Below are positions 1 through 64,000 of a stretch of 64,000 bases of DNA, one piece after another. Within the stretch, counting starts at the first letter, position 1, and each line of letters begins with the position of its first letter. The position numbers and the translations under genes are program-made. Below the pieces are notes generated by a model. That model had not been told where the DNA came from. It did not search any database and saw only the letters and a program-made list of their open reading frames with translations. Origin of the DNA: an uncultured Candidatus Saccharibacteria bacterium (GTDB taxonomy: Bacteria; Patescibacteriota; Minisyncoccia; Phycocordibacterales; Zambryskibacteraceae); NCBI GenBank assembly GCA_964349945.1, contig CAYGIH010000001.1, forward strand, positions 169,218 to 233,217, given 5' to 3'.

Positions 1-401
1 TAGACAGAGCTATTTTTGAGGGGTTGAAAGTAACTACAGATTTGACTTGGCTAACTGCAGAGTCCCTAGGATTATTTATTGGTCAAATTTTTATTGGACA
101 AGGGGATTTTTCTCAAGTGACTGGTCCCGTTGGACTTGTGGGTATGGTGGGAAATGTTGAAGCTTTGGGTTTTATTTATATGCTTTCATTTGTGGCGCTC
201 ATATCCATTAACCTTTCTATAGTGAATCTTTTACCTATACCAGCATTAGACGGCGGAAGGTTACTCATTGTTTGTATTGAAGCAATCAGAAGAAAAAATA
301 TTTCTCCAAAGATATTTAATATTGCCAACAATCTAAGTTTTGGTTTATTGCTTTTGCTTATGTTGATAATTACCTTTAGAGATGTGGTAAAGCTGATATA
401 A
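1..401 (+). CDS. C-terminal part of an RseP-like site-2 (M50) zinc metalloprotease; the 5' end lies outside the window
   Basis: The reading frame is open from the window edge. The translation contains LLPIPALDGGRLL and a terminal hydrophobic segment typical of the RseP/M50 C-terminus. Confidence 0.6.
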   Translation, partial: DRAIFEGLKVTTDLTWLTAESLGLFIGQIFIGQGDFSQVTGPVGLVGMVGNVEALGFIYMLSFVALISINLSIVNLLPIPALDGGRLLIVCIEAIRRKNISPKIFNIANNLSFGLLLLLMLIITFRDVVKLI

Positions 402-408
402 TGTATAT

Positions 409-693
409 ATGAATTTCGAACGAGATTTTTCTCCAGAAAAAGAGCTTTCACTAGTTGAGAGAGATGCTCATGATATGCTCATAGCCACTTTTACTGGGCG
501 TATTGCTGCTGTAGAGCACATGGATGGGAGAGACGCCCAAGAAGCAGTCGACAGATGGACAACAGAGTACGGTCAAAGATTTGATGAAGCATTTGATGAA
601 ATGAGAGCGACTCGACCAGATTTGATAAACGATACTAGTTTTTCTAAACAAGAGGAAGCAATAAAGTTCATAGAAGAAAGACTGGCTGATTAA
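409..693 (+). CDS. hypothetical acidic protein of 94 aa
   Basis: An ORF packed tightly after the preceding gene. No recognisable motif. Confidence 0.35.
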   Translation: MNFERDFSPEKELSLVERDAHDMLIATFTGRIAAVEHMDGRDAQEAVDRWTTEYGQRFDEAFDEMRATRPDLINDTSFSKQEEAIKFIEERLAD

Positions 694-775
694 ACCTTTA
701 TTTGTTCGCTTGTCAATGAATTGAGATGTGAAAGTAGGGCTTTGTTTTCAAGCCATTTTTCTTTATAATAGGCAA

Positions 776-2026
776 ATGCGACAGAGCCAACTATTTACGA
801 GAACTCGAAAAGAAGCTCCAACAGACGAGGTTTCAAAAAACGCCCAACTTTTAATTCGTGGCGGTTTTATTCATAAGGAGATGGCTGGGGTATATTCTTA
901 TCTACCACTTGGTTTAAGGGTAATAAAAAATATTGAAAAGATAATCAGAGAGGAAATGAATGCGATTGGGGGAATAGAAATGAAAACTTCTGTGCTTCAA
1001 AACAAGGAAGTCTGGGAAAAATCAAATCGATGGGATGATGCGGTTGTAGATAATTGGTTTAAGACGAAGTTGAAAAATGGAGGAGAAGTTGGTCTGTCGT
1101 TCACAAACGAAGAAGCTTACTCTAATATTCTAAAGCAATACATCCATTCTTATAAAGATTTACCTGCTTATCCTTATGATTTCAAGGAAATTTTCAGAAA
1201 TGAAGCCAGAAGTAAGTCAGGGATAATGCGAGGTAGAGAATTTTATTGGAAGGCTTTGTACTCATTCTCCAGAGACTTAGATGACCATAATGTTTTTTAT
1301 GAGAAGTCAAAAGTGGCTTATAAAAATGTATTCGAGAGAGCTGGTATAGGTCAATCTACATATATAACCCTTGCATCAGGTGGAACCTTTTCAAAATATT
1401 CACACGAGTTTCAGACTATAAGTGAAGCAGGTGAAGATATTATTTATGTTGATGAGGATAAAAAACTAGCTATCAATAAAGAACTAATTAATGAAGAAAG
1501 TTTATTAAAGGAGATGGGTTTTGATAGAGAGAAATTGGTAGAGAGAAAAGCCATAGAGGTAGGTAACATTTTTACTCTTGGGACAAAGTTTTCAGAGCCA
1601 TTTGATCTAACTTATAAAAATGAAAAAGGTGAGGAAAAACTTGTTTTTATGGGTTCATATGGGATTGGTTTAGGTCGTCTTATGGGCACAATCGTTGAAC
1701 TATTATCTGATGAAAAGGGGATTATTTGGCCAAAAGAAATTGCTCCCTATAGAGTTCATCTGCTTATATTAAGTAATGACGAAAAAATTAAGGAACTCGG
1801 AGATGAGGTCTATAAAACGCTTGTTTCGAATAATATTGAAGTTCTTTATGACGATAGAGATTTGAGGGCTGGAGAGAAATTTGCTGATGCAGATCTTATA
1901 GGTATACCCAATTCAATTGTTATAAGTAATAAAACTATTGAATCTGGAATGTATGAATTGAAGGATAGAAGTAGTGGAGAAGCAAAGTTTGTTTCTTTGG
2001 AGCACCTTTTAACAGAGCTTAAGTAA
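776..2026 (+). CDS. proS: prolyl-tRNA synthetase, a compact form lacking the large editing insertion
   Basis: From the inner Met the sequence reads MRQSQLFTRTRKEAPTDEVSKNAQLLIRGGFI, which matches the ProRS N-terminus. The class II core and a C-terminal anticodon-binding region are present. The track ORF starts 48 nt earlier, but MRQSQ matches the canonical start. Confidence 0.9.
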   Translation: MRQSQLFTRTRKEAPTDEVSKNAQLLIRGGFIHKEMAGVYSYLPLGLRVIKNIEKIIREEMNAIGGIEMKTSVLQNKEVWEKSNRWDDAVVDNWFKTKLKNGGEVGLSFTNEEAYSNILKQYIHSYKDLPAYPYDFKEIFRNEARSKSGIMRGREFYWKALYSFSRDLDDHNVFYEKSKVAYKNVFERAGIGQSTYITLASGGTFSKYSHEFQTISEAGEDIIYVDEDKKLAINKELINEESLLKEMGFDREKLVERKAIEVGNIFTLGTKFSEPFDLTYKNEKGEEKLVFMGSYGIGLGRLMGTIVELLSDEKGIIWPKEIAPYRVHLLILSNDEKIKELGDEVYKTLVSNNIEVLYDDRDLRAGEKFADADLIGIPNSIVISNKTIESGMYELKDRSSGEAKFVSLEHLLTELK

Positions 2027-3093
2027 TGAAAAAATATTTTAACAAAAACAGATGGAGCAGAATGCTCTCGAATGATATTGGCATCGACTTAGGGACAGCC
2101 AACACTCTTGTCTATGTTCGTGGTATGGGGATTATCATCAATGAGCCTTCGGTGGTAGCGGTGAACCAAAAAACAGGCCAAGTGGTAGCCGTAGGCAAGG
2201 ATGCGAAGGAAATGTTGGGTAGAACACCAACACATATTCAAGCAGTCAGACCTCTTGTGGATGGTGTTATTTCAGACTTTGAGGTGACAGAAGAAATGAT
2301 TTCGTATTTTATAAATCAAGCACAAGAGCATTCAAAAAAGATGTTTGGGCCAAGGGTGGTAGTAGGTGTGCCTTCAGGTATAACCAATGTAGAAATACGA
2401 GCTGTTCGTGATGCAATAAAAAATGCTGGTGCAGGTGAGGTGCACATAGTAGAAGAACCCATGGCAGCGGCTATAGGTATGAGGTTACCTATTAATGAGC
2501 CTGTGGGCAATATGGTTATAGATATAGGAGGTGGCACTTCAGATATTGCAGTACTTTCTTTGGGTGGAGTAGTGCATACAAAAAATCTCCGTATTGCCGG
2601 AGACAGATTCAATAATGACATTATTTCTTATATTAGAAATCAGTTCAAAATTTTGATTGGAGAAAAAACTGCTGAATTGATTAAACACAGCATTGGTTCA
2701 TTGATACCAAACAACGTTACACTTGAAGTAAAGATAAAAGGACGTGACCTTATAACTGGTTTACCCAGAGAAGTAGTAGTTACAGATACTGATATAAGAG
2801 AAGCACTTTCTCCATCTATAGAAGCGCTAGTTGAAGCGGTGAGAGAGGTTTTAGAGATGACCCCACCAGAAATTTTGGCTGATATAATGCAAAGAGGTAT
2901 TTACTTGGCGGGCGGAGGTGCATTACTAAAGGGGTTAAAAGAACTATTGTCTCAAGAAGTAAATATCCCTGTTCATGTTTGTGCAGATCCTTTGACTGCT
3001 GTGGCACGAGGGACTGGTATAATTCTCGAAGACATAGATTTTCATAGAGATGTATTAATAGAAAATGAAGACTCTTTACCACCCAAAAAATAG
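2026..3093 (+). CDS. mreB: rod-shape determining protein MreB
   Basis: Contains IGIDLGTANTLVYV, DIGGGTSDIAVLSL and LAGGGALLKGL, which are actin/MreB phosphate and adenosine motifs. Confidence 0.9.
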   Translation: MKKYFNKNRWSRMLSNDIGIDLGTANTLVYVRGMGIIINEPSVVAVNQKTGQVVAVGKDAKEMLGRTPTHIQAVRPLVDGVISDFEVTEEMISYFINQAQEHSKKMFGPRVVVGVPSGITNVEIRAVRDAIKNAGAGEVHIVEEPMAAAIGMRLPINEPVGNMVIDIGGGTSDIAVLSLGGVVHTKNLRIAGDRFNNDIISYIRNQFKILIGEKTAELIKHSIGSLIPNNVTLEVKIKGRDLITGLPREVVVTDTDIREALSPSIEALVEAVREVLEMTPPEILADIMQRGIYLAGGGALLKGLKELLSQEVNIPVHVCADPLTAVARGTGIILEDIDFHRDVLIENEDSLPPKK

Positions 3094-3850
3094 GTTAAAA
3101 AGTATTTATAGAGGCAAATTAATATTTGTTGTAATTCTGTTTGTTTTTTGTGTTATATTTTTTTCTTATTTTGATAAGAGTCTTATTAGAGGGGCTACTC
3201 CTATTTGGGTGATAGAAAATTCCTTTGTGCAAGGACTCACCAATGTATTCAGGTTGGTTAGATCAAAGCAATCACTAATAAGGGAAAATGAGATGCTAAA
3301 ATCCAAGGTTGCATCAAGTGAACTGGCCTTAAGTGTTTATGGAGGAATTGAAAGTCAAAATAATTTATTATTGGAAACTCTAGGGAGGGGTCAAAAAAAT
3401 GATTATATTAAAGCTTCAATCATCGCCAGACCTCCAAAAACTTTTTTTGATTCAATCATTGTTGATGTAGGAGAGAACTCAAACATTCGGATAGATGATA
3501 AAGTTTTAGCCCCTGAAGGAGCAATAATCGGTGTGGTTTCTGAAGTTTTTCCAAAAAATTCTAAGATTAAACTTTTCACTACAAGCGGAGAAATAACCCC
3601 GGCATACTTGGAGAGAGAGAGCACCCCTGTCGATTTGAAAGGTTTAGGAGGTGGGGTTTTCGAGGCAAGTGTCCCTAGAGATACAAAAGCAGTCATGGGG
3701 GACAGAGTGTTGTCTGCTCATATACGTGGAGAACTAATGGGTGTGATTGAGGAAATTGAAATGTCTCCAACAGATTCTTTTAAAAAATTAATGATAAGAA
3801 GCGCGGTTAATATTTTTAAAATGCATTTTGTAAATATTTCACATGAATAA
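3065..3850 (+). CDS. mreC: MreC-like rod-shape protein
   Basis: Its position after mreB, an N-terminal TM, a coiled-coil segment (ENEMLKSKVASSELA) and a beta-rich C-terminus. Confidence 0.6.
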   Translation: MKTLYHPKNRLKSIYRGKLIFVVILFVFCVIFFSYFDKSLIRGATPIWVIENSFVQGLTNVFRLVRSKQSLIRENEMLKSKVASSELALSVYGGIESQNNLLLETLGRGQKNDYIKASIIARPPKTFFDSIIVDVGENSNIRIDDKVLAPEGAIIGVVSEVFPKNSKIKLFTTSGEITPAYLERESTPVDLKGLGGGVFEASVPRDTKAVMGDRVLSAHIRGELMGVIEEIEMSPTDSFKKLMIRSAVNIFKMHFVNISHE

Positions 3851-4109
3851 GAGATTAACTTTGTCTTTAGTACTATTTTTATTAATTTTGTTTACTCCGT
3901 ACTATCTTTATTTGTTGGCTCTGGTAATGGCTATCATTTTTGTACCCTTCTTTTGGGAGGCCATCATCTTTGGATTTCTCGTTGATGTATTGTACGGGCC
4001 ATACACTCATATTGGTTTATCATACGAGTTTCCTGTAGGTATAATGGCAATAATATTAGTTGTTATTTTATTACCCATAAGGGAGCGTTTGAGATTCTAC
4101 AATGTATAA
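3843..4109 (+). CDS. mreD: MreD-like small polytopic membrane protein
   Basis: An 88-aa, very hydrophobic protein overlapping both mreC and mrdA in operon position. Confidence 0.45.
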   Translation: MNKRLTLSLVLFLLILFTPYYLYLLALVMAIIFVPFFWEAIIFGFLVDVLYGPYTHIGLSYEFPVGIMAIILVVILLPIRERLRFYNV

Positions 4110-5811
4110 TAATTTTTTTAGAAAATTTAAGAAAAAAATAGAAAGGAAGCATAAAGATATTGATCCAGAGGACATCTTTCTTGATTCAACGAACCTCCCA
4201 GGTTTTACTATCAATCGTTTTGAAGGAAGGATAGAAAAACCTATTTCTTCTATAACTTTTTTGTTGATGAAAATTACTCTTGTTTTGTTACTAATGCTCT
4301 TCTTTGTGAGGTTGTGGGATCTAAATATAGTGAATGGAGAGAATTTTAAAAAAATCTCAGAAAATAATCGTTTGGCTCATACACTCATAATTGCTAACCG
4401 TGGGGTGGTTTACGATAGGAATAAGATTGAATTAGCCACTAATGCTATTAAACAAGGTGGTGCAGACTTCGCAGAGAGGTTATATGCGCCTATTGAGGGC
4501 TTGTCTCATGTAGTAGGGTATGTGAAGTATCCGTCGAAGGATTCATCAGGGTTTTATTATGAAGAAGAATATCGAGGACAATCTGGTGTAGAAAAAACTT
4601 ACAATAATGTATTGGCAGGAATCAATGGTTTGAAAATCACAGAGACAAATGCTTTGGGTAAAGTAACTTCAGAAAGCGTTGTACGCAAACCAGAAAACGG
4701 TCGCGATGTCATTCTCTCTATAGATTCTAGATTAAATTCTGAATTATATTTGGCCATGAAAAACATTAAGGAAACCAGGGGTTTTACTGGTGGAGCGGGG
4801 GCAATAATGGATGTTAATACAGGAGAAATATTGGCACTCTCAAGTTTCCCCGGTTTTGATCAAAATATAGTCACTAGGGGAGAAAATAGAAAGGAAATTT
4901 CAAGATTATTCACCTCCAAAGACAAACCGTTTCTGGATAGAGCCGTCAGTGGTTTATATACACCTGGCTCAATAGTTAAACCGATTTTAGGATTGGCAGT
5001 TCTCCAGGAAAATATTATTTCTCCAGATAAACAAATACTTTCTACAGGATCTTTAATTGTGCCTAATCCATATGACAAAACAAAGCCCACTATATATAAA
5101 GATTGGAGGATAAACGGTTGGACAGATCTTAGGGAAGCATTGGCTGTTTCTTCTGATATTTATTTCTATGTAGTTGGTGGAGGTTTTGAAAGTCAAAAAG
5201 GCTTGGGGATAACTAATATCAATAGATATTTTGAAATGTTTGGCATGACCGAGAAGACTGGCATAGATCTCCCCGGGGAAAGTGTGGGTGTTATCCCAAG
5301 TCCAGAGTGGAAGAAAGAAAATTTCAATGGAGAACCTTGGAGGTTGGGGGATACCTACATTACTTCTATTGGACAGTACGGGACACAGGTGACTCTTCTT
5401 GAAGCTTTAAGGTGGACAGCGGCTATAGCAAACAAAGGCACGCTCCTAATTCCTTCTGTCGTTATAGGAGGTAGGCCACCTCAAGATAGGGTTTTTCGGA
5501 CTATTGATTTACCAGATAATGTTTGGAAAGTTGTTCAAGAGGGAATGAGGCGGGCAGTAGAAACAGGAACAGTTAGTGCTCTAAAGACTCCTGCAGTGGC
5601 CATAGCAGCTAAGACTGGAACGGCCGAATTGGGAGCCTTGAAGAACAGAGTAAACTCTTGGTCAGTAGGTTTTTTCCCATTTGAAAAACCTAAATATGCC
5701 TTTGCAATTCTCATGGAAAATGGTCCGGCGGATAATCCTGTTGGAGCTACTTACGCCATGCAAGAAGTGATTAATTGGATGATATTTAATACCCCTGAAT
5801 ACATAAAGTAA
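4102..5811 (+). CDS. mrdA: penicillin-binding protein 2 (elongasome transpeptidase)
   Basis: An N-terminal TM and the SxxK motif (TPGSIVKP), followed downstream by KTGTA. Located in the mreBCD operon. Confidence 0.8.
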   Translation: MYNNFFRKFKKKIERKHKDIDPEDIFLDSTNLPGFTINRFEGRIEKPISSITFLLMKITLVLLLMLFFVRLWDLNIVNGENFKKISENNRLAHTLIIANRGVVYDRNKIELATNAIKQGGADFAERLYAPIEGLSHVVGYVKYPSKDSSGFYYEEEYRGQSGVEKTYNNVLAGINGLKITETNALGKVTSESVVRKPENGRDVILSIDSRLNSELYLAMKNIKETRGFTGGAGAIMDVNTGEILALSSFPGFDQNIVTRGENRKEISRLFTSKDKPFLDRAVSGLYTPGSIVKPILGLAVLQENIISPDKQILSTGSLIVPNPYDKTKPTIYKDWRINGWTDLREALAVSSDIYFYVVGGGFESQKGLGITNINRYFEMFGMTEKTGIDLPGESVGVIPSPEWKKENFNGEPWRLGDTYITSIGQYGTQVTLLEALRWTAAIANKGTLLIPSVVIGGRPPQDRVFRTIDLPDNVWKVVQEGMRRAVETGTVSALKTPAVAIAAKTGTAELGALKNRVNSWSVGFFPFEKPKYAFAILMENGPADNPVGATYAMQEVINWMIFNTPEYIK

Positions 5812-5876
5812 AAGGATTGCTTTTTTGGTCGATTTGACGTAGTATACGTCCCCATAATCGTGTCCCAAAACAGCAT

Positions 5877-6344
5877 ATGCCCAAAGAAAAAGAGTATCTA
5901 ACAGAAGCAAAATTCAATGAATTCAAAGCAGAACTTCATGAGTTAAAAACCAAGAAACGCAAGGAAATTGCTGAGGCTTTGGAGTTTGCTAAATCTCTTG
6001 GAGATTTGTCTGAAAACGCAGAATATCATGATGCCCGTGATCTACAAGCGAGAGTTGAAGACAGAATAAATCACCTCGAAGCACTTCTAAAAACTGCATC
6101 TATTGTGGCCTGCCATGATACTAATGCTGTTTCTGTTGGTTCTACCATCACCCTCTCAAGGGAAGGAAACAAAGAAAATAAAATTTACACTATTGTAGGT
6201 GCAGAAGAATCTGATGTCTCTTTGGGGAAAATTTCTATGCGCTCTCCACTTGGTGTAGCGGTAATGGGCAAGAAGAAAGGAGATACCTTCACTTTTAAAA
6301 CTCCAGGGGGGACTGTGAACTATAAGGTTATTGATATAAAATAG
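5877..6344 (+). CDS. greA: transcription elongation factor GreA
   Basis: An N-terminal coiled-coil carrying the acidic tip (LGDLSENAEYHDARD) and a C-terminal FKBP-like domain. Confidence 0.9.
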   Translation: MPKEKEYLTEAKFNEFKAELHELKTKKRKEIAEALEFAKSLGDLSENAEYHDARDLQARVEDRINHLEALLKTASIVACHDTNAVSVGSTITLSREGNKENKIYTIVGAEESDVSLGKISMRSPLGVAVMGKKKGDTFTFKTPGGTVNYKVIDIK

Positions 6345-6348
6345 GGGC

Positions 6349-7836
6349 ATGGCCTCCATCGAAGAAATCCAAGAAGCGCGCTTAGGCAAGCTTCAATTAC
6401 TAAAGGATAAAGGTATTAATCCTTATCCAATTGTTTCTCATCAAGATTATACTAACGCTCAAGCCGTAGAAAACTTTGGAGAAATTTCTTCTTCTGGAAA
6501 ATCTATTTATATGGTGGGGAGGATTTTATCTCTTCGTGCACAGGGCAAAATTATATTTATTACTTTTGATGATGGCACAGCGAGATTTCAAGCACTACTT
6601 AAATCTGGCGAACCACTACTACAAGAAACATTTGATTTATTTGAACAAGCATTTGATATTGGAGATTTTGTAGAGGTTAAAGGGACATTGTTTGTGACCA
6701 AACGTGAGGAGAAAACTATTTTGGCAGAAGATATTAGGATGCTTTCCAAATCTCTCCGCCCACTTCCGGAGAAATGGAATGGGCTTCAAGATCCAGAAGA
6801 GAGATTCAGAAGGCGATATCTGGATATAATTTCTAACCCAGAACTTAAAGATGTTTTCCAAAAGAAAGCTAAGTTCTGGAACACTATCCGAGAATATATG
6901 CTTTCAAAAGATTTTCTAGAAGTTGAAACTCCAGTGCTTGAGAATACCACTGGTGGTGCTGAAGCGCGTCCATTTATCACACATCACAACGCATTCGATA
7001 TGGATGTTTTTCTTCGTATTTCAGCGGGGGAGTTATGGCAAAAGAAACTGCTCGTTGCTGGATTCCCAAGAGTTTTTGAAATAGGACGAATTTTTAGAAA
7101 TGAAGGTATATCAAACGAACACCTGCAGGATTATACTCAGCTTGAATACTATATGGCTTATGCAGATTTTGAAGTGGGGATGGAAATGACTAAGGAGCTT
7201 TATAGACTCATTGCAGATAAAGTATTTGGCACAACTAAATTTAGTATTAGAGGTGTAAATATTGATTTAGGTAAAGAATGGGAAGTATATGATTTTTGTA
7301 CGGTTATTAAAGAAAAATTTGATATAGATCCATTAGACACAACAGAGAAAGAAGTCCTTGCTGTTCTGGATAAAAATAATATAGAAAGAGATAAAGACAC
7401 AAACATCGAAAGAGGAGTTGATTTACTTTGGAAGGGCCTAAGGAAGACTATCGCTGGTCCCGGATTCCTTATTGGAGTGCCTGTATCTATGGAGCCACTA
7501 GCGAAGAAGAATAGAAATAATCCAAAGACTGTAGAGAGATTCCAAGTTATCCTCGCGGGGAGCGAGATGGGTAAGGGCTTTAGTGAGTTAAATGACCCAG
7601 TCGATCAGAAAGAGAGATTTATGAGTCAACAAGCTAAGCGTGATGCAGGGGATGAAGAAGCACAGATGGCTGATATGGAATATGTAGAAGCTCTTGAATA
7701 CGCGATGCCCCCAGCATTTGGTTTTGGACTTTCAGAAAGATTGTTTAGTTTCCTCATGGATATGTCTGTGCGTGAGACACAACTCTTTCCTCTAATGAGA
7801 CCAAAGAATAAAGGGAATTCAGAGATTGACAAATAG
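6349..7836 (+). CDS. lysS: lysyl-tRNA synthetase, class II
   Basis: An OB-fold N-terminus, FRNEGISNEHLQDYTQLEYYMAY (motif 2) and a C-terminal GxGxGxxR-type motif 3. Confidence 0.9.
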   Translation: MASIEEIQEARLGKLQLLKDKGINPYPIVSHQDYTNAQAVENFGEISSSGKSIYMVGRILSLRAQGKIIFITFDDGTARFQALLKSGEPLLQETFDLFEQAFDIGDFVEVKGTLFVTKREEKTILAEDIRMLSKSLRPLPEKWNGLQDPEERFRRRYLDIISNPELKDVFQKKAKFWNTIREYMLSKDFLEVETPVLENTTGGAEARPFITHHNAFDMDVFLRISAGELWQKKLLVAGFPRVFEIGRIFRNEGISNEHLQDYTQLEYYMAYADFEVGMEMTKELYRLIADKVFGTTKFSIRGVNIDLGKEWEVYDFCTVIKEKFDIDPLDTTEKEVLAVLDKNNIERDKDTNIERGVDLLWKGLRKTIAGPGFLIGVPVSMEPLAKKNRNNPKTVERFQVILAGSEMGKGFSELNDPVDQKERFMSQQAKRDAGDEEAQMADMEYVEALEYAMPPAFGFGLSERLFSFLMDMSVRETQLFPLMRPKNKGNSEIDK

Positions 7837-7855
7837 GTTTATTGTGTGATATAAT
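7826..7855 (+). promoter_or_regulatory. sigma70-type promoter with an extended -10: TTGACA, an 18-nt spacer, then TGaTATAAT
   Basis: Read directly from the sequence. It is followed by a 7-bp 5'-UTR hairpin (TGGGCAA/TTGCCCA) and a GGAGGA RBS before the GC-rich ORF at 7882. Confidence 0.55.
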
Positions 7856-7881
7856 GTATATAGATACGTTCTTGGGCAACT

Positions 7882-8547
7882 TTGCCCAGACAACTTACGG
7901 AGGAAGCGATGCTTCGTTTTAATTTTGTCTCAATGCTTCTCATTGCACTGCTTCCGAACTTCGGAGCGGCACAGGAGAGCAAGCAGTCGGAGAAGACGGT
8001 CGCAGAAATCAGTTTCTCCGGCCAAGCGTTTGTCACAGAGTCGGGCAACCAGACGATGACTATCGCTCAGAATCTTGTGAAGGGTTATACCTACATGAGT
8101 GAGCGTGTTGGCATCTGGGGATTCGCTTACGCCGAGAAGGGATACCTGTCCTCGACGGCCGGGCTTTTCTACGATTTCACTGACTACTTCGAAATCGGAG
8201 TGGCTGGAGGAGCTGAGACGATTCTCGAGGACGACGGCCTGCATCATGTCTACGGACGTGGTGCGGTGGCTGTTTTCATCGGCACGGACAAACTCTTCAT
8301 CGAGACGTACTACGAGAATGGTGCGTCGAAAGAAGATTGGTACGAAGTGGATGCGATGTGGCGACCGAGTAATCGGTTCGGCATGGGTGTCCTCGCCCAG
8401 AAGGGAGTTGGTTTCGGTCCGCGAGTACTGGTTCAACCGTTGAAACAAATTCCATTCGAAGTGTTCGTGGCTCCGTACATGTACGACCAAGACACCAAGA
8501 AGGGGAACATGCTCTTCGGTGGACAGCTCGTCTTCCGTCGTAAGTAG
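7882..8547 (+). CDS. secreted beta-rich protein in a GC-rich cassette, possibly a beta-barrel
   Basis: A signal-peptide-like N-terminus (MLLIALLPNFGAAQ), an aromatic-rich alternating pattern, and a C-terminal aromatic residue. GC is markedly higher than in the flanks. Confidence 0.6.
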   Translation: MPRQLTEEAMLRFNFVSMLLIALLPNFGAAQESKQSEKTVAEISFSGQAFVTESGNQTMTIAQNLVKGYTYMSERVGIWGFAYAEKGYLSSTAGLFYDFTDYFEIGVAGGAETILEDDGLHHVYGRGAVAVFIGTDKLFIETYYENGASKEDWYEVDAMWRPSNRFGMGVLAQKGVGFGPRVLVQPLKQIPFEVFVAPYMYDQDTKKGNMLFGGQLVFRRK

Positions 8548-8548
8548 T

Positions 8549-8602
8549 GTGCGACCCTCGGGGTCGCACAGAGCGCATATCATCCAGGTATGCGCTTTTT
8601 TC
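8549..8602 (+). terminator. tandem hairpins, the second followed by a T-run (intrinsic terminator)
   Basis: The first hairpin is GTGCGACCC-tcg-GGGTCGCAC. The second is AGCGCATA-9nt-TATGCGCT followed by TTTTTT. Confidence 0.6.
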
Positions 8603-8640
8603 ATACAGAATTAATTATATTTATAGGCTTAAATTTAAGC

Positions 8641-8670
8641 TTGACAAAATGATATTAAATGTGCTATAAT
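8641..8670 (+). promoter_or_regulatory. consensus sigma70 promoter: TTGACA, an 18-nt spacer, then TATAAT
   Basis: Exact consensus hexamers, read from the sequence upstream of the ORF at 8719. Confidence 0.6.
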
Positions 8671-8718
8671 ACACGCATACGAGGTTAGGTCTTTCACAAC
8701 TTTTCTACGAGGTGTCCC

Positions 8719-9330
8719 TTGGATAAGGAACTGATTGGCCAAATCTCAGGGGCACTTGTGATCCTGAGTGCCGTACCATATGTGTACGGTCTGTTGAAAG
8801 GCAGAAACGATCCAGAGATTACTAGTTGGTCTTTGTGGTCAGTCATCGGTCTCTCGTTGCTCCTCACCTACAAGAGTTCTGGTGCTGGGTCAAACCTTTG
8901 GCCAGCGGTGTTCGGGTTCACGAACCCGATTATCATCACTGCCATCGCGATTGCAAAGAGAGGTGAACGAAGGAAACTCAGCCGCTTGGATTGGGCTTGT
9001 GTTATCCTTTGTGCCATCGCACTAAGTATGTGGTGGATGGTGCGTGCAGACAAGGAAATGTCTCAGTACGCACTGTACTTGTCCATCATTGCCGATTCAT
9101 GTGCCGCAATTCCGACGATTGTTCTCGTTTGGTCTAACCCGATGATAGATCGGCCGTTTGCTTGGGGATTCTTTGGAATCGGGTACTCTGTGGGATTGCT
9201 TGCAGTTCCAGAGTGGACCTTTTCAAACGCAATTCTTCCGATCTACATGTTTGTCGGGTCGTGGTCAATCATGACTCCACTTGTGTTGGTTCGGATCAAG
9301 AACCGGGTCCCGTTCAAGGAGTGGGTTTAG
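8719..9330 (+). CDS. polytopic membrane protein (Trp-rich) in a GC-rich cassette, TTG start
   Basis: About six hydrophobic segments and a GAGGTG RBS. A distant paralog lies at 52920..53507 (shared PxxTxWxxW, RLD, WxM and WSNP/WNKP blocks). Confidence 0.6.
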   Translation: MDKELIGQISGALVILSAVPYVYGLLKGRNDPEITSWSLWSVIGLSLLLTYKSSGAGSNLWPAVFGFTNPIIITAIAIAKRGERRKLSRLDWACVILCAIALSMWWMVRADKEMSQYALYLSIIADSCAAIPTIVLVWSNPMIDRPFAWGFFGIGYSVGLLAVPEWTFSNAILPIYMFVGSWSIMTPLVLVRIKNRVPFKEWV

Positions 9331-9351
9331 GTAGAAAAAGTTGTATTAGTT

Positions 9352-9380
9352 GGCCCGACGCATGCGTCGGGCCTTTTTCT
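9352..9380 (+). terminator. intrinsic terminator
   Basis: GGCCCGACG-catg-CGTCGGGCC followed by TTTTT. Confidence 0.65.
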
Positions 9381-9501
9381 TTATATATTCGGAAATAATT
9401 TTTCATATATGTAAAGTGGAAAAGTGGATAACTAAGGTAGTAGAGTGGATGCATGTGGGATACAATATCTATCAGGTGGGAGAAAGTGGGAAACCTAATA
9501 T

Positions 9502-9948
9502 TTGGTATTTAACATGTTCATTGGCGAATACACACATACAGTCGATGAGAAAAAAAGAATCTCATTACCAAGCAGGTTCAAAAAAGAACTTGGGACAAAA
9601 GTGGTAGTTACCAGAGGACTTGATAATTGTCTTTTCCTTTTCACTCACAAAGCGTGGACAAACATTTCTACAGAGATGGGCAAGCTCGATATGAAGCAAG
9701 CGGATGCACGAGGATTCGCTCGCTTCATGTTCGGAGGGGCACTCGAGATAGATGTGGATTCTATGGGTCGCATACTTATTCCTGATTATTTGAAGGAGTT
9801 TGCAGATCTAAAGAGCCCTGTCGTTTTCGCTGGCCTCAATGACCGTATTGAAATCTGGAACGAGAAGCGTTGGAAGACTTACAACAAACGCATCGAATCA
9901 GAGGTCGAGGGTCTAGCCGAGAAGCTCAGCAATATAGGAGTGAGATAA
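9502..9948 (+). CDS. mraZ: transcriptional regulator MraZ
   Basis: MFIGEYTHTVDEKKRISLPSRFKKEL and a second DxxxR repeat. The inner Met at 9514 is the likely start. Confidence 0.85.
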   Translation: MVFNMFIGEYTHTVDEKKRISLPSRFKKELGTKVVVTRGLDNCLFLFTHKAWTNISTEMGKLDMKQADARGFARFMFGGALEIDVDSMGRILIPDYLKEFADLKSPVVFAGLNDRIEIWNEKRWKTYNKRIESEVEGLAEKLSNIGVR

Positions 9949-9949
9949 T

Positions 9950-10840
9950 ATGGCCCACACTTCAGTTCTTTTACATGAATCAGTAGAAAGTCTAGACCTT
10001 AAAGAAGGAGAAATCTTTCTTGATGGCACACTTGGTGCAGGTGGCCACTCGGCCCTTGTAGCACAAACCTTTGGAGATGAAATAGAGATTATAGGTCTTG
10101 ATAGAGATGGAGAAGCTATAAAACGTAGTGAGGAGAGATTGCGGACTCTTACCACTAATGCATACTTACGCAACGAAAGCTTTAGAAATCTCGACCAAGT
10201 TTTGTTTTCTCTGGGGATCTCAGGTGTTGATGCAATTCTCTTCGACCTTGGCATTTCGTCCGATCAGCTCGATGCCTTGGGGAGAGGATTCTCATTCCAA
10301 AGAGATGAGCCACTCGATATGTCAATGTCTGGGAATAATAAAGAGTTTAATGCAAAGGTTATTCTAAACACTTTTGATGAAGATGCATTGGAGCTAATTC
10401 TCCGAGGTTTTGGGGAAGAAAAGTTTTCAAGGAAAATCGCACGAGAGATTGTGTCTAAACGTGAGATAAAGCCATTTGAAACTACGTTTGAATTGGTAGA
10501 AGCGGTGCGCGCTGCCACGCCAACCGCCTATCATCGCGGAAAACTCCACCCTGCGACACGTACGTTTCAAGCTTTGCGCATTGCAACAAATGAAGAATTA
10601 ACAGCATTAGAAGAAGGATTAGAAAAAGGATTTGAACACTTGAACATTGGAGGAAGGTTCGCTGTGATTTCGTTCCATAGCCTCGAGGACAGAATAGTAA
10701 AACATTTCTTCAAAAAAGTTGTGGATGAGAATAGAGCCAAGATGATTACTAGAAAACCAATTATCCCTACTGATTCTGAGATAAAAGAAAATCCACGTTC
10801 AAGAAGTGCCAAATTAAGAGTGATAGAAAAAAATATTTAA
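9950..10840 (+). CDS. rsmH: 16S rRNA m4C1402 methyltransferase RsmH (MraW)
   Basis: HTSVLLHESVESL...DGTLGAGGHS, a SAM-binding motif. Confidence 0.9.
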   Translation: MAHTSVLLHESVESLDLKEGEIFLDGTLGAGGHSALVAQTFGDEIEIIGLDRDGEAIKRSEERLRTLTTNAYLRNESFRNLDQVLFSLGISGVDAILFDLGISSDQLDALGRGFSFQRDEPLDMSMSGNNKEFNAKVILNTFDEDALELILRGFGEEKFSRKIAREIVSKREIKPFETTFELVEAVRAATPTAYHRGKLHPATRTFQALRIATNEELTALEEGLEKGFEHLNIGGRFAVISFHSLEDRIVKHFFKKVVDENRAKMITRKPIIPTDSEIKENPRSRSAKLRVIEKNI

Positions 10841-10845
10841 TAAGA

Positions 10846-11184
10846 ATGTACATTACAAAAGCAATTTCATACGATACCCGAGTCAGAGTCTTTTGGACAA
10901 TGATAATTCTAGCTACTTTATCGTTGTTTATATATATGTTTGCAGTTAGAGCAACAATAAAGAATACTGCGATTAGGCAGAACTTAGAGAATGAAGTAGC
11001 TATTATTTCTACTCAACTTGGAGATTTGGAATTTTCATATATTGCATTGAAAAATAAGATTTCTTTGGATTTAGCCTACGAAAGAGGATTTAAAAATGTT
11101 TCTTCAGCTCAATATATATCCAGAGGAGTGTCTAGATCTCTGACTATGAATGTTACCTCTCCATCTGGCACAATAAATAGATAA
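10846..11184 (+). CDS. ftsL: FtsL-like cell-division protein
   Basis: A small single-TM protein lying between rsmH and ftsI. Confidence 0.45.
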   Translation: MYITKAISYDTRVRVFWTMIILATLSLFIYMFAVRATIKNTAIRQNLENEVAIISTQLGDLEFSYIALKNKISLDLAYERGFKNVSSAQYISRGVSRSLTMNVTSPSGTINR

Positions 11185-11186
11185 AT

Positions 11187-12929
11187 ATGAAAGAGACTCA
11201 ATCGCGTCTCCGTTTACTTTCTATAGGCGTGATGTTTATTGCCCTTGTACTCATAGGCAAGCTTTATTATGTACAAATAATTAATGGAGAAACCTATAGG
11301 AACAAAGCAGATCGTCAATATGTGGCCGGAGCGAGCTTCTTTGATAGGGGAGCAATATATTTTAGCTCTAAGGACAATTCGCTTGTTCCTGCCGCTTCTT
11401 TAAAGACTGGATATACTCTGGCTATAAATCCAGTCATTCTTTCAACTATAAACTTAGATAAGGATAATCTTTATGAAAAGATAAACAATATAGTTCCTAT
11501 AGATAAAGATGTATTTCTTGAAAAATTATCAAAGAACAAAGACCCATATGAAGAGCTTGTGAATAGATTACCCGCAGAAATTGCAGACAAAATACAAGCT
11601 CTGAATATCAAAGGCGTTTCTGTGTATAAGGATAAATGGCGTATATATCCAGGGAATTCGATGTCAGCCCATACAATTGGATTTATAAGTTATAAGGGCA
11701 GCGATCTCACTGGTAGTTATGGATTAGAGAGATTTTATGAAAACGTATTGAAGCGCAGTGGTGATGACGCCTTTGTGAATTTTTTTGCTGAAGTTTTCTC
11801 AAATATAAAGAAAAGTGTCACTCCTGGAGAAAGTTTGGAAGGGGACATAGTGACTACTATAGAGCCAACAGTTGAAGCTTTTCTTGAATCAGAAATGAAA
11901 AAGGTTAATGAGACATATGGTTCAGAGTTTACAGGTGGGATAGTGATAAATCCAAAAACAGGAGAAATTTATGCCATAGGTATGGATCCAACCTTCGATT
12001 TAAATAATTTTTCAAAGGAAAAAAATGCTCAAATCTATAGAAACAAATTTGTGGAGGATAGATACGAAATGGGTTCAATTATAAAAGCTTTAACTATGGC
12101 TGCGGGGTTGGATTCTGGGGCTATCACAGCGAAAACAAAATACAATGATCCTGGATGTATGACTCTAAATAAAAAGACATTTTGTAATTATGATCAGAAA
12201 TCACATGGTTCAAATATTCCGATGCAAATTGTTTTGGACAAATCCCTCAACACGGGGGCAGCGTTTATAGTCCAAAGAATGGGCAATAAAAGCTTTACTG
12301 ATTATATGTATAAATTTGGTTTAGGGAGTACTACTGGTATAGATTTACCCAACGAAGGGCATTCATTGGTCTCAAATCTAAATTCTTCGAGAGATTTGGA
12401 GCATGCACAAGCTTCGTTTGGTCAGGGTATTGCTCTTACTCCTATTCAAACTGTGCGAGCTCTCTCTGTTTTAGCCAATGGTGGGACACTCATTACTCCA
12501 CATTTAGTCAAACAAATCGATTATAAAATTGGGACGAAGAAAAAGATTTCATTCTCAGAAGGACCAAGAGTTATTTCACCTCAAACTTCGGAGGAAATTA
12601 GCCGAATGCTTACTGAGGTTGTAGATGTATCTCTGCGTAATGGTCAAGTGAAGTTACCGAATTATAGTGTGGCAGCTAAGACCGGTACGGCTCAAATCGC
12701 AACGTCTGGTGGGTATTATACTGATAGATATCTGCATTCCTTCTTTGGATATTTCCCATCATATGATCCGAAATTCTTAGTTTTCCTTTATACATACTAT
12801 CCAAAGAATGTTCAATATGCTTCAGAAACTCTCACTGATGCCTTTATAGATGTGGTAAAATTCCTAATAAACTATTATGAAGTTCAACCGGATAGAGAAG
12901 CACCACCCCCACCCACAGTCAAGTTATGA
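11187..12929 (+). CDS. ftsI: penicillin-binding protein 3 / FtsI (divisome transpeptidase)
   Basis: An N-terminal TM, an SxxK motif (GSIIKAL), SxN-like and KTGTA motifs. Located in the dcw position. Confidence 0.8.
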   Translation: MKETQSRLRLLSIGVMFIALVLIGKLYYVQIINGETYRNKADRQYVAGASFFDRGAIYFSSKDNSLVPAASLKTGYTLAINPVILSTINLDKDNLYEKINNIVPIDKDVFLEKLSKNKDPYEELVNRLPAEIADKIQALNIKGVSVYKDKWRIYPGNSMSAHTIGFISYKGSDLTGSYGLERFYENVLKRSGDDAFVNFFAEVFSNIKKSVTPGESLEGDIVTTIEPTVEAFLESEMKKVNETYGSEFTGGIVINPKTGEIYAIGMDPTFDLNNFSKEKNAQIYRNKFVEDRYEMGSIIKALTMAAGLDSGAITAKTKYNDPGCMTLNKKTFCNYDQKSHGSNIPMQIVLDKSLNTGAAFIVQRMGNKSFTDYMYKFGLGSTTGIDLPNEGHSLVSNLNSSRDLEHAQASFGQGIALTPIQTVRALSVLANGGTLITPHLVKQIDYKIGTKKKISFSEGPRVISPQTSEEISRMLTEVVDVSLRNGQVKLPNYSVAAKTGTAQIATSGGYYTDRYLHSFFGYFPSYDPKFLVFLYTYYPKNVQYASETLTDAFIDVVKFLINYYEVQPDREAPPPPTVKL

Positions 12930-13933
12930 TAATTAAACAATTCAATCGTGCTATATACTTTCTTCTTGAAAAAGAGGCAAGGTTGGTCCTGAATAAATAT
13001 AAACCTAAAGTAATATCAGTTGTTGGTTCTGATTTTACTACAAATACAGGCCACGCCCTGTTTACTGCTTTGTCCAAATTTTATTTTGTTAGACCTGCTG
13101 GAAAAAATGTTTCTTTAAATATATTAGGGTTTCAAGACGGTGAAAAAACTTTGTGGGAGTGGGTGTTGGTCTTCATAGAAGGGTTGGCTCTCATAATATT
13201 ACCTAATCATTATCCTGAATTCATTATAGTTGAATCAAAATTTGAAGGAGCGGATTATATAGTCCATGTAGATGAAATGAGTAAATTAAAGACAAAAGAT
13301 TATGAAATTATTTATGATGAACAAAAACTACCTAAAGGTATAACTTTCAAGATTATTAATAATGATCAAGAATTCACTGTTTTGCTTGATGACACAATAG
13401 GGAGATCTCAAATGGAACCAGTATTAAAAGCTTTTGATTTGTGCACTGTTTTGGGCCAAAATCTGTCTATTTTGTCCAAGGCCTTTAATGATCTCCATGA
13501 ACCAAAAAAGGGTTATATGAAGCTCACAAAGGGTATTAAAGGAAGTGTGATAATAGATGATTCTTTGGATGCCTCTATAGAGCTAATTGTTGAAGGAGTT
13601 AGAGATTTGAAGAGCGTGAATATATCCAAAAGAAGAATAGCTGTTATTGGAGACATTTTGGAACTAGAGAAAAATTCTATTAAGGCACACAAACGCATTG
13701 GTCAAGAAATAGATGAGAAAATAGAAATGCTTGTGACTGTGGGTATTAGGGCAAGGCACATTGCTGAAGAAGCTCTTAATAATGGGTATACAGAATCAAA
13801 TGTCTTTCAGTTTGATGAGGCGGGGGAAGCAGGGGGTTTTATCCAAAATTTAATAAAAGCAGGAGATGTGATTTATGTTAGTGGTTCGAATGATATGCAT
13901 ATGGAAAAAGTGGTGGAGGAGATTAAGTTGTGA
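12926..13933 (+). CDS. Mur-ligase-like protein (MurF/MurE C-terminal region) with a degenerate P-loop, N-terminally truncated
   Basis: IIDDSLDAS and VIGDILELEKNSIKAHKRIG resemble the MurF C-terminal domain. The position where GTNGKT belongs reads GSDFTTNT, with no lysine. The protein is only 335 aa. Confidence 0.55.
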   Translation: MIIKQFNRAIYFLLEKEARLVLNKYKPKVISVVGSDFTTNTGHALFTALSKFYFVRPAGKNVSLNILGFQDGEKTLWEWVLVFIEGLALIILPNHYPEFIIVESKFEGADYIVHVDEMSKLKTKDYEIIYDEQKLPKGITFKIINNDQEFTVLLDDTIGRSQMEPVLKAFDLCTVLGQNLSILSKAFNDLHEPKKGYMKLTKGIKGSVIIDDSLDASIELIVEGVRDLKSVNISKRRIAVIGDILELEKNSIKAHKRIGQEIDEKIEMLVTVGIRARHIAEEALNNGYTESNVFQFDEAGEAGGFIQNLIKAGDVIYVSGSNDMHMEKVVEEIKL

Positions 13934-14002
13934 CCCTACAGAGAATCGAACTCTGATTTGATCCTTGAGAAGGATCCGTCCTAACCGTTAGACGATAGGG
14001 CC
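13931..14002 (-). tRNA. tRNA-Glu (anticodon CUC)
   Basis: A manual cloverleaf was drawn from the reverse complement. The acceptor is GGCCCTA/TAGGGTC with one G-U pair. The D-stem is GTCT/GGAC. The anticodon stem is GATCC/GGATC with loop TTCTCAA. The T-arm is CAGAG-TTCGATT-CTCTG. The discriminator is A and no CCA is encoded. Confidence 0.75.
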
Positions 14003-14044
14003 TAGAAGGCCAGAATAGCTCGAATTAGGCCATTTTTCAAGAGA

Positions 14045-14812
14045 TTAGTTTCTTTTGAATGTCATATATAGAATGAAAAATAGTATAGCTGTACAAACCC
14101 AAATCCATTTGCGAATCAGAAAAGCTAAAATATCCATACATAAATTATAAAAAGAAAATCCCTCAGTATTTGTTGAAGGAGCAATGGCCTTTGTACTAGT
14201 TCCAAGTATCACTCCTTGTTTTGGTATTTGGCTTGAGATTTGATTTTTAGCTGTCTTTTCAAATGGAGTTTTCATACTTTCAACAGTAGAAGCTAGATTT
14301 GAAGCATATTTATCAATTGTGTTTACTACATTATTGGCTATGTCAGTAGCTTTATCTATAATCACTTCATTAGTGATTTCATATTTTACATTCAAACCCT
14401 TCTTTTCACTTTCTAGTGCTTGCAGACTATTCATAGATATTGAGATATCAGAACTACTATGTACTTCCAGTATTTTTACTTGCACAGAATGATTTCCAGA
14501 GACCGCAGTATATGGTGACTCTAATTTAACAAGACTTTTTGGACTGCTAGTAAACTTAATCTTATTTATTTCCAAATCATCTACATAAAATCCAGCCGTG
14601 CCAGATAGGTTAATAGTGGAATGGTTTTGAAATCCAGCATAAATGTTTATTGTATCTTTTTTATTAATAGTTGTTGTAGAATACCAAACATTTGAAAGTA
14701 TGCTTGCATTGAGAAGAATGTTTGAGGAAGGGGTCTGGGCAGATACGATTGAATAGAATCCAAAAAACAACACCCAAAATAAAACGATAACGGAAACAAC
14801 TCTATTCTGCAT
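14045..14812 (-). CDS. secreted Ser/Thr/Asn-rich protein with a C-terminal membrane anchor
   Basis: An N-terminal signal/TM (VIVLFWVLFFGFYSIVSA) and a C-terminal hydrophobic segment. Confidence 0.5.
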   Translation of the reverse strand: MQNRVVSVIVLFWVLFFGFYSIVSAQTPSSNILLNASILSNVWYSTTTINKKDTINIYAGFQNHSTINLSGTAGFYVDDLEINKIKFTSSPKSLVKLESPYTAVSGNHSVQVKILEVHSSSDISISMNSLQALESEKKGLNVKYEITNEVIIDKATDIANNVVNTIDKYASNLASTVESMKTPFEKTAKNQISSQIPKQGVILGTSTKAIAPSTNTEGFSFYNLCMDILAFLIRKWIWVCTAILFFILYMTFKRN

Positions 14813-15026
14813 AATTACATTATAGACAGCTTACTGCACTCCTTCAAGCAGAGATAGATGCATGGTGATGAAGTATTATTTAACAAGACTTTAAGGCTAT
14901 TGACACTTAGTGATACTAGGTGTATTGTATTTGTAATACAATGATTAAAAATCCCATCAAAAGGAAATATAGGGGATTAGTTATCTTAGTTGGTGGAATT
15001 ATTTATATAAAAAGAAAATCAAAGAT

Positions 15027-15476
15027 ATGAACCCACATCATGAAGAAATACTTAATTCTATAACTGGAGAATTCCCAACAAAGGTAGAAGAAATAAAAGA
15101 ATTACCAAAAGTAGAGCCCCCAGTCAGTGAGACTTATCTTTTTAGTCTTTGTGAGGGAGATGAGGGAATGATGGAGCTATTTGATGAAATGATTGAATAT
15201 TTTTATAGATATACAAAAGATGTTTGTGTACAAGAAAGTTTGATAAAACAAGATTTACAAGAAAACCTTGAAGAAATAAAATCCAGAGATGCAGCCAGAA
15301 GTGCTTTGCACGACGCCATGATTGATTCAGTCAAGATATTCGTGAGAAACCTCCGTGCAAGGGGTCGAGATGTTTCGTGGGTGGAATCAATTGACAGAAG
15401 AGGAAGAACAGGGTATGCTAACTTAGCTCTTTTGACTACATTCCACGACTTATTGGCCTTAAATAGAGCCAAATAA
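15027..15476 (+). CDS. hypothetical protein of 149 aa
   Basis: The ORF is followed by a second small ORF and a shared terminator. Confidence 0.4.
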   Translation: MNPHHEEILNSITGEFPTKVEEIKELPKVEPPVSETYLFSLCEGDEGMMELFDEMIEYFYRYTKDVCVQESLIKQDLQENLEEIKSRDAARSALHDAMIDSVKIFVRNLRARGRDVSWVESIDRRGRTGYANLALLTTFHDLLALNRAK

Positions 15477-15477
15477 C

Positions 15478-15666
15478 ATGGAGGGTCCAATGAAAGACAG
15501 GGAATCCGCGATCCTCATGTATGCGGCCCTTGGAATAGAAGAAATGAGTGGTGTCTCTCAAACTCGACTTGAAGAAATTCAGACAGAGAAGAGGGAAATC
15601 GAAAGAGAGCTCGGTTTGTCATCGAATGAGATTATCATCGAGGCAAGCAAGCTGACCACGAGGTAA
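15478..15666 (+). CDS. hypothetical small protein of 62 aa
   Basis: The ORF abuts the previous one and is followed by a terminator. Confidence 0.3.
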   Translation: MEGPMKDRESAILMYAALGIEEMSGVSQTRLEEIQTEKREIERELGLSSNEIIIEASKLTTR

Positions 15667-15675
15667 TTCTCGATA

Positions 15676-15708
15676 CTCCCACCGTACTACGGATAGGGAG
15701 TTTTTTTT
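15676..15708 (+). terminator. intrinsic terminator
   Basis: CTCCC-N15-GGGAG followed by TTTTTTTT. Confidence 0.6.
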
Positions 15709-15721
15709 ATTTGGTATTAAA

Positions 15722-15754
15722 TAAAAAAACCGCCAGAGCATAACGCTCTAGCGG
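15722..15754 (-). terminator. intrinsic terminator for the minus-strand gene
   Basis: The reverse complement gives CCGCTAGAGCG-ttat-GCTCTGGCGG followed by TTTTTTT. Confidence 0.55.
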
Positions 15755-16345
15755 TCAGACATGAACAATTCCATCTAAGAAGCCCAACTCGATCGCTTCT
15801 TCTGCGCTCAACTCCTTGTCTCCTTCGATGAATCCCTCGAGTATTGCTCGATCCTTGAAATGGCTTCTCTTGAGAAGAATCTGAATCATTAACTCGCGAT
15901 TAGCCGCTGCCACGGGTTGATATCCTCTGAACCATTTTTGCTGCATTGCCAGATACTCTACTTCATCAGTGTCGTATCTAACAGTAGCAGTGAAATTGAT
16001 TCCCTCTGGGTTGTGAATCTGGAGGATAGCATTTGGGTGAGCCAATCTCATGCTGCATCCTTGTAGTGCCATGAATGCGGCAGATCTGGCGATCTCGTTG
16101 ACATATCCAACAACTCTATTACGCGAACGCGCAAATGAGCTGCAAAGATCAATACCTGAGTTGAAGCTTCCCCCCCCGCTGTCGACAGTCCAAAGAATAT
16201 CACCGTCGGTTTTCTGGAGTTCCTCCAGAGTACCGAGTACTGGCACTGTTCTTAGTTGGGTGATATGCCCGATTGACTGCAGGTGTCGCTCAGGTGGTAT
16301 TTGTCGAACGAGGTCGCGGAAGATTACTTCCGTATCCGTGTTCAT
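15755..16345 (-). CDS. ClpP-like (S14 family) serine peptidase, an orphan in a GC-richer patch
   Basis: GGGSFNSG...IARSAAFMAL (Ser) ...IHNPEG (His) and the C-terminal EEAIELGFLDGIV resemble the ClpP fold. The start is taken at MNTDTEV, which has an AGGA RBS. The ORF extension upstream of it looks non-coding. Confidence 0.6.
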   Translation of the reverse strand: MNTDTEVIFRDLVRQIPPERHLQSIGHITQLRTVPVLGTLEELQKTDGDILWTVDSGGGSFNSGIDLCSSFARSRNRVVGYVNEIARSAAFMALQGCSMRLAHPNAILQIHNPEGINFTATVRYDTDEVEYLAMQQKWFRGYQPVAAANRELMIQILLKRSHFKDRAILEGFIEGDKELSAEEAIELGFLDGIVHV

Positions 16346-16437
16346 AGGTCCTGTTTGTTGAGGGAAAAGTACTTGATTAATTGAGTGTTCTGTAGTACAA
16401 TATATCATGTAATATTTATAAGTCAAGTTAAATAAAC

Positions 16438-16644
16438 ATGGGAAATCAAGAATATAATGCAAAGGCAGAAGCCATAATGACTCCAGAAGAGAAAGCTTTA
16501 AGTCAAGAACGATTTAATGAATTGATGAACAATACATTTGCAGGTGAAATAGTTTATCGCGATGAAAGTGTTCATGTTTTTAAAAGCATTAAAGAGTTAA
16601 CAGATTATCTTGCCACAAAGAACGATCCTGCCAACAGACCATAA
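16438..16644 (+). CDS. hypothetical small protein of 68 aa
   Basis: The ORF has an upstream TTGATT-N17-TACAAT promoter-like sequence and a downstream terminator. Confidence 0.3.
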   Translation: MGNQEYNAKAEAIMTPEEKALSQERFNELMNNTFAGEIVYRDESVHVFKSIKELTDYLATKNDPANRP

Positions 16645-16652
16645 ATAAAATA

Positions 16653-16673
16653 CTCCCCTCGGGGAGTTTTTTA
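16653..16673 (+). terminator. intrinsic terminator
   Basis: CTCCC-ctcg-GGGAG followed by TTTTTT. Confidence 0.55.
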
Positions 16674-16692
16674 TTTGGTATACTATTAATAT

Positions 16693-19443
16693 ATGGTAAA
16701 CGAATCTGGATCTTTTTCTAATCCGCACGAGGAACTCGCATATTTGCGTTCAAAAGTTTTGGAGACTGAGAAACGTTTAGAGCGTTTTGGTGTGGATAAA
16801 TCCAGAGAAGAAATAGTGAAGATTTCTATAGAAGATTATAAGAATGAAGTTTTACCTAATCTCACTCCAGCCAATCATGCTCAAGCTGAAAATCAAGCCA
16901 ATATAGTTGGGAGTTTAGAAGAGCAAAGACAATTAAGTGAGATGATGAAGATGACTGAATCTAAAGGAATGCTGAGTGCACTTGCCACAATAGAAAAGAT
17001 GAAAGGTTGGAAACTTGAGGATGATTTCCATGATTTCCTTGTTGATTTGATAGCCAAAGGTTTACCATTCAAAGGTATAAAAGAAACTGGACCAGAGTAC
17101 AAAGCTCTTCATATGAATTTATATGAAATTGTTTTACCTAAGACAGAGACAACAGAAAAACCGTTTGCAGAAATTATTAAGAGTATGGAGCAGTTGTATG
17201 CAGGTTTTTTGTCTATTGCCAGCGAACAAAAAACAGAAACTGATTATATGGTTTTTGAGATTGCGAATCCGGAAGGTCAAGAGGATGCCAATGTCTTTGT
17301 TTCTGTCCCAACAGATAGAAAGATTTTATTTGAAAAACAAGTTCTTTCTGTTTTTCCTAATGCAAGATTAATATTAAAAGAGAAGGACTATAATATTTTT
17401 AGTACTACTGGTGTATCTCTTGGTTCAAGCCTAAGGTTAAAGGAATCTCCAGCCCTGCCTTTATTAACTTCAGAGTCCTTTGGAGAGGATCCAATGAACA
17501 TGATTCTGAGTGCCTTTTCCAAAATTCCCAAAATTGGTTATGGAGCTGCATTGCAAATCATTTTTAAGCCGAGAGGAAAGTACTATTCTGAAAAGTTTTC
17601 AAAAGCTTTGGATAAAATTAAGAAGGGCGAGAACCCAAAGGATGTGCTCAAGGAAGAATCATTTGCTTCTGAATTTGGAAGTACCTTAAAAGATTTCGTT
17701 TTTTCTTCGAAACCGAAATCCAAAGAAGAGAAAGAAAAGGAAAAGTCTCAGAATGCTCAGATCAACATCCACATTGCAGAAGCGATTCAAAAGAAGTTAG
17801 AGAGCCCCACAGTAGATACAAATATTCGTCTCTTAGCTTCGGCCCAAACTGAAGCAGAGGCCAGGCAGCATTTGGATCAATTCGAATCCGCCTTTAATCA
17901 GTTCGAAAATACAGGCAAGAATCATTTTGTATTTGAACGAATAAAAGTGAATAAAGAAAGTGATTTTTATAGAGCCTTTACCTTTAGATTGTTTAGGGAA
18001 TCAGAAATTATTGCTTTAAATTTAAAAGAGCTTTCAACCATACTGCATTTCCACACTGAAGCTTTAATAGCCAACACCCCACTTACTCAAAATAAGGCCA
18101 AGTCGTCTCCTGCACCACATGGACTCATAAATACAGGTACATTTATTGGGGTAAATAATTATCAAGGACAAGAAACTCCTATTTATATGAGTGCAGAAGA
18201 TAGGTTGAGACATTTATATGTAGTAGGACAGACAGGGACAGGAAAATCTGTATTCTTGAAAAATTTAATTATGGAAGATATACGAAGAGGAGACGGGGTT
18301 TGCTTCATTGACCCACATGGTTCAGATATACAAGATATTCTCGCTCTGATTCCAAAAGAAAGATTACCAGATGTAATTTATTTTGATCCCGCTTATATTG
18401 AGCGACCGATGGCTCTAAATATGCTTGAGTATGATGCACGATATCCAGAACAAAAAACTGCGGTAGTGAATGAACTTTTAGGTATTTTTAATAAATTATT
18501 CGACATGAAAACTGCCGGCGGTCCGATGTTTGAATTGTATTTTAGAAATGCAGTACTACTCACCATAGATGATCCGAATGCTGGTGCGAGTCTGGTTGAC
18601 GTGTCGAGGATATTTTCCAACAAGGAATACAGAGATCAAAAAATTGCCACATGTAAGAACCCTCTAGTAGTTGAATTTTGGAAGGAAACAGCTCAAAAGG
18701 CTGGTGGGGAAGGAAAGTTAGAAAACATGGTTCCTTATATTGTCTCAAAATTTGATAACTTCCTTTCAAACGACATCATGCGTCCAGTCATTGCTCAATC
18801 CAAATCAAGCTTTAACTTTAGAGAAGTGATGGACAACAAAAAGATTCTTTTGGTTAATCTTTCTAAGGGTCGACTAGGGGAACTAAATGCAAACCTTATT
18901 GGGTTAATTCTTGTGGGTAAGATACTCATGGCCGCGCTTTCAAGAGCGGATAGTCACGGTGTGAATTTTCCTCCATTCTATTTGTATATAGATGAATTCC
19001 AAAATGTCACCAGTGACTCCATAGCATCTATTCTTTCTGAAGCTCGCAAGTATAAGTTATCTCTAAATGTGGCTCATCAATTTATAAAACAATTAAAAGA
19101 TGAAATACGTGATGCGGTGTTTGGAAACGTAGGTTCGATGGCTATCTTTAGAGTGGGTTCAGAAGATGCTGAATTTCTAGAAAAACAATTGTCTCCAGTT
19201 TTTTCTGCTATGGATATTCAAAATATAGACAACCTAAATGCTTATGTGAAGATATTGTCGAATGGTATTCCTCAAATTCCTTTTAATATTAGTATTACTT
19301 ATCCTCCTCGAACAGAAGAAGGTAAACAAAACGCAGAGATACTCAAGCAGATGTCATATCTGAAATATGGAGGCGACAGAGCAGAAATCGAAGAAGCTAT
19401 AAGGAAGAAGTTCGAAAAACCACCTAAGCCTGAAATAATATAG
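16693..19443 (+). CDS. large P-loop NTPase of the FtsK/HerA/VirD4-TraG type (type-IV-coupling-protein-like); the 916-aa protein has a roughly 480-aa soluble coiled/charged N-terminal region
   Basis: A Walker A (GQTGTGKS) followed by FIDPHGSD, which is like the DPKGE motif of TraG/VirD4. A Walker B (YLYIDEFQNV) and EARKYKLSLNVAHQ. No N-terminal TM helices. Confidence 0.55.
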   Translation: MVNESGSFSNPHEELAYLRSKVLETEKRLERFGVDKSREEIVKISIEDYKNEVLPNLTPANHAQAENQANIVGSLEEQRQLSEMMKMTESKGMLSALATIEKMKGWKLEDDFHDFLVDLIAKGLPFKGIKETGPEYKALHMNLYEIVLPKTETTEKPFAEIIKSMEQLYAGFLSIASEQKTETDYMVFEIANPEGQEDANVFVSVPTDRKILFEKQVLSVFPNARLILKEKDYNIFSTTGVSLGSSLRLKESPALPLLTSESFGEDPMNMILSAFSKIPKIGYGAALQIIFKPRGKYYSEKFSKALDKIKKGENPKDVLKEESFASEFGSTLKDFVFSSKPKSKEEKEKEKSQNAQINIHIAEAIQKKLESPTVDTNIRLLASAQTEAEARQHLDQFESAFNQFENTGKNHFVFERIKVNKESDFYRAFTFRLFRESEIIALNLKELSTILHFHTEALIANTPLTQNKAKSSPAPHGLINTGTFIGVNNYQGQETPIYMSAEDRLRHLYVVGQTGTGKSVFLKNLIMEDIRRGDGVCFIDPHGSDIQDILALIPKERLPDVIYFDPAYIERPMALNMLEYDARYPEQKTAVVNELLGIFNKLFDMKTAGGPMFELYFRNAVLLTIDDPNAGASLVDVSRIFSNKEYRDQKIATCKNPLVVEFWKETAQKAGGEGKLENMVPYIVSKFDNFLSNDIMRPVIAQSKSSFNFREVMDNKKILLVNLSKGRLGELNANLIGLILVGKILMAALSRADSHGVNFPPFYLYIDEFQNVTSDSIASILSEARKYKLSLNVAHQFIKQLKDEIRDAVFGNVGSMAIFRVGSEDAEFLEKQLSPVFSAMDIQNIDNLNAYVKILSNGIPQIPFNISITYPPRTEEGKQNAEILKQMSYLKYGGDRAEIEEAIRKKFEKPPKPEII

Positions 19444-19467
19444 AAAAAAGGTAGTCAGTTGACTACC
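19444..19467 (-). terminator. hairpin with a U-run on the minus strand; terminator for the gene at 19474..19905
   Basis: The palindrome GGTAGTCA-gt-TGACTACC is flanked by AAAAAA on the plus strand. Confidence 0.5.
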
Positions 19468-19473
19468 TTCATG

Positions 19474-19905
19474 TTAGCGATCATGTTCACGCTCCCACCT
19501 GTCCATCCAACCCTCACGTGGGCTAGGAGAGACCGTGCGCTCACCAGAAGTTGCTACTTGAGGTTTATCTTCCACGAATACTTCGTGTGAATGTTCATCC
19601 TCACGAGCACGACGTTTTCTCTCGGCACTCTCTTCGCTTCGTTGAATCATGACCTTGAGGTCATAATCAATGAATTTTTCTCTCAAATTTGCGATAGCAT
19701 TGGGCAACATACCCGTCTGCATACGCAGTTCTTCGAGCACGAAGTCGAGAGCCTTACTGAGATCAAGGCGCCTTTCCTTCGCTATTCTTCGCATGTCTTC
19801 TGCAATACCATCAAGCTGAGGGTTTGGTTCTACCCGAGTGACCATTTCCTCCTCCCTTGGTTCTTGCTCAAACACATCGAGCTGGTCTGGATTTGATAAT
19901 ACCAT
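19474..19905 (-). CDS. hypothetical acidic protein of 143 aa
   Basis: An ORF with a downstream terminator. No motif recognised. Confidence 0.4.
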   Translation of the reverse strand: MVLSNPDQLDVFEQEPREEEMVTRVEPNPQLDGIAEDMRRIAKERRLDLSKALDFVLEELRMQTGMLPNAIANLREKFIDYDLKVMIQRSEESAERKRRAREDEHSHEVFVEDKPQVATSGERTVSPSPREGWMDRWEREHDR

Positions 19906-19928
19906 ACTAATTAGTTAGTTTGTCAATA

Positions 19929-20378
19929 TTAAACAAATAATTCATCTATAACCTTTTTAACTAATGCACCATCAGCCTTACCCTTAAGCTCCTTCATAAT
20001 ACCTCCCATAAACTGATTCTTGGCAGTTGGTTCTGGATTTAATTCTACTTTTTTTACAGATACATAATTCTGTATTTCTTCTTCTGACATTTGAGTGGGG
20101 AGCATTTGCATGAGAACTGCGAGTTCTGCTTTTTCTGCTTCTGCGAGATCTTGTCTGTTTCCTTTCTCAAATTGCTCTATAGAATCCTTGCGTTGTTTAA
20201 CTTGTCGCCCGATTATCTGGAGAGCATCTTCATCAGAAAGAATTTCATCTGGCTTTCGTTTCTTGGCTACTAGTTCATTAGTAAAGGCAGTAACTAGACC
20301 TCTGAGCACTCCTAATTTAACTGTATCTTTGGCTAGCATGGCGACCTTTATTTGGTCTCTTATATCTGTTTGTATCAT
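19929..20378 (-). CDS. GatB/YqeY-domain protein
   Basis: Length and sequence are typical of the YqeY family (IKVAMLAKDTVKLGVLRGL...). Confidence 0.75.
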   Translation of the reverse strand: MIQTDIRDQIKVAMLAKDTVKLGVLRGLVTAFTNELVAKKRKPDEILSDEDALQIIGRQVKQRKDSIEQFEKGNRQDLAEAEKAELAVLMQMLPTQMSEEEIQNYVSVKKVELNPEPTAKNQFMGGIMKELKGKADGALVKKVIDELFV

Positions 20379-20482
20379 GGGTTTATGATAGCATATTGGA
20401 TATGTCTATAGCAGTTCTCACGGTCATAGTGCTCTGCGTTGCTGCATATTTTTGGTTAAAGTAAATCTGATATAATGCTTCT

Positions 20483-21550
20483 ATGTCAGCAACACTAATC
20501 GCTCTAATAATACTTATTGGGCTAGTACTTTTTTTGATTTGGAAGATGGGTCAAAAGCCAGAAGATACTGATAACAAAAGCCTCAGTCTTCTCCTCCAAC
20601 AGATGGATAATCTTTCTCGTTCTGTAGACAGCAAGTTAGGGAAAGGGCAAGAAACAATGTCAGATTTTATGAATACTCAATCAGATCAAGCTCAGAGATT
20701 AATGAGTACTATTACTAAACAAATTTCGGATCAACTAATAGAAGTTGTTAAAGGAGTTAGTGAGACCAAGGAATCAACAAAACAAGTTTTTACAATAGCC
20801 GAGCAATTAAATAATTTGGAAAAAGTTCTAAAGAACCAGAAGCAACGTGGTAATTTGGGGGAAGCATCCCTTGAGTTGGTGATGAGTAATATTTTGCCTC
20901 CCACAGCATATAAAATGCAATTTGATTTTCCAAACGGTGATACGGTCGATGCCATTATTATGACTAAAGAAGGTTTTATCCCGGTTGATGCCAAGTTTCC
21001 ATTAGAAAATTACACTCGTCTACATAATGAAAAAGATGACGTAAGAAGAGAAGAATTTGAAGAAGCTTTTAAGAAAGATTTAAAGAAACGGATTGACGAA
21101 ACTTCTAAATATATTCGTCCAAAGGACGGGACACTTCCATTTGCTTTTATGTATATTCCCGCAGAAAGTATATATTACGATTTATTGAATGATGGTGTTG
21201 GAGCAGTAAATACACGTAATCTAATTGAATATGCTCAAAACGATCGAAAGGTTATTATTGTTTCTCCAACAACTTTTGCTGCTTACTTACAATCAGTTTT
21301 ATATGGTTTTAAGGCTTTCAAAATTGAAGAACAAGCGAAAGATATTGCTAAAAACGTGGAAGCTCTTGGGCGTCACATAAAAGCCTATGATGATTTTTAC
21401 AAAAAACTAGGTAATTCCTTATCAACTACGGTTAATCATTATATGGCTGGAGGTAAAGAGTTAGTAAAAATTGATAGAGATGTTTTAAAGATTACTGGGG
21501 AAGCCCCAGGAATAGAAGTTCTTTCAATTGACAAGCCTAATATCGAATAG
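20483..21550 (+). CDS. rmuC: DNA recombination protein RmuC
   Basis: An N-terminal TM, a coiled-coil and a C-terminal RmuC nuclease-like region (IIVSPTTFAAYLQSV). Confidence 0.8.
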   Translation: MSATLIALIILIGLVLFLIWKMGQKPEDTDNKSLSLLLQQMDNLSRSVDSKLGKGQETMSDFMNTQSDQAQRLMSTITKQISDQLIEVVKGVSETKESTKQVFTIAEQLNNLEKVLKNQKQRGNLGEASLELVMSNILPPTAYKMQFDFPNGDTVDAIIMTKEGFIPVDAKFPLENYTRLHNEKDDVRREEFEEAFKKDLKKRIDETSKYIRPKDGTLPFAFMYIPAESIYYDLLNDGVGAVNTRNLIEYAQNDRKVIIVSPTTFAAYLQSVLYGFKAFKIEEQAKDIAKNVEALGRHIKAYDDFYKKLGNSLSTTVNHYMAGGKELVKIDRDVLKITGEAPGIEVLSIDKPNIE

Positions 21551-21592
21551 TATTTTGAAAGCAGAAGGGTAACCATTTTCAGTGAGGGTCAC

Positions 21593-21811
21593 TTGTATAC
21601 GTACCAAAAACTCAACAGACTGGCGTTGGTACTCGGCATTATTTCACTGGTGTTGACTTGGGCTGGACACCACTACGCTCTGTTTAGCTCACTGCTCTAC
21701 GTTCTTATTGTTGTTCAATTAGCTGGGGGGACGCTTGGTTGTGCCCTCATGGCCCATGACATGAAGAAAGAGTTCGAGAAGATTCCTGGATGGAAGCCAC
21801 CGACCAAGTAG
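21593..21811 (+). CDS. small membrane protein of 72 aa in a GC-richer patch
   Basis: Two hydrophobic helices, followed by a terminator. Confidence 0.4.
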   Translation: MYTYQKLNRLALVLGIISLVLTWAGHHYALFSSLLYVLIVVQLAGGTLGCALMAHDMKKEFEKIPGWKPPTK

Positions 21812-21823
21812 TCGGTGTTTTTT
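21797..21823 (+). terminator. intrinsic terminator overlapping the stop codon
   Basis: CCACCGAC-caagta-GTCGGTG followed by TTTTTT. Confidence 0.5.
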
Positions 21824-21863
21824 CTTGCAAAATTATGAACTTTAGGTAGAATATACACCCTAT

Positions 21864-22277
21864 ATGGCTGAAGCAAAAACAACTAAACCAAAGGCAACAA
21901 AAGCAGCCCCTAAGGCAGCTCCAAAGGCCCCAAAAGCCCCTAAAACAGCATCTAATGCTGACTTCGCAGTATTCGCCACCGGAGGTAAACAATACCGTGT
22001 TTCTGTGGGTGATTCAGTAAAAATTGAGAAGATAATTGGTGAATACAAAGAAGGGGATAAACTTACTTTCAATGATGTCCTTCTTGTAGATAATGGTTCT
22101 ACAGAAGCTACAATCGGCACCCCGTTTATTACTGGTGCAAGTGTTAATGCTACTCTAAAAAAAATTGGACGTTATCCAACCATTGATGTCATCAAGTTCA
22201 AACAGAAGTCTCGATACTTTAAGAAAAACGGTCACCGCCAGCCATATTTTGAGGTTACTATTGATTCAATAAAATAA
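21864..22277 (+). CDS. rplU: 50S ribosomal protein L21 with a Lys/Ala-rich N-terminal extension
   Basis: FAVFATGGKQYRVSVGDSVKIEK...NGHRQPYFEV matches L21. Confidence 0.8.
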   Translation: MAEAKTTKPKATKAAPKAAPKAPKAPKTASNADFAVFATGGKQYRVSVGDSVKIEKIIGEYKEGDKLTFNDVLLVDNGSTEATIGTPFITGASVNATLKKIGRYPTIDVIKFKQKSRYFKKNGHRQPYFEVTIDSIK

Positions 22278-22332
22278 AAATACAAAATAAAATTGCGAGC
22301 TAAATCACTCTCGAAATTTTATTTTGTATTTT
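22277..22332. terminator. bidirectional terminator between the convergent rplU and recR
   Basis: An 18-bp inverted repeat, AAAATACAAAATAAAATT ... AATTTTATTTTGTATTTT, around a GC core. Confidence 0.5.
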
Positions 22333-22336
22333 TATT

Positions 22337-22942
22337 TTACTTAGTGCGGTGTAAAAAGGCGTTTTTGAGGGTGTCTGGGTCTGCGTATTCGAGTTCAGCG
22401 CCAGTGGAAAGGCCGCGACCGAGCATGGTGATAGAGAACGGTGATTCTCTGTAAATATCTTTGATGAAGTCTGCAGTGTTTTCTCCTTCAGCGTTCGCAT
22501 TCATGGCAAGTATGATTTCTTTTAGAGTTTTCTTTTTATTTTCAATACACTTTTTTAATTCATTTATTTTGATTCTCTTTTCTGGTTCTTTCTCAAGGAT
22601 AGGAAGTGAACCACCTAAAACAAAATAGTAGCCTTTATAACTTCCACTTCGTTCAATTGCTTCTAGGTCTATATCTCGAGGAACAATCATAAGCATTGAA
22701 TGGTCTCTTGTATCGTTCTCACATATAGAACAGAGATGTGAACTTGAACCATTCTTCGCATAAAACCTGTGACATTCACCACATTGAATAATTTCTTTTT
22801 TAATATCTTGAATAGAACGAATCAAATCATCCGTATAACCATTGTTTCTAGATAATAAAAAATATACAAACCTTTTGGCTTGTCTTGGTCCAATGCCTGG
22901 GAACTTCCCGAATATTTCAGCTAGTCGATCAATAGAATTCAT
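22337..22942 (-). CDS. recR: recombination protein RecR
   Basis: An HhH N-terminus (MNSIDRLAEIFGKFPGIGPRQAKR), a C4 zinc finger (CGECHRF...CSIC) and a Toprim domain. The start is taken at the inner Met, which abuts the dnaB stop. Confidence 0.85.
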   Translation of the reverse strand: MNSIDRLAEIFGKFPGIGPRQAKRFVYFLLSRNNGYTDDLIRSIQDIKKEIIQCGECHRFYAKNGSSSHLCSICENDTRDHSMLMIVPRDIDLEAIERSGSYKGYYFVLGGSLPILEKEPEKRIKINELKKCIENKKKTLKEIILAMNANAEGENTADFIKDIYRESPFSITMLGRGLSTGAELEYADPDTLKNAFLHRTK

Positions 22943-22943
22943 T

Positions 22944-24374
22944 TTAGAAATTTTTAAACTCTTCGTCTGCCTTGCCGTAATTTGAATAATCAATTTCAAC
23001 AAACATGCCTTTGCGTGCATGGAAGTCCAAGTTCACCTCTCCAAGCGGGCCATTTCTGTGCTTGGCTATGATGATTTGTTTGCGCTGTACTTCTTTTGTT
23101 TTACCACTCTCATCTCTTATATCTTCATTTTCTGCATGAATAAACATCACCAAGTCCGCATCCTGTTCAATAGAACCAGAGTCTCTTAGGTCTGAAAGTT
23201 TTGGTTTACCACCTCTGGTCTCAACCGCACGAGAAAGCTGTGAGAGAGCTATGACAGGGATATCTAGTTCACGAGCGAGGTGTTTGAGTGAGCGAGAAAT
23301 TTCAGTCACTTGTTGAACCATTGAATCAGACTGTTTGGTGGTTGTTGGAGCCATGAGTTGAAGATAGTCAACTATTAGCAGTTTCAATCCCTTCTCGATT
23401 TTGAGTTTTCTGGCTGCAGATCGCATTTTGAGGATAGTGTTGCCGGCTTGGTCATCAATATAAATAGGAGTACGAGAGAGGTCATCGAGGGCATCACGAA
23501 TATTCTTGAAAGTATCTTCTCTCCAGGTACCATGCTGGGTTCTCACACCCTTTCTTATAACTGATTGGTCAGTACCAGATTGGGCAGAAACAATTCTATC
23601 TACAAGCTGGTCAGCGCTCATTTCAAGAGAGAAAATACCAACCGGAGTTCCATACTGGCTGGCTGTTCTGCGGGCAATATCAAGAGCCAAAGCAGTTTTA
23701 CCAACCGATGGCCGAGCAGCGAGAATAATAAGATCTGATTTTTGAAATCCACCAAGGATATCATCAAGAGCCTTGAATCCAGTAGGTACTCCACGAAGTT
23801 CGTGTTCAGCACTAGAAAGTTTTTCGAATCTTTCATATGCTTCCCCAAGCAAAGGAACTAATTCCTTAAACTTTCCTCCACCAGTAAAGTGTTGAGTAAT
23901 ATCAAAAACTCTTTTTTCTGCATGGTCGAGTATTTCTTCAAGTTCACCCGCCTCATTAAATCCAAGATGAGAGAGAAACTCTGATGCTTCAATCAATTCT
24001 CGCATCATAAATTTTTTCATCACTATTTCTGCATAGTGCTTCACATTGGCAGAAGAGGGGACCATAGAAGTTAATTCTGTAAGGAAAGTATTTCCTCCTA
24101 TTCTATCCAAGAGATCCTTTTCTTTTAGCTTTGTAGATAGGGATAGAAAATCTATTGGTTCATGCTTACTAAATAATTCAAGCATGTTCTCAAACACAAT
24201 ACGATTCTTCTCAAAGTAAAATGAACGGGGTGTGACTATATCCATGATTTCATATATAGAATCAGGGCGAAGCATAATAGAACCAAGAAGAGCCATTTCT
24301 GCTTCAAGGGATTGTGGAGGAATGCGAAGTTTGAGTTTGTCCACTTCGGAAATTTTCGTATAAGCCATGCCCAT
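22944..24374 (-). CDS. dnaB: replicative DNA helicase DnaB
   Basis: An N-terminal DnaB domain and RecA-like Walker A (ARPSVGKTALALDIA). Confidence 0.9.
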   Translation of the reverse strand: MGMAYTKISEVDKLKLRIPPQSLEAEMALLGSIMLRPDSIYEIMDIVTPRSFYFEKNRIVFENMLELFSKHEPIDFLSLSTKLKEKDLLDRIGGNTFLTELTSMVPSSANVKHYAEIVMKKFMMRELIEASEFLSHLGFNEAGELEEILDHAEKRVFDITQHFTGGGKFKELVPLLGEAYERFEKLSSAEHELRGVPTGFKALDDILGGFQKSDLIILAARPSVGKTALALDIARRTASQYGTPVGIFSLEMSADQLVDRIVSAQSGTDQSVIRKGVRTQHGTWREDTFKNIRDALDDLSRTPIYIDDQAGNTILKMRSAARKLKIEKGLKLLIVDYLQLMAPTTTKQSDSMVQQVTEISRSLKHLARELDIPVIALSQLSRAVETRGGKPKLSDLRDSGSIEQDADLVMFIHAENEDIRDESGKTKEVQRKQIIIAKHRNGPLGEVNLDFHARKGMFVEIDYSNYGKADEEFKNF

Positions 24375-24448
24375 ATGCTATCAGTGCAACGGATAAGAGC
24401 AAACTAGTAGAAGTTAAAAACTACTGTATAAGTTGGGGATAGTATTTC

Positions 24449-25792
24449 CTAAGCTTTTTCCAAAATTTGTCCAGAGTCTGTATCCTTAATTATGTAGCCT
24501 TTTGACTCGATTTTTAGCCTTAATTCGTCTGATTTTTCAAAGTCTCTCTTATTCCTAGCCTCAACTCTTTCCTTCATCAGAGCGAGAATATCCTCAGGTA
24601 TTACCTCTACTCCAAACTCGTTGTATTCGAAGTTTAAACCTAAAACTTGATCAAAATCCAACAAAGTGGCGCGTTTATCCTGGGGTAAGATATTTTCATC
24701 TTTCACTAGTTTCCATACTATAGCCAGTGCTTCTGGGGTGTTTAAGTCATTTGAAAGCACTTCTATAAATTCCTTTTTATAATTTTGTTCTGTGCTTCCA
24801 CCAAGAGGCAAGGTAGAAAAGAATTCTTTTAATTTTCTATAAGCATTTTGAGAGGCTTCTAGTGATTCTTTGGAAAAATTCATAAGAGAACGATAGTGAG
24901 ATCCAATGAAAAAGAATCTAAGAGCATATGGTGAGACTCCACTTGATATAGTTTCTCTGATGGTTTGGAAGTTACCTAAACTTTTAGACATCTTTTCTGA
25001 ATTTGTATTAAGAAATCCTGTGTGGAGCCAATATTTCACGAAAGGCTTTTTCCCTGAGACAGATTCCATTTGAGCAATTTCTGCTTCATGATGAGGAAAT
25101 ATCAAATCAATAGCACCTCCATGCAAATCGTATTGTGGTCCAAATTCCTGCTCGGTTATGGCAGTATCTTCTATGTGCCACCCCGGTCTACCATCACCTA
25201 ATTCTGTTGACCAGAATGGTTCACCCTCTTTCTTAAATTTCCAAAGACAAAAATCACTATAATTAATTTTCTCTGGATTATCATCTATCCTTGAAACAGC
25301 GTCGTTTTCTTCGAATGTAGAACGTCCAGACAATTTGCCATAGTCATCAAATTTTTTAGTATTAAAGTAATATCCATCTGAAATCTTATAAGCAATTTCT
25401 TTGTCTACTAATCTCTTAACCTGGCTGACGATGTTGTCTATATAATCATGAGCTCGGGCGTACTTGGTCACATTTGTGTTACCAAGTGTTGTCATATCTT
25501 CTATATAATATTTCTCATATTCGCTTGCGAGTTCTTCTGGTTTAATACCTTTCTCTTTGGCACGTTTAATAATTTTGTCATCTATATCAGTTATGTTTTG
25601 TAAATAGTTCACATTAAAGCCTGAATATTTAAAGAAGCGTGCAAGGATATCAAATTGAGTATAGGTTTTAGCATGTCCAAGATGAGAATAGTCAAAAACA
25701 GTTGGACCGCAGACAAACATTCTTACCGTTTTGTTGTCTGACGGATTAAAATCTTCAATTTTTCTTCCTAAAGTATTAAAAAGACGAATCAT
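24449..25792 (-). CDS. cysS: cysteinyl-tRNA synthetase
   Basis: HLGHAKTY (HIGH) and KMSKSLGN. The start is probably the inner Met (MIRLFNTLGRK), which abuts the upstream gene. Confidence 0.9.
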   Translation of the reverse strand: MIRLFNTLGRKIEDFNPSDNKTVRMFVCGPTVFDYSHLGHAKTYTQFDILARFFKYSGFNVNYLQNITDIDDKIIKRAKEKGIKPEELASEYEKYYIEDMTTLGNTNVTKYARAHDYIDNIVSQVKRLVDKEIAYKISDGYYFNTKKFDDYGKLSGRSTFEENDAVSRIDDNPEKINYSDFCLWKFKKEGEPFWSTELGDGRPGWHIEDTAITEQEFGPQYDLHGGAIDLIFPHHEAEIAQMESVSGKKPFVKYWLHTGFLNTNSEKMSKSLGNFQTIRETISSGVSPYALRFFFIGSHYRSLMNFSKESLEASQNAYRKLKEFFSTLPLGGSTEQNYKKEFIEVLSNDLNTPEALAIVWKLVKDENILPQDKRATLLDFDQVLGLNFEYNEFGVEVIPEDILALMKERVEARNKRDFEKSDELRLKIESKGYIIKDTDSGQILEKA

Positions 25793-26673
25793 TTCGGTGC
25801 GATGGCAAGATAACCAAGCCATACGAGGGCAAGGCCTACCATAATACTGGTGACTAGATTAAGTATTGTGACTAATTTCATCAAACTATTGTCTTTTATT
25901 CGAAGTAGGGAATTATTAGTTTCTCTGAGTTCTTCTACTGACTCAGTAAGACTGTGAACAGCCAAATCAATTTTTTTATATTCTTCTGTTACTCCTGAAA
26001 GTGAAAATTGAAACTCGTCTCCAAATAATTTCTCTGCACTTTTTTCTAGTGTCTTAAAGGCTTCGTTGTAGGGGAGGGAAACTTTTTTAAAATCCAAAAG
26101 GTGTCTGGATACTTGAGATAATGAAAAAACCATTTTCTTCTCATTACCCTTAAAAATTTGAGATTCAATTTCTTTTATCCAATCACCTATATCCGAGAGT
26201 TGTCCTAATATGCTTTTGGAAAGCTCTCTAAGGATCCCAAAGAATACAACATCTCTGGGATCTCCGGGTGCGTGTTTCTCAAGAATTGAATTTACCTCAA
26301 GTCTTTTTGCAAAGGTATCTATAGCATCTATTTGCTCATATCTTGTTGTTATTACAAAATCTTTTCCCACAATAAAATCGACCTCTTGGTTCTCTCGAAG
26401 TTTGGTGGATTTGTTTAAGGAAGGGAAGTGAAGGGCAAGAAAGACATAATTGCGTCTTGATTCAATATGATGCTTGGATGAAGGTAAAATAAGTTCTCTG
26501 GCCACCAGTGGATCTATGTTGTATTCTCTAACTACTTCGTCTATCTCTTCTTTTGTAGGTAAAACGAGATCTACCCAAGTTGATGTTTTATATTTAAATA
26601 CACTTTTCATATAAAAAGTATAACATGCTAGGAGTATCCAGTTTACACAGTTTGTAAGGAATGAGATAATCAA
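25789..26673 (-). CDS. divergent CorA-like protein in which no GMN motif is visible
   Basis: The N-terminal region resembles the CorA cytoplasmic domain (WVDLVLPTKEEIDEV..., HHIESRRNYVF). There is a single long C-terminal hydrophobic stretch. Confidence 0.4.
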   Translation of the reverse strand: MIISFLTNCVNWILLACYTFYMKSVFKYKTSTWVDLVLPTKEEIDEVVREYNIDPLVARELILPSSKHHIESRRNYVFLALHFPSLNKSTKLRENQEVDFIVGKDFVITTRYEQIDAIDTFAKRLEVNSILEKHAPGDPRDVVFFGILRELSKSILGQLSDIGDWIKEIESQIFKGNEKKMVFSLSQVSRHLLDFKKVSLPYNEAFKTLEKSAEKLFGDEFQFSLSGVTEEYKKIDLAVHSLTESVEELRETNNSLLRIKDNSLMKLVTILNLVTSIMVGLALVWLGYLAIAPK

Positions 26674-26679
26674 TATTCA

Positions 26680-27906
26680 ATGGATTCAAATTTAAAGCGT
26701 AGCCCAAAAATATTTCTAGCTTTCATTCTAGGAGCATTAATTTTTGCTTGGGGGTATCACGATGGGAAAAATTCAGTAGTCTCATCAAACTCTTCGCCGT
26801 CTGTGGCTAATATGAATGATGGTAAGCCAGTAACAGTTGATTTTGCTCCATATTGGAAGGCGTGGAATATTTTAAATGATAAATATGTCTCAACTGCAAC
26901 TTCGAGTAAAGATGTGACTGATCAAGAAAAGGTGTGGGGCTCTATTCAAGGTCTGGCTTCCTCACTTGGTGATCCGTATACAGTTTTCTTCCCCCCTGTT
27001 CAATCAGAGCAATTTGCCCAAGATATTAGGGGGAACTTTGAGGGTGTAGGTATGGAAGTTGTGGCTAAAGATGGTGCACTTGTGGTTATTGCACCGCTTA
27101 AAGGCAGTCCAGCTGAACGAGCGGGCCTTCTCCCTGGTGATAGGATTCTCAAGATTGATGATAAGGAGACTGTCGGTTTAATAACAGAAGATGCGGTGAA
27201 ATTAATTCGTGGCCCGAGGGGAACTGTTGTAAATTTTAGTGTTGCTCGTGCTGGTCGTAAACAAGCCCTGGAAATAAAGGTTACAAGGGAAGTTATTGAT
27301 ATCCCCACCATTGCAACTAAGAATTTGGACGGAGGAATATTTAAAATTGATTTGTACAGTTTCACCGCTGCTTCTCCTAACTTGTTTAGAGGAGCACTTC
27401 GAGAATTCGTTGAGTCAGGTAGTGATAAACTAATACTGGATTTGAGAGGAAATCCTGGAGGATATTTGGAGGCTGCCATAGATATGGCCAGCTGGTTCCT
27501 TCCATCAGGCAAGGTTGTGGTCAGAGAGAGTTTTGGAGACGCAAAGGAAGAAACTGTTTATAGGTCTAAGGGCTATGATGTTTTTCCGGATAATTTGAAA
27601 TTTGTCATTTTAGTTGATGAAGGTTCAGCTTCAGCTTCAGAAATTCTCGCAGGAGCATTATCTGAACACCATAAAGCTATTTTGGTTGGAGAAAAAACTT
27701 TCGGTAAGGGTTCTGTACAGGAATTGGTTGATATTACGCCAAAGACTTCACTTAAAGTGACTATTGCCAGATGGTTTACACCAGAGGGTGTTTCTATATC
27801 TAAGCAGGGAATTACTCCAGAATATGTAGTGAAGCGAACGGAGGAGGATATGAAGGCGAACAAGGATCTCCAACTCAATAAAGCCATAGAGATACTAAAT
27901 AAGTAA
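26680..27906 (+). CDS. ctpA: carboxy-terminal processing peptidase (S41, CtpA/Prc family)
   Basis: A PDZ domain (GSPAERAGLLPGDRILKIDD) and S41 catalytic motifs (LDLRGNPGG ... FGKGSVQ). Confidence 0.8.
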   Translation: MDSNLKRSPKIFLAFILGALIFAWGYHDGKNSVVSSNSSPSVANMNDGKPVTVDFAPYWKAWNILNDKYVSTATSSKDVTDQEKVWGSIQGLASSLGDPYTVFFPPVQSEQFAQDIRGNFEGVGMEVVAKDGALVVIAPLKGSPAERAGLLPGDRILKIDDKETVGLITEDAVKLIRGPRGTVVNFSVARAGRKQALEIKVTREVIDIPTIATKNLDGGIFKIDLYSFTAASPNLFRGALREFVESGSDKLILDLRGNPGGYLEAAIDMASWFLPSGKVVVRESFGDAKEETVYRSKGYDVFPDNLKFVILVDEGSASASEILAGALSEHHKAILVGEKTFGKGSVQELVDITPKTSLKVTIARWFTPEGVSISKQGITPEYVVKRTEEDMKANKDLQLNKAIEILNK

Positions 27907-27925
27907 TTTGTGCTAATTTAATGGT

Positions 27926-28384
27926 ATGAAAGTCATCCTTCTAAAGGATATAAAAGGGGTGGGTAGGAAATACGAAGAGAAGAATGTGTCCGATGGACAT
28001 GCATTAAATTTTCTAATACCAAATAAAATGGCAGTTAGTGTCAGTGCCAATTCTGCAGAACAAATAAAACAACTCAAAGCACGAGAGGAGCAAAAGAAAG
28101 CAGGTCACAGCAAAAGGCTTCAAGAGAATTTGTTCAAACTTAAGGATTTGGAACTAGTGATTAAAACTAATGCGAATGAAAAGAATCATCTCTTTGCTTC
28201 ACTCACTAAAGAAAAAATTTCTCAATATTTATTAAAGGACAAAGGTATAGAAATTCCAGCGGAATACATCATTCTTGAAAATCCAATAAAAGAAATCGGC
28301 ACATATTCTGTACCGGTTTCAGTTGATTCTATTAAACACGAGTTTGTTATGCAGGTAGAACGTGGACAATCTTCTTCAAAATAA
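27926..28384 (+). CDS. rplI: 50S ribosomal protein L9
   Basis: [32 protein letters not shown]. Confidence 0.8.
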
Positions 28385-28625
28385 CTTTATTATCAAAGTG
28401 CATTTTGCGTTTGTAGCCAAGCTTTACTTCTCCGGCTTTGAGAGCGAATAAAGTGTGATCTTTACCCATCCCTACATTTCTCCCTGGGAGAACATCTGTG
28501 CCTCTCTGACGGATGATAACTGAGCCAACCTTGGCAAATGAGCCAGGTGAAAGCTTTACTCCAAGGTATTTTGGATTTGAATCTCGGCCGTTTTTTGTTG
28601 TTCCTGCGGACTTTTTATGTGCCAT
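28347..28625 (-). CDS. rpmA: 50S ribosomal protein L27
   Basis: [24 protein letters not shown]...RQRGT...[10 protein letters not shown]. Confidence 0.85.
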
Positions 28626-28646
28626 TTGGTTGTATAATTAGCGTGT

Positions 28647-28853
28647 ATGAGTATACCTAATCCCCAAGGCGAAATCAACCCCCTTAAAGTAGAAATTGTA
28701 TCTTACACTGAAGATGGTCATATAGAGCAAAAAACAGGCTTTAAATGGTTGTATTGGGCAATGGGGATAGTTCTTTCAGTAGCATTAATATTTGGAATCT
28801 ATGTATTGGCCAACATAAAAACACCCAATGTCACTATAGAGATGACGAAGTGA
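28647..28853 (+). CDS. small single-TM protein of 68 aa
   Basis: The ORF has one hydrophobic helix. Confidence 0.3.
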   Translation: MSIPNPQGEINPLKVEIVSYTEDGHIEQKTGFKWLYWAMGIVLSVALIFGIYVLANIKTPNVTIEMTK

Positions 28854-28877
28854 GCTTTTCATGCGAAAATAGAATAA

Positions 28878-30176
28878 ATGGCTATTCTGAAGCACAAAAA
28901 TGCTGGTTTTAGGCGCACTCTTTCTTTGGGGTGGTTTCTGGCATATAGGCAGGTAAGACGCTCTAGCTTCGCTACTACCGCTCTTATTGTGTTTGTGATG
29001 ACTTTGACATTTTTGAATCTCGTAGTTGTTCGTGGGGTACTAGTTGGCCTCATTCAAGGGTCAACTGATGTTTATAAAAAGGCCTATGCTGGTGACATAA
29101 TTGTTTCCACTCTTCCAAAGAAAGATTTTATAGAGAATAGTTCAAACATAGAGAATATTATTTCAAATCTACCTTGGGTTGAAAGTTATTCTCCTAGGTA
29201 TGCAAAGGGTGGCAGTGTTGAAGCAGAATACAATATTAGAATTAAAGACACAGACGCGAAGAATATTACGAGTGGAGTATTTACCGGTATTAATCCAAGT
29301 AAAGAAGACGCAACCACCAATTTGTCCTCAAAGATGATTGAGGGTCAATATCTAAATGAAGCAGACACAGACAGTATTATGATTGGCTCAACTCTTCTTA
29401 AGAAATATACCCCAGTAGATGCTCCTGGACTTTCAATGCTTGAGAGAGTAAATGTTGGTGACAAGGTAAGAATCACGGTTAACGGTAATACTAAAGAGGT
29501 GACTCTAAAGGGAGTAGTGAAAAGCAAAGTGAATCAGGTAGATATGAGAATATTTATGCTTGATAGCGCCCTCAGACCATTGATTGATAGAAATGACTAT
29601 AATGTTTCAGAAATTGCAATAAAGTTAAAACCTCGCGCTGATGTTTTGTTTGTAAAGGATGCTTTAATAAAAAGTGGGGTAGGGGAGACAGCCAGAGTTC
29701 AAACCTCAGATGAAGCTCTTCCAAGTTTTTTAATTGATATAAAAAATACTTTTGGCCTTCTTGGAAATGTTATTGGTTCTATTGGTTTGGTTGTTGCCTC
29801 AATCACTATTTTTATTGTGATTTTTATTAATGCCATTACACGCCGCAAATATATAGGTATTATGAAAGGTATTGGTATTAATTCTGGGGTGATAGAAATC
29901 GCCTATGTTTTGCAGTCAATTTTTTATGCGAGCTTGGGGATTATTTTTGGAATGTTGATTCTCTATGGAGTTTTAGTCCCATTCATCATTGCTCACCCAA
30001 TAAGATTCCCATTTTCAGACGGTATCTTAGTTGCTGAGGTGCCAGCCACATTAATTCGAGCAGTACTACTAATGTTGGCTACATTAGTGGCAGGTTATAT
30101 CCCAGCAAGGATTGTGGTCAAAGAAAACACCCTTGATGCCATCCTTGGACGAATTAATACCAAACCCAAGAAATGA
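28878..30176 (+). CDS. ABC transporter permease of the FtsX/MacB type
   Basis: A TM1, a large periplasmic domain and three C-terminal TMs. It is followed by the ATPase. Confidence 0.7.
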   Translation: MAILKHKNAGFRRTLSLGWFLAYRQVRRSSFATTALIVFVMTLTFLNLVVVRGVLVGLIQGSTDVYKKAYAGDIIVSTLPKKDFIENSSNIENIISNLPWVESYSPRYAKGGSVEAEYNIRIKDTDAKNITSGVFTGINPSKEDATTNLSSKMIEGQYLNEADTDSIMIGSTLLKKYTPVDAPGLSMLERVNVGDKVRITVNGNTKEVTLKGVVKSKVNQVDMRIFMLDSALRPLIDRNDYNVSEIAIKLKPRADVLFVKDALIKSGVGETARVQTSDEALPSFLIDIKNTFGLLGNVIGSIGLVVASITIFIVIFINAITRRKYIGIMKGIGINSGVIEIAYVLQSIFYASLGIIFGMLILYGVLVPFIIAHPIRFPFSDGILVAEVPATLIRAVLLMLATLVAGYIPARIVVKENTLDAILGRINTKPKK

Positions 30177-30856
30177 TTGAAGCTAAAAATATAACTAAAA
30201 AGTTTGAGAGTGGAGATGGCAGTGAGCTTTTAGCTGTCAATAATGTTTCCTTTAGAATTAATGATGGGGAATTTGTAGCGATCACCGGTCGTTCAGGATC
30301 AGGAAAATCTACCCTCATGTATCAATTGGGTTTACTAGATGAGCCAACGAGTGGTCGAGTGATATTAGATGAGACTGATGTGACGGATTATTCTGCAGAT
30401 GACAAAACAAATATTCGTTTAAATTCTCTTGGATATATTTTTCAAGATTATGCATTATTACCTGAATTAAATGCATTAGAGAATGTTTTGATACCACTTC
30501 TGATGCAAGGACTGCCTGAGGAGATGGCATTAGAAAAAGCTGAGAAGTCTCTTGAGAGAATTGGTTTAGGAGACAAATTTTATAATCTTCCTTCGCAACT
30601 TTCTGGTGGACAACAACAGCGTGTCGCCATAGCAAGAGCTATTGCTCATGAGCCAAAAATTATTTTTGCTGACGAACCAACAGCCAATCTTGATTCTGAA
30701 TCATCACTGATAGTGATAAAAAATTTCATCGAACTTAACAAAGAAGGTCAAACAATCCTTATGGTGACACATGAAGCAGAATATGCTGCGATGGCTGATC
30801 GAGTCATCACTCTTGTAGATGGAGAAATTTTTAGTGATAAGAAAAATAAGTTATAA
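30173..30856 (+). CDS. ABC transporter ATP-binding protein (MacB/LolD-like)
   Basis: Walker A (GRSGSGKST), signature LSGGQQQRVAIARA, and Walker B (IIFADEPT). Confidence 0.85.
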   Translation: MIEAKNITKKFESGDGSELLAVNNVSFRINDGEFVAITGRSGSGKSTLMYQLGLLDEPTSGRVILDETDVTDYSADDKTNIRLNSLGYIFQDYALLPELNALENVLIPLLMQGLPEEMALEKAEKSLERIGLGDKFYNLPSQLSGGQQQRVAIARAIAHEPKIIFADEPTANLDSESSLIVIKNFIELNKEGQTILMVTHEAEYAAMADRVITLVDGEIFSDKKNKL

Positions 30857-30858
30857 TA

Positions 30859-32415
30859 ATGAAAATGAAGAATAGATTTGATACATTAATTAGAAAATAC
30901 TCAAAGAAACAATTGATAATATTGATTGTTGGTTTAGTAGTGGTTGTATATATTGGGTCTAAAATTTATGGCGGTTCGAGGAATATTACTTTTATCCCAG
31001 TAGAGCGCGGTTTAATAGAAGAAGAAGTATTAGTGACTGGTAAAACTGAATCTAAAACAGAAGTAAATCTTGGTTTCCAAACTAGTGGCAAGGTTGTTAT
31101 AGGCTCACCGGATGTTGGTTCTGTAGTTAGTGAAGGGGAAGTTTTGGCACGTTTGGATCAAAGTGACTTAATGGCCAAGATAATGAAAATAGATGCAAAT
31201 ATTAACCAAGCCCAAGTAGAATTAGATTCAACCAAGAGAAAGAGTGTGCTTTCAAATCAATCGGCGGTGAATGGTTTGGTGACCGCTCTCAAAGAGTCAT
31301 ATGTTAAGTCAGATAGTGCTGTTCGTAACAACACGGATCAATTTTTCATAAACCTCACTACATCAGCAATAGACTTTAAACCTTCTTTTATAGACAATGG
31401 AGTAACTTACTATGATTCAATTAGTAGAGATTTGAGGGAAAGAATTGTGAATAGCAGGATAAAAGTTCAAACCCTTCTAACTGACTGGCAAAAATCTCAA
31501 AGTAAAATAGATACAAATAGTGATTTAGTACCACAAATAAAACTTGCGCAGGATAATCTGAACCAAATAAAAACATATTTGGATTTGGTTTCAATAGCTA
31601 TTAATTCTCTTTCGCTTTCTGGGCAATCAGATGGTTATGCAAAGTATAATTCAACTATAGATGTATATAAAACAAGCATCTCAAGTGCTCGTAATTCTAT
31701 ACTGACCACTATTTCAAATCTTATTACAGCAGAAGAAAAATACAATAATGCTCCACAAGCCAACAACTCAAATCAGGTTTTTGATGATGTGTTGGTTAGC
31801 CAAGCAAAGTTAGATTCATTTAAAGCAGACAGAGCACTCATAGAAGCAGATTTGGCGAAAACAGTTCTACACTCTCCAATAAGTGGGGTAGTGACAAAAT
31901 CTGAGGCCAAAAGGGGAGAAATAGTGACAGCAGGAAATAGTCTCATTACAGTTATGTCTGAAAATAAACTCCAAATTAAAGCAGATGTATCTGAGATAAA
32001 TATTTCAAAGGTTAGGGTGGGGAATAGTGTTTCTATTACTTTTGATACAGATCTTTCTAAAACATATCAAGGTAAAATTTCCTACATTGATCCTGCTTCT
32101 ATTTTAGTTGATGGAGTGGCTACATATAAAGTAACAGTTGATTTTGATAATATTGAACAAATTAAAGATAATCCAATAATCAGAAATGGATTAACTGCCA
32201 ACTTGAGAATTCAAACTCAAAAGAGGGAAGATGTTCTACGGATTCCAGCATATGCCTTAGAGAAGAAAGCCGAGAAGGTATTTGTTCAGGTTTTAGAGAA
32301 TAATAAGGTAAAGCCAAGAGAAATTTTAATTGGTTTGAAGGGAAAAGATGGCTTTGTTGAGGTTATTTCTGGTTTGAATGAAGGGGACCAAGTAGAAATA
32401 GTGACTAACCAGTAA
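30859..32415 (+). CDS. periplasmic adaptor of the HlyD/MFP family
   Basis: An N-terminal TM, a long coiled-coil and beta-barrel/lipoyl-like ends. Positioned after the ABC pair. Confidence 0.6.
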   Translation: MKMKNRFDTLIRKYSKKQLIILIVGLVVVVYIGSKIYGGSRNITFIPVERGLIEEEVLVTGKTESKTEVNLGFQTSGKVVIGSPDVGSVVSEGEVLARLDQSDLMAKIMKIDANINQAQVELDSTKRKSVLSNQSAVNGLVTALKESYVKSDSAVRNNTDQFFINLTTSAIDFKPSFIDNGVTYYDSISRDLRERIVNSRIKVQTLLTDWQKSQSKIDTNSDLVPQIKLAQDNLNQIKTYLDLVSIAINSLSLSGQSDGYAKYNSTIDVYKTSISSARNSILTTISNLITAEEKYNNAPQANNSNQVFDDVLVSQAKLDSFKADRALIEADLAKTVLHSPISGVVTKSEAKRGEIVTAGNSLITVMSENKLQIKADVSEINISKVRVGNSVSITFDTDLSKTYQGKISYIDPASILVDGVATYKVTVDFDNIEQIKDNPIIRNGLTANLRIQTQKREDVLRIPAYALEKKAEKVFVQVLENNKVKPREILIGLKGKDGFVEVISGLNEGDQVEIVTNQ

Positions 32416-32568
32416 TTAGGTCAAAAATAGGCTGAATCGACTTATACATATATTGTTAAATAATGGCTTGAAATAAGGGTAGAATAGCTGAAATTAGGTC
32501 TAAAATACTTGACTTTTCGGTCCTAAGGTGCTAAGCTTATAAGGAATCAGCAAGGGCTGGTTTTTCAT

Positions 32569-33123
32569 TTGGGGGAGCATGACGGAAACGGCGTCCCAAA
32601 ATTAAAAGTTTACCTTAAAGTTATTTTACAGCTTACGACACTTAGTCTTCTCTTCAGTCTCTCGTCTTCGGCTGCAGCCACCTTACCAGCGTTGCTTCCA
32701 GCCACACCGGTTGATGCCACAAAGGTAACCGTTGCTGAGGTAAGAAAGCCCCAAACCAAAGACTTACAAGTCAAAGACTATGCGCCGATCACTGACCCAA
32801 AAAACGTAGCCCGTTATGTCAGTGACTATTTCGAAGACATTCCTCTTCTCGCACGTATCGCAGCATGCGAATCCCATAATCGTCAGTATGACAAAAATGG
32901 AAATGTGTTAAGAGGGGAGAAGAATCGCCACGATATAGGTGTGATGCAAATCAATGAGTTGTATCACCTCGAAGATTCCTTAGAAAAAAATCTAGACATT
33001 TACACCATAGAAGGTAACGTAGCATTTGCTCGTCACATCTATGAGAAACAAGGTGCCAAGCCATGGATGTCCTCATCCGCGTGTTGGTCCAAGTATGTGC
33101 AAAAGGAACTAGCAAGGATATAA
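32569..33123 (+). CDS. secreted lysozyme-like protein (SLT/Rpf-type transglycosylase-like) in a GC-richer region
   Basis: A signal-like N-terminus, and IAACESHNRQY...DIGVMQIN, which resembles the catalytic E-S ... G-[LVM]-MQI motif of lytic transglycosylases. Confidence 0.5.
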   Translation: MGEHDGNGVPKLKVYLKVILQLTTLSLLFSLSSSAAATLPALLPATPVDATKVTVAEVRKPQTKDLQVKDYAPITDPKNVARYVSDYFEDIPLLARIAACESHNRQYDKNGNVLRGEKNRHDIGVMQINELYHLEDSLEKNLDIYTIEGNVAFARHIYEKQGAKPWMSSSACWSKYVQKELARI

Positions 33124-33221
33124 GAATTACAAAAAACCACAGAGCAATCTGTGTTTTTTTGTTTGCAAAATTAGAACATTTATAGTAATCTTTGTATAGA
33201 CATTCAACCAAAGGGGGACAA

Positions 33222-33683
33222 GTGCTGGGTCATCCACTGCTAGGAACCGTTGGTGTGTTCATTTCCAATGGTCCAATTGGTTTTCATGCTGATAAGCGAC
33301 CTGTTTTTCTCCAAGCTGGAGGGGATAAGGGCTTCGCTTGTGTCATTGAAGAATCTCACCACCCCTTTGGTAACACTTCGAATGAAGTTCGAGCTATTGA
33401 TGACATCCTCGGCTTTCATCTTATAGAGGTAGACAGAGTTGTTGTCTATGTCGAACATCGAACCATTCGTGTCATTCGTAATCTGGTCGCTGCAGGGATT
33501 TCAGGAGAACGTCTCACCATTGTCACATGTACTCATCATCACGATGAAGTAAGAGCTATGGTGGAGACAATGTTTGGTTTGAATCGAGTAGAACTCATCA
33601 CTGATCAAGTGGAGTGTGGAGGTATGCAGATGATGGGAACGCTCCTTGAGCGTTTCAGGTTTGATCTCTGCCTTCACGACTAG
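33222..33683 (+). CDS. hypothetical His/Cys-containing protein (VTCTHHHDE), GC-rich, GTG start after AAGGGGGA
   Basis: An ORF with a strong RBS. The track ORF starts earlier at TTG. No motif recognised. Confidence 0.35.
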   Translation: MLGHPLLGTVGVFISNGPIGFHADKRPVFLQAGGDKGFACVIEESHHPFGNTSNEVRAIDDILGFHLIEVDRVVVYVEHRTIRVIRNLVAAGISGERLTIVTCTHHHDEVRAMVETMFGLNRVELITDQVECGGMQMMGTLLERFRFDLCLHD

Positions 33684-33894
33684 GGGATTAAGGATCTTTC
33701 TTGCGCGCCGTATCTGGTGCGCTTTTCTATAAATAATTTATTTAAAATATTTTCATACGATTATAAATATAAGAAATATTTAATTCATATATTCAGTATG
33801 GTGTAATGCAGTGCCTGCTCTAGGGAATAGGCATATTGAAGCTATAGGTACGTCGCACAATGTATCTTTGCGACCAATCTAGTCTTGAGAAAAC

Positions 33895-35103
33895 CTAGAC
33901 CACTTCCCCCATATATAAAATTTTGAAATGACGGCTTGGAGTATTTTTTCTCCTTTTATTTGCATTTAAACTTGAGCCGAGCATTATTGTCCCCGCTCCG
34001 AATCGTTTATCAATTTTATCTACAACTTTGAAAACTTTCTGTGATTTCTCACTTTTGACCACTTCCCCGAAAAGGTCGTTTTGAACGCCTGAAGTGAGTC
34101 CAGCCAGGGTCACCCCAGATGACCTATATTGAATATTGGGTCTAAAGATCTCTTTAAAGGATACTTCTATAGCCCTCATTATCTCTGAGGGGCTTGTAGA
34201 AGGTCGGTCAAGATTAATTTCTCCACGATGGTATCTAAACTCTGCAGTTTTAAGGAAAAAATATATTCTCTTTGGTGCAAGGTGCATCTGTCGTGCACGA
34301 GCGCACGCACATTCGACGTGCATAGAAAGTTCGGATAAAATTATTTCTTTATTGTTTGTTTTCATTCCAAACATTCTGGTGTGTTGAATACTTTTTTGAT
34401 CATCTGATTCGATACTGACTGGATGGACTGATAATCCTCGTAGTTCGTTCCAAGTATCCACATAAGGACGCGCGAGGTTTGTCTCTACCCAATCTTTCGA
34501 TTTATTTATAAATTCGAGCGCTGTCCTAATACCTAAACTTTGAAGCTTCTGATTTGTTTGCGGACCGATGCCCCAAACTTTGTTTATTGGTAAGTTTTTA
34601 AGGAAGTTCTCTATCTCATTTGGTTTTATGACTGTCAGACCATCAGGCTTTCGTGTCTTCGATGCCACCTTGGCCAAGACCTTGGTTGGGGCTATCCCTA
34701 TGCTGAAAGTCATACCTAATTCACGCTTTAAGTCGGCTTTTAAAGCCTCTCCAATGGCCCAAAATGGCCTTTTAAGGCCTGTTAGGTCCGCAAAGCATTC
34801 ATCTATGGAGTATTCCTCTACCCTGTCGGTATAGCGTCGCACAATATTGTACATTCTCTCGGCAAATATCCCATAAGCGAAGTAATTTGAATTCACCACT
34901 ACTACTTGGGGAAAATCTTTTTTTATTTTAAATATAGGCATACCTCGCACCACTCCGAGGGCTTTGGCTTCTTTACTCATGCTTGTGGCTATTCCCCTCT
35001 CGTGTCCTGTGACCACCGGTTTTCCTCTTAGGGTGACGTCCAAAGAAACTTCACAAGATGCGAAAAAAGAATCACCATCAACATGTAGAATTGTTTTCTG
35101 CAT
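33895..35103 (-). CDS. umuC: Y-family DNA polymerase (UmuC/DinB-like)
   Basis: MQKTILHVDGDSFFASCE...SIDECFADLTG. It is directly preceded by a UmuD-like gene. Confidence 0.8.
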   Translation of the reverse strand: MQKTILHVDGDSFFASCEVSLDVTLRGKPVVTGHERGIATSMSKEAKALGVVRGMPIFKIKKDFPQVVVVNSNYFAYGIFAERMYNIVRRYTDRVEEYSIDECFADLTGLKRPFWAIGEALKADLKRELGMTFSIGIAPTKVLAKVASKTRKPDGLTVIKPNEIENFLKNLPINKVWGIGPQTNQKLQSLGIRTALEFINKSKDWVETNLARPYVDTWNELRGLSVHPVSIESDDQKSIQHTRMFGMKTNNKEIILSELSMHVECACARARQMHLAPKRIYFFLKTAEFRYHRGEINLDRPSTSPSEIMRAIEVSFKEIFRPNIQYRSSGVTLAGLTSGVQNDLFGEVVKSEKSQKVFKVVDKIDKRFGAGTIMLGSSLNANKRRKNTPSRHFKILYMGEVV

Positions 35104-35426
35104 TAATATTTTCTAATGACTGATTTCACCACAGCTTCTACTTGTATTTCTTTCTTACTCTTTTTATCAAATCGTTTGAGGTGATAAGAGTCATCTACAA
35201 GGGCGACAATTAAGTCTCCGTTTTTAGGTGTGGCTCCACGGTCCACAATAATTAAATCTCCACGAAGTATACCTTCGTCCTGCATTGAATCTGTTTCTAC
35301 TCGGAGCATATAAGCTGATTCCATGTTCTCTATAAGGTATTCATCAAGGGTGATGGTGTCATCCATTTCTTCCACAATCACATTCGCAAATCCTGTTTTT
35401 ATTTGTTCCTTTTTAGTCTCTGCCAT
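35103..35426 (-). CDS. umuD: UmuD/LexA-C-terminal-like S24 peptidase
   Basis: VETDSMQDEGILRGDLIIVDR ... K(HLKRF) gives the Ser/Lys dyad arrangement. Its stop overlaps the polymerase start. Confidence 0.7.
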   Translation of the reverse strand: MAETKKEQIKTGFANVIVEEMDDTITLDEYLIENMESAYMLRVETDSMQDEGILRGDLIIVDRGATPKNGDLIVALVDDSYHLKRFDKKSKKEIQVEAVVKSVIRKY

Positions 35427-35452
35427 CCCCCAATTTTAGCATGGTTAAATTG

Positions 35453-35480
35453 TTGACAAGGTTTGGGAAAGGTCTATTAT
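35453..35480 (+). promoter_or_regulatory. sigma70 promoter: TTGACA, a 16-nt spacer, then TATTAT
   Basis: Read from the sequence. It is divergent from umuD. Confidence 0.55.
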
Positions 35481-35486
35481 CGATAT

Positions 35487-35659
35487 GGGTCTGGGCAACA
35501 CGCAACATCGACGAGTGTGAAGTGAAGCGGCGAAACCCCGTCCGGTGGGCTAATCAGCTGTTCTGGCGACAGGTACGCCAGTCGAGCGCAACCCGCGCCA
35601 GGAAGGCAGAGAAGCTGCCCAGACCCGTAGTTCCCCACTGCTTATGCGGTGGGTTTTTT
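35487..35659 (+). ncRNA. candidate structured small RNA 'A' of about 170 nt; its identity is unknown
   Basis: Locally GC-rich. The 5' GGGUCUGGGCA pairs perfectly with the 3' UGCCCAGACCC (11 bp). It ends in the hairpin CCACUGC-uuau-GCGGUGG followed by U6. The overlapping + ORF (35441..35671) is Arg-rich and reads through the terminator. Confidence 0.5.
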
Positions 35660-35667
35660 ATTTGGTA

Positions 35668-35696
35668 TTGACTAACTTTGAATTGTATTATATATT
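35668..35696 (+). promoter_or_regulatory. sigma70 promoter: TTGACT, a 17-nt spacer, then TATATT; for the membrane-protein gene
   Basis: Read from the sequence. A GGAGGA RBS lies before the ATG at 35738. Confidence 0.45.
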
Positions 35697-35737
35697 CAAT
35701 TTAGATTCTAGTTCGCCATCCAGTAGCCGGAGGACAC

Positions 35738-36085
35738 ATGCTCAGTACATTGAGGAGCTATTTGTTTAAGGAAGAGAAGCGAGTGTGGAGAATCTTTCTA
35801 GTAATGATGACTATTGATGTTCTCATCATTATCTTATGGGGTCTCTATGATCAGTCACATCTGCAAACGGACATGATCAAGCTCTCGCATGAAATACTGG
35901 GTGGTTGGTGGCTTACTGTCATGATTCTTATCACCATCTATCTAGTCTTTGGTTTCTTCTTTAGTTGGTGGATGACGGATGACGAAAGGTTCATGTTTGG
36001 TCCAATGATTCCTCCAGGAGCGTATCTGCTCATGGGTCATGTACCCATTGCTATGGTTGTGGGAGTGCACTGGTATCTGATGTGA
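35738..36085 (+). CDS. small polytopic membrane protein of 115 aa
   Basis: Three hydrophobic helices, an RBS, its own promoter and its own terminator. Confidence 0.5.
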   Translation: MLSTLRSYLFKEEKRVWRIFLVMMTIDVLIIILWGLYDQSHLQTDMIKLSHEILGGWWLTVMILITIYLVFGFFFSWWMTDDERFMFGPMIPPGAYLLMGHVPIAMVVGVHWYLM

Positions 36086-36105
36086 TGCATTTGAAATACG
36101 TAGTG

Positions 36106-36133
36106 CCCACTATCGCAAGATGGTGGGTTTTTT
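36106..36133 (+). terminator. intrinsic terminator
   Basis: CCCACTATC-gcaa-GATGGTGGG followed by TTTTTT. Confidence 0.6.
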
Positions 36134-36140
36134 CGTATTT

Positions 36141-36174
36141 AACATTCCAATATTCTTGAGAATGTTGGAATGTT
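36141..36174. promoter_or_regulatory. near-perfect 16-bp inverted repeat (operator-like) overlapping the -35 of promoter B
   Basis: AACATTCCAATATTCT-tg-AGAATGTTGGAATGTT, with 15 of 16 positions complementary. Confidence 0.4.
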
Positions 36175-36201
36175 GACACCGAAAAATTTAAGGTTTAATA
36201 T
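36173..36201 (+). promoter_or_regulatory. sigma70 promoter: TTGACA, a 17-nt spacer, then TAATAT
   Basis: Read from the sequence. Confidence 0.55.
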
Positions 36202-36206
36202 TTTAG

Positions 36207-36346
36207 TGGGCTGGGGCTCTGTCCCTGCTCGAGGGGAGGATAGAGACTCACGTAATGTTCTGCAGAACAGAAGCGTCAGGAGCTATACAACCCAAGGGAT
36301 ATCCCCCAGTCCACACGTCCACTGTCTTATGATGGTGGGTTTTTTT
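36207..36346 (+). ncRNA. candidate structured small RNA 'B' of about 140 nt; possibly a type I antitoxin-like RNA
   Basis: The 5' GUGGGCUGGGG pairs with the 3' CCCCAGUCCAC (11 bp, one G-U). It ends in CCACUGUC-uuau-GAUGGUGGG followed by U7, which nearly matches the terminator of RNA A. The overlapping + ORF (36170..36397) reads through the terminator. Confidence 0.45.
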
Positions 36347-36358
36347 ATTATTAAAAAA

Positions 36359-36378
36359 TCCAAAGTGTTACCTTTGGA
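36359..36378 (-). terminator. minus-strand intrinsic terminator, tail-to-tail with the terminator of RNA B
   Basis: The reverse complement gives TCCAAAG-gtaaca-CTTTGGA followed by TTTTTT. Confidence 0.5.
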
Positions 36379-36380
36379 TA

Positions 36381-36500
36381 CTAGTCTCGCTCGATGATTC
36401 TCGGTGGTTTGCCGAGTAAATAGGTTCTGACAAACTGCCAAAGTACGACCACGAGTGAGGCGATGATGATGATTTCGGCATCGCTAGGATACTTGCTCAT
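36381..36500 (-). CDS. 39-aa hydrophobic peptide (MSKYPSDAEIIIIASLVVVLWQFVRTYLLGKPPRIIERD); candidate type I toxin-like peptide
   Basis: It is not in the ORF track because it is under 60 aa. It has an AAGGAG RBS 5 nt upstream of the ATG, one TM helix and its own terminator. Confidence 0.4.
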   Translation of the reverse strand: MSKYPSDAEIIIIASLVVVLWQFVRTYLLGKPPRIIERD

Positions 36501-36571
36501 TGTTGCTCCTTGCTGAGTGTCTACATTGACTCTACAACTTCAATAAAATTTTTTCAAGAAAAAGCCCGATG

Positions 36572-36868
36572 TTATTCGGGCGTAGGGATACGGTGGTCGA
36601 CGGATGAAATGTGCACATCACCAGTTTGCTCCTCGGCACGAGTATTCGCATTCTGGCCTGAGAGAGATGGCCTTGGCCGAACAACTGGTTCCCTAACTCC
36701 TACTCCATGAGCAGGATCAGCGGGTGGCCGAGGCCTGTTTCTCGGTCTGTGGTTGATGTGGACAACTGAACCATGTTCATCCTTCTTTTTGTATCTGAAT
36801 GACCATAGCCATATACCAAAGGCACTCAGGATAACCGAAATGAGCACAACAATGAGCCATATGGGCAT
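36572..36868 (-). CDS. membrane-anchored protein with a Pro/Arg-rich tail
   Basis: An AGGAGA RBS and an N-terminal TM (IWLIVVLISVILSAFGIWLW). The terminator hairpin GCCCG-aauaacau-CGGGC plus a U-run overlaps the stop codon. Confidence 0.45.
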   Translation of the reverse strand: MPIWLIVVLISVILSAFGIWLWSFRYKKKDEHGSVVHINHRPRNRPRPPADPAHGVGVREPVVRPRPSLSGQNANTRAEEQTGDVHISSVDHRIPTPE

Positions 36869-37058
36869 AATGTCTCCTGTGAGAGGTCTGTCTATGCCTA
36901 TAATACACTCCCAAAGAGAGATTTCAACACTAATCTATTAAACCTTCCCACCATTTATAGGTGTATTGCATGAAGATATAGATAATGCCGTATACAGGCA
37001 AAAGCAAGAAAAAGAGTATTATTTTGACCACTTTCATGCCGAGATTCTATCAGAAATT

Positions 37059-37337
37059 CTAGTTTCCCCCAACTTGTTTCCCCCAAGCAATAAAGTTCAA
37101 GAAATTATCCCAAGTCAATTGAAGAATAGGTGTAAATACATTTGTCCAAATGAAAGTTACTGGTCCACCAATATAGCCCCAGATAGTATTAAAAAGTGTT
37201 TGTGCGTACCCAATAGTTTCTTGACCCTGAGGAGAATCTGCTGCTTCAAAAACCGACCAGTCATAAAAATATTTGAGGAGGATAAGAGCAATGATAACTA
37301 GAATAATTAAACCGATTATTCCTTGTTGCTTTTTCAT
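37059..37337 (-). CDS. small secreted/membrane protein of 92 aa
   Basis: An N-terminal signal/TM (MKKQQGIIGLIILVIIALILL). It lies directly downstream of the M23 peptidase gene, with no clear RBS. Confidence 0.35.
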   Translation of the reverse strand: MKKQQGIIGLIILVIIALILLKYFYDWSVFEAADSPQGQETIGYAQTLFNTIWGYIGGPVTFIWTNVFTPILQLTWDNFLNFIAWGKQVGGN

Positions 37338-37349
37338 ACTTAAAGTTTA

Positions 37350-38627
37350 TTAGATAGACGGTAAATACGCAAGCGGGTCAAGGTAGGCTGAAGAGTCAGC
37401 AATAGGCACATAGACCTGCTTACAATTTTTACTGGCAGTAAATTGCCTAACTGAAACTCCTTGGGAGGCGAATAATCCAAGATGCAGATGTTGTCCAGTA
37501 GAAAACCCAGAACCAAACATTCCTGGTGCTCCACCGGACAAACCTATTACATCCCCAGTGTTCACTCGCTGGCCAGTGAACACTCTAGATGCAGATAAGT
37601 GTCCATAAACAGTTGATAGACCATTGTCATGTTTAATGAGAATCCATCGACCATACGAATAACATCCTCGTTGCTCATCTGTATTTCCTGTTCCTGTGAT
37701 AGTGCCAGAAAGAGCCGCTCTAACTGGTGTCCCCATTGTGGCTCTAAAATCAATACCATTGTGTGATCCAGAAGCATAAAGCCTTGAAGCACCGACGGTT
37801 TTACCAAATTTTTGGGTTAAAAATACTTTGTCGAGTGGCCACGAAAGCACCCCTGGTTTTTTTGAAGGCAAGAGGCTTGGGTCAATGGCTATTTTGAGTT
37901 GAGACTCGTATGCATAGAGTTCCTCCTCAAATTGTTTTTCTCTCGCTCGATTGTCAGCCAGAAGTTTCTGATATATCGCTTCTTGGTTTTTGGTAATTGC
38001 CAATAACTCCGCTTTTGATTTTTTGTTTATATCTACAGATTGCTTCTGTACTGCAAGGTCTTCTTTCAAATTCACTAATTCAGTTTTCTTCTTTGTTTTC
38101 TGATTTAGTTGAGCATCAAGTTCTATATTTGCTTGTTCCAAGGTTGCCATCTCGTTTTTTAATGAGTTTTGCAGATTATCTAGTGAGTCCACGTCCTTCC
38201 ATACATCGCTCAAACTACCTGATTCTAGAAAGATAGAAGCTATCGACCTGCTCTCAGCTTCAGAAATTCTACGGATAGCAGAGGCGATAGCTTTACTATG
38301 TATGCTTATTTGATTTTCTTGGTCTTTTATCTTTTCACTGATTTGGCTTATGGATAAATTTGTAGAATAAATTTTATTTTCTGTGGCCTTTAGGTCTGTA
38401 GAGAGTTTTTTTTGAGTAGTGTCCAACACTTTGATAGTAGAGTTTAGAGTCGCTTCCTTTTGGGCGGTCTCTATAAGTTGTTGCTCAAGCTTTTGACTTT
38501 CTGCTTTTAATTGCTCAAGTTCTGGTTTTTTGGCATCTATTTTCTGCTGTAGGTCCTCAATAAGTCCTGCTCTTGATACAAAAGGTATAAATATAAATAA
38601 GAGCGCTATTATAAATATTTTTTTCAT
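37350..38627 (-). CDS. M23-family peptidoglycan metalloendopeptidase with an N-terminal coiled-coil (EnvC/LytM-like)
   Basis: A signal peptide, a long coiled-coil, and an M23 domain (GIDFRATMGTPVRAALSG ... HLHLGLF). Confidence 0.8.
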   Translation of the reverse strand: MKKIFIIALLFIFIPFVSRAGLIEDLQQKIDAKKPELEQLKAESQKLEQQLIETAQKEATLNSTIKVLDTTQKKLSTDLKATENKIYSTNLSISQISEKIKDQENQISIHSKAIASAIRRISEAESRSIASIFLESGSLSDVWKDVDSLDNLQNSLKNEMATLEQANIELDAQLNQKTKKKTELVNLKEDLAVQKQSVDINKKSKAELLAITKNQEAIYQKLLADNRAREKQFEEELYAYESQLKIAIDPSLLPSKKPGVLSWPLDKVFLTQKFGKTVGASRLYASGSHNGIDFRATMGTPVRAALSGTITGTGNTDEQRGCYSYGRWILIKHDNGLSTVYGHLSASRVFTGQRVNTGDVIGLSGGAPGMFGSGFSTGQHLHLGLFASQGVSVRQFTASKNCKQVYVPIADSSAYLDPLAYLPSI

Positions 38628-39838
38628 TATAGTAGTTCAATCGCTTTTTCGACTCTCTTTCTTGATTCTTCGACTCCAAGTATTTTTATAAGAATAAGCG
38701 GGCTCGGAGACTTCTCTTGACCAGAAAGGGCATAGCGAAGTGGCCACAGTACATTTCCCTTCCCCATTTCCTCTGCATATTTCATAATCCCCTTTTCATC
38801 ATTCAACATACTTATAACTTGTCCCAAATGTTTCTTTGCTTCTGTTTTATTAGAATCCTTCCATGCAATTTTTTCTACATCAAGTTCAGGTTCACTGGTA
38901 CTATCAAAATCCTTAGCAATTAATTTTATTTGCTCTTCTTCTGGCAATAACTTTATATGCTCTTTATTTATCCAATCAAGTTTCTTAGTATCAAAAATTG
39001 CTCCTCCTTTATGAACTCTCTCCATACTGAATTCTTTTATAAGTTCATCTAAAGTAAAAATTTCTTTGTCAGTTCCTGGATTCCAACCCAAGAGTGCGAG
39101 GTAGTTTAATAATGCGTTAGGCTGATAACCTTGATTTTTATAAGTATCTACCCAGACTATAGCTCCATGCTTTCGCTTTGAAAGCTTGGCTCTGTCGGAG
39201 TCTAGGATAAGAGGAAGATGCGCATAAATAGGTCTTGATGCTTCTATTGCTTCTTGTATAAGGATTTGCCTTGGTGTATTCGATAGGTGTTCTTCTCCAC
39301 GGATGACATGAGTAATACCCATAAGGAAATCATCAATCACTACAGATAAATGATACAAGGGCTCATCCACACTACGGGCAATAACAAAATCTTTTAATTC
39401 TGTGGTATCGAATTCAATTTGTCCTCGAATAAGATCATCAAAAACAATTTTTTTATTTGGATTTTTAAATCGAATAACTTCTGGACGCTGTCCTTCCTCA
39501 ACCACATCTTCTTTAGAAAGATAAGCACTTCCATTATCAAGCATCTTTTGTAGATATGACTTATAAATGTCAGTTCTTTCTGATTGTCTATAGAATTCGT
39601 CGTGTTGAAGTTCAAGCCACTTAAAGCAATTCATAATATCATCTTCAAATTCCTTAGTAGATCTTTCTTTGTCTGTGTCTTCGATTCTTAGAATATATTT
39701 ACCATTTTGGCTACGAGCAAAAAGATAATTAAAAAGCGCGGTTCTAGCTCCACCAACGTGTAAGTTACCAGTTGGTGATGGGGCCATTCTCACTACAATT
39801 TGTTTATTTGTATTCATATATTTATCCCACAAGGGCAA
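38627..39838 (-). CDS. gltX: glutamyl-tRNA synthetase (short form)
   Basis: APSPTGNLHVGGART (HIGH) and KLSKRKHG (KMSKS). At 403 aa it is shorter than a typical GluRS. Confidence 0.85.
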   Translation of the reverse strand: MPLWDKYMNTNKQIVVRMAPSPTGNLHVGGARTALFNYLFARSQNGKYILRIEDTDKERSTKEFEDDIMNCFKWLELQHDEFYRQSERTDIYKSYLQKMLDNGSAYLSKEDVVEEGQRPEVIRFKNPNKKIVFDDLIRGQIEFDTTELKDFVIARSVDEPLYHLSVVIDDFLMGITHVIRGEEHLSNTPRQILIQEAIEASRPIYAHLPLILDSDRAKLSKRKHGAIVWVDTYKNQGYQPNALLNYLALLGWNPGTDKEIFTLDELIKEFSMERVHKGGAIFDTKKLDWINKEHIKLLPEEEQIKLIAKDFDSTSEPELDVEKIAWKDSNKTEAKKHLGQVISMLNDEKGIMKYAEEMGKGNVLWPLRYALSGQEKSPSPLILIKILGVEESRKRVEKAIELL

Positions 39839-40874
39839 TGACTACTCCGACTGCAGCGAATACAACACTAATAACCCAATATCTCATAACTATTTTCTCT
39901 CTGGACCATCCAATAGCCTGAAAATGGTGATGAAGTGGAGCTAGTCTAAACACTCTTTTCCCATTTCTAAATTTATATGAAATTATTTGAACAATTACTG
40001 AAAATGAAGTTGCCACAAGAGGAATTGCGATGATGGGTAAAATTAAGGTTGAGTTAGTAAGGAAGGCAATAACAGAAAGGGTGATAGTTAATCCCAGCAT
40101 ACCAGTCTCACCCATATAAAACCTTGCAGGTGGAATATTAAACCAAAGAAAGGCTAAGATAGCACCAGTTAATGCTCCACAGAAAGCTGAAATATCAATT
40201 TGATTATGTACAAAGGCTATAACTGCGAAGGCTCCAAAAATAGAAGCCAAAACTCCCCCAGCCAAACCATCAATACCATCTATAACACTAGTAGAAAAAG
40301 TAGCCAGCATAACAACAACAAAAAACGGTATAAACCAAAGACCAAGGTCTATATCTCTCCAAAATGGTACATGAATAGAAGACATTCCCAATTTGTTATA
40401 AAACCAAAAGCCTATGGCAGTTCCTATTAATGCTATTAATAGAATTTTTATTTTTCTATAGGCCACATTATCTTTGGCATAATTCCCCTTGCCCAATATT
40501 TGAAAAGCATCATCAACAAGCCCAAGTAATGCTCCAAAAATGAGAGTGGCTAATGGGATGAGAGTTTGTTCACGACTCAAATAACTCAATTTTGTTGTAA
40601 TGTCAGTTGGCCAGATTATGGATAAAAGATATACACCAAAAACAGCTAAAAGCACCGACATCCAAATAATAATGCCACCTATTCTTGGAGTTGAGATTTC
40701 ACTTGTGGTGTTGTGGATGTGAGCAAAGTCTTCGACAGTGTCGGATTCGCTCCTTGGAGATTTTTTCCACATTTTATATTTATAAAAATATTTTGTGAAT
40801 ATGGGTGTGATGGCAATACCTATAAAGAAGGTTAAGACCGGCGGGATAATAACTTTGAGTATGCTTAGAGTCAT
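39822..40874 (-). CDS. mraY: phospho-N-acetylmuramoyl-pentapeptide transferase MraY
   Basis: Polytopic, with the LHHHFQAIGWSREKIV motif. Confidence 0.85.
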   Translation of the reverse strand: MTLSILKVIIPPVLTFFIGIAITPIFTKYFYKYKMWKKSPRSESDTVEDFAHIHNTTSEISTPRIGGIIIWMSVLLAVFGVYLLSIIWPTDITTKLSYLSREQTLIPLATLIFGALLGLVDDAFQILGKGNYAKDNVAYRKIKILLIALIGTAIGFWFYNKLGMSSIHVPFWRDIDLGLWFIPFFVVVMLATFSTSVIDGIDGLAGGVLASIFGAFAVIAFVHNQIDISAFCGALTGAILAFLWFNIPPARFYMGETGMLGLTITLSVIAFLTNSTLILPIIAIPLVATSFSVIVQIISYKFRNGKRVFRLAPLHHHFQAIGWSREKIVMRYWVISVVFAAVGVVIALVG

Positions 40875-42706
40875 GTTTTTTGTGTATTTATGTATACATC
40901 GTACCAGATTGCGAGCATTAGGAGGAGGTATATTTTTCTTGAATTATCGACTTTTTTATCTAAATGATTATTAATAAGGTTTTCAATAATTTTTATATTT
41001 AAATTCTCTTTTATGTATGTATTTTTTATGATCCTGTCATACACATCCTTTTTATCTTTGGTTAACCAATTTCTAATAGGAGTTGGGAAACCTAACTTTT
41101 TTCTTGTTCTAGTTGATTCTGGAATAATTAACTTAAAGGCATCTCTTAGTAAGTATTTAGTTTCCCCTCTGTTCCATTTGAATCCATCAGGTAAAGTACG
41201 TGCAAGGTCAGCAACTTTTTTATCCAAAAATGGTACCCGTAGCTCCAATGAATGAGCCATTGTCATTTTGTCTGCTTTGGCCAAAATATCTCCAATGAGC
41301 CAGGTGTGGATGTCTATATATTGCATTTGTGTTGACTCACTTAAGCTTTGTGAATCTTTATATAAACTTTCAAGTGAAAACTGTTTTTGTTTCTCACTGT
41401 TCCACAAGTCCTCAGCTTCTTTATTTGTGAAGACTGTAGCATTGCCTCTGTACCAATCAGAAAGCTTTAGTGAAGCTTTATAAAGATAATTTTTACCAAA
41501 ATAATTAAATGGTACTTTTGTTAAAAGTTTAAGAAAAATTTCTGGTATCCAAGAGGCCCAGCGTCTTGCATATGGTTCAAGGTAGATATTATAACCACCA
41601 AAAAGCTCGTCAGCTCCTTCCCCAGAGAGCACTACTTTCACATGCTTCTTAGCTTCCTTGGCCACAAAATATAAACCTATAGCAGATGGATCAGCCACAG
41701 GTTCATCAAAGTGCCACACAGCTTTTTCTAATGAATCAAAGTATTCTTTTTGACTCACAGTTATCTCTGTATGATCTGTATCTAGATAATTTGAAGTGTC
41801 TTTAGCTTCGTTTCCTTCAGTAAGTGATTCAAATCCAACAGTAAATGTTTTGATTTTCTTGTCACCCCGAACTTTTTGCATTAGTGTCGCAATGATACTT
41901 GAATCAATACCTCCAGAAAGGAATGACCCAACCGGTACGTCAGCAATCATATGGTGAGAAACAGAATCGTTCATGATACTTTTAATCTCAGCGCTTGTAT
42001 TGGTTTTGTCTAAATTATTATTTGCTTCTGGTGTATAGTGCCAATATCTATTGAGTTTATATAATCCTGATTTTAAATCTATTCTTAGTGTATGCGCTGG
42101 TGGTAATTTGAATATATTTTTAAAGAACGTTTCATCGTTGGGATTGTATTGAAATGACAAATAATCAAATACCGCCTTATCGTTCACTTCCCTCCTATAA
42201 TCTGGATGAAGAATGAGTGATTTTATCTCTGAGGCGAAACTTAAAATCTTATTATTTTGTTTAAGATAATAAAGAGGTTTTATCCCAAAGAAATCTCGTG
42301 CTAGTAAAACACTCTGATTTCTTTTGTCATAAATACAAAACGCAAACATTCCTCTTAACCTCTCGACTACAGACTCACCATACATCTCATACATCTGAAG
42401 AATTACTTCTGTGTCACTTTTTGTTTTAAATACTCTACCCTTGTTTTCTAATTCTAATTTTAATTCTTTATAATTATAAATTTCCCCATTAAAAAAAATA
42501 ACTAAATTTCCATCAGTTGAAATAATAGGTTGCTTACCTGTCTCAAGGTCGATTATGGCTAACCTTCTCATTCCTAAACCCACAAATTCATCTACATAAA
42601 AACCGTCATCATCTGGACCACGATGAAATATCTCCTTGGTCATCAGACGGATCAATCCATCTTTTTCTTTTAGATTTTGGTCTATAAGGCCAGTTATGCC
42701 ACACAT
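40871..42706 (-). CDS. asnB: glutamine-hydrolysing asparagine-synthetase-family amidotransferase (AsnB-like), embedded between mraY and murG
   Basis: A Cys2 Ntn start (MCGITGLID) and the SGGIDSS PP-loop. Confidence 0.85.
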   Translation of the reverse strand: MCGITGLIDQNLKEKDGLIRLMTKEIFHRGPDDDGFYVDEFVGLGMRRLAIIDLETGKQPIISTDGNLVIFFNGEIYNYKELKLELENKGRVFKTKSDTEVILQMYEMYGESVVERLRGMFAFCIYDKRNQSVLLARDFFGIKPLYYLKQNNKILSFASEIKSLILHPDYRREVNDKAVFDYLSFQYNPNDETFFKNIFKLPPAHTLRIDLKSGLYKLNRYWHYTPEANNNLDKTNTSAEIKSIMNDSVSHHMIADVPVGSFLSGGIDSSIIATLMQKVRGDKKIKTFTVGFESLTEGNEAKDTSNYLDTDHTEITVSQKEYFDSLEKAVWHFDEPVADPSAIGLYFVAKEAKKHVKVVLSGEGADELFGGYNIYLEPYARRWASWIPEIFLKLLTKVPFNYFGKNYLYKASLKLSDWYRGNATVFTNKEAEDLWNSEKQKQFSLESLYKDSQSLSESTQMQYIDIHTWLIGDILAKADKMTMAHSLELRVPFLDKKVADLARTLPDGFKWNRGETKYLLRDAFKLIIPESTRTRKKLGFPTPIRNWLTKDKKDVYDRIIKNTYIKENLNIKIIENLINNHLDKKVDNSRKIYLLLMLAIWYDVYINTQKT

Positions 42707-42733
42707 GGCCGTATTATAGCCATTTTTATATGC

Positions 42734-43870
42734 TTAGTCACCTTCAATCTCGTGGGATAAGGCTATTTTGAGGATTTCTTCTGCAATTTCCTTCGCTGCA
42801 TTTGGTCTATAAAAGGCCAGGGCATTCTTTCTCATTTTCTCTCTTTCTTCAGGCATACTCATTAGTCTATTTAATTCAGACAAAAGTATATGAGCAGTAA
42901 GGTTGTGCTCTTCTATAACCTCGCAGGCTCCTGCTCGTGCATATGCGAAAGCGTTTGTTCTTTGATCATGACTAATCCTCTCAGGTATAGGGATAATAAT
43001 AGAAGGTAGACCCCAAGCTGCAATTTCAAAAATTGTTGATCCTGCACGGGAGATAACGATATCAGCAACACCTGCAGACATACGCATAGCCAAATTATTC
43101 AAATAATCAAAAGGTTTATATCTGTCTTTAAATTCTGAATTATACAAAACAGCATCTGCGGTTTCCTTGCATTCTTTGAAATTTTCCTTGCCTGTTTGGT
43201 GAATAATCGAATAATTTTTTACTAACTCAGGTAATCCTTCGAGCAATATGTCATTGATCCTTTGAGCACCCTGTGAACCACCAATAAGTAATATTACTGG
43301 TACATTGTCTTCGAGCTTAAGAAACTCCCTCGCTCCGTCGGTGATGGGTTCTACGATATCTTCCCTAACTGGATTACCAGTGAGAATAGATTTCCCTATT
43401 GGGAAAAATTTTGCAGCATCTGGATACGAAACAGCAATCCTCTCTGCAAACTTTCCAGCCCAAGAATTCACTATCCCTGGGCTGGTGTCTGATTCATGAA
43501 TAACTACAGGAATACGAAGGATGCGGGCAGCCATGAGAGCGGGAAAACTTCCGTAGCCACCCTTTCCAAATATTACATCTGGATATAGCTTCCAAATTTG
43601 AATTAGAGATGTGAGTACTCCCCAACCAGTTCTAAAGAAATCTATAAAATTTCTTATGGAGAAATATCTTCGAAGTTTTCCAGCACTATTTTTCTTATAA
43701 GTAATTCCTATTTCATATAATAAGCCCTCATTATATGGGGTTGGTGACATGTAATATAAATCTGGCTTAAGAAGTTTTTTCTCTTTGACTATTTCGTTTA
43801 ACTGCTTGGCAATGGCAATAATTGGATAGAAATGTCCTCCTGTTCCGCCTCCAGTGAATAGTATTCTCAT
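42734..43870 (-). CDS. murG: UDP-GlcNAc:lipid I GlcNAc-transferase MurG
   Basis: MRILFTGGGTGGHFYP and a GT28 C-terminal domain. Confidence 0.85.
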   Translation of the reverse strand: MRILFTGGGTGGHFYPIIAIAKQLNEIVKEKKLLKPDLYYMSPTPYNEGLLYEIGITYKKNSAGKLRRYFSIRNFIDFFRTGWGVLTSLIQIWKLYPDVIFGKGGYGSFPALMAARILRIPVVIHESDTSPGIVNSWAGKFAERIAVSYPDAAKFFPIGKSILTGNPVREDIVEPITDGAREFLKLEDNVPVILLIGGSQGAQRINDILLEGLPELVKNYSIIHQTGKENFKECKETADAVLYNSEFKDRYKPFDYLNNLAMRMSAGVADIVISRAGSTIFEIAAWGLPSIIIPIPERISHDQRTNAFAYARAGACEVIEEHNLTAHILLSELNRLMSMPEEREKMRKNALAFYRPNAAKEIAEEILKIALSHEIEGD

Positions 43871-44973
43871 GTTCTTTTTTGTGATTTAGTTTTTGAAATA
43901 GAGAGAATAATTCCAACCTCAAGTAATGTTATAAACAAAGAGGTTCCTCCATGACTGACAAAAGGCAAAGTTATACCAGAAAGAGGAAGTACTCCGAGCA
44001 TTGCGCCTATATTAACGAATGCCTGTGTAGTAATCATTATAACAATACCAACAACCAGGAGTCTACCGAACTCGTCTGGAACATTTGCTGCAATTTTTAA
44101 TCCTCTAATGGCGAAAAAAACAAAAAGCAATATCAATAAAGTTGCTCCAACAAAACCAAATTCTTCTGCTTGTACAGCAAATATAGAATCTCCAATCGGT
44201 TCTGGAAGAAAATTGAATTTTTGAATACTTTGACCAAAACCCCTACCAATCATTCCTCCAGAACCAATGGCAATTAATGATTGTTGTATTTGGTAGCTTG
44301 ATCCTTGAGCATTACTATCTGGGTGAAAAAAAGTATTTATGCGAGTCATCACATATGGTCTGCTGTAGGCTAAAACAGCAATTCCAAGGATTCCAACTAG
44401 CCCAATGATAAACAAATATTTCCACCGACCACCAGCTACAATAAAGATTGCCAAGCAAGAAAATATAATAAGTAACAAAGTATCTGTGTCTGGTTGCTTA
44501 AGAAGTAGAACACTAGAGATGAGAATCAAAACAATGAGTGGTAAAAACCCATATTTAAATGTTTCTATTTTACCTTTGACGCTCGAAGCCCATGCAGATA
44601 AATAAATAATCATTCCAAGTTTCAGTATCTCTGATGGTTGTAGTGATATACCCCAAAATACAAACCATCTTCTTGCCCCTCCATGTTCAAAACCTATGTT
44701 CGGGATAAGCACTAATATATTTAAAACAATAGCTATAAGTAAAATATAGAAAGCGTAAGTCTTCCAATGTTTAAAGTTAATTTTTGATGCAATCACCAAA
44801 GCAATTGTCCCCAAAAATAATCCAAGAACTGTTTGAGAAAAGGAAACGGACGAATATTGTCCACTGTTCCTTGCAAGTAAACCAAGTGAAGCCGAACTAA
44901 ATATAAAAAAACCAGCCACCATTAGAATAATGACAGAAAATAAAAAAGGCTTGTCTACACCCAACTTTTTCAT
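43867..44973 (-). CDS. ftsW: SEDS-family peptidoglycan polymerase (FtsW/RodA)
   Basis: A 10-TM profile, its position next to murG, and conserved SEDS segments. Confidence 0.8.
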   Translation of the reverse strand: MKKLGVDKPFLFSVIILMVAGFFIFSSASLGLLARNSGQYSSVSFSQTVLGLFLGTIALVIASKINFKHWKTYAFYILLIAIVLNILVLIPNIGFEHGGARRWFVFWGISLQPSEILKLGMIIYLSAWASSVKGKIETFKYGFLPLIVLILISSVLLLKQPDTDTLLLIIFSCLAIFIVAGGRWKYLFIIGLVGILGIAVLAYSRPYVMTRINTFFHPDSNAQGSSYQIQQSLIAIGSGGMIGRGFGQSIQKFNFLPEPIGDSIFAVQAEEFGFVGATLLILLFVFFAIRGLKIAANVPDEFGRLLVVGIVIMITTQAFVNIGAMLGVLPLSGITLPFVSHGGTSLFITLLEVGIILSISKTKSQKRT

Positions 44974-44980
44974 AAAGTCA

Positions 44981-45931
44981 TTATAGCTCAGAAATTGTTT
45001 GAAGAGATGCTTCCACTAACTTTTCAATATCAGAGAATCTGTCTTCCTGAGTGGAACCCAAAACAGCAATAATAATAGGTCGACCAAGCTCTGGGTCAAA
45101 GGCAATAACTAAATTTCCACCAGCAATATCAGTGAAGCCAGTTTTCGATGCTTTAATGCCAGGTATATTGGCTACAACTTGGTCTGTATTCTGAATTTTA
45201 TGGACTATGTTGTCTAAGGAGACAAGGTTAAGAGTGCTTTGTCTTGTGGCATCTAATAAACTAGGTTTATTTTTGAGGATATGTTCAAACAATGTCACCA
45301 TATCATATGCTGTCCCATATGCTCCGTTTTTAACTTCTGATTCATCTAGCCCAGTAACATTTAGGTAATAAGTATTCTTCATATTTAATGCATCAGCTTT
45401 CATGTTCATAAGGTTCACAAAGTCATTTTCGGCATCAATATTTGTTGAATTAGTTTTATGCAAAGCCCCGAGTGCGAATGCTACCGCTGTCATACCATCA
45501 TTAGATGAACTGGTTAGAGAAAAGTCTAATAACTCTTTTAAATTCCATTTTTCGTTTGCTCTCAGTCCACTATTACCCTCAATTTTAATGGCGTCATTGC
45601 TTACTATAACCGTACTAATTTCTGGTGCCAGATCAGTCGCTACAAGGGCTGTCATTACTTTAGTTAATGAAGCTAATGGCATCCGAGTATCCGAATTTTT
45701 TTGATACAATACTTTTCCTGTGCGTACGTCTAAAACATAAACTGCCTTAGCCTTTATGTCCAAGTTCTCAAAATGATTCCTTACAATTTTTGATGGTATT
45801 GATTCATTACCCCTCTCAACTTTGTTGTCTGCAATAATAGAAAAGAATACAAGCAAGAGTAAGATAGCTCCTAATGCACCAAAGAATCTAAGTTCAAATT
45901 TATTGGTGAGTAATGGTTTAGAGGCTATCAT
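44981..45931 (-). CDS. dacA: D-alanyl-D-alanine carboxypeptidase (S11, PBP5-like)
   Basis: An N-terminal TM, SxxK (ASLTKVMT), an SxN-like motif and KTG. Confidence 0.75.
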   Translation of the reverse strand: MIASKPLLTNKFELRFFGALGAILLLLVFFSIIADNKVERGNESIPSKIVRNHFENLDIKAKAVYVLDVRTGKVLYQKNSDTRMPLASLTKVMTALVATDLAPEISTVIVSNDAIKIEGNSGLRANEKWNLKELLDFSLTSSSNDGMTAVAFALGALHKTNSTNIDAENDFVNLMNMKADALNMKNTYYLNVTGLDESEVKNGAYGTAYDMVTLFEHILKNKPSLLDATRQSTLNLVSLDNIVHKIQNTDQVVANIPGIKASKTGFTDIAGGNLVIAFDPELGRPIIIAVLGSTQEDRFSDIEKLVEASLQTISEL

Positions 45932-46479
45932 TCTTCTTTCTCATTTATTGTCTTAGAAAAGGATTCTAGTTTTGTATAAGCATCTTTGTACTCAGGTAAA
46001 TCTTCAATTTTTGTAATACCCAAAAACTTTAATAATTCGAGAGTGGGTTTATAACTAAAACTTCTTTCTCCAACAATTGACTCACTTCTTTCTATTAAAC
46101 CCCTGATTAGTAAATTTCGAATAATGAAACCAGAGTTTACTCCTCTAATATAATCTATTTCTCTTCTAGAAATTGGACCTTTGTAGAGAACAATAGAAAG
46201 TGTTTCAAGACCAGCTCGACCCAAGTCCCTAGACAATTCCTCTTTTTGAATGTTTTCTATAAGTGATGAAAGATTAGGATTTGTACCCAAAGATACCGCC
46301 TCATTTAAGACTAATAAAACCAAACCTCTTTCTCTATAAAAATCCTGAAGGTTTAAAACAGCAGTAGAAACCTCATCTTTGGACACGTTTAAAAGTTTTG
46401 AAAGTTCGAGCATAGTGACTGGCTCGTTCTTGTATAAAAGTATAGCTTCTATTTTGTTTTCTAATTTCATATTAGGCAT
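45928..46479 (-). CDS. scpB: segregation and condensation protein B
   Basis: Tandem winged-helix domains (GPISRREIDYIRGVNSG). It overlaps scpA. Confidence 0.8.
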   Translation of the reverse strand: MPNMKLENKIEAILLYKNEPVTMLELSKLLNVSKDEVSTAVLNLQDFYRERGLVLLVLNEAVSLGTNPNLSSLIENIQKEELSRDLGRAGLETLSIVLYKGPISRREIDYIRGVNSGFIIRNLLIRGLIERSESIVGERSFSYKPTLELLKFLGITKIEDLPEYKDAYTKLESFSKTINEKEE

Positions 46480-47233
46480 AATTCGGTATATTTACTGATT
46501 CAGTTTCCATTTCTATTTCTCCAGCACTATCTTGGGTAACCCTTATAGCCCCGCGTTTAACAAGTTCTAGCATAGCAAGAAATCCAACAATGACCATCAC
46601 CTTTTTCTCTTGGGTAAGTTTACCATTCGCACCTAATTGATTTTTGAATTCAGTAAAATTCATTTTCATATTCTTGGATATTCTCTCTGCTAATTTCTCT
46701 ATAGTTTCTTCTAGATTTATCATTTTTCTAACAATTGCTTTTGGTATGGTTTCTTGTTTAGGTAAGGATTCAATAATTCTTTGTAGTGCTAACAATAGTT
46801 CATTAGTGTTTGTTTTTGAATCAGGGGTAAAAACAATTATTGTATTCTTTGATGGAGTTTTATCAAAAATAACATTTTTGCCAAACATTTTTTTAATCTC
46901 TTGGGCTAACTCTTTAGTCCTTGCGTACAAAACCAATCGATTCTGTAAATCTTCTATTGAACCCTCCTCTTCCTCAGTAAGTTCAAGCATTGGAAGGAGT
47001 GAACGGGATTTAACCAACATTAGTGTAGAAGCTATAAGTATAAATTCCGCACTCTCTCCAATAGGAAAATCCTCATGAGTCTCAATATATTTTATAAAAT
47101 CATCTGTTACTTGTGATAAAGAGACGTCATTTATAAAAAGTTTACGTTTTTCTATTAAATCAAGAAGAAGGTCCAAAGGACCCTCAAAAACACCAGTTTT
47201 CACCATATAGTTCAGCTCATCCATTTTGTTCAT
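46472..47233 (-). CDS. scpA: segregation and condensation protein A
   Basis: A kleisin-like ScpA (LDLLLDLIEKRKLFINDVSLSQVTDDF). Confidence 0.8.
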   Translation of the reverse strand: MNKMDELNYMVKTGVFEGPLDLLLDLIEKRKLFINDVSLSQVTDDFIKYIETHEDFPIGESAEFILIASTLMLVKSRSLLPMLELTEEEEGSIEDLQNRLVLYARTKELAQEIKKMFGKNVIFDKTPSKNTIIVFTPDSKTNTNELLLALQRIIESLPKQETIPKAIVRKMINLEETIEKLAERISKNMKMNFTEFKNQLGANGKLTQEKKVMVIVGFLAMLELVKRGAIRVTQDSAGEIEMETESVNIPNYA

Positions 47234-47258
47234 TATAACTTTTTTACTTATTTTTATA

Positions 47259-47287
47259 AAGAAAAACCCGTCTCAGAACGAGACGGG
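47259..47287 (-). terminator. intrinsic terminator for the lipoprotein gene
   Basis: The reverse complement gives CCCGTCTC-guucu-GAGACGGG followed by TTTTTCTTT. Confidence 0.55.
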
Positions 47288-47309
47288 TGTCTCTCTGAAA
47301 CGGGTTGTG

Positions 47310-48140
47310 TTAATCCGTGGCCAACAATGACTTACCTGCCATGATGGCAGCCTTCACATTCGTCGGTGCTTGGTCGAGGCGATAGCACTCGATCCTGTAC
47401 ATCGTGGGAGCCACGAGTCGCATGCTGCCACTCGTTCCCTCTTGATACCTCGCCTCAACCGATATTCCATCGGACTGAAGCAAGAGATAGCCAGAGCCGG
47501 CGCCACGACATGAGAAAACCTCGCCGACAGCGAAACTTAACCGAGAGGCTAGGCCGCGAGTAGGTGCCGCAAGATTGAAATCATCCTGGAACCTATTGTT
47601 GCTCGGCGAGTACTTCACGTAGACGGAGTCTGCGAAGAAGTACTCGAAGTTGTAGTCCCACATACCTTCGTTGTGGAACGACACTGCCGACTCGTTCGTG
47701 AGTCCGCCAACCTTGTAGTCCGTCCTGTAGCCCGCCTTCACGGTGAAGCTTGTGGCAAACAGGTTGAACGAAGCGGCGGCACCAACGATGAATGGCTGTC
47801 CGTACGTGAGATTGGTGATGACGGCCGAGTTCATCGAGTTTGGACTCGTAAGCCCAAAGGGATTGCCTCGGTTGTCGAACATCGACGATACCTTGCCGGC
47901 GATGGCGTAAACGTAGTTCTGACCACCATCGGTTGACACGACTGCGACGTACTTCGCGGACATAGTGGCCGCGAGAGCGATCGAGTCGCTCTTCGCCTTG
48001 GCGATCGAGTCAGCATTGACCGGGGCCACGCCGACAACCTTGTCCGAACTGCACGCCGACATGGTGACGACGGTCAGAAAGACGACGACGAGACCGTAGG
48101 CGTGATTCACGAGCATGCGGTAAAACCTGTTGGCGAACAT
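47310..48140 (-). CDS. GC-rich lipoprotein (beta-rich, hypothetical)
   Basis: A signal peptide plus a lipobox-like TMSAC. GC is markedly higher than in the flanks. It has its own TTGACT-N17-TAGTAT promoter, an AGGAGG RBS upstream, and a terminator downstream. Confidence 0.6.
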   Translation of the reverse strand: MFANRFYRMLVNHAYGLVVVFLTVVTMSACSSDKVVGVAPVNADSIAKAKSDSIALAATMSAKYVAVVSTDGGQNYVYAIAGKVSSMFDNRGNPFGLTSPNSMNSAVITNLTYGQPFIVGAAASFNLFATSFTVKAGYRTDYKVGGLTNESAVSFHNEGMWDYNFEYFFADSVYVKYSPSNNRFQDDFNLAAPTRGLASRLSFAVGEVFSCRGAGSGYLLLQSDGISVEARYQEGTSGSMRLVAPTMYRIECYRLDQAPTNVKAAIMAGKSLLATD

Positions 48141-48224
48141 TGAGCCTCCTGGCTCTTAGGTTTCAAATACACAACAATGAGCGTTCTCATGCATACTAGC
48201 ACGTTTGTCTATAAAAGTCAATAG

Positions 48225-49649
48225 CTATTTTTTCTCCTTCAAATCGAGCTTTATTCCTAGCTCTTTTAGCTGTTTCTCCCCTATTTCGTTTGGAGCATCC
48301 ATCATTAAATCCTTACCCTCACCGTTTTTAGGGAAAGCCATTACTTCACGAATGTTTGGTTCGTTCTCAAGTAGCATTACCAATCTGTCGAATCCCCAAG
48401 CTATACCTCCATGCGGTGGTGTGCCTGAACGAAATGCTTCTAGCATGTAGAAAAGATTTTTCTCTGCTTCTTCTCTGGATACGCCCATGATTTCATAAAC
48501 TGCAAGCAGTGCTTCTGGTTTATGGTTTCTAATACTTCCTCCTCCTATTTCGTTGCCGTTGAGAATTATGTCGTATTGGTTAGTGAGAATATTTGGAATG
48601 TTTTTCTTATCCAATAAATCCTGTGCAAATTCTGGTTGTGCCCCAGAGAAAGGATTGTGAGTAAATGTCCACTCACCTGTGGCTTGTGGGTTATTATCTT
48701 TATTGGCTTTCTCAAAGAATGGGAAATCAATCACCCAACAAAAAGCCAAAAGATCCGGATTACTTTTATCTTCTCTTAAGTCTGGTCTGTCGTTGCCGTA
48801 CTTTTCCATTGCCTCTTTATAAGTAATCCTAGGGAATGGAATTTGTTGGATTTTTTTATGAGGATAAAGTTCGGTAACCAAAGCAATCAAAAGTTTCTCA
48901 TTGAGGTCCATTACGTCCTCTCTGTCTACAAAACTCATCTCAAGGTCAAGCTGTGTGAATTCTGGTTGTCTATCACCTCTTAAATCTTCATCTCTAAAAC
49001 ATTTTGCCATTTGAAAATATCTTTCCATCCCTGAAGCCATAAATAATTGCTTATGCTGTTGTGGAGCCTGAGGTAATGCATAAAACATTCCCTTTTCAAG
49101 TCTGGAAGGAACAATAAAATCTCTAGCTCCTTCTGCTGTTGATTTGGTGAGGATAGGAGTCTCAATCTCGATGAAGTTTTCTTTGTCTAGAAAATCTCGG
49201 ATAAATTTAGCTGCCTTGTGTCTATGTCTTATGTTCTTCTGCATTCTTGGTCGGCGCAAATCTAGGTAGCGGTATTTCAATCTGTTTTCTTCTCCAATCT
49301 CTTTCCCATCACTTGTTGTATCAAAGGCTGGGGTTACTGCTTCATTTAATATCTCAATACTGTTTACTTCTAACTCAATGGTGCCATTCACTACACCTTC
49401 CTTTATATTTTTCTCTGGTCTCTTGTTTACTTGACCAACAACCTTTATAACCCACTCGGGGCGCATTGTTTTTGCATTCTCTATTGCTTCCGCTTTTGTA
49501 GGTAAAACTACGCATTGCACTCGCCCACTCATGTCTCTTAGGTCAAAGAAAACCATTTTACCTTGGTCTCGTCTTATATCTATCCAACCAGCGATGGTTA
49601 CTTCCTCTCCGATATGCTTTTCTAACTCTTTTATAAATATTCTTTTCAT
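48225..49649 (-). CDS. aspS: aspartyl-tRNA synthetase (compact, without the GAD insertion)
   Basis: An OB-fold N-terminus, a QAPQ flipping-loop (QSPQ-like) that argues for AspRS rather than AsnRS, GGGSIR, and a C-terminal GTPPHGGIAWGFDRLVM. Confidence 0.8.
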   Translation of the reverse strand: MKRIFIKELEKHIGEEVTIAGWIDIRRDQGKMVFFDLRDMSGRVQCVVLPTKAEAIENAKTMRPEWVIKVVGQVNKRPEKNIKEGVVNGTIELEVNSIEILNEAVTPAFDTTSDGKEIGEENRLKYRYLDLRRPRMQKNIRHRHKAAKFIRDFLDKENFIEIETPILTKSTAEGARDFIVPSRLEKGMFYALPQAPQQHKQLFMASGMERYFQMAKCFRDEDLRGDRQPEFTQLDLEMSFVDREDVMDLNEKLLIALVTELYPHKKIQQIPFPRITYKEAMEKYGNDRPDLREDKSNPDLLAFCWVIDFPFFEKANKDNNPQATGEWTFTHNPFSGAQPEFAQDLLDKKNIPNILTNQYDIILNGNEIGGGSIRNHKPEALLAVYEIMGVSREEAEKNLFYMLEAFRSGTPPHGGIAWGFDRLVMLLENEPNIREVMAFPKNGEGKDLMMDAPNEIGEKQLKELGIKLDLKEKK

Positions 49650-49650
49650 T

Positions 49651-50598
49651 TTAGTCTTCTTTTACTCCTATGTTTATCTTGGCTTTGTTTAATGTCTCAT
49701 TAGCCTTAGTATTTGCTCTCTTTGCTCCATCGGCTAGAAGTTCCTTTACTATATTTCTATCTTTGGCTATTTCATTTCTCTTATCCCGAAGTGGTTTTAT
49801 GAAGGCTTTTATATCTTCTATGAGCGTTTCTTTTAGGACCTTATATTTACCTTTATTTGATTCATATAAATCCTTAAGCTCTTCTTCTGATTTAAAAAGT
49901 TTATGAAGAGCATAAACATTTTGAGGAGTATCTGCTCCAGAATCAGTGACAATACTCATCACCTTTTTCTCTATCTCATCATCCTCGGCGAAGAGGCTTA
50001 TATGATTGTTATAACTCTTGCTCATTTTCTGTCCGTCTATCCCTGGGACGGTTTTGACGCTTTCAAGGATTAAATCTTTTGGAAGTTTGAAAGTCTCTCC
50101 AAAGATTCTGTTGAACTTCTCTGCTGTATCTCGCGCAATCTCTACATGTTGTTTTTGATCCGAGCCGACTGGTACAACATCAGTGTCATAAAGCAAAATA
50201 TCTGCAGCCATAAGCATTGGATAATTAAATGTGCCCACAGAAATGTCCTTGCTTTTAGCTTCTGCGTCTTTAAAGGCGTGAGCGCGCATAAGATAAGGCA
50301 TGGTTGTTATGGTGTCGAATATCCAAGCGAGTTCTGTATGAGCAGAAACATCAGATTGCTTGAAAATGACTGATTCTTTTGGGTCAAGTCCTATAGCCAA
50401 ATAATCTATGGCCAAGTCAATTGTGTTATCAAACATTTCTTCACGATTTTGGACAAAGTTTAAACCATGATAATCAGCAATCATAAAGTAGCAGGAGTGC
50501 TCCCTTTGTAAATCCACAAATTGCTTCATAGCACCAAAATAGTTTCCAATATGAGGTCTGCCTGTTGGTTTGACTCCTGAAAGGAGAATTTTCTTCAT
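49651..50598 (-). CDS. trpS: tryptophanyl-tRNA synthetase
   Basis: A class I HIGH-like motif (GRPHIGNYFG) and KMSKS. Confidence 0.9.
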   Translation of the reverse strand: MKKILLSGVKPTGRPHIGNYFGAMKQFVDLQREHSCYFMIADYHGLNFVQNREEMFDNTIDLAIDYLAIGLDPKESVIFKQSDVSAHTELAWIFDTITTMPYLMRAHAFKDAEAKSKDISVGTFNYPMLMAADILLYDTDVVPVGSDQKQHVEIARDTAEKFNRIFGETFKLPKDLILESVKTVPGIDGQKMSKSYNNHISLFAEDDEIEKKVMSIVTDSGADTPQNVYALHKLFKSEEELKDLYESNKGKYKVLKETLIEDIKAFIKPLRDKRNEIAKDRNIVKELLADGAKRANTKANETLNKAKINIGVKED

Positions 50599-50603
50599 AA
50601 AAC

Positions 50604-52238
50604 CTATATTACCACGGGCAATTCCATGTAGAAAGTTGAACCTTGGTTAGCGCCCTTAGAATCAACCCATACTCTGCCCTTGTGGGCTTCAACCACAGCC
50701 TTCACGAATGCGAGTCCATAACCAGTAGAGTTCACGTTGTATTTCAAGGAATCTTTACCTCGACCACCTTTCGTGAAGAGCTTGGCTCTGTCTTCTGGTG
50801 CTATGCCAACTCCAGTATCCTCAACAGAGAATAGAATCTTGTCATCGTTTCTAGAAAGATGAATTTTCAATCCACCACTTTGTGTATAGCGAATAGAGTT
50901 ATCAATTAAATTCCTCACACTTTCTTTTATTTGAACATTGTCCCCTATCATATTATAGTTTCCATCATCAATTTTTGATTCATAGGCTAAACCAGCCTTT
51001 AGAGCACTATCTTTTTGTCCTTGGATTGTGTCTTCGACCAGTTCCTTCATATCAAATCTGTTCTTCGCATAAATAAGTGTACCTGTCTCTGCGCTTGAAC
51101 CGTTTAAAACTTGTTGGACGAAACCGACCCCTTCGGTCAACGATTCAAAACCCTCTTTAATCATTGGTCTTGATTCATCATTTATCCCATAACCATTTTC
51201 TGAAAGCAGTTCAGCGAAGATATTTCTAGACTTTGACAAATAGCCTTTGATTTGATGATTCATAATGTGAATCAAGTTTGATTGTCCTTCGTTCGCTATT
51301 TGAAGTGATTCTCGAAGCTGGATTTCTCGTTTGACACTTCTAATAAGTAAATATCCAAGAATAGTGAAGAAAAATAATGTAATAACTACTACAATCTGCA
51401 CAGATTCAATTCGTCTTAAGAAAAGAATTGCAAATGTCAAAATCCAAAGTGCTGTAATTAATAATTGAGTGGCAATTAATTTTGTATTGAATAAGTGATA
51501 TTTAACAATCAAATATGCCAACATGGCCATGAAAACTGGTATACCAAATAGTCCGTACTGTCCAATTTCCCAATTTCTAATTAAACTCCCAACAACATTT
51601 CCCATGGCAAAGGATAATAAGAAAAACACCGCACCACTAGTTATTAGTGCAACTTTTATTTTTTCAGCCCTATCCTTAAATTGTATAAATCTCTTTATTC
51701 CAAAACCTAATATCCAGAGACTAAATAATATTTCAATTGCGTACCCATAAAAAGCCAAATTTCCTTCTATTGCCTCGCGATTGCAATTAGTGAGATCATA
51801 TTCAGTCAAAGCAAATCTTGTGGAAGTAAGTATTACCGTTGGAAGAAGCAATCCAAAAATAATAAGTTTTTTTCTGAACGATATATCTTTTCCGTCAATC
51901 AAGGCGTACGTAAAGAAAAGAGTTCCTGCATATATCATTGGCTCAATTAAAACCAATAATGACCAAAAAAACATAATAAGAGAAGGTTTTTCATTTGCCC
52001 ACAAAACTAAGTCAGAGAAAAGCCAAATGGACAAAAGAATGATTGTTATCGCAAACCATCTTGTGGATAAAAGTTTTTTATTTTTGAAAAATATAAATAA
52101 TGCAAGAAGCAGAGATATAATGAGTGGCAGTAAATGAGAGTAATAGACGAGATTACCAAAAACATTATTAGAAAATATTAAGAATTTTGCTGTTCCCCAA
52201 TCACACATTTGTATATATTCAATGACTGTTCTCTCCAT
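50604..52238 (-). CDS. sensor histidine kinase with a multi-pass N-terminal domain; no adjacent response regulator
   Basis: About 8 TMs, a HisKA H-box (IMNHQIKGYL), and HATPase N/G boxes (DTGVGIAPED, GYGLAFVK). Confidence 0.8.
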   Translation of the reverse strand: MERTVIEYIQMCDWGTAKFLIFSNNVFGNLVYYSHLLPLIISLLLALFIFFKNKKLLSTRWFAITIILLSIWLFSDLVLWANEKPSLIMFFWSLLVLIEPMIYAGTLFFTYALIDGKDISFRKKLIIFGLLLPTVILTSTRFALTEYDLTNCNREAIEGNLAFYGYAIEILFSLWILGFGIKRFIQFKDRAEKIKVALITSGAVFFLLSFAMGNVVGSLIRNWEIGQYGLFGIPVFMAMLAYLIVKYHLFNTKLIATQLLITALWILTFAILFLRRIESVQIVVVITLFFFTILGYLLIRSVKREIQLRESLQIANEGQSNLIHIMNHQIKGYLSKSRNIFAELLSENGYGINDESRPMIKEGFESLTEGVGFVQQVLNGSSAETGTLIYAKNRFDMKELVEDTIQGQKDSALKAGLAYESKIDDGNYNMIGDNVQIKESVRNLIDNSIRYTQSGGLKIHLSRNDDKILFSVEDTGVGIAPEDRAKLFTKGGRGKDSLKYNVNSTGYGLAFVKAVVEAHKGRVWVDSKGANQGSTFYMELPVVI

Positions 52239-52404
52239 ACTATTGGTTATCTAGTAAATTCTCTTGAAATGCCACTTCGTCTGTTGAATAGGTAATTTCT
52301 TCTAAAATAACATATTTATAATAAGTAATAACAATAGAACACGTAACAATAAGTGTGAAAATCGTAATTAAAACGCTAGACTTTTTATCCATTATATTTA
52401 TCGA

Positions 52405-52884
52405 TTAACTTCTAATATTATACTCCTTTATAAAATATTTGGGTATAAATGGTAAATATTCTTTATAAATGTTTTTGGGGAGAAATTGTATTGATTTAAT
52501 AATCTTCCTGCACTTCTTTGAGCCGCATTTACATTTCATTTGCCATAATTCGTCTAACTCCAATATTGAATAATCAATGGTAAGTTCCTCTCCAGCCTGA
52601 ATATTTCGTATAGCAACAAATGTTACCGCCCCTTTAATTCCTAGATTTGGTTCACAAGAATGATTAACAAAAGACAGGGGGTTGTCTTCATTTGGGTTTA
52701 GCCATAAATTCTTAGAGATGCTCATCCAATTAGGTCCAAATAATGAATCCTTTTTAGAGTGAACAAAAAACTTCACTAGCTTTCCTTTTGCAATGAATGC
52801 AGTCTCACCTTTTTTAAGATTTTTTTTAGAAAAAACTCCTTTTCCGTGTACCTTACTGCTTGAACTGTAGGTTTTTTCTGACAT
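52405..52884 (-). CDS. SET-domain protein (lysine methyltransferase fold) with a post-SET Cys cluster
   Basis: GKGVFS, NHSCEPN, ELTIDY, and CKCGSKKC. Confidence 0.75.
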   Translation of the reverse strand: MSEKTYSSSSKVHGKGVFSKKNLKKGETAFIAKGKLVKFFVHSKKDSLFGPNWMSISKNLWLNPNEDNPLSFVNHSCEPNLGIKGAVTFVAIRNIQAGEELTIDYSILELDELWQMKCKCGSKKCRKIIKSIQFLPKNIYKEYLPFIPKYFIKEYNIRS

Positions 52885-52919
52885 GTATGAAAAATCTTAT
52901 ATGAAAAACAGCCAGGAGT

Positions 52920-53507
52920 CTAGCTCCTGGCTGTACGAAACTTCGCAATTCCCCAAATTGCCAAATGAAGGATGAGATAGTTCACTGGAAGCAATAAGTC
53001 CCACCATTTCTCCCATCGCATTAATACTGTGACAGTAAGAAGTGTGTAGGCAATTGACCAAATGAACCAAGGCTTTGGATCTTCTGTCTCGGGCTTATTC
53101 CATGTACTACGCAAAATTGGCAAAAAGGAGATCCAAATGTCAACTTCGAGCAAGACATTAGCACTTATAGGGTCATCTGACATGATCCAATAAGTTACCA
53201 CTGCCGTGTCTAAAAGAAACATCTCGATATCCAATCTGTCTGGTCGTTGAAATGAACCCTTGATCATCATGTGAACAAAGGTGCCAAAGGCAGCAATCGA
53301 ACACACAATAGGAAGGAATTCCTTCACCCAATCATGAGCCAGATCTTGATAAAGCATAACAGCAACAAAGCTTCCGAGTCCCCAAATCGCCCATGTTGTG
53401 GCATTTGGGTTTATTTCCTTGGACTCAAGCTTCTTGTTGTAGACCCAGTATCCCGCGAGTTGAACAACACCCGCGACGATACCAAACACGATCGCGAGAG
53501 TGTTCAC
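52920..53507 (-). CDS. polytopic Trp-rich membrane protein; a distant paralog of 8719..9330
   Basis: Shared blocks with the 8719 protein are NPNATTWAIWG vs DPEITSWSLWS, RPDRLD vs RKLSRLD, YWIM vs MWWM, and LPILRSTWNKP vs IPTIVLVWSNP. Confidence 0.55.
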   Translation of the reverse strand: MNTLAIVFGIVAGVVQLAGYWVYNKKLESKEINPNATTWAIWGLGSFVAVMLYQDLAHDWVKEFLPIVCSIAAFGTFVHMMIKGSFQRPDRLDIEMFLLDTAVVTYWIMSDDPISANVLLEVDIWISFLPILRSTWNKPETEDPKPWFIWSIAYTLLTVTVLMRWEKWWDLLLPVNYLILHLAIWGIAKFRTARS

Positions 53508-53640
53508 TTTTATCTCCTGTGAAAGAACGTGATATTTCTATCTTGTACATATGAATATTAGCATGTTTTACACTAAATGTCAATCAAACACATTTTAACA
53601 ATCTGTATTACAATAAATATGCCTATATTTAGGTCTTTTT

Positions 53641-54057
53641 ATGCTAATGGTTAAAACTAAACTCGGTTCAAGTTCTATACATGGTATAGGACTCTTCGCA
53701 GATCAATTTATACCCAAGGGCACTACCACCTGGAGATATGTTCCCCATTTTGATTTGAAAGTTGACCCAGACGATTTGTTAAGGTTATCAGAACCAGCTA
53801 GAAAATTGTTTTGGAGATACGCTTATGTTGATAAGCACAATAATCATTATATTTTATGTTTTGATGATGAGAGGTTTATTAATCACTCTGACAATCCTAA
53901 TATTATCCAAAAAAGAGTAGGCAATGAGATTGAAGGCCGTGAAGTGGCGGCTAGAGATATTCAAGTTGGAGAGGAGCTCACAGTAAACTATTATGATTTT
54001 GATAAAGATGCAGAAAGAAAACTAAAAATGACTGGTGTATACGAGTATTTGAAATAA
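53641..54057 (+). CDS. minimal SET-domain protein of 138 aa
   Basis: HGIGLFA, INHSDNPN, and EELTVNY. It has no post-SET cysteines. Confidence 0.7.
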   Translation: MLMVKTKLGSSSIHGIGLFADQFIPKGTTTWRYVPHFDLKVDPDDLLRLSEPARKLFWRYAYVDKHNNHYILCFDDERFINHSDNPNIIQKRVGNEIEGREVAARDIQVGEELTVNYYDFDKDAERKLKMTGVYEYLK

Positions 54058-54166
54058 TTCCTTTATAACTTGATTTATATAAATAATGTTGTATTCTACA
54101 TTAAGAATTAATGGGGCTAGGTATCCCCTACGCGCATCATTCGCTCATTAACAAAAAGGAGGCAGC

Positions 54167-55249
54167 ATGCCGTCGATACAGGCGAAGATTGTTGGGGATT
54201 TTTGTAATCTTCGGTGCACATACTGTCGTGATCGGGATTTTGATCAGGGCGGGAAACGAGTTATGACTCAAGAAGTGCTACAGGCTCTTATCAGTTCGCT
54301 GGCGAATCTGCCTGGAGGACTACAGCGGATGCATTGGCTCGGAGGTGAACCAACGCTTGCTGGCCTGAGTTTCTTTGAGGAAGTTGTCAAACTTCAGTTG
54401 AGTCATGCAAACAAAAAATGGCTCAACACTATTCAAACCAACGCAACTCTCATCAACCGTGAGTGGGCCGAATTCTTCGTAGCAAATGATTTCAAAGTTG
54501 GTGTCAGTGTGGACGGAACATCTCAGACACACGATGCTGATCGGATAAATCTTGCTGGTCACAGCACCTACGACAAAGTTATTAAGGGAGCTAACATCCT
54601 GCGAGAGTATGGTGTTAACCCATCAGTAATTTGTGTTGTGACCAAGAAGAATGCACATCTTGGAGCGGAGATGTTGCGAAGCTTGGTTCAAGCGGGCTTC
54701 ACCAACATTGCATTCAATGCATTTTACAATACGGCGAGCGACCTGCAGAAAGACCCATTCGCAGTGAGTGACGATCTATGGCTACAATTTCTCAAGGATG
54801 TATTTGAGGAATGGATTGCCATTGATCGTCCAGATGTGAAGATTCGAGAACTAGATGGCATCCTTGCTTGGACGCGTGGTCGCAGTGCTCGTTCCTGTGT
54901 CTTTCGTGGCTCGTGTTCCAATTGGATGCTTGTTGACTATGACGGAAAGGTTTACCCATGTGAACGACTTGGAAGATCTTCATATTTTGGCAATGTGAAC
55001 TCAGTTGCATCCTTCTCAGAGATCTTGGATGCATCAACTCACAAGGCATTCACCGCTCAAACACTTCGCATGCCTGACAAATGTAAATCTTGTAGCATGC
55101 AAAGTTTCTGTCACAATGGGTGTGTTGCCCACAGAATTGAAGATGGGGACACTTCGCCTCACTACGCATATTGTGGAAGTCGCTTGTCGTTCTATGATTA
55201 TCTGCTGGAACGCATCGGAATTGTAAATGACGTAGCGGTTCCGATGTAG
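54167..55249 (+). CDS. radical SAM / SPASM-domain enzyme (anSME-like peptide maturase)
   Basis: A CNLRCTYC (CxxxCxxC) cluster near the N-terminus. There are C-terminal Cys clusters (CVFRGSCSNW ... CKSCSMQSFCHNGC). An AAAGGAGG RBS is present. GC is higher than in the flanks. Confidence 0.85.
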   Translation: MPSIQAKIVGDFCNLRCTYCRDRDFDQGGKRVMTQEVLQALISSLANLPGGLQRMHWLGGEPTLAGLSFFEEVVKLQLSHANKKWLNTIQTNATLINREWAEFFVANDFKVGVSVDGTSQTHDADRINLAGHSTYDKVIKGANILREYGVNPSVICVVTKKNAHLGAEMLRSLVQAGFTNIAFNAFYNTASDLQKDPFAVSDDLWLQFLKDVFEEWIAIDRPDVKIRELDGILAWTRGRSARSCVFRGSCSNWMLVDYDGKVYPCERLGRSSYFGNVNSVASFSEILDASTHKAFTAQTLRMPDKCKSCSMQSFCHNGCVAHRIEDGDTSPHYAYCGSRLSFYDYLLERIGIVNDVAVPM

Positions 55250-55307
55250 CATGTGCCGAACAATTTCGGCAACCAAGCTACGCCAGACCTAAAGGAGGTA
55301 GGTTATC

Positions 55308-55526
55308 ATGACAGCAATCGCAGTGCAGTGTCGAGCTCTGAACGCGGCAATTGATCGTGTTGAGCACTTGCCCCGTCCAGGAGATACGCCCCTGTTCCTA
55401 GTCACTGACAGATACGATGATTACGTCGATATCCCGTACAGTGACTACAGTGACTACAGCGATTCTCCTTACGTCGACTGTCCGTATGATGATTACCAGG
55501 ACTATGAAGATGCTCCAGATCCGTAG
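55308..55526 (+). CDS. candidate RiPP precursor peptide of 72 aa; the acidic core is built from Y-x-D/E triplets
   Basis: A perfect AAGGAGG RBS lies 7 nt upstream. The core is RYDDYVDIPYSDYSDYSDSPYVDCPYDDYQDYEDAPDP. It is immediately 3' of the rSAM/SPASM gene, contains no Lys, and the DNA carries a tandem TACAGTGAC repeat. Confidence 0.55.
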   Translation: MTAIAVQCRALNAAIDRVEHLPRPGDTPLFLVTDRYDDYVDIPYSDYSDYSDSPYVDCPYDDYQDYEDAPDP

Positions 55527-55546
55527 GAGCAAATTGTAGTCATGGG

Positions 55547-55582
55547 CCGGATAATGTGCAGTGCACATCGTCCGGTTTTTTT
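55547..55582 (+). terminator. intrinsic terminator closing the rSAM-peptide unit
   Basis: CCGGA-taa-TGTGCA-g-TGCACA-tcg-TCCGG followed by TTTTTTT. Confidence 0.6.
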
Positions 55583-55599
55583 ATATACTTAAGCTAAGT

Positions 55600-56352
55600 A
55601 TGACTAATAATTCAGGTGAAAATCCAATTCTAAAGCTTGGTTCCTGTGAAGCGGGGCCAGTTTTGTATTTTTTTGGTGCCAGACACACAAATAATCCTGA
55701 TGATATTCAGTTTGTTCAATTAAAAAATTTTTGGGATGAGTTTCTAAATATATCTAGTAAGAATAATGCCGTTTTTGTTGAAGGAGTAATACATGAGGTA
55801 TCAAAGAATTATATTGACGCAATCAAACTGTATGGTGAGACAGGAGCAATTCAATGGTTGGCAAAAGAATCAAATATTCAAGTGTTACGTCCAGAACCAA
55901 ATGATGTAGAGCAACGAAAATATCTTTGCTCCTTATTTGATCCAAAAGTAGTTGCTTATTCATTAATTATTCAAAACCTTGGTGCTTGGTTTAGACACTC
56001 AAGGAATAATGGATTTAAAAATGCTATAGAGAATTCAGTAGATAGAGAAGTAAAATACAAAGATATCTACGAATTCATACCAAATAATGCCTGGTTCTTT
56101 AATCAACATAAGGAGATATTTGGTGAACAAAATTTAGAAGATAAAAACTTCCTTGATTCTGTTTCTGATCCTAGAAAAGGCATATCAATAGTAAATAGAG
56201 TTATATCTTCTAGAACAAAAATGCGCAATGAGTATATCCTAGTAGCAATTAGTGAAGCTTTAAAATTAAAGAAAAATATTTTTATAGTTTATGGTAGTGG
56301 TCACATTCCTGTTCTAGAAAACTCTTTACGCGAGTTATTTGATAGTAAATAG
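55600..56352 (+). CDS. TraB/GumN-family-like protein (putative hydrolase)
   Basis: LYFFGARH near the N-terminus and IFIVYGSGHIPV near the C-terminus resemble the GT.H / GxGH signatures of the TraB/GumN family. The start is taken at the inner ATG. Confidence 0.4.
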   Translation: MTNNSGENPILKLGSCEAGPVLYFFGARHTNNPDDIQFVQLKNFWDEFLNISSKNNAVFVEGVIHEVSKNYIDAIKLYGETGAIQWLAKESNIQVLRPEPNDVEQRKYLCSLFDPKVVAYSLIIQNLGAWFRHSRNNGFKNAIENSVDREVKYKDIYEFIPNNAWFFNQHKEIFGEQNLEDKNFLDSVSDPRKGISIVNRVISSRTKMRNEYILVAISEALKLKKNIFIVYGSGHIPVLENSLRELFDSK

Positions 56353-56396
56353 AATTAATTACCTTTTAACTATTTTCAATCTTTTCTGTCAAATGT

Positions 56397-56780
56397 TCAA
56401 ATAAACAAAACTAAAATAGGGGCTAGAAGCCAGAGAGAGTAGTTTAGTTCAGAGGCAAATATTTTATCCACTAATGGAGGTAGGTTGTATATAGGTTCTA
56501 AAGGTATGACATGATAAAGAATTGTCACCACTAAGCCAATAAGCGAAAGAGAGACTAGAACAGTTCGTAAAAATTGCATTACTCCATAACCTGCATCGAA
56601 TTCAATATGTTTTTGTAATACAAAAAAAATAAAAACTGCGAAGATCAGTAATATGGCAATATGATTCCAAAAAAGATTTTCGTTGCCCTTGGTGAGAGTG
56701 AGTGCTTTCACAAAGAAAACTTGTGTATATAAAAACGTCGCAAGATAAAATGAAAGGAGTAGAGCAACTAATTTATTCAT
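56397..56780 (-). CDS. small polytopic membrane protein of 127 aa
   Basis: The ORF has four hydrophobic helices. Confidence 0.35.
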   Translation of the reverse strand: MNKLVALLLSFYLATFLYTQVFFVKALTLTKGNENLFWNHIAILLIFAVFIFFVLQKHIEFDAGYGVMQFLRTVLVSLSLIGLVVTILYHVIPLEPIYNLPPLVDKIFASELNYSLWLLAPILVLFI

Positions 56781-56810
56781 TCAACTATTATATCCCAAAA
56801 AATAATTTTG

Positions 56811-58583
56811 CTATATCATCCCAGCTTTCTTTGCAAGTTTTTCTAATTTACTAATATCCTTCTCTATACTTTTTAAACCAATTTCGAAAAATTCAGGATT
56901 AGTGATATCTATACCAATACTTCTAAAAATATCTGTCGGACTCATTGATCTACCGGCAGACAAAAATTGCTCAATTTTCTTTGAATAACTTTTATCTTGT
57001 TGCCACTTCTCAAACAAGGCTCTGCTAATTAATTGGCCATAGGCGTATGTATAAACATAAAAAAACCTACGAATATGTGACCAATATACAAAAGCATATC
57101 CATCATCTGACGTTACTTCCATTGCATCTCCAACATAGGATTTTAGATGCTTAGTCATCAAGGAGGCTATTCCAGCTTTTGGTAACTCGCCTCTTTCTCT
57201 AATAGTATTATGAAGTTCAAGTTCAAAATTGAAACAGGCAATTTGTCTAAATATAGTAGAAATATCACCTAAAATTTTGTTGTGTAAAAGAATTATATTC
57301 TCATTTATAGATAATTGTTTTTCTACTTCAGCCACAGCAACATTTGCGAAAAAAGTACTAGCCACCTCAGCCGTTGCTGTAGAATAATGCGAATATCTAG
57401 GAGGTTGAGACTTGCTTAATTCAGTATGAATGGCATGACCCATTTCGTGGGCAAGTGTCTCAAGGGAACGAATATCGTCATTATGATTTAAAAGAATAAA
57501 TGTTGGATGCTTTGCTCTCCCCCAGCAATATCCACCTCCTTTCTTACCTTTTCTGGGGTAAACATCAATTTGCCTATTGTTAACAAATTCACTTAGCATA
57601 TTGGCAAACTTTGGATCAATTTTACTAAACGCATTCCTGACTAAAACCACAGACGAAGGGAAATCAAATTTTCTCTTTATTTCTCCAATCTTTACAGCAC
57701 GGTCTTCCATTTTAAGCTTCTTTTCCTTAAGGAGTTTTGAATGAAGTTTAAAGAATCTATGACTAATCTTGAAATTTTTTGTCACCAAATTAACTAAATT
57801 CATTACTGTCTTCTCATCATTCTCATGTCCAAGCACAGTTGAACTATATGGATGCTTAAATCCTCTTCGAATATCTAAAATTTTTTTATAATTATAAACA
57901 GCGTTTATTTCAGCTTCAGGAAAATCACTGTTTTCTATAAGCTTCTCGTTTATTTTTTTACTTAATACTCTGCGTTCTTTTAAAGGTAAATCCATTAATA
58001 TACCTAATGCTTTTGAAAGTGGTATTGATTTGCCCTTATGTACAATCATTTGTTGGCTTAGTACTTTATTGAACCCATCAACCCACATTGAATAGCTAGT
58101 TTGAGATAATAAATCTACCACCTGTTCCTCTCCTTCACTAAGATTATATTTCGCACTATTAAAGTTTCTTTGGAGAGAATATCGAAAGTCCATTAATGAA
58201 GTTTCCTTTAAATATGCTAATTGCTTTGATAAAGGTATTTTGCCCACAGTGAGACTAAAAAATGCTGTCTTATTCGTGGCATTGGTTATTCTTTGAGAAA
58301 ATTTTGTGGCGAATGAGTTTGCCTTCTCATCTTTAGAATTAATATCAGCACGAAGTGCCATGTACCACCATGGTTTACTTCCACTCATTTTCATTCTTAG
58401 TTCTTCTCTATCCTTTAGAGCGGTCAAAAGCTTTGAAGCAGAAGCAGTAAAATCCTTGTTCTTATATTTCTTTTCAAAAGCAGTACAGCTTTTTTCTATC
58501 AGTAATAGATCTTTTTCTATTTGTGGGTCATTCTCATTTTTATATAGAAGGCCTAAATTCCATGTTGTTTGCTTTTGGTTCAT
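56811..58583 (-). CDS. pepF: oligoendopeptidase F (M3 family)
   Basis: HEMGHAIH zinc motif, and length. Confidence 0.85.
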   Translation of the reverse strand: MNQKQTTWNLGLLYKNENDPQIEKDLLLIEKSCTAFEKKYKNKDFTASASKLLTALKDREELRMKMSGSKPWWYMALRADINSKDEKANSFATKFSQRITNATNKTAFFSLTVGKIPLSKQLAYLKETSLMDFRYSLQRNFNSAKYNLSEGEEQVVDLLSQTSYSMWVDGFNKVLSQQMIVHKGKSIPLSKALGILMDLPLKERRVLSKKINEKLIENSDFPEAEINAVYNYKKILDIRRGFKHPYSSTVLGHENDEKTVMNLVNLVTKNFKISHRFFKLHSKLLKEKKLKMEDRAVKIGEIKRKFDFPSSVVLVRNAFSKIDPKFANMLSEFVNNRQIDVYPRKGKKGGGYCWGRAKHPTFILLNHNDDIRSLETLAHEMGHAIHTELSKSQPPRYSHYSTATAEVASTFFANVAVAEVEKQLSINENIILLHNKILGDISTIFRQIACFNFELELHNTIRERGELPKAGIASLMTKHLKSYVGDAMEVTSDDGYAFVYWSHIRRFFYVYTYAYGQLISRALFEKWQQDKSYSKKIEQFLSAGRSMSPTDIFRSIGIDITNPEFFEIGLKSIEKDISKLEKLAKKAGMI

Positions 58584-58592
58584 GGTGATGAA

Positions 58593-59459
58593 TTATATCC
58601 CCTCTTTCTTTAATTCTTCAACTAATTTCTTTTGTTCCTTAGATAATTTTTCTGGAATGTTTACTTTTATACGAACATAAAAATCACCACGGCGATTGAC
58701 CGAGTGTGGGACACCCTTACCATTCACACGGAGAATGGTGCCCGTATTTGTGCCGTTAGGAACCTTGAGTTCTATTCGTCCATCTAGTGTATCTAGAGTC
58801 TTTGTAGCCCCTAATAAAGCGTCTGTAAGGCTTATAGTGGTGTCCATAATGAGGTTATAGCCCTCTTTTCTTATATGTGGGTGCTTTTGGACAAATATTC
58901 TAATAAAAAGGTTGCCTGGGTTTCCACCTTCAATAGTTTCTCCGTAGCCCGGCATTTTTATCATTTGACCGTTTTCTATACCCGCAGGTATTTGAATGGT
59001 GACTTCCTTCTCTTTAACTGCCTTACTGTTTATAGAAATCTTTCTGGTGATACCAAAAATTGAATCATGAAAATTAATTTCTATATCTACCTGCACATCT
59101 CTGCCTCTCTTCACTCTTCTACCACCAAAGATAGATGAGAGTATGTCTTCGATGTTGCCATTATCAAATCCTCCAGCATTTCCAAAACCAGAGAAATCAA
59201 AACCAAAATCATTTGGATTAAATCCTCCTTGGAATCCTCCGCCCATGTTTGGACCAGTCGAACCGAATTGATCATACTGGGCCCGTTTATTCTTATCAGA
59301 TAAAACACTGTACGCCCCACTTACCTCTTTGAACTTGGCTTCATTGCCACCCTTTTTGTCTGGATGATGCTCATGAGCAAGCTTTCTAAAAGCTTTTTTT
59401 ATTTCTTCTTCACTCGCATTCTTAGAGACTCCTAAAATTTTGTAGTAATCCTTTGACAT
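58593..59459 (-). CDS. dnaJ: DnaJ-class co-chaperone, type II, with no Cys-rich zinc finger
   Basis: A J-domain with HPD (YYKILGV...HHPDK), a G/F-rich region and C-terminal CTD I/II. No CxxCxGxG repeats. Confidence 0.8.
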   Translation of the reverse strand: MSKDYYKILGVSKNASEEEIKKAFRKLAHEHHPDKKGGNEAKFKEVSGAYSVLSDKNKRAQYDQFGSTGPNMGGGFQGGFNPNDFGFDFSGFGNAGGFDNGNIEDILSSIFGGRRVKRGRDVQVDIEINFHDSIFGITRKISINSKAVKEKEVTIQIPAGIENGQMIKMPGYGETIEGGNPGNLFIRIFVQKHPHIRKEGYNLIMDTTISLTDALLGATKTLDTLDGRIELKVPNGTNTGTILRVNGKGVPHSVNRRGDFYVRIKVNIPEKLSKEQKKLVEELKKEGI

Positions 59460-59484
59460 AGTTTATAGCTTACTAGCTTTTTAG

Positions 59485-61383
59485 CTAATTAGCTTTTGGT
59501 TCAGAGTTGTCTCCTTCTTTGAATTCAGCGTCTTTTACCTCACCTTCTGGTTTTGGCTCTGTTTGTGCAGGTTGCTCGGCTTGAGCCTTTTGCATTGCTT
59601 CTCCTATCTTTTGCATTTCAGTTGAAAGAGCCTCTGTAGCTGATTTGATAGATTCTATTGTGCCTGAATCTTTTTCTTTCTTTAAGGAATCTATTTTTGC
59701 TTGGACACTGGATTTTATTTCTTCACTTACACTAGCTCCATTGTCTTTCAAAGCTTTCTCCGCAGTGTAGACTAGTTGTTCTGCAAGGTTCTTTGCATCC
59801 ACTAAATCTTTTTTCTTCTGGTCCTCACTCGCATTAGCTTCTGCATCTTTCTGCATTCGTTCAATGTCTGTCTTAGAAAGTCCAGAAGATGCTTCAATTC
59901 TTATAGATTGTTCTTTGCCAGTAGTTTTATCTTTGGCTTTGACACTAAGGATACCATTAGCATCCACATCAAACGACACTTCGATTTGAGGCATACCACG
60001 AGGGGCCGGAGGTATTCCATCCAATATGAAGCGTCCAAGAGATTTATTGTCTCCCGCCATCGCTCTCTCTCCTTGGACAATATGAATCTCTACAGAAGTC
60101 TGATTATCTGCGGCAGTGGAGAATGTCTGTGATTTAGTTGAAGGAATAGTTGTATTTCTCTCTATGAGTTTAGTAGCTACACCCCCCATAGTCTCTATTC
60201 CTAGTGAGAGAGGGATGACATCAAGGAGAAGTACATCCTTCACATCACCTGCAAGTATTCCTCCTTGGATGGCAGCCCCGAGTGCCACCACTTCATCTGG
60301 GTTAATAGATTTATTAGGTTCCTTGTTGAAAAATTTCTTCACTGCATCGCTTATGGCTGGCATTCTGGTTTGTCCTCCCACTAGGATTATTTCTGCAATC
60401 TCATCTATTTTGAAGGGTGAAGCTTCCATGGCTCTCTTAGTAATGGTCATGGCTCTATCTATAAACTCAGCAGTAAGTTCCTCGAGTTTTGCACGAGTCA
60501 TTTTTAATAGGAGATGTTTTGGACCACTAGCATCAGAAGTTATGAATGGGATATTAATTTCCGTTTCTATTGCAGTAGAAAGTTCGATCTTGGCTTTTTC
60601 CGCGGCTTCATCCAATCGTTGTAGAGCCAGCGCATCAGAACGTACATCTATACCAGATTCTTTTTTGTATTCCTCGGCTATCCAAGCAATAATCTTTTGA
60701 TCGATATCTTTACCACCTAGATGTGAATCTCCATCTGTAGATTTTACTTCTACTACATCATCACCAACCTCGAGGACAGATACATCAAAAGTTCCTCCAC
60801 CGAAGTCAAAGACTACTATCTTCTCATTTTTCTTTTTATCGAACCCATAAGCTAAAGCAGCTGCTGTAGGCTCATTTATAATACGCATCACTTCGAGGCC
60901 GGCAATTTGCCCAGCATCTTTGGTGGCTTTTCTTTGAGCATCATTAAAATATGCAGGGACAGTGATAACTGCCTGAGTAATTTTTTCTCCGAGTTTTGCT
61001 TCTGCATCTACCTTCAACTTCTGAAGAATCATTGCTGAAATTTCTTCTGGACGTTGGTCCTTTTCACCAAGATGAACAATAACTCCTCCATCAGTAGAAT
61101 TTTTTACCTCGAATGGCACAACCGCTTTATCTTTTTGAACCGCAGGATCAGAAAATGTATGACCGATAAATCGCTTAATACCAAAGATAGTGTTCTTTGG
61201 ATTGGTGACAGCTTGCCTTTTAGCCAAAAGACCAACCAGTCTTTCGCCGGTTTTAGAAATAGCCACTATAGAAGGAGTGGTTCGTACACCCTCTGCGTTT
61301 TCAATAATTTTTGGACTGCCAACTTCCATGACTGCGACGGCAGAATTTGTTGTTCCCAAATCTATCCCAATGATTTTTGCCAT
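59485..61383 (-). CDS. dnaK: chaperone DnaK (Hsp70)
   Basis: [24 protein letters not shown], and full length. Confidence 0.95.
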
Positions 61384-61450
61384 ATTGTTTTGCAGTTAAA
61401 TTACTAATTGAGGCTTTATTATAAGGGAATTTTAGCTATTGTCAATAAAT

Positions 61451-61981
61451 TTACTCCTTGTATTCCCCTACTATTACCTTAGCTGGTCTTAAAATTCTCT
61501 CCCCTAACTTATAACCATTTTGAAGTACTTCTAGTACCTTATGGTCATCACTTTTCTCATTAGTTTGTCGCATACTTATAGCCTCACACACATTTGGATT
61601 AAATACTTCGTTTATTGGATTTACTTCTTCCAAACCATTTTGTTTAAGAATCTGTAAAAGTTGGTTCGAAATTGGTTCTACTTCTTTATGACCATGAGTC
61701 AGAGCGTGGTTGAAGCTATCCAGTACAGGAATAATTTGTGAAAGAATGTCAGATTTTGCAAATTTAATGAATTCAATTTTTGCTTCCTCGTCTCTCTTTC
61801 TTAGATTCACAAAATCAGCCTGAGCTCTTTGCCATCCATCTAAATTTTCTTTGGCTTTAGACTCCGCTTCTTTAAGTTTACTTCTTAACTTCTTTATAGT
61901 GTCTCCCTGAGCTTCTTCGGATAAGACAGAATCATCAATTCCTTCCTCTGTATCTAAAATTACATCCTGTTCGTCGTTCAT
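61451..61981 (-). CDS. grpE: nucleotide exchange factor GrpE
   Basis: A coiled-coil followed by a beta-domain, and its operon position. Confidence 0.85.
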   Translation of the reverse strand: MNDEQDVILDTEEGIDDSVLSEEAQGDTIKKLRSKLKEAESKAKENLDGWQRAQADFVNLRKRDEEAKIEFIKFAKSDILSQIIPVLDSFNHALTHGHKEVEPISNQLLQILKQNGLEEVNPINEVFNPNVCEAISMRQTNEKSDDHKVLEVLQNGYKLGERILRPAKVIVGEYKE

Positions 61982-62002
61982 AGACTTAAAGAATATATTA
62001 AA

Positions 62003-62413
62003 TTAACGCTTGCTCCACTGTGGTGCCTTTCGGGCTTTCTTCAATCCGAACTTACGTCGTTCTTTTGCTCTAGGATCTCTCTTTAAGAAGCCCTTCACCT
62101 TAAGCTTAGTTCTTAGGTTTACATCATATCCAAGGAGTGCGCGAGCGATACCATGTCTAAGAGCATCAGCTTGGGAGGAAACTCCACCTCCTTTGATTTG
62201 GGCTGTGACAGCAAATTTTTGTTCAAGGCCTGAAGCGATAAATGCTGACTTTACTGTTTGTCTTAGTTCTGCAGTAGGAAAATAATTTTCGAATTCTCTA
62301 TCGTTTATAGTGATAGAAAATTTGGATGCAGGAGTAATGCGAACACGAGCAGTAGAGGTCTTTCTTCGTCCAACAGCACCAATATATTTCTCTGAATTCT
62401 TTACTGCAGTCAT
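62003..62413 (-). CDS. rpsI: 30S ribosomal protein S9
   Basis: A C-terminal ...RKFGLKKARKAPQWSKR. Confidence 0.9.
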   Translation of the reverse strand: MTAVKNSEKYIGAVGRRKTSTARVRITPASKFSITINDREFENYFPTAELRQTVKSAFIASGLEQKFAVTAQIKGGGVSSQADALRHGIARALLGYDVNLRTKLKVKGFLKRDPRAKERRKFGLKKARKAPQWSKR

Positions 62414-62414
62414 A

Positions 62415-62759
62415 TTATTCTTTAATGGTTAAGTTAATCATCATCTTCTGTCGAAGTTTATTTTTGGGAAGCATTCCAAGTACTGCCATTCTCAAAACCT
62501 CCTTACCTCCTTTAGAAGCAATCATTTTCTCCATAGACTGGAGTTTGAGTCCTCCTGGGTAACCTGAATGAGTGGCGTATTTCTTGTCTATAAGTTTCTT
62601 TGAATTAAAACTCATTTTACCAGCATTAATTACCTCAATTTTTACTGGAGCAATAGTATTTTTAGAAAAATCAGTTCTGTTCTTACCCATAAGCAAGACA
62701 GCAAGCTCAGTAGCAAGTCGTCCGGGCTTTTTGTCTGTGGCGTCGATTGTGTGTTTCAT
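62415..62759 (-). CDS. rplM: 50S ribosomal protein L13 (short)
   Basis: Operon position upstream of rpsI and an L13-like sequence. Confidence 0.8.
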   Translation of the reverse strand: MKHTIDATDKKPGRLATELAVLLMGKNRTDFSKNTIAPVKIEVINAGKMSFNSKKLIDKKYATHSGYPGGLKLQSMEKMIASKGGKEVLRMAVLGMLPKNKLRQKMMINLTIKE

Positions 62760-62760
62760 T

Positions 62761-63111
62761 TTATTTTACAAATTCTATAATTGCCATTTTTGCTCCATCG
62801 GATTGTCGAGCAATCATTTTGGTGATACGAGTATAACCACCATTTCTTTTCATATATTCAGGAGAAAGAATCGTAGCAATTCTCTTAGCTGCAATTTTAC
62901 CAACTCTAGATTCAAGTTCTCGTCTTGAAGCGAGAGTTTGCTTTTTTCCTAGAGTAATGAGCTTTTCTACAAAAGGGCGAATTTCCTTGGCTTTAGGCTC
63001 GGTGGTCTTAATTTTACCCTTAACCACAAGTGAGTAGGCCAAAGACTTTAAAAGAGCTTTTCTCTGGGACTGTTCTCTGCCGAATTTTCTGTTTACGTTA
63101 CCGTGTCGCAT
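62761..63111 (-). CDS. rplQ: 50S ribosomal protein L17
   Basis: MRHGNVNRKFGR... Confidence 0.9.
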   Translation of the reverse strand: MRHGNVNRKFGREQSQRKALLKSLAYSLVVKGKIKTTEPKAKEIRPFVEKLITLGKKQTLASRRELESRVGKIAAKRIATILSPEYMKRNGGYTRITKMIARQSDGAKMAIIEFVK

Positions 63112-63125
63112 GGATGTATACCTTA

Positions 63126-64000
63126 CTAGTTTTTGAGCGTAATGCCAAATTCCCCTAGGGCCTTACGAATCTCATTAATACCCTTAGAGCCTAAACCGTC
63201 TATTTCTAATAGATCTTTCTCCTTTTTTCGTGCGAGTCCACCTACGGTTCTAATGTTTGCTTGTGCAAGTGCGTTTTGGGTTCTGGCAGACATATCCAGA
63301 GTTTCAACCCTGGTTTTTAGAACCTCAGGATCTACACTTGATGAAGAATGAGTGGTTGTTGGTGCTTCTGAATGCTCTTCGACAACAGGTGCCTCTTCTT
63401 TAAACCCGACAACAGCCTTCAGTTGATTAATCATTATCTCAATAGAACGAGTAAGGGCGTCTTTTGGAGAAATAGTACCATCAGTCTCAATAAATAATTT
63501 AAGCTTATTGAAGTCTGTCCTGTCGCCTATGCGCATGTTTTCAACCTCGTAGCTGGCTCGTCGAATAGGAGTAAAGATGCCATCTAATGAAATAGAGCCA
63601 ATATCAACTCGATTCTTTTCAAGAACTTCCTTGGCCACAAATCCAAGACCTTTTTCGGCGGTAATCTCCATTTCTAACTCTCCAGATTTACTTGTGACTG
63701 TAGCAATAATTTGATCAGGATTAAGAATTTCTACCTGACCGGGAACATCTAAATCTGCAGCGGTTACAACCTTCTCACCTTTTACTTTTAGGGTCATGGT
63801 CTGGGGTTCATCTGTTGAAAATCTCATCCTTACCTTCTTTAAGTTTAGAAGAATCGTTATAACATCTTCTTTTACACCATCCATTACTGAGAATTCATGA
63901 CTTATTCCCTTAATTTTCACTGATGTAATTGCTATACCAGGCAGAGAAGAGAGGATAATTCGTCTAAGACTATTACCTAAAGTATGACCATATCCTGGAT
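63126..64000 (-). CDS. rpoA: DNA-directed RNA polymerase alpha subunit; the 5' end lies outside the window
   Basis: The frame stays open upstream of the track's GTG start. It encodes ...PGYGHTLGNSLRRIILSSLPGIAITSVKIKGISHEF, which matches the rpoA N-terminal domain. The C-terminal HhH region is present. Confidence 0.9.
   Translation of the reverse strand, partial: PGYGHTLGNSLRRIILSSLPGIAITSVKIKGISHEFSVMDGVKEDVITILLNLKKVRMRFSTDEPQTMTLKVKGEKVVTAADLDVPGQVEILNPDQIIATVTSKSGELEMEITAEKGLGFVAKEVLEKNRVDIGSISLDGIFTPIRRASYEVENMRIGDRTDFNKLKLFIETDGTISPKDALTRSIEIMINQLKAVVGFKEEAPVVEEHSEAPTTTHSSSSVDPEVLKTRVETLDMSARTQNALAQANIRTVGGLARKKEKDLLEIDGLGSKGINEIRKALGEFGITLKN

What the first reader, a model, noticed from the sequence alone, without database searches (positions are those of the whole stretch)
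35453..35659. Promoter-to-terminator structured RNA 'A' (~170 nt), GC-rich, with 5' and 3' ends paired
A near-consensus sigma70 promoter (TTGACA-16-TATTAT) drives a locally GC-rich segment. The first 11 nt of that segment, GGGUCUGGGCA, are the exact complement of UGCCCAGACCC, which sits just before the terminator hairpin and U-run. Internal helices such as CUGGCG/CGCCAG are also visible. The overlapping + ORF is Arg-rich and runs through the terminator, so it is more likely non-coding. A downstream membrane-protein gene has its own promoter, so this looks like a standalone sRNA rather than a leader. I cannot place it in a known family by eye. There is a loose resemblance to SRP RNA (GCUGUU...CAGG...GGAAGGCAGA), which is weak.
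Basis: seen in the sequence. Interest (0 to 1): 0.6.

Follow-up and report, generated by a model that had tools for sequence, protein, structure and literature searches.

The report
Unclassified small structured RNA gene
This is most likely a small non-coding RNA gene with its own promoter and terminator, found only in a few closely related ultra-small (CPR) bacteria; it matches no known RNA family, its function is unknown, and some close relatives lack it.

Summary
A near-consensus promoter (35453-35480) sits 7 nt before G35487. The first 10-11 nt pair with 35616/7-35626, and an intrinsic terminator follows (35634-35659).

The window comes from a Minisyncoccia (CPR/Patescibacteria) chromosome. 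I found the same unit, divergent from the umuDC operon, in three other species-level variants (L084, L003, L087).

All four variants keep the promoter, GGGYCUGGGCAACA, an internal CGGUGG(UGG)GYU and RRCURCCCAGRCCC. Together these form one fold: P1, a 3-bp P2 enclosing two hairpins, and a long arm stacked on P1. The arms between these blocks differ completely in sequence and length (138-229 nt overall).

- The overlapping ORF is open only in the window.
- No Rfam family matches any variant at E<=10, and ARAGORN finds nothing.
- Three of the four variants have no co-directional downstream gene, so this is not a leader.
- The unit is cleanly absent from two close relatives, so it is not a housekeeping RNA. 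The SRP resemblance fails.

Covariation support is thin (one compensatory pair), and only four variants exist in the data I could reach.

Best reading: a lineage-restricted, dispensable, trans-acting structured sRNA of a new family, probably a protein-binding scaffold. The function is inferred, not shown.

The parts
35453..35480 (+). Sigma-70-type promoter: TTGACA, 16 nt, TATTAT. The -10 box ends 6 nt before the first G of the RNA.
   Evidence: 11 of 12 matches. The same TATTAT-N6-GGG spacing occurs in L084, L003 and L087.
35487..35626 (+). RNA A body, 140 nt from the predicted +1 to the end of the closing helix.
   Evidence: The covariance model R1 matches at 76 bits.
35487..35496 (+). P1 5' strand, GGGUCUGGGC.
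   Evidence: Pairs with 35617-35626. It is invariant in window, L084 and L003, and reads GGGCCUGGGC in L087.
35497..35501 (+). Junction AA plus P2 5' strand CAC. This is part of the invariant block GGGYCUGGGCAACA.
   Evidence: In L087, P2 extends to 6 bp (CACCAU/GUGGUG).
35501..35542 (+). Variable segment 1, holding two small hairpins (H2 and H3). Similarity between variants is at random level.
   Evidence: z between -0.6 and 1.7; folds.
35527..35541 (+). H3 hairpin GCGG-CGAAACC-CCGU: a 4-bp stem with a 7-nt loop.
   Evidence: The equivalent hairpin is GAGGG-UUCGACU-CCUUC in L084 (a tRNA T-arm look-alike) and GAGG-UGAAAUC-CCUC in L087. The stem changes are compensatory (C-G to A-U). L003 differs. 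Read.
35543..35551 (+). Invariant internal block CGGUGGGCU: P2 3' strand GUG plus the 5' strand of the H4 base, GGCU.
   Evidence: Identical in window, L084 and L003; CGGUGGUGGGUU in L087.
35548..35616 (+). H4 long arm. The base GGCU/AGCU stacks directly on P1. The rest varies in sequence and length (69-138 nt between variants).
   Evidence: arm z = -3.0, -2.7, -2.2, -0.6. There is one compensatory change in the base (C-G to U-A in L087).
35617..35626 (+). P1 3' strand, GCCCAGACCC.
35627..35632 (+). Linker GUAGUU between P1 and the terminator.
   Evidence: Identical in window, L084 and L003, but not in L087.
35634..35659 (+). Intrinsic terminator: CCCACUGC-UUAU-GCGGUGGG followed by U6.
   Evidence: Orthologous terminators are present in L084, L003 and L087.

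Best explanation
RNA A is a real, independently transcribed, non-coding structured small RNA gene of a new and narrowly distributed family. It is about 140 nt plus a terminator here, and 138-229 nt in relatives. It occurs in one genus-level clade of Minisyncoccia (CPR bacteria).

**Shown:**
- It has a strong promoter and an intrinsic terminator.
- Three short sequence blocks are invariant across four species-level variants, about 37 nt in all.
- These blocks assemble one core. A 10-bp closing helix P1 stacks on the base of a long arm (H4). A 3-bp helix P2 branches off after two unpaired A residues and encloses two small hairpins.
- Everything outside this core is free to change in sequence and length but stays hairpin-like.
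- It is not translated, is not a leader, and is dispensable.

**Inferred:**
- Conservation sits in the helices and junction rather than in exposed single-stranded loops, and there is no conserved seed or neighbouring target. The RNA therefore most likely works in trans through its folded core, as a binding platform or decoy for a protein or RNP.
- The paired ends and the terminator hairpin would protect it from exonucleases.
- Its partner and physiological role are unknown. The only stable association is the back-to-back arrangement with the promoter of the umuD/umuC operon.
For: **Transcription signals:**

**Orthologous units at the same place (divergent from umuD/umuC) in three further variants:**
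- L003, identical in L210-L213.
- L084.
- L087, identical in L088.
- The window version is identical in L001, L002 and L214.

**Conserved blocks against random-level arms:**

**Selection on the RNA's 5' end:** window versus L003 DNA identity is 88% up to exactly 35501, the end of GGGTCTGGGCAACAC. In the same comparison, 4 of the 6 bases between the -10 box and +1 differ.

**Structure:**
- A common fold can be imposed on all four at a cost of 0.4-4.6 kcal/mol.
- The 17 core pairs are 97% paired, against 34-52% when the partners are slid by 1-3 columns.
- MFE z-scores are -3.8, -3.7, -1.6 and -1.7.
- The long arm folds better than shuffles in three of four variants.
- The H3 stem changes are compensatory while the 7-nt loop size is kept.

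**Not coding:** no conserved ORF.

**Not a leader:** the next gene downstream is convergent in L084, L003 and L087.

**Composition:** G+C is 0.49-0.64 in genomes of 0.35-0.42.
Against: - There are only four distinct variants.
- The conserved helices barely vary, so covariation is not significant: one double change, and 51 of 500 shuffles reach the observed score.
- Two variants fold only marginally better than shuffles (z about -1.6).
- Variable segment 1 shows no energetic signal.
- There are no expression data.
- The unit is absent from two close relatives (L081-L083, L085-L086), so whatever it does is not essential.
- The covariance model found no further member in 247 kb of CPR sequence.
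- Neither of two metagenome pattern scans found a true member.
- The protein-scaffold mechanism is argued by elimination. No partner protein is identified in the 64-kb window.
Confidence: 0.55

Rival explanations
1. A tRNA-like or Y-RNA-like mimic. The paired ends plus a T-arm-like hairpin imitate part of a tRNA, so that the RNA is bound or processed by tRNA-handling enzymes or a Ro/Rsr-type protein. This is a special case of the trans-acting scaffold reading.
For: - L084 carries a textbook T arm, GAGGG-UUCGACU-CCUUC, directly before the invariant CGGUGGGCU.
- L087 (UGAAAUC) and the window (CGAAACC) keep a 7-nt loop with R-A at positions 4-5, as in T-loops (read).
- P1 begins GGGUCUG and ends CAGACCC, followed by an unpaired G and then U, like a CCA-less tRNA precursor.
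- Bacterial YrlA RNAs are built from a terminal stem plus V, T, acceptor-like and D hairpins (PMC4201824).
Against: - ARAGORN finds no tRNA or tmRNA in any variant.
- There is no Rfam tRNA, tmRNA or Y RNA hit at E<=10.
- There is no D-arm-like hairpin with GG after the long arm.
- L003 lacks the 7-nt loop.
- The YrlA motif GNCGAAN0-1G is absent.
- No TROVE or RtcB gene was detected in the 59 window ORFs scanned against Pfam.
Confidence: 0.12
2. A base-pairing regulator or type I antitoxin. The RNA pairs with an mRNA, for instance one of the small hydrophobic peptide genes lying convergent to it, or umuD.
For: - Small hydrophobic ORFs (39 and 98 aa) lie just downstream on the other strand.
- The locus is an SOS-type neighbourhood, where type I toxin-antitoxin pairs are common (general knowledge).
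- A 12-nt stretch of the RNA resembles the start region of umuD (repeat I3).
Against: - The RNA does not overlap those genes, and they persist unchanged in relatives that lack the RNA.
- The conserved parts are base-paired, not exposed.
- No complementarity to the window exceeds chance. The best is 12 nt at E = 0.5, inside an unrelated ORF.
- The umuD-like stretch has the same sense, not antisense, and is not conserved in L084 or L003.
Confidence: 0.1
3. A DNA-level or selfish element. The 11-bp inverted repeats are ends of a small mobile or recombining module and the 'structure' is incidental, or the unit is a decaying, functionless transcript.
For: - Presence and absence vary among close relatives, with clean boundaries.
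- The interior differs between variants.
- The neighbouring block (orphan ORF plus RNA B) is an insertion bounded by near-identical terminators.
Against: - There is no target-site duplication at the boundaries.
- There is no second copy in 64 kb or in 247 kb of related contigs.
- The internal 9-12-nt block, the promoter and the terminator are also conserved, and always in the same register with the repeats. That fits an RNA, not transposon ends.
- The unit sits at the same chromosomal place in lineages whose UmuD is only 70% identical.
Confidence: 0.1
4. A cis-acting leader or riboswitch. The folded core is an aptamer, and the terminator is controlled by competition between the internal CGGUGGG and the terminator's 5' arm CCCACUG. 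This would gate read-through into the 115-aa membrane protein gene.
For: - CGGUGGG (35543-35549) can pair with CCCACUG (35634-35640). The same is possible in L084 and L003.
- A membrane-protein ORF follows in the window.
Against: - In L084, L003 and L087 the RNA is followed by a convergent gene and a bidirectional terminator, with no co-directional gene.
- L087 has a different terminator with no such complementarity.
- The 115-aa ORF is an orphan with its own promoter, and its block is an insertion.
- No known aptamer class matches.
Confidence: 0.05
5. A divergent housekeeping RNA (SRP RNA, 6S RNA, RNase P RNA, tmRNA or 5S rRNA) that Rfam models miss in CPR bacteria.
For: - The helix topology equals that of the prokaryotic SRP Alu domain: terminal helix 1, a three-way junction, a short helix 2 enclosing two hairpins, and a long helix 5 (PMC4231752).
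Against: - No hit to any of these families at E<=10 in four variants.
- No GNAR-capped helix 8.
- The Alu hallmarks are absent, namely the conserved UGU between the two hairpins and the 3-5-bp loop-loop pairing (read).
- The whole unit is missing in L081-L083 and L085-L086.
- Length varies from 138 to 229 nt between sister species.
Confidence: 0.03
6. A small protein gene: the 76-aa Arg-rich ORF 35441-35671.
For: The frame is open across the whole unit in the window.
Against: - The ORF starts upstream of the -35 box.
- It has stops in the same frame in L084, L003 and L087.
- It was not called as a gene in the public assemblies of this locus.
Confidence: 0.02

Closest known systems
Prokaryotic SRP RNA Alu domain (Bacillus/archaeal type; PMC4231752)
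   Same: - The helix topology is the same. A 9-10-bp helix is formed by the 5' and 3' termini.
- A three-way junction follows.
- A short helix encloses two small hairpins.
- A long helix continues from the junction.
- The RNA is G+C-rich and compact.
   Different: - There is no S domain (helix 8 with GNAR loop and Ffh-binding loops).
- There is no conserved UGU between the two hairpins, and no conserved loop-loop pairing.
- No covariance-model hit.
- The RNA is dispensable, being absent in close relatives.
- This is a resemblance of topology only, not evidence of homology or of ribosome binding.
Bacterial Y RNAs (YrlA/Yrn1; PMC4201824)
   Same: - Size is about 100-200 nt, with a long stem formed by the two ends.
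- The interior is modular and variable.
- One variant has a T-arm-like hairpin.
- It is a non-essential accessory RNA thought to act as a protein tether.
   Different: - There is no D-arm, no GNCGAAN0-1G motif and no recognisable Ro-binding helix.
- There is no rsr (TROVE) or rtcB neighbour.
- The order of hairpins differs (two hairpins, then the long arm).
- No Rfam hit.
6S RNA
   Same: It is a stand-alone, abundant-type sRNA of similar size with paired ends. Sequence conservation between lineages is poor.
   Different: - 6S is a single rod with a central bubble that mimics an open promoter. This RNA is branched (two junctions) and has no such bubble.
- No covariance-model hit.
- It is not conserved in sister species.
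Transcription-terminating riboswitches
   Same: The order is promoter, G+C-rich multi-helix junction closed by a P1 helix, then an intrinsic terminator. Possible alternative pairing with the terminator exists in three variants.
   Different: - There is no regulated gene downstream in three of four variants.
- The terminator lies outside P1 and does not overlap it.
- No known aptamer matches.

Membership tests
SRP RNA (bacterial small or large) | Match to the Rfam SRP covariance models. | tested here: not met
   No SRP-clan hit overlaps the RNA at the gathering score or at E<=10 in the window, L003, L084 or L087.
SRP RNA (bacterial small or large) | Helix 8 with a GNAR tetraloop and the conserved symmetric and asymmetric loops that bind Ffh. 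| tested here: not met
   The apex of the long arm differs in all four variants and none has the motif. GGAAGGCAGA lies on the 3' side of the window's arm only.
SRP RNA (bacterial small or large) | Alu-domain hallmarks: a conserved UGU between helices 3 and 4, and a loop-loop pseudoknot (PMC4231752). | tested here: not met
   The connectors between the two hairpins are GAAGUGAA, AG/AUAG, CUUA and ACAAGUUU. The loops show no conserved complementarity (sequences; criteria).
SRP RNA (bacterial small or large) | Essential gene, expected in every close relative. | tested here: not met
   The unit is absent from the syntenic site in L081-L083 and L085-L086. A copy elsewhere in those genomes could not be checked.
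6S RNA | Rod-like fold with a large central bubble, and a covariance-model match. | tested here: not met
   The fold is branched in all variants, and there is no 6S hit.
tRNA / tmRNA | Cloverleaf or tRNA-like domain recognised by ARAGORN or Rfam. | tested here: not met
   ARAGORN finds 0 genes in L001, L003, L084 and L087. Rfam finds only the unrelated tRNA at 13931-14002.
Bacterial Y RNA (YrlA type) | T-arm and D-arm mimics flanking an acceptor-like hairpin. | tested here: not met
   A T-arm look-alike occurs in L084 only, with 7-nt loops in two others. No D-arm-like hairpin follows the long arm (criteria).
Bacterial Y RNA (YrlA type) | Encoded next to an rsr (TROVE-domain) gene. | tested here: not met
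   Pfam scans of 59 ORFs across the 64-kb window show no TROVE or RtcB. The rest of the genome was not available.
Riboswitch / attenuator leader | A co-directional gene downstream whose expression the element controls. | tested here: not met
   Convergent genes follow in L084, L003 and L087. The ORF in the window is an orphan with its own promoter.
Riboswitch / attenuator leader | Conserved mutually exclusive terminator and antiterminator pairing. | tested here: inconclusive
   CGGUGGG/CCCACUG pairing is possible in the window, L084 and L003, but not in L087.
Retron or other RT-associated ncRNA | An adjacent reverse transcriptase gene on the same transcript. | tested here: not met
   A terminator follows the RNA directly. 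None of the 59 window ORFs scanned against Pfam has an RT domain.
Small protein gene | A reading frame conserved among orthologues. | tested here: not met
   The frame is open only in the window. Stops occur in L084, L003 and L087.
Stand-alone structured sRNA gene (generic) | Own promoter and terminator, conserved in orthologous position. | tested here: met
Stand-alone structured sRNA gene (generic) | Statistically supported covariation in the helices. | tested here: inconclusive
   One compensatory pair and three wobble changes in 17 core pairs. 51 of 500 shuffles reach the observed score. Only four variants are available.
Stand-alone structured sRNA gene (generic) | A discrete transcript with defined ends. 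| not testable with these tools
   No expression data are available.

The most novel reading that the evidence does not exclude
RNA A would be the founding member of a new class of CPR-specific RNAs. Its invariant two-junction core has the same topology as the protein-free prokaryotic SRP Alu domain, which itself resembles a tRNA. On this reading the core docks on the translation or tRNA-processing machinery, or on a dedicated protein, while its freely evolving arms tune or diversify that interaction. It would be an accessory, strain-variable RNP component in bacteria with minimal genomes.
Probability: 0.12. Interest if true: 0.7.

Novelty: new member of a known kind. Interest (0 to 1): 0.38.

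Why it matters
CPR/Patescibacteria make up a large share of bacterial diversity, yet almost nothing is known about their non-coding RNAs beyond rRNA, tRNA and the universal RNPs.

If RNA A is real, it is a cleanly delimited and strongly promoted structured RNA with a small invariant core, and it is unknown to Rfam. That makes it a tractable entry point, because the 37 conserved nucleotides define what to mutate and what to use as bait.

Its presence or absence among sister species, and its fixed position back-to-back with the umuDC promoter, give natural controls.

On present evidence it is a narrow-range orphan sRNA. It is worth recording but is not a surprise.

Tried and rejected
- **Rfam:** searched at the gathering score on the whole window, and at E<=10 on the window locus, L003, L084 and L087. 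Nothing overlaps the RNA.
- **ARAGORN:** nothing.
- **Viral contig scans with two 15-mers:** 27 and 32 hits, all chance.
- **Metagenome scan with TATTAT-N6-GGGNCTGGGCAACA:** 0 hits.
- **Second metagenome scan (5' block plus CGGTGG):** 120 hits, all in high-GC coding DNA or human Alu.
- **Genome contigs via UmuC:** 19 loci, and only L003 carries the RNA.
- **Protein-neighbour route:** I used UmuD, the 92-aa neighbour and the 115-aa ORF, followed by contig look-ups. This gave L084 and L087/L088 as new variants, plus identical copies of known ones.
- **Descriptor search allowing P1 to covary, and covariance model R1 over 247 kb of CPR loci:** no further members.
- **blastn against phages and plasmids:** no match.
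- **Antisense target search within the window:** chance level.
- **Ideas considered by reading and dropped:**
  - K-turn in the H4 internal loop: the GA on the bulged strand is missing.
  - Hammerhead, twister or ZTP-like cores: no motif and no Rfam hit.
  - 5S rRNA: GAAGUGAAGC and GCGGUGG-like strings occur in the wrong order and only in the window.
  - LexA-type operator shared with umuD: seen in L089 and L087, but not recognisable in the window.
  - 'Hypervariable' arms: their divergence is compatible with the roughly 67-77% identity of the neighbouring non-conserved DNA plus indels, so I do not claim accelerated evolution.
Full report
**What is in the window**

- TTGACA (35453-35458), a 16-nt spacer and TATTAT (35475-35480) match 11 of 12 consensus positions.
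- Seven nucleotides after the -10 box, GGGTCTGGGCA (35487-35497) begins. Its exact complement TGCCCAGACCC lies at 35616-35626.
- Six bases later (GUAGUU) an intrinsic terminator follows: an 8-bp stem (6 G-C, 1 A-U and 1 G-U pair), loop UUAU and a U6 run, at 35634-35659.
- The segment has 0.62-0.63 G+C in a region of about 0.40.
- It folds to -79.6 kcal/mol, z = -3.9 against dinucleotide shuffles. Without the terminator it folds to -62.6 kcal/mol, z = -3.8.

A perfect 11-nt inverted repeat at this spacing is not remarkable alone. The window has 10, and block shuffles give 7.1 +/- 3.5. This one, however, is the only G+C-rich case, and it sits exactly between a promoter and a terminator. A scan for that three-part architecture over both strands of the 64 kb returns only this unit, a neighbouring one (RNA B, 36206-36340) and one row of low-complexity T/A-run sequence.

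**Where the window comes from**

The flanking genes are ordinary chromosomal genes. They include aminoacyl-tRNA synthetases, MreB/MreC, PBPs, DnaB, RecR, ribosomal proteins, FtsW, MurG and ScpAB.

Immediately upstream, on the other strand, lie an S24 peptidase (UmuD-like, 35103-35426) and a Y-family polymerase (UmuC-like, 33895-35103).

The nearest genome records are MAGs named Minisyncoccia, Paceibacterota or other Patescibacteria. The organism is therefore a CPR bacterium.

**Homologues**

I reached relatives through the neighbouring proteins. The routes were UmuC in the species-representative genomes, then UmuD and a conserved 92-aa neighbour in the large protein collection, followed by contig look-ups.

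Four distinct versions of the RNA exist in what I could reach:
- The window, identical in L001, L002 and L214.
- L084, where UmuD is 94% identical.
- L003, identical in L210-L213, where UmuC is 92% identical.
- L087, identical in L088, where UmuD is 70% identical.

In all four the unit is transcribed away from the umuDC operon. In L087/L088 an EVE-domain gene has been added at the head of that operon, and the RNA is divergent from it.

Two other relatives have no RNA at all: L081-L083 (UmuD 94%) and L085-L086 (79%). In them the umuD upstream region runs straight into the downstream bidirectional terminator. The simplest history is an ancestral gene that was lost twice. Either way it is dispensable.

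**What is conserved**

All four variants keep TATTAT-N6-GGG and three blocks:
- GGGYCUGGGCAACA at the 5' end.
- CGGUGG(UGG)GYU in the middle.
- RRCURCCCAGRCCC at the 3' end.

The two segments in between have random-level similarity between variants (z from -0.8 to 1.7). The one exception is the second segment of the window against L084 (z = 3.4). Lengths are 38-62 nt for the first segment and 61-130 nt for the second.

Between the window and L003, DNA identity is 88% through umuDC and stops being alignable exactly at 35501, the last base of the 5' block. Yet 4 of the 6 bases between the -10 box and +1 differ. Selection therefore acts on the RNA's first 15 nt and not merely on the promoter.

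The right-hand flank of the locus is only 67-77% identical between these genomes. The unalignable arms therefore need no special diversifying mechanism. They behave like unconstrained sequence with indels.

**The fold**

The three blocks build one core.
- P1 is 10 bp (positions 1-10 with 131-140 of the window RNA).
- Two unpaired A residues follow.
- A 3-bp helix P2 (CAC/GUG, CAU/GUG in L084) extends to 6 bp in L087 by a matched CAU...GGU insertion. P2 encloses two small hairpins, H2 and H3.
- A long arm H4 has a 4-bp base (GGCU/AGCU) that continues P1 with no unpaired nucleotide on the 3' strand.

Imposing this scheme costs 4.6, 4.0, 0.4 and 1.9 kcal/mol relative to the unconstrained optimum.

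On an alignment of the core, 97% of the 68 pair cells are standard pairs, against 34-52% when the partners are slid by 1-3 columns. The variation is small, though: one double change (C-G to U-A in the H4 base), three wobble changes and two broken cells. 51 of 500 column shuffles reach the observed covariation score.

Further points, from reading:
- H3 keeps a 4-5-bp stem and a 7-nt loop in three variants, with compensatory stem changes (GCGG/CCGU, GAGGG/CCUUC, GAGG/CCUC).
- In L084 this hairpin is indistinguishable from a tRNA T arm (G-UUCGACU-C).
- The H4 arm folds better than shuffles in three of four variants (z = -3.0, -2.7, -2.2, -0.6). The first variable segment does not.

Whole-RNA z-scores are -3.8, -3.7, -1.6 and -1.7.

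In short, the architecture is conserved and the core is under sequence constraint. Formal covariation evidence is weak because there are too few variants and the variation falls in uninformative places.

**What it is not**

*Not coding.* The 76-aa ORF begins upstream of the -35 box and is interrupted in the same frame in the other three variants.

*Not a leader.* In L084, L003 and L087 the next gene is convergent and is preceded by a bidirectional terminator. In the window, the 115-aa membrane ORF that follows has its own promoter and terminator and has no homologue in 5.8 billion proteins other than itself. It lies in a block (ORF plus RNA B) that L084 and L003 lack. The possible antiterminator pairing (CGGUGGG with CCCACUG) is not available in L087.

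*Not a known RNA.* No Rfam family matches any variant, even at E<=10, and ARAGORN finds nothing.

The topology does equal that of the prokaryotic SRP Alu domain: helix 1 formed by the termini, two three-way junctions, two hairpins and helix 5 (PMC4231752). But the defining UGU and the loop-loop pseudoknot of that domain are absent.

*Not a YrlA-type Y RNA.* Those RNAs share the terminal stem and a T arm (PMC4201824). Here the D arm, the GNCGAAN0-1G motif and an rsr neighbour are all missing.

*No associated enzyme genes.* No reverse transcriptase, Cas, TROVE or RtcB domain appears in the 59 window ORFs I scanned against Pfam.

*Not a housekeeping RNA.* Absence from sister species excludes this reading at this locus.

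**How it most likely works**

Shown:
- It is an autonomous transcription unit with a strong promoter.
- It has an invariant folded core and freely evolving hairpin arms.
- It is dispensable.
- It keeps a constant back-to-back position with the umuDC promoter. The -35 box of the RNA promoter lies 14 bp from the TGcTAAAAT box of an apparently leaderless umuD.

Inferred:
- What is conserved is the paired junction rather than an accessible single strand, and no target complementarity exceeds chance. The RNA therefore most plausibly acts in trans through its shape, as a platform or decoy for a protein or RNP.
- The closed ends and terminator would confer stability.
- A tRNA-like mode of recognition is a sub-hypothesis suggested by the T-loop-type hairpin.
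- I cannot name the partner. This is the weakest step.

**Limits**

- Only four variants are available, and there are no expression data.
- The model search covered only 247 kb of related DNA.
- The family may be wider than I could see.

**Verdict**

The reading of a stand-alone non-coding structured RNA is supported, and the SRP lead is rejected. On present evidence this is a narrowly distributed orphan sRNA family. It is a new entry of a familiar kind, of moderate interest.

Noticed in passing
window 36173-36347: There is a second unit of the same architecture, 'RNA B'. It has promoter TTGACA-17-TAATAT (36173-36201), a roughly 110-nt rod-like hairpin closed by GUGGGCUGGGG/CCCCAGUCCAC (36206-36316), and a terminator (36317-36340 plus a T run). 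MFE is -60.5 kcal/mol, z = -3.9. No Rfam hit. It was seen only in the window's own strain, and its promoter resembles that of RNA A (AAGGTnTAnTAT).
   Followed up: partly
window 35660-36316: The block holding the 115-aa three-TM ORF (35738-36085, with its own promoter 35668-35696 and terminator 36105-36128) plus RNA B is absent from L084 and L003. It is bounded by two near-identical terminators (35634-35659 and 36317-36345). This looks like an insertion, or a deletion by recombination between terminators. The ORF has no homologue except itself.
   Followed up: partly
window 35424-35460, minus strand: umuD appears leaderless. An extended -10 box TGcTAAAAT is followed by 6 nt and then the ATG, with no Shine-Dalgarno spacing. 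Its promoter is back-to-back with RNA A's promoter, with 14 bp between the umuD -10 box and the RNA -35 box. The EVE-umuDC operon of L087 shows the same arrangement.
   Followed up: no
L081-L083 and L085-L086 (upstream of umuD): Close relatives lack the whole RNA unit, from promoter through terminator. The junction is clean and there is no target-site duplication.
   Followed up: yes
L087 2881-3336 and L088 1081-1722: An EVE (PUA-like) domain gene has been added at the head of the umuD-umuC operon in the most distant variant. The RNA is divergent from it instead of from umuD.
   Followed up: no
window 36129-36186: A 28-nt AT-rich inverted repeat (82% complementary, 2-nt spacer) overlaps the -35 box of RNA B's promoter. 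A sub-threshold Prevotella-2 hit (34.6 bits against 72.1 required) covers 36077-36193 and is probably just a terminator plus a hairpin.
   Followed up: no
window 36381-36500 and 36572-36868, minus strand: Small hydrophobic ORFs (39 aa and 98 aa, the latter with a Pro/Arg-rich tail) lie convergent to the RNAs. Relatives keep counterparts whether or not they have the RNA.
   Followed up: partly
window 35601-35612 versus 35417-35428: GGAAGGCAGAGA in RNA A is 11 of 12 identical, in the same sense, to the umuD mRNA start GGAUGGCAGAGA. This is not conserved in L084 or L003, so it is probably chance.
   Followed up: yes
L089 1-60: The umuD promoter of a more distant relative carries a perfect palindrome, ACCATGGTGAAC-N4-GTTCACCATGGT. 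This is a GAAC-N4-GTTC LexA-type box. No such box is recognisable in the window.
   Followed up: no
L113, L136, L164, L198: Some metagenome contigs that matched my pattern are human Alu DNA (…GAGACGGGCCTGGGCAACATAGCAA…). They are contamination in the assemblies. The resemblance of the RNA's 5' block to the Alu/7SL 3' end is coincidental.
   Followed up: yes
window 52405-55249: Two SET-domain proteins (52405-52884 on the minus strand, 53641-54057 on the plus strand) lie next to a radical-SAM/SPASM enzyme (54167-55249). This is an unusual trio for a minimal genome.
   Followed up: no

What the first reader, a model, noticed from the sequence alone, without database searches (positions are those of the whole stretch)
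54167..55582. Radical-SAM/SPASM maturase plus a 72-aa peptide built from nine Y-x-D/E triplets: a candidate new RiPP locus
A GC-richer unit runs from a strong RBS through an anSME-like rSAM with C-terminal SPASM cysteine clusters. A perfect AAGGAGG RBS then leads into a 72-aa ORF, which is followed by a strong intrinsic terminator. The peptide has a hydrophobic, leader-like N-terminal half (MTAIAVQCRALNAAIDRVEHLPRPGDTPLFLVTD). Its core is lysine-free and acidic: RYDDYVDIPYSDYSDYSDSPYVDCPYDDYQDYEDAPDP. Tyrosine recurs at i/i+3 in the triplets YDD, YVD, YSD (three times), YVD, YDD, YQD and YED. The DNA under YSDYSDYSD is a tandem 9-bp TACAGTGAC repeat, which suggests the repeat number could vary. 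SPASM-type rSAM enzymes are the established maturases for peptides crosslinked at short repeated aromatic-containing motifs, for example three-residue cyclophanes and streptide-type crosslinks. A Tyr-x-Asp repeat core next to such an enzyme fits that logic. The specific motif and the genomic context, a tiny AT-rich genome, look unusual.
Basis: partly seen in the sequence, partly recalled or inferred. Interest (0 to 1): 0.85.

Follow-up and report, generated by a model that had tools for sequence, protein, structure and literature searches.

The report
Tyr-x-Asp cyclophane peptide cassette
This is a real three-gene cassette from a tiny-genome (CPR) bacterium: a radical-SAM enzyme, the Tyr-x-Asp repeat peptide it most likely ring-closes, and a probable peptide-cutting enzyme; the peptide chemistry is an already described kind, so only the third gene adds anything new.

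Summary
A 360-aa radical-SAM/SPASM gene (54167..55249) is followed by a 72-aa ORF (55308..55526). In that ORF all nine tyrosines carry Asp at +2. A strong hairpin plus U7 terminator follows.

The pair is conserved. In about 100 related loci, mostly from CPR/Patescibacteria MAGs, a small ORF sits directly after the enzyme gene. It has a shared leader (A-L-x-G/A-A-F-x-R-I/V) and an aromatic-x-Asp/Asn core. Aromatic-to-Asp/Asn spacing at i+2 is enriched (z = 16.5). More distant enzyme clades pair with Trp-x-Asp/Asn or XyeA-like cores. This is the signature of triceptides, the three-residue cyclophane RiPPs.

A Tyr-x-Asp motif is already characterised: YxdB forms a Tyr-C3 to Asp-Cβ link. The locus is therefore not a new RiPP class.

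The enzyme scores best against anSME but below its cutoff, and it passes no curated family cutoff.

It is present in 29 of 32 close loci and has a TIKI/TraB/PrgY fold with invariant 2His/2Glu. It is probably the peptidase. I found no such protein in a RiPP protease review.

Verdict: new member of a known kind, moderate interest.

The parts
54156..54162 (+). Shine-Dalgarno AAGGAGG of the rSAM gene
   Evidence: Read directly from the sequence; 4 nt before ATG 54167.
54167..55249 (+). Radical-SAM/SPASM peptide maturase, 360 aa, with no N-terminal RRE extension. Predicted three-residue cyclophane synthase.
   Evidence: Pfam Radical_SAM plus SPASM. RS-cluster Cys at 13/17/20 and eight conserved SPASM Cys. 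Best NCBIfam match is anSME TIGR03942 at 270.6 bits, below the 349.45 cutoff, and no family passes its cutoff. Best PDB match is anSMEcpe 4k36-4k39, E 1.2e-51; ChlB (9gm3), named as a triceptide synthase in PMC11499958, scores 5e-14. 312 homologs, mostly from CPR MAGs.
55292..55298 (+). Shine-Dalgarno AAGGAGG of the precursor gene
   Evidence: Read directly from the sequence; 9 nt before ATG 55308.
55308..55526 (+). Precursor peptide gene, 72 aa plus stop
   Evidence: An ORF at this position is conserved downstream of the rSAM gene in related loci. Indels relative to the close relative P0122 are in frame.
55335..55361 (+). Conserved leader motif ALNAAIDRV (residues 10-18), the presumed enzyme recognition element
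   Evidence: An 18-aa leader HMM was run against 15,979 stop-to-stop segments from 98 loci. It gave 38 hits at E<0.05, all at the 3' end of or just downstream of the rSAM gene on the same strand. A related motif occurs in clade-B precursors.
55413..55511 (+). Core with nine non-overlapping Tyr-x-Asp motifs (Y36 to D68), the predicted cross-link sites
   Evidence: 9 of 9 Tyr have Asp at +2, and 0 of 20,000 shuffles reach this. Across the family, 125 of 147 core aromatic residues have D/N at +2, z 16.5.
55437..55459 (+). Tandem 9-bp repeat TACAGTGAC encoding YSD units
   Evidence: TRF: period 9, 2.6 copies, 100% match. The relative P0122 has one fewer unit.
55544..55582 (+). Intrinsic terminator or attenuator: hairpin plus U7, between the precursor gene and the third gene
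   Evidence: MFE -21.5 kcal/mol, z -3.95. A hairpin plus T-run in the same position occurs in 21 of 30 non-redundant clade-A loci, with different stem sequences.
55600..56352 (+). TIKI/TraB/PrgY-fold protein, 250 aa, soluble. Predicted peptidase acting on the modified peptide.

Best explanation
This is a three-gene triceptide-type RiPP cassette in a CPR/Patescibacteria chromosome.

Shown: gene 1 encodes a radical-SAM/SPASM enzyme carrying the cysteines for the radical-SAM cluster and two auxiliary [4Fe-4S] clusters, with no RRE domain. Gene 2 encodes its precursor. The precursor has a conserved leader (A-L-x-A/G-A-F/I-x-R-V/I) and an acidic core with nine Tyr-x-Asp units. The enzyme-precursor pairing, the leader and the aromatic-x-Asp unit are all conserved across related loci.

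Inferred mechanism: the enzyme binds the leader and reductively cleaves SAM. It abstracts a hydrogen from Cβ of the Asp at position i+2 and joins that carbon to the ring (C3) of the Tyr at position i. Each event gives one three-residue cyclophane and a mass change of -2 Da. Up to nine rings (-18 Da) are possible. This is the chemistry reported for YxdB on Y-x-D motifs.

A hairpin/U7 terminator follows the precursor gene and probably attenuates transcription into gene 3. Its effect on transcription was not measured.

Gene 3 encodes a cytoplasmic TIKI/TraB/PrgY-fold hydrolase with an invariant 2His/2Glu set. Inferred role: it cuts the modified peptide, most likely removing the leader.

Export and biological role are unknown.
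For: 1. Domains and cluster cysteines are present.

2. A small ORF with a conserved leader follows the rSAM gene. All 38 leader-HMM hits among 15,979 six-frame segments lie at that position. I recovered 30 unique clade-A and 25 unique clade-B precursors.

3. Aromatic(i)-Asp/Asn(i+2) is enriched: 125 observed against 43.3±4.9 in shuffles for clade A (z 16.5), and 85 against 27.1 for clade B (z 14.1). The i+1 spacing in clade A and the i+3 spacing in both clades are not enriched. In the window, 9 of 9 Tyr have Asp at +2.

4. Enzyme clade and core type change together. Clade A pairs with Y/F/H-x-D, clade B with W-x-D/N, and clade C with NWRG..W.KC (XyeA-like). A 27%-identical Rubrivivax enzyme sits next to a GrrA-like WxN repeat. 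These are the Ω1-X2-X3 motifs that define triceptides (PMC11499958; PMC12912966).

5. YxdB is reported to make a C3(Tyr)-Cβ(Asp) link (PMC11002830).

6. The position after Y-V-D varies among C, S, A and I across relatives, so the single Cys is not the conserved target.

7. The residue after the auxiliary-cluster-I Cys265 tracks the precursor type. It is E-R or D-R in the clades with Asp/Asn at X3, E-Y in clade C, and D-F in anSMEcpe.

8. For gene 3: synteny in 29 of 32 loci, TraB/ChaN fold, invariant H29/E61/E80/H235. The TIKI superfamily uses a 2His/2Glu site for peptide or ester hydrolysis (PMC6254334). PrgY/TraB are thought to degrade a peptide pheromone (PMC7117660).
Against: No chemistry was measured. 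The cross-link type, its regiochemistry and the number of rings are all inferred from motif logic and a literature precedent.

The enzyme is more similar to anSME (270.6 bits; PDB E 1e-51) than to any curated cyclophane synthase model: AmcB 133, GrrM/OscB 110, YhhB 107, FxsB 98, XyeB 73 bits. It passes none of their cutoffs.

I could not obtain the YxdB sequence, so relatedness to the one characterised Y-x-D enzyme is unknown.

The peptidase role of gene 3 rests on fold and motif only. TIKI-fold proteins also include esterases and a heme-binding protein (ChaN). Pfam TraB_PrgY_gumN is below threshold, and Foldseek against the PDB found nothing.

No transporter is part of the cassette.
Confidence: 0.65

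Rival explanations
1. It is the same enzyme-precursor pair, but the chemistry is not a Tyr-C3 to Asp-Cβ cyclophane. Alternatives include an aryl-ether (C-O) link, a Tyr-Tyr link, or a Cys58-to-Asp/Glu thioether (ranthipeptide-like).
For: SPASM enzymes of this neighbourhood catalyse C-C, C-O and C-N links (PMC11499958). DynA and PapB models score 191 and 144 bits. Many clade-A cores carry D-C-P/G-x-D/E near the C-terminus, giving a Cys-x-x-Asp/Glu spacing.
Against: The only feature common to all cores is aromatic-x-Asp/Asn at i+2. The Cys position is replaced by Ser, Ala or Ile in close relatives and is absent in clade B. The PapB and DynA cutoffs are not met. The Y-x-D precedent gives a C-C link to Cβ.
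Confidence: 0.2
2. The enzyme is a genuine anaerobic sulfatase-maturating enzyme that makes formylglycine in a sulfatase encoded elsewhere. The small ORF is a bystander.
For: The best HMM and best PDB matches are anSME. All anSME cluster cysteines are present. An acidic residue follows Cys265, where anSMEcpe has its Cys-Asp pair.
Against: The score is below the equivalog cutoff: 270.6 against 349.45. No sulfatase signature occurs in any frame of the 64-kb window. The enzyme gene is always followed by the leader/Ω-x-D peptide. The anSME-like InterPro subfamily is known to contain peptide-modifying enzymes (PMC11002830). The whole genome was not available.
Confidence: 0.03
3. The 72-aa ORF is a chance ORF in a repeat-bearing intergenic region and is not translated.
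For: It is short. Overlapping ORFs exist in other frames. NCBI's annotation of a close relative (L098) did not call it.
Against: It has a perfect SD at 9 nt. An ORF with the same leader is conserved down to about 35% enzyme identity. Indels are in frame. The i+2 motif is enriched and other spacings are depleted. A profile search of 1.84 billion proteins returns only small peptides of the same family plus two long proteins (P0193, P0196) whose sequences were not inspected.
Confidence: 0.02

Closest known systems
Triceptides made by three-residue cyclophane-forming rSAM/SPASM enzymes (3-CyFEs), specifically the Y-x-D system YxdA/YxdB (Sugiyama et al., JACS 2022, as summarised in PMC11002830)
   Same: An rSAM/SPASM maturase sits next to a leader-plus-core precursor. 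The core is built from Ω1-X2-X3 units, and here it is the very motif (Tyr-x-Asp) on which YxdB forms C3(Tyr)-Cβ(Asp). The enzyme has no RRE domain: its match begins at the first residues of the XyeB, YhhB and GrrM profiles.
   Different: The enzyme clade is restricted to CPR MAGs in my sample. It is closer to anSME than to any curated 3-CyFE model and passes none of their cutoffs. Its relationship to YxdB itself is untested. It carries nine tandem motifs. Its partner gene is a TIKI/TraB-fold protein. The review of RiPP leader proteases that I could search has no mention of TraB, Tiki, GumN or PrgY.
Anaerobic sulfatase-maturating enzyme (anSMEcpe, PDB 4K36-4K39; TIGR03942)
   Same: It is the best sequence match (179 bits to the PDB chain; 270.6 bits to the HMM). 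The length is the same, there is no RRE, and the three-cluster cysteine pattern is the same, including the Y-P-C-acid motif.
   Different: The score is below the equivalog cutoff. The substrate is a dedicated adjacent peptide without a C/S-x-P-x-R motif. Arg267 replaces Phe after the Cys-acid pair. No sulfatase is present in the window.
GrrM/OscB (Trp-x-Asn/Asp) and XyeB triceptide systems; DynA (dynobactin)
   Same: More distant relatives of this enzyme (33-39% identity) pair with W-x-D/N or NWRG..W.KC cores, like these systems. DynA is the second-best HMM match.
   Different: HMM scores are far below the cutoffs: GrrM 110 against 310, XyeB 73 against 450, DynA 191 against 450. The aromatic residue here is Tyr.
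TIKI/TraB/PrgY/GumN/ChaN/erythromycin-esterase superfamily (for gene 3)
   Different: It is soluble, with no membrane anchor. It scores below Pfam's threshold. It is linked to an rSAM RiPP cassette.

Membership tests
Triceptide / 3-CyFE RiPP systems | Radical-SAM core (CxxxCxxC) plus a SPASM domain carrying the cysteines for two auxiliary clusters | tested here: met
   Pfam Radical_SAM plus SPASM. C13/C17/C20 plus C244, C250, C265, C306, C309, C315, C319 and C336 are conserved in 16 homologs.
Triceptide / 3-CyFE RiPP systems | An adjacent precursor whose core carries Ω1-X2-X3 motifs (Ω = aromatic). Definition from PMC11499958 and PMC12912966. | tested here: met
   Nine Y-x-D motifs in the window. 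Across the family, 125 of 147 core aromatic residues have D/N at +2, z 16.5. The precursor is always directly downstream of the enzyme gene.
Triceptide / 3-CyFE RiPP systems | Aromatic C(sp2) to Cβ(sp3) cross-link between residues i and i+2 (-2 Da per motif) | not testable with these tools
   This needs co-expression with MS/MS and NMR.
Triceptide / 3-CyFE RiPP systems | Sequence membership in a curated cyclophane-synthase model (XyeB, GrrM/OscB, FxsB, YhhB, AmcB) | tested here: not met
   Scores against cutoffs: 73/450, 110/310, 98/370, 107/445 and 133/425 bits. The result is the same for clades B and C.
YxdA/YxdB (Y-x-D triceptide) | Tyr-x-Asp motif in the core | tested here: met
   Precedent: PMC11002830.
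YxdA/YxdB (Y-x-D triceptide) | Orthology of the enzyme with YxdB (WP_226048651.1) | not testable with these tools
   The primary paper is not held and no supplement text is held for PMC11499958. The sequence could not be obtained.
Anaerobic sulfatase-maturating enzyme (TIGR03942) | Score at or above the curated equivalog cutoff | tested here: not met
   270.6 against 349.45 bits.
Anaerobic sulfatase-maturating enzyme (TIGR03942) | A sulfatase substrate with a C/S-x-P/A-x-R motif in the genome | tested here: inconclusive
   No sulfatase signature in six frames of the 64-kb window. The rest of the genome was not available.
PapB-type ranthipeptide maturase | HMM cutoff, and repeated Cys-X3-Asp/Glu motifs in the precursor | tested here: not met
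   143.9 against 340 bits. The core has one Cys only, and that position is replaced by S, A or I in relatives.
TIKI/TraB/PrgY/GumN superfamily (gene 3) | α/β fold with a parallel β-sheet core shared with TraB, ChaN and Ere | tested here: met
TIKI/TraB/PrgY/GumN superfamily (gene 3) | Catalytic 2His/2Glu set (PMC6254334) | tested here: inconclusive
   H29, E61, E80 and H235 are invariant in 43 sequences, within GxxH contexts. I could not superpose them on a solved active site.
TIKI/TraB/PrgY/GumN superfamily (gene 3) | Pfam PF01963 gathering score | tested here: not met
   12.6 bits against 26.8. 6 of 9 members hit weakly, best E 6.3e-4.

The most novel reading that the evidence does not exclude
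The TIKI/TraB/PrgY-fold protein is a dedicated peptidase for these cyclophane peptides, for leader removal or self-protection. That would be a protease class not yet recognised in RiPP biosynthesis. On this reading the rSAM-precursor-TIKI cassette is a swappable peptide module of CPR bacteria. It may produce a signal read by the polytopic histidine kinase that lies next to it in the window and in several other loci, in a pherotype-like arrangement.
Probability: 0.3. Interest if true: 0.6.

Novelty: new member of a known kind. Interest (0 to 1): 0.4.

Why it matters
CPR/Patescibacteria have tiny genomes and few recognised secondary-metabolite genes. A conserved and apparently mobile peptide-modification cassette in them points to peptide-mediated interaction with hosts or neighbours.

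For RiPP enzymology, the locus offers three things. First, a compact Y-x-D substrate with nine tandem sites. Second, an enzyme clade that sits between anSME and the characterised cyclophane synthases. Third, a candidate specificity residue, Arg267, that tracks Asp/Asn at X3.

The conserved TIKI/TraB-fold partner, if it is a peptidase, would link the enterococcal pheromone-shutdown fold to RiPP maturation.

None of this changes the main point: the core chemistry and the motif are already described.

Tried and rejected
- The word-indexed protein search with the 72-aa peptide found only 3 relatives. The family became visible only by reading ORFs downstream of enzyme homologs in fetched loci.
- My first leader regular expression was wrong and gave almost no hits. 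It was corrected.
- The primary YxdB paper is not held and no supplement text is held for PMC11499958. A profile search of 1.84 billion representatives with the precursor returned only the same CPR leader family. Relatedness to YxdB therefore stays open.
- I considered the Cys58 thioether and formylglycine readings and rejected them as the conserved chemistry, because that position varies among C, S, A and I.
- I considered using the clade-B W-HExxH partner as evidence of non-orthologous peptidase displacement and withdrew it. HEXXH proteins in triceptide clusters can be αKG-dependent β-hydroxylases, and this one hits no curated model.
- I considered recent horizontal transfer as the explanation for the GC-rich block. 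The enzyme gene is GC-richer than the third gene in most clade-A loci whatever the flank GC, so this looks like a property of the cassette.
- Rfam found only one tRNA in the window and no riboswitch near the cassette.
- Literature searches for CPR/Patescibacteria rSAM RiPPs found nothing specific.
Full report
**Observation.** The 360-aa protein has Radical_SAM and SPASM domains. It has a CxxxCxxC motif at C13/C17/C20. Eight further cysteines are conserved across 16 homologs, matching the two auxiliary clusters of SPASM enzymes.

The 72-aa peptide has nine tyrosines, and every one has Asp two residues later. Shuffles of the core average 2.75 such motifs, and none of 20,000 shuffles reaches nine. 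The 9-bp tandem repeat is real: 55437..55459, 2.6 copies. A close relative has one fewer unit, in frame.

The hairpin plus U7 after the stop codon folds at -21.5 kcal/mol with z -3.95. The two genes are GC-richer than their surroundings.

**Is it a gene pair?** The enzyme has 312 detectable relatives. Almost all come from Patescibacteria/CPR metagenome-assembled genomes and are annotated only as 'radical SAM protein' or 'hypothetical'. I fetched 17 genome loci and 80 metagenome loci around relatives.

In nearly all of them a small ORF starts within a few dozen bases of the enzyme's stop codon. An 18-residue leader model was built from 11 of these ORFs. It was searched against all 15,979 stop-to-stop segments of the 98 loci in six frames. 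It hit 38 times at E<0.05, always at that position and on that strand. The small ORF is therefore a conserved partner and not a chance reading frame.

**What the precursors say.** I recovered 30 distinct precursors from enzymes at least 43% identical to the window's (clade A). I recovered 25 from enzymes 33-39% identical (clade B). Both clades share the leader A-[LIV]-x-[GA]-A-[FLI]-x-R.

- Clade-A cores are built from Y/F/H-x-D units.
- Clade-B cores are built from W-x-D/N units.
- A third small group has NWRG..W.KC cores like XyeA.
- A 27%-identical Rubrivivax enzyme sits beside a GrrA-like WxN repeat.

An aromatic residue followed by Asp/Asn at i+2 occurs 125 times in clade A, against 43±5 in shuffles (z 16.5). 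It accounts for 125 of 147 aromatic residues. The i+1, i+3 and i+4 spacings are at or below expectation. The residue after Y-V-D is Cys in the window but Ser, Ala or Ile in relatives. The lone cysteine is therefore not the conserved target.

**Comparison with the known.** An aromatic-X-X unit next to an RRE-less rSAM/SPASM enzyme is the definition of triceptides (PMC11499958; PMC12912966). About 3,900 such pathways have been catalogued and ten maturases characterised.

The Tyr-x-Asp motif itself is characterised. YxdB forms a C3(Tyr)-Cβ(Asp) bond (PMC11002830 citing Sugiyama et al. 2022). The locus is therefore not a new RiPP class, and the motif is not new.

I could not obtain the YxdB sequence or the primary paper. 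Whether this CPR clade is the YxdB clade or an independent one remains open. A WP_ (RefSeq) accession suggests a cultured organism and hence a different lineage, but that is inference from memory of database policy.

**Enzyme placement.** Among NCBIfam models the best match is anSME, at 270.6 bits against a cutoff of 349.45. Next are DynA (191) and PapB (144). The curated cyclophane synthases follow: AmcB 133, GrrM/OscB 110, YhhB 107, FxsB 98 and XyeB 73. None reaches its cutoff. Clades B and C behave the same way.

The best solved structure is anSMEcpe (E 1e-51). ChlB, a triceptide synthase, scores 5e-14.

The anSME rival is weak for four reasons.
- The score is below cutoff.
- The window has no sulfatase signature.
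- The enzyme is always paired with the peptide.
- The anSME-like InterPro subfamily is known to include peptide modifiers.

One lead concerns the residue after the auxiliary-cluster Cys265-acid pair. It is Arg in the clades whose precursors have Asp/Asn at X3 (83 of 98 loci). It is Tyr in clade C and Phe in anSMEcpe. Work on HtkB and HaaB shows that a single active-site residue can set X3 preference. Arg267 is a candidate for that role here, by inference only.

**The third gene.** A 250-aa ORF (55600..56352; the gene caller's start is P0157) lies directly downstream. It is on the same strand in 29 of 32 non-redundant clade-A loci with enough flank, but in only 3 of 31 clade-B loci.

H29, E61, E80 and H235 are invariant. 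This matches the 2His/2Glu catalytic set of the TIKI superfamily, whose members hydrolyse peptide or ester bonds (PMC6254334). PrgY/TraB are thought to degrade a peptide pheromone (PMC7117660).

The protein has no membrane segment. I infer a cytoplasmic peptidase acting on the modified precursor, most likely for leader removal. A 2023 review of RiPP leader proteases does not mention this fold.

**Operon anatomy.** A hairpin plus T-run lies 35-55 nt after the precursor stop codon in 21 of 30 non-redundant clade-A loci, and the stems differ in sequence. A terminator or attenuator between the precursor gene and the third gene is therefore a conserved feature.

The enzyme gene is GC-richer than the third gene in most loci, regardless of host GC. 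I cannot explain this. Flanking genes differ between loci, which suggests a mobile or frequently exchanged cassette. The window's flanks (histidine kinase, SET protein) resemble those of L006. That locus carries a cassette whose enzyme is only 50% identical to the window's.

**Verdict.** The RiPP interpretation is supported by comparative evidence. The specific chemistry, Tyr-C3 to Asp-Cβ cyclophanes in up to nine rings, is inferred with moderate confidence from a published precedent. The novelty claim is reduced to a new member of a known kind. Its distinctive features are an uncurated enzyme clade from CPR bacteria and a conserved TIKI/TraB-fold partner.

Noticed in passing
window 50604..52238 (-): A polytopic histidine kinase (about 8-9 hydrophobic segments, then HATPase_c) lies 2 kb upstream of the cassette, with no response regulator beside it. 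Homologs at 42-53% identity lie next to cassettes in L006/L054, in L008/L037 (directly upstream, same strand) and in the clade-B loci L067/L068. This could be lineage synteny or a functional link.
   Followed up: partly
window 52405..52884 (-) and 53641..54057 (+): Two SET-domain proteins flank the region upstream of the cassette. Only the first has a homolog near a cassette elsewhere, in L006.
   Followed up: partly
clade-B loci, e.g. L066 1636..2583 (-): A roughly 300-aa gene lies downstream of the precursor on the opposite strand (convergent) in 22 of 38 clade-B loci. It has an invariant W-H-E-x-x-H. It gives a weak Pfam SprT-like hit (E 1.8e-4) and no NCBIfam hit. It could be a metallopeptidase, or an αKG-dependent HEXXH hydroxylase as reported in other triceptide clusters.
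   Followed up: partly
clade-A loci generally; window 54167..56352: The rSAM gene's GC and GC3 exceed those of the adjacent TraB-like gene by about 10 points in most loci, whatever the flank GC. Unexplained.
   Followed up: partly
window 55562..55600: A promoter-like TGCACA-16-TATACT overlaps the terminator. Its second hexamer ends 10 nt before ATG 55600, and no clear Shine-Dalgarno precedes that start. The third gene may have a separate or leaderless start.
   Followed up: no
window 56811..58583 (-): A peptidase M3 (oligoendopeptidase F-like) gene lies close to the cassette in the window, but not in any other fetched locus.
   Followed up: partly
L098 (GCA_049287105.1) 1338..1686: The public annotation of a close relative calls the rSAM and the TraB-like gene but not the precursor between them. 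The same DNA in a Logan assembly (L099) has it called.
   Followed up: yes
L014 about 3580..4030 (+); L015 3676..3894 (+) and 5208..7385 (+): Distant relatives at 27-28% identity pair with other triceptide-like precursors. Rubrivivax has a Gly-rich W-x-N repeat. Chryseobacterium has a W/H-x-Q/S/K core plus a C39-peptidase ABC transporter.
   Followed up: partly
L024 900..1334 (+); L042 1303..1917 (+): In these two loci the leader-motif hit lies in a stop-to-stop segment that begins inside the rSAM gene. The precursor may be fused in frame to the enzyme's 3' end, or there may be an assembly frameshift.
   Followed up: no
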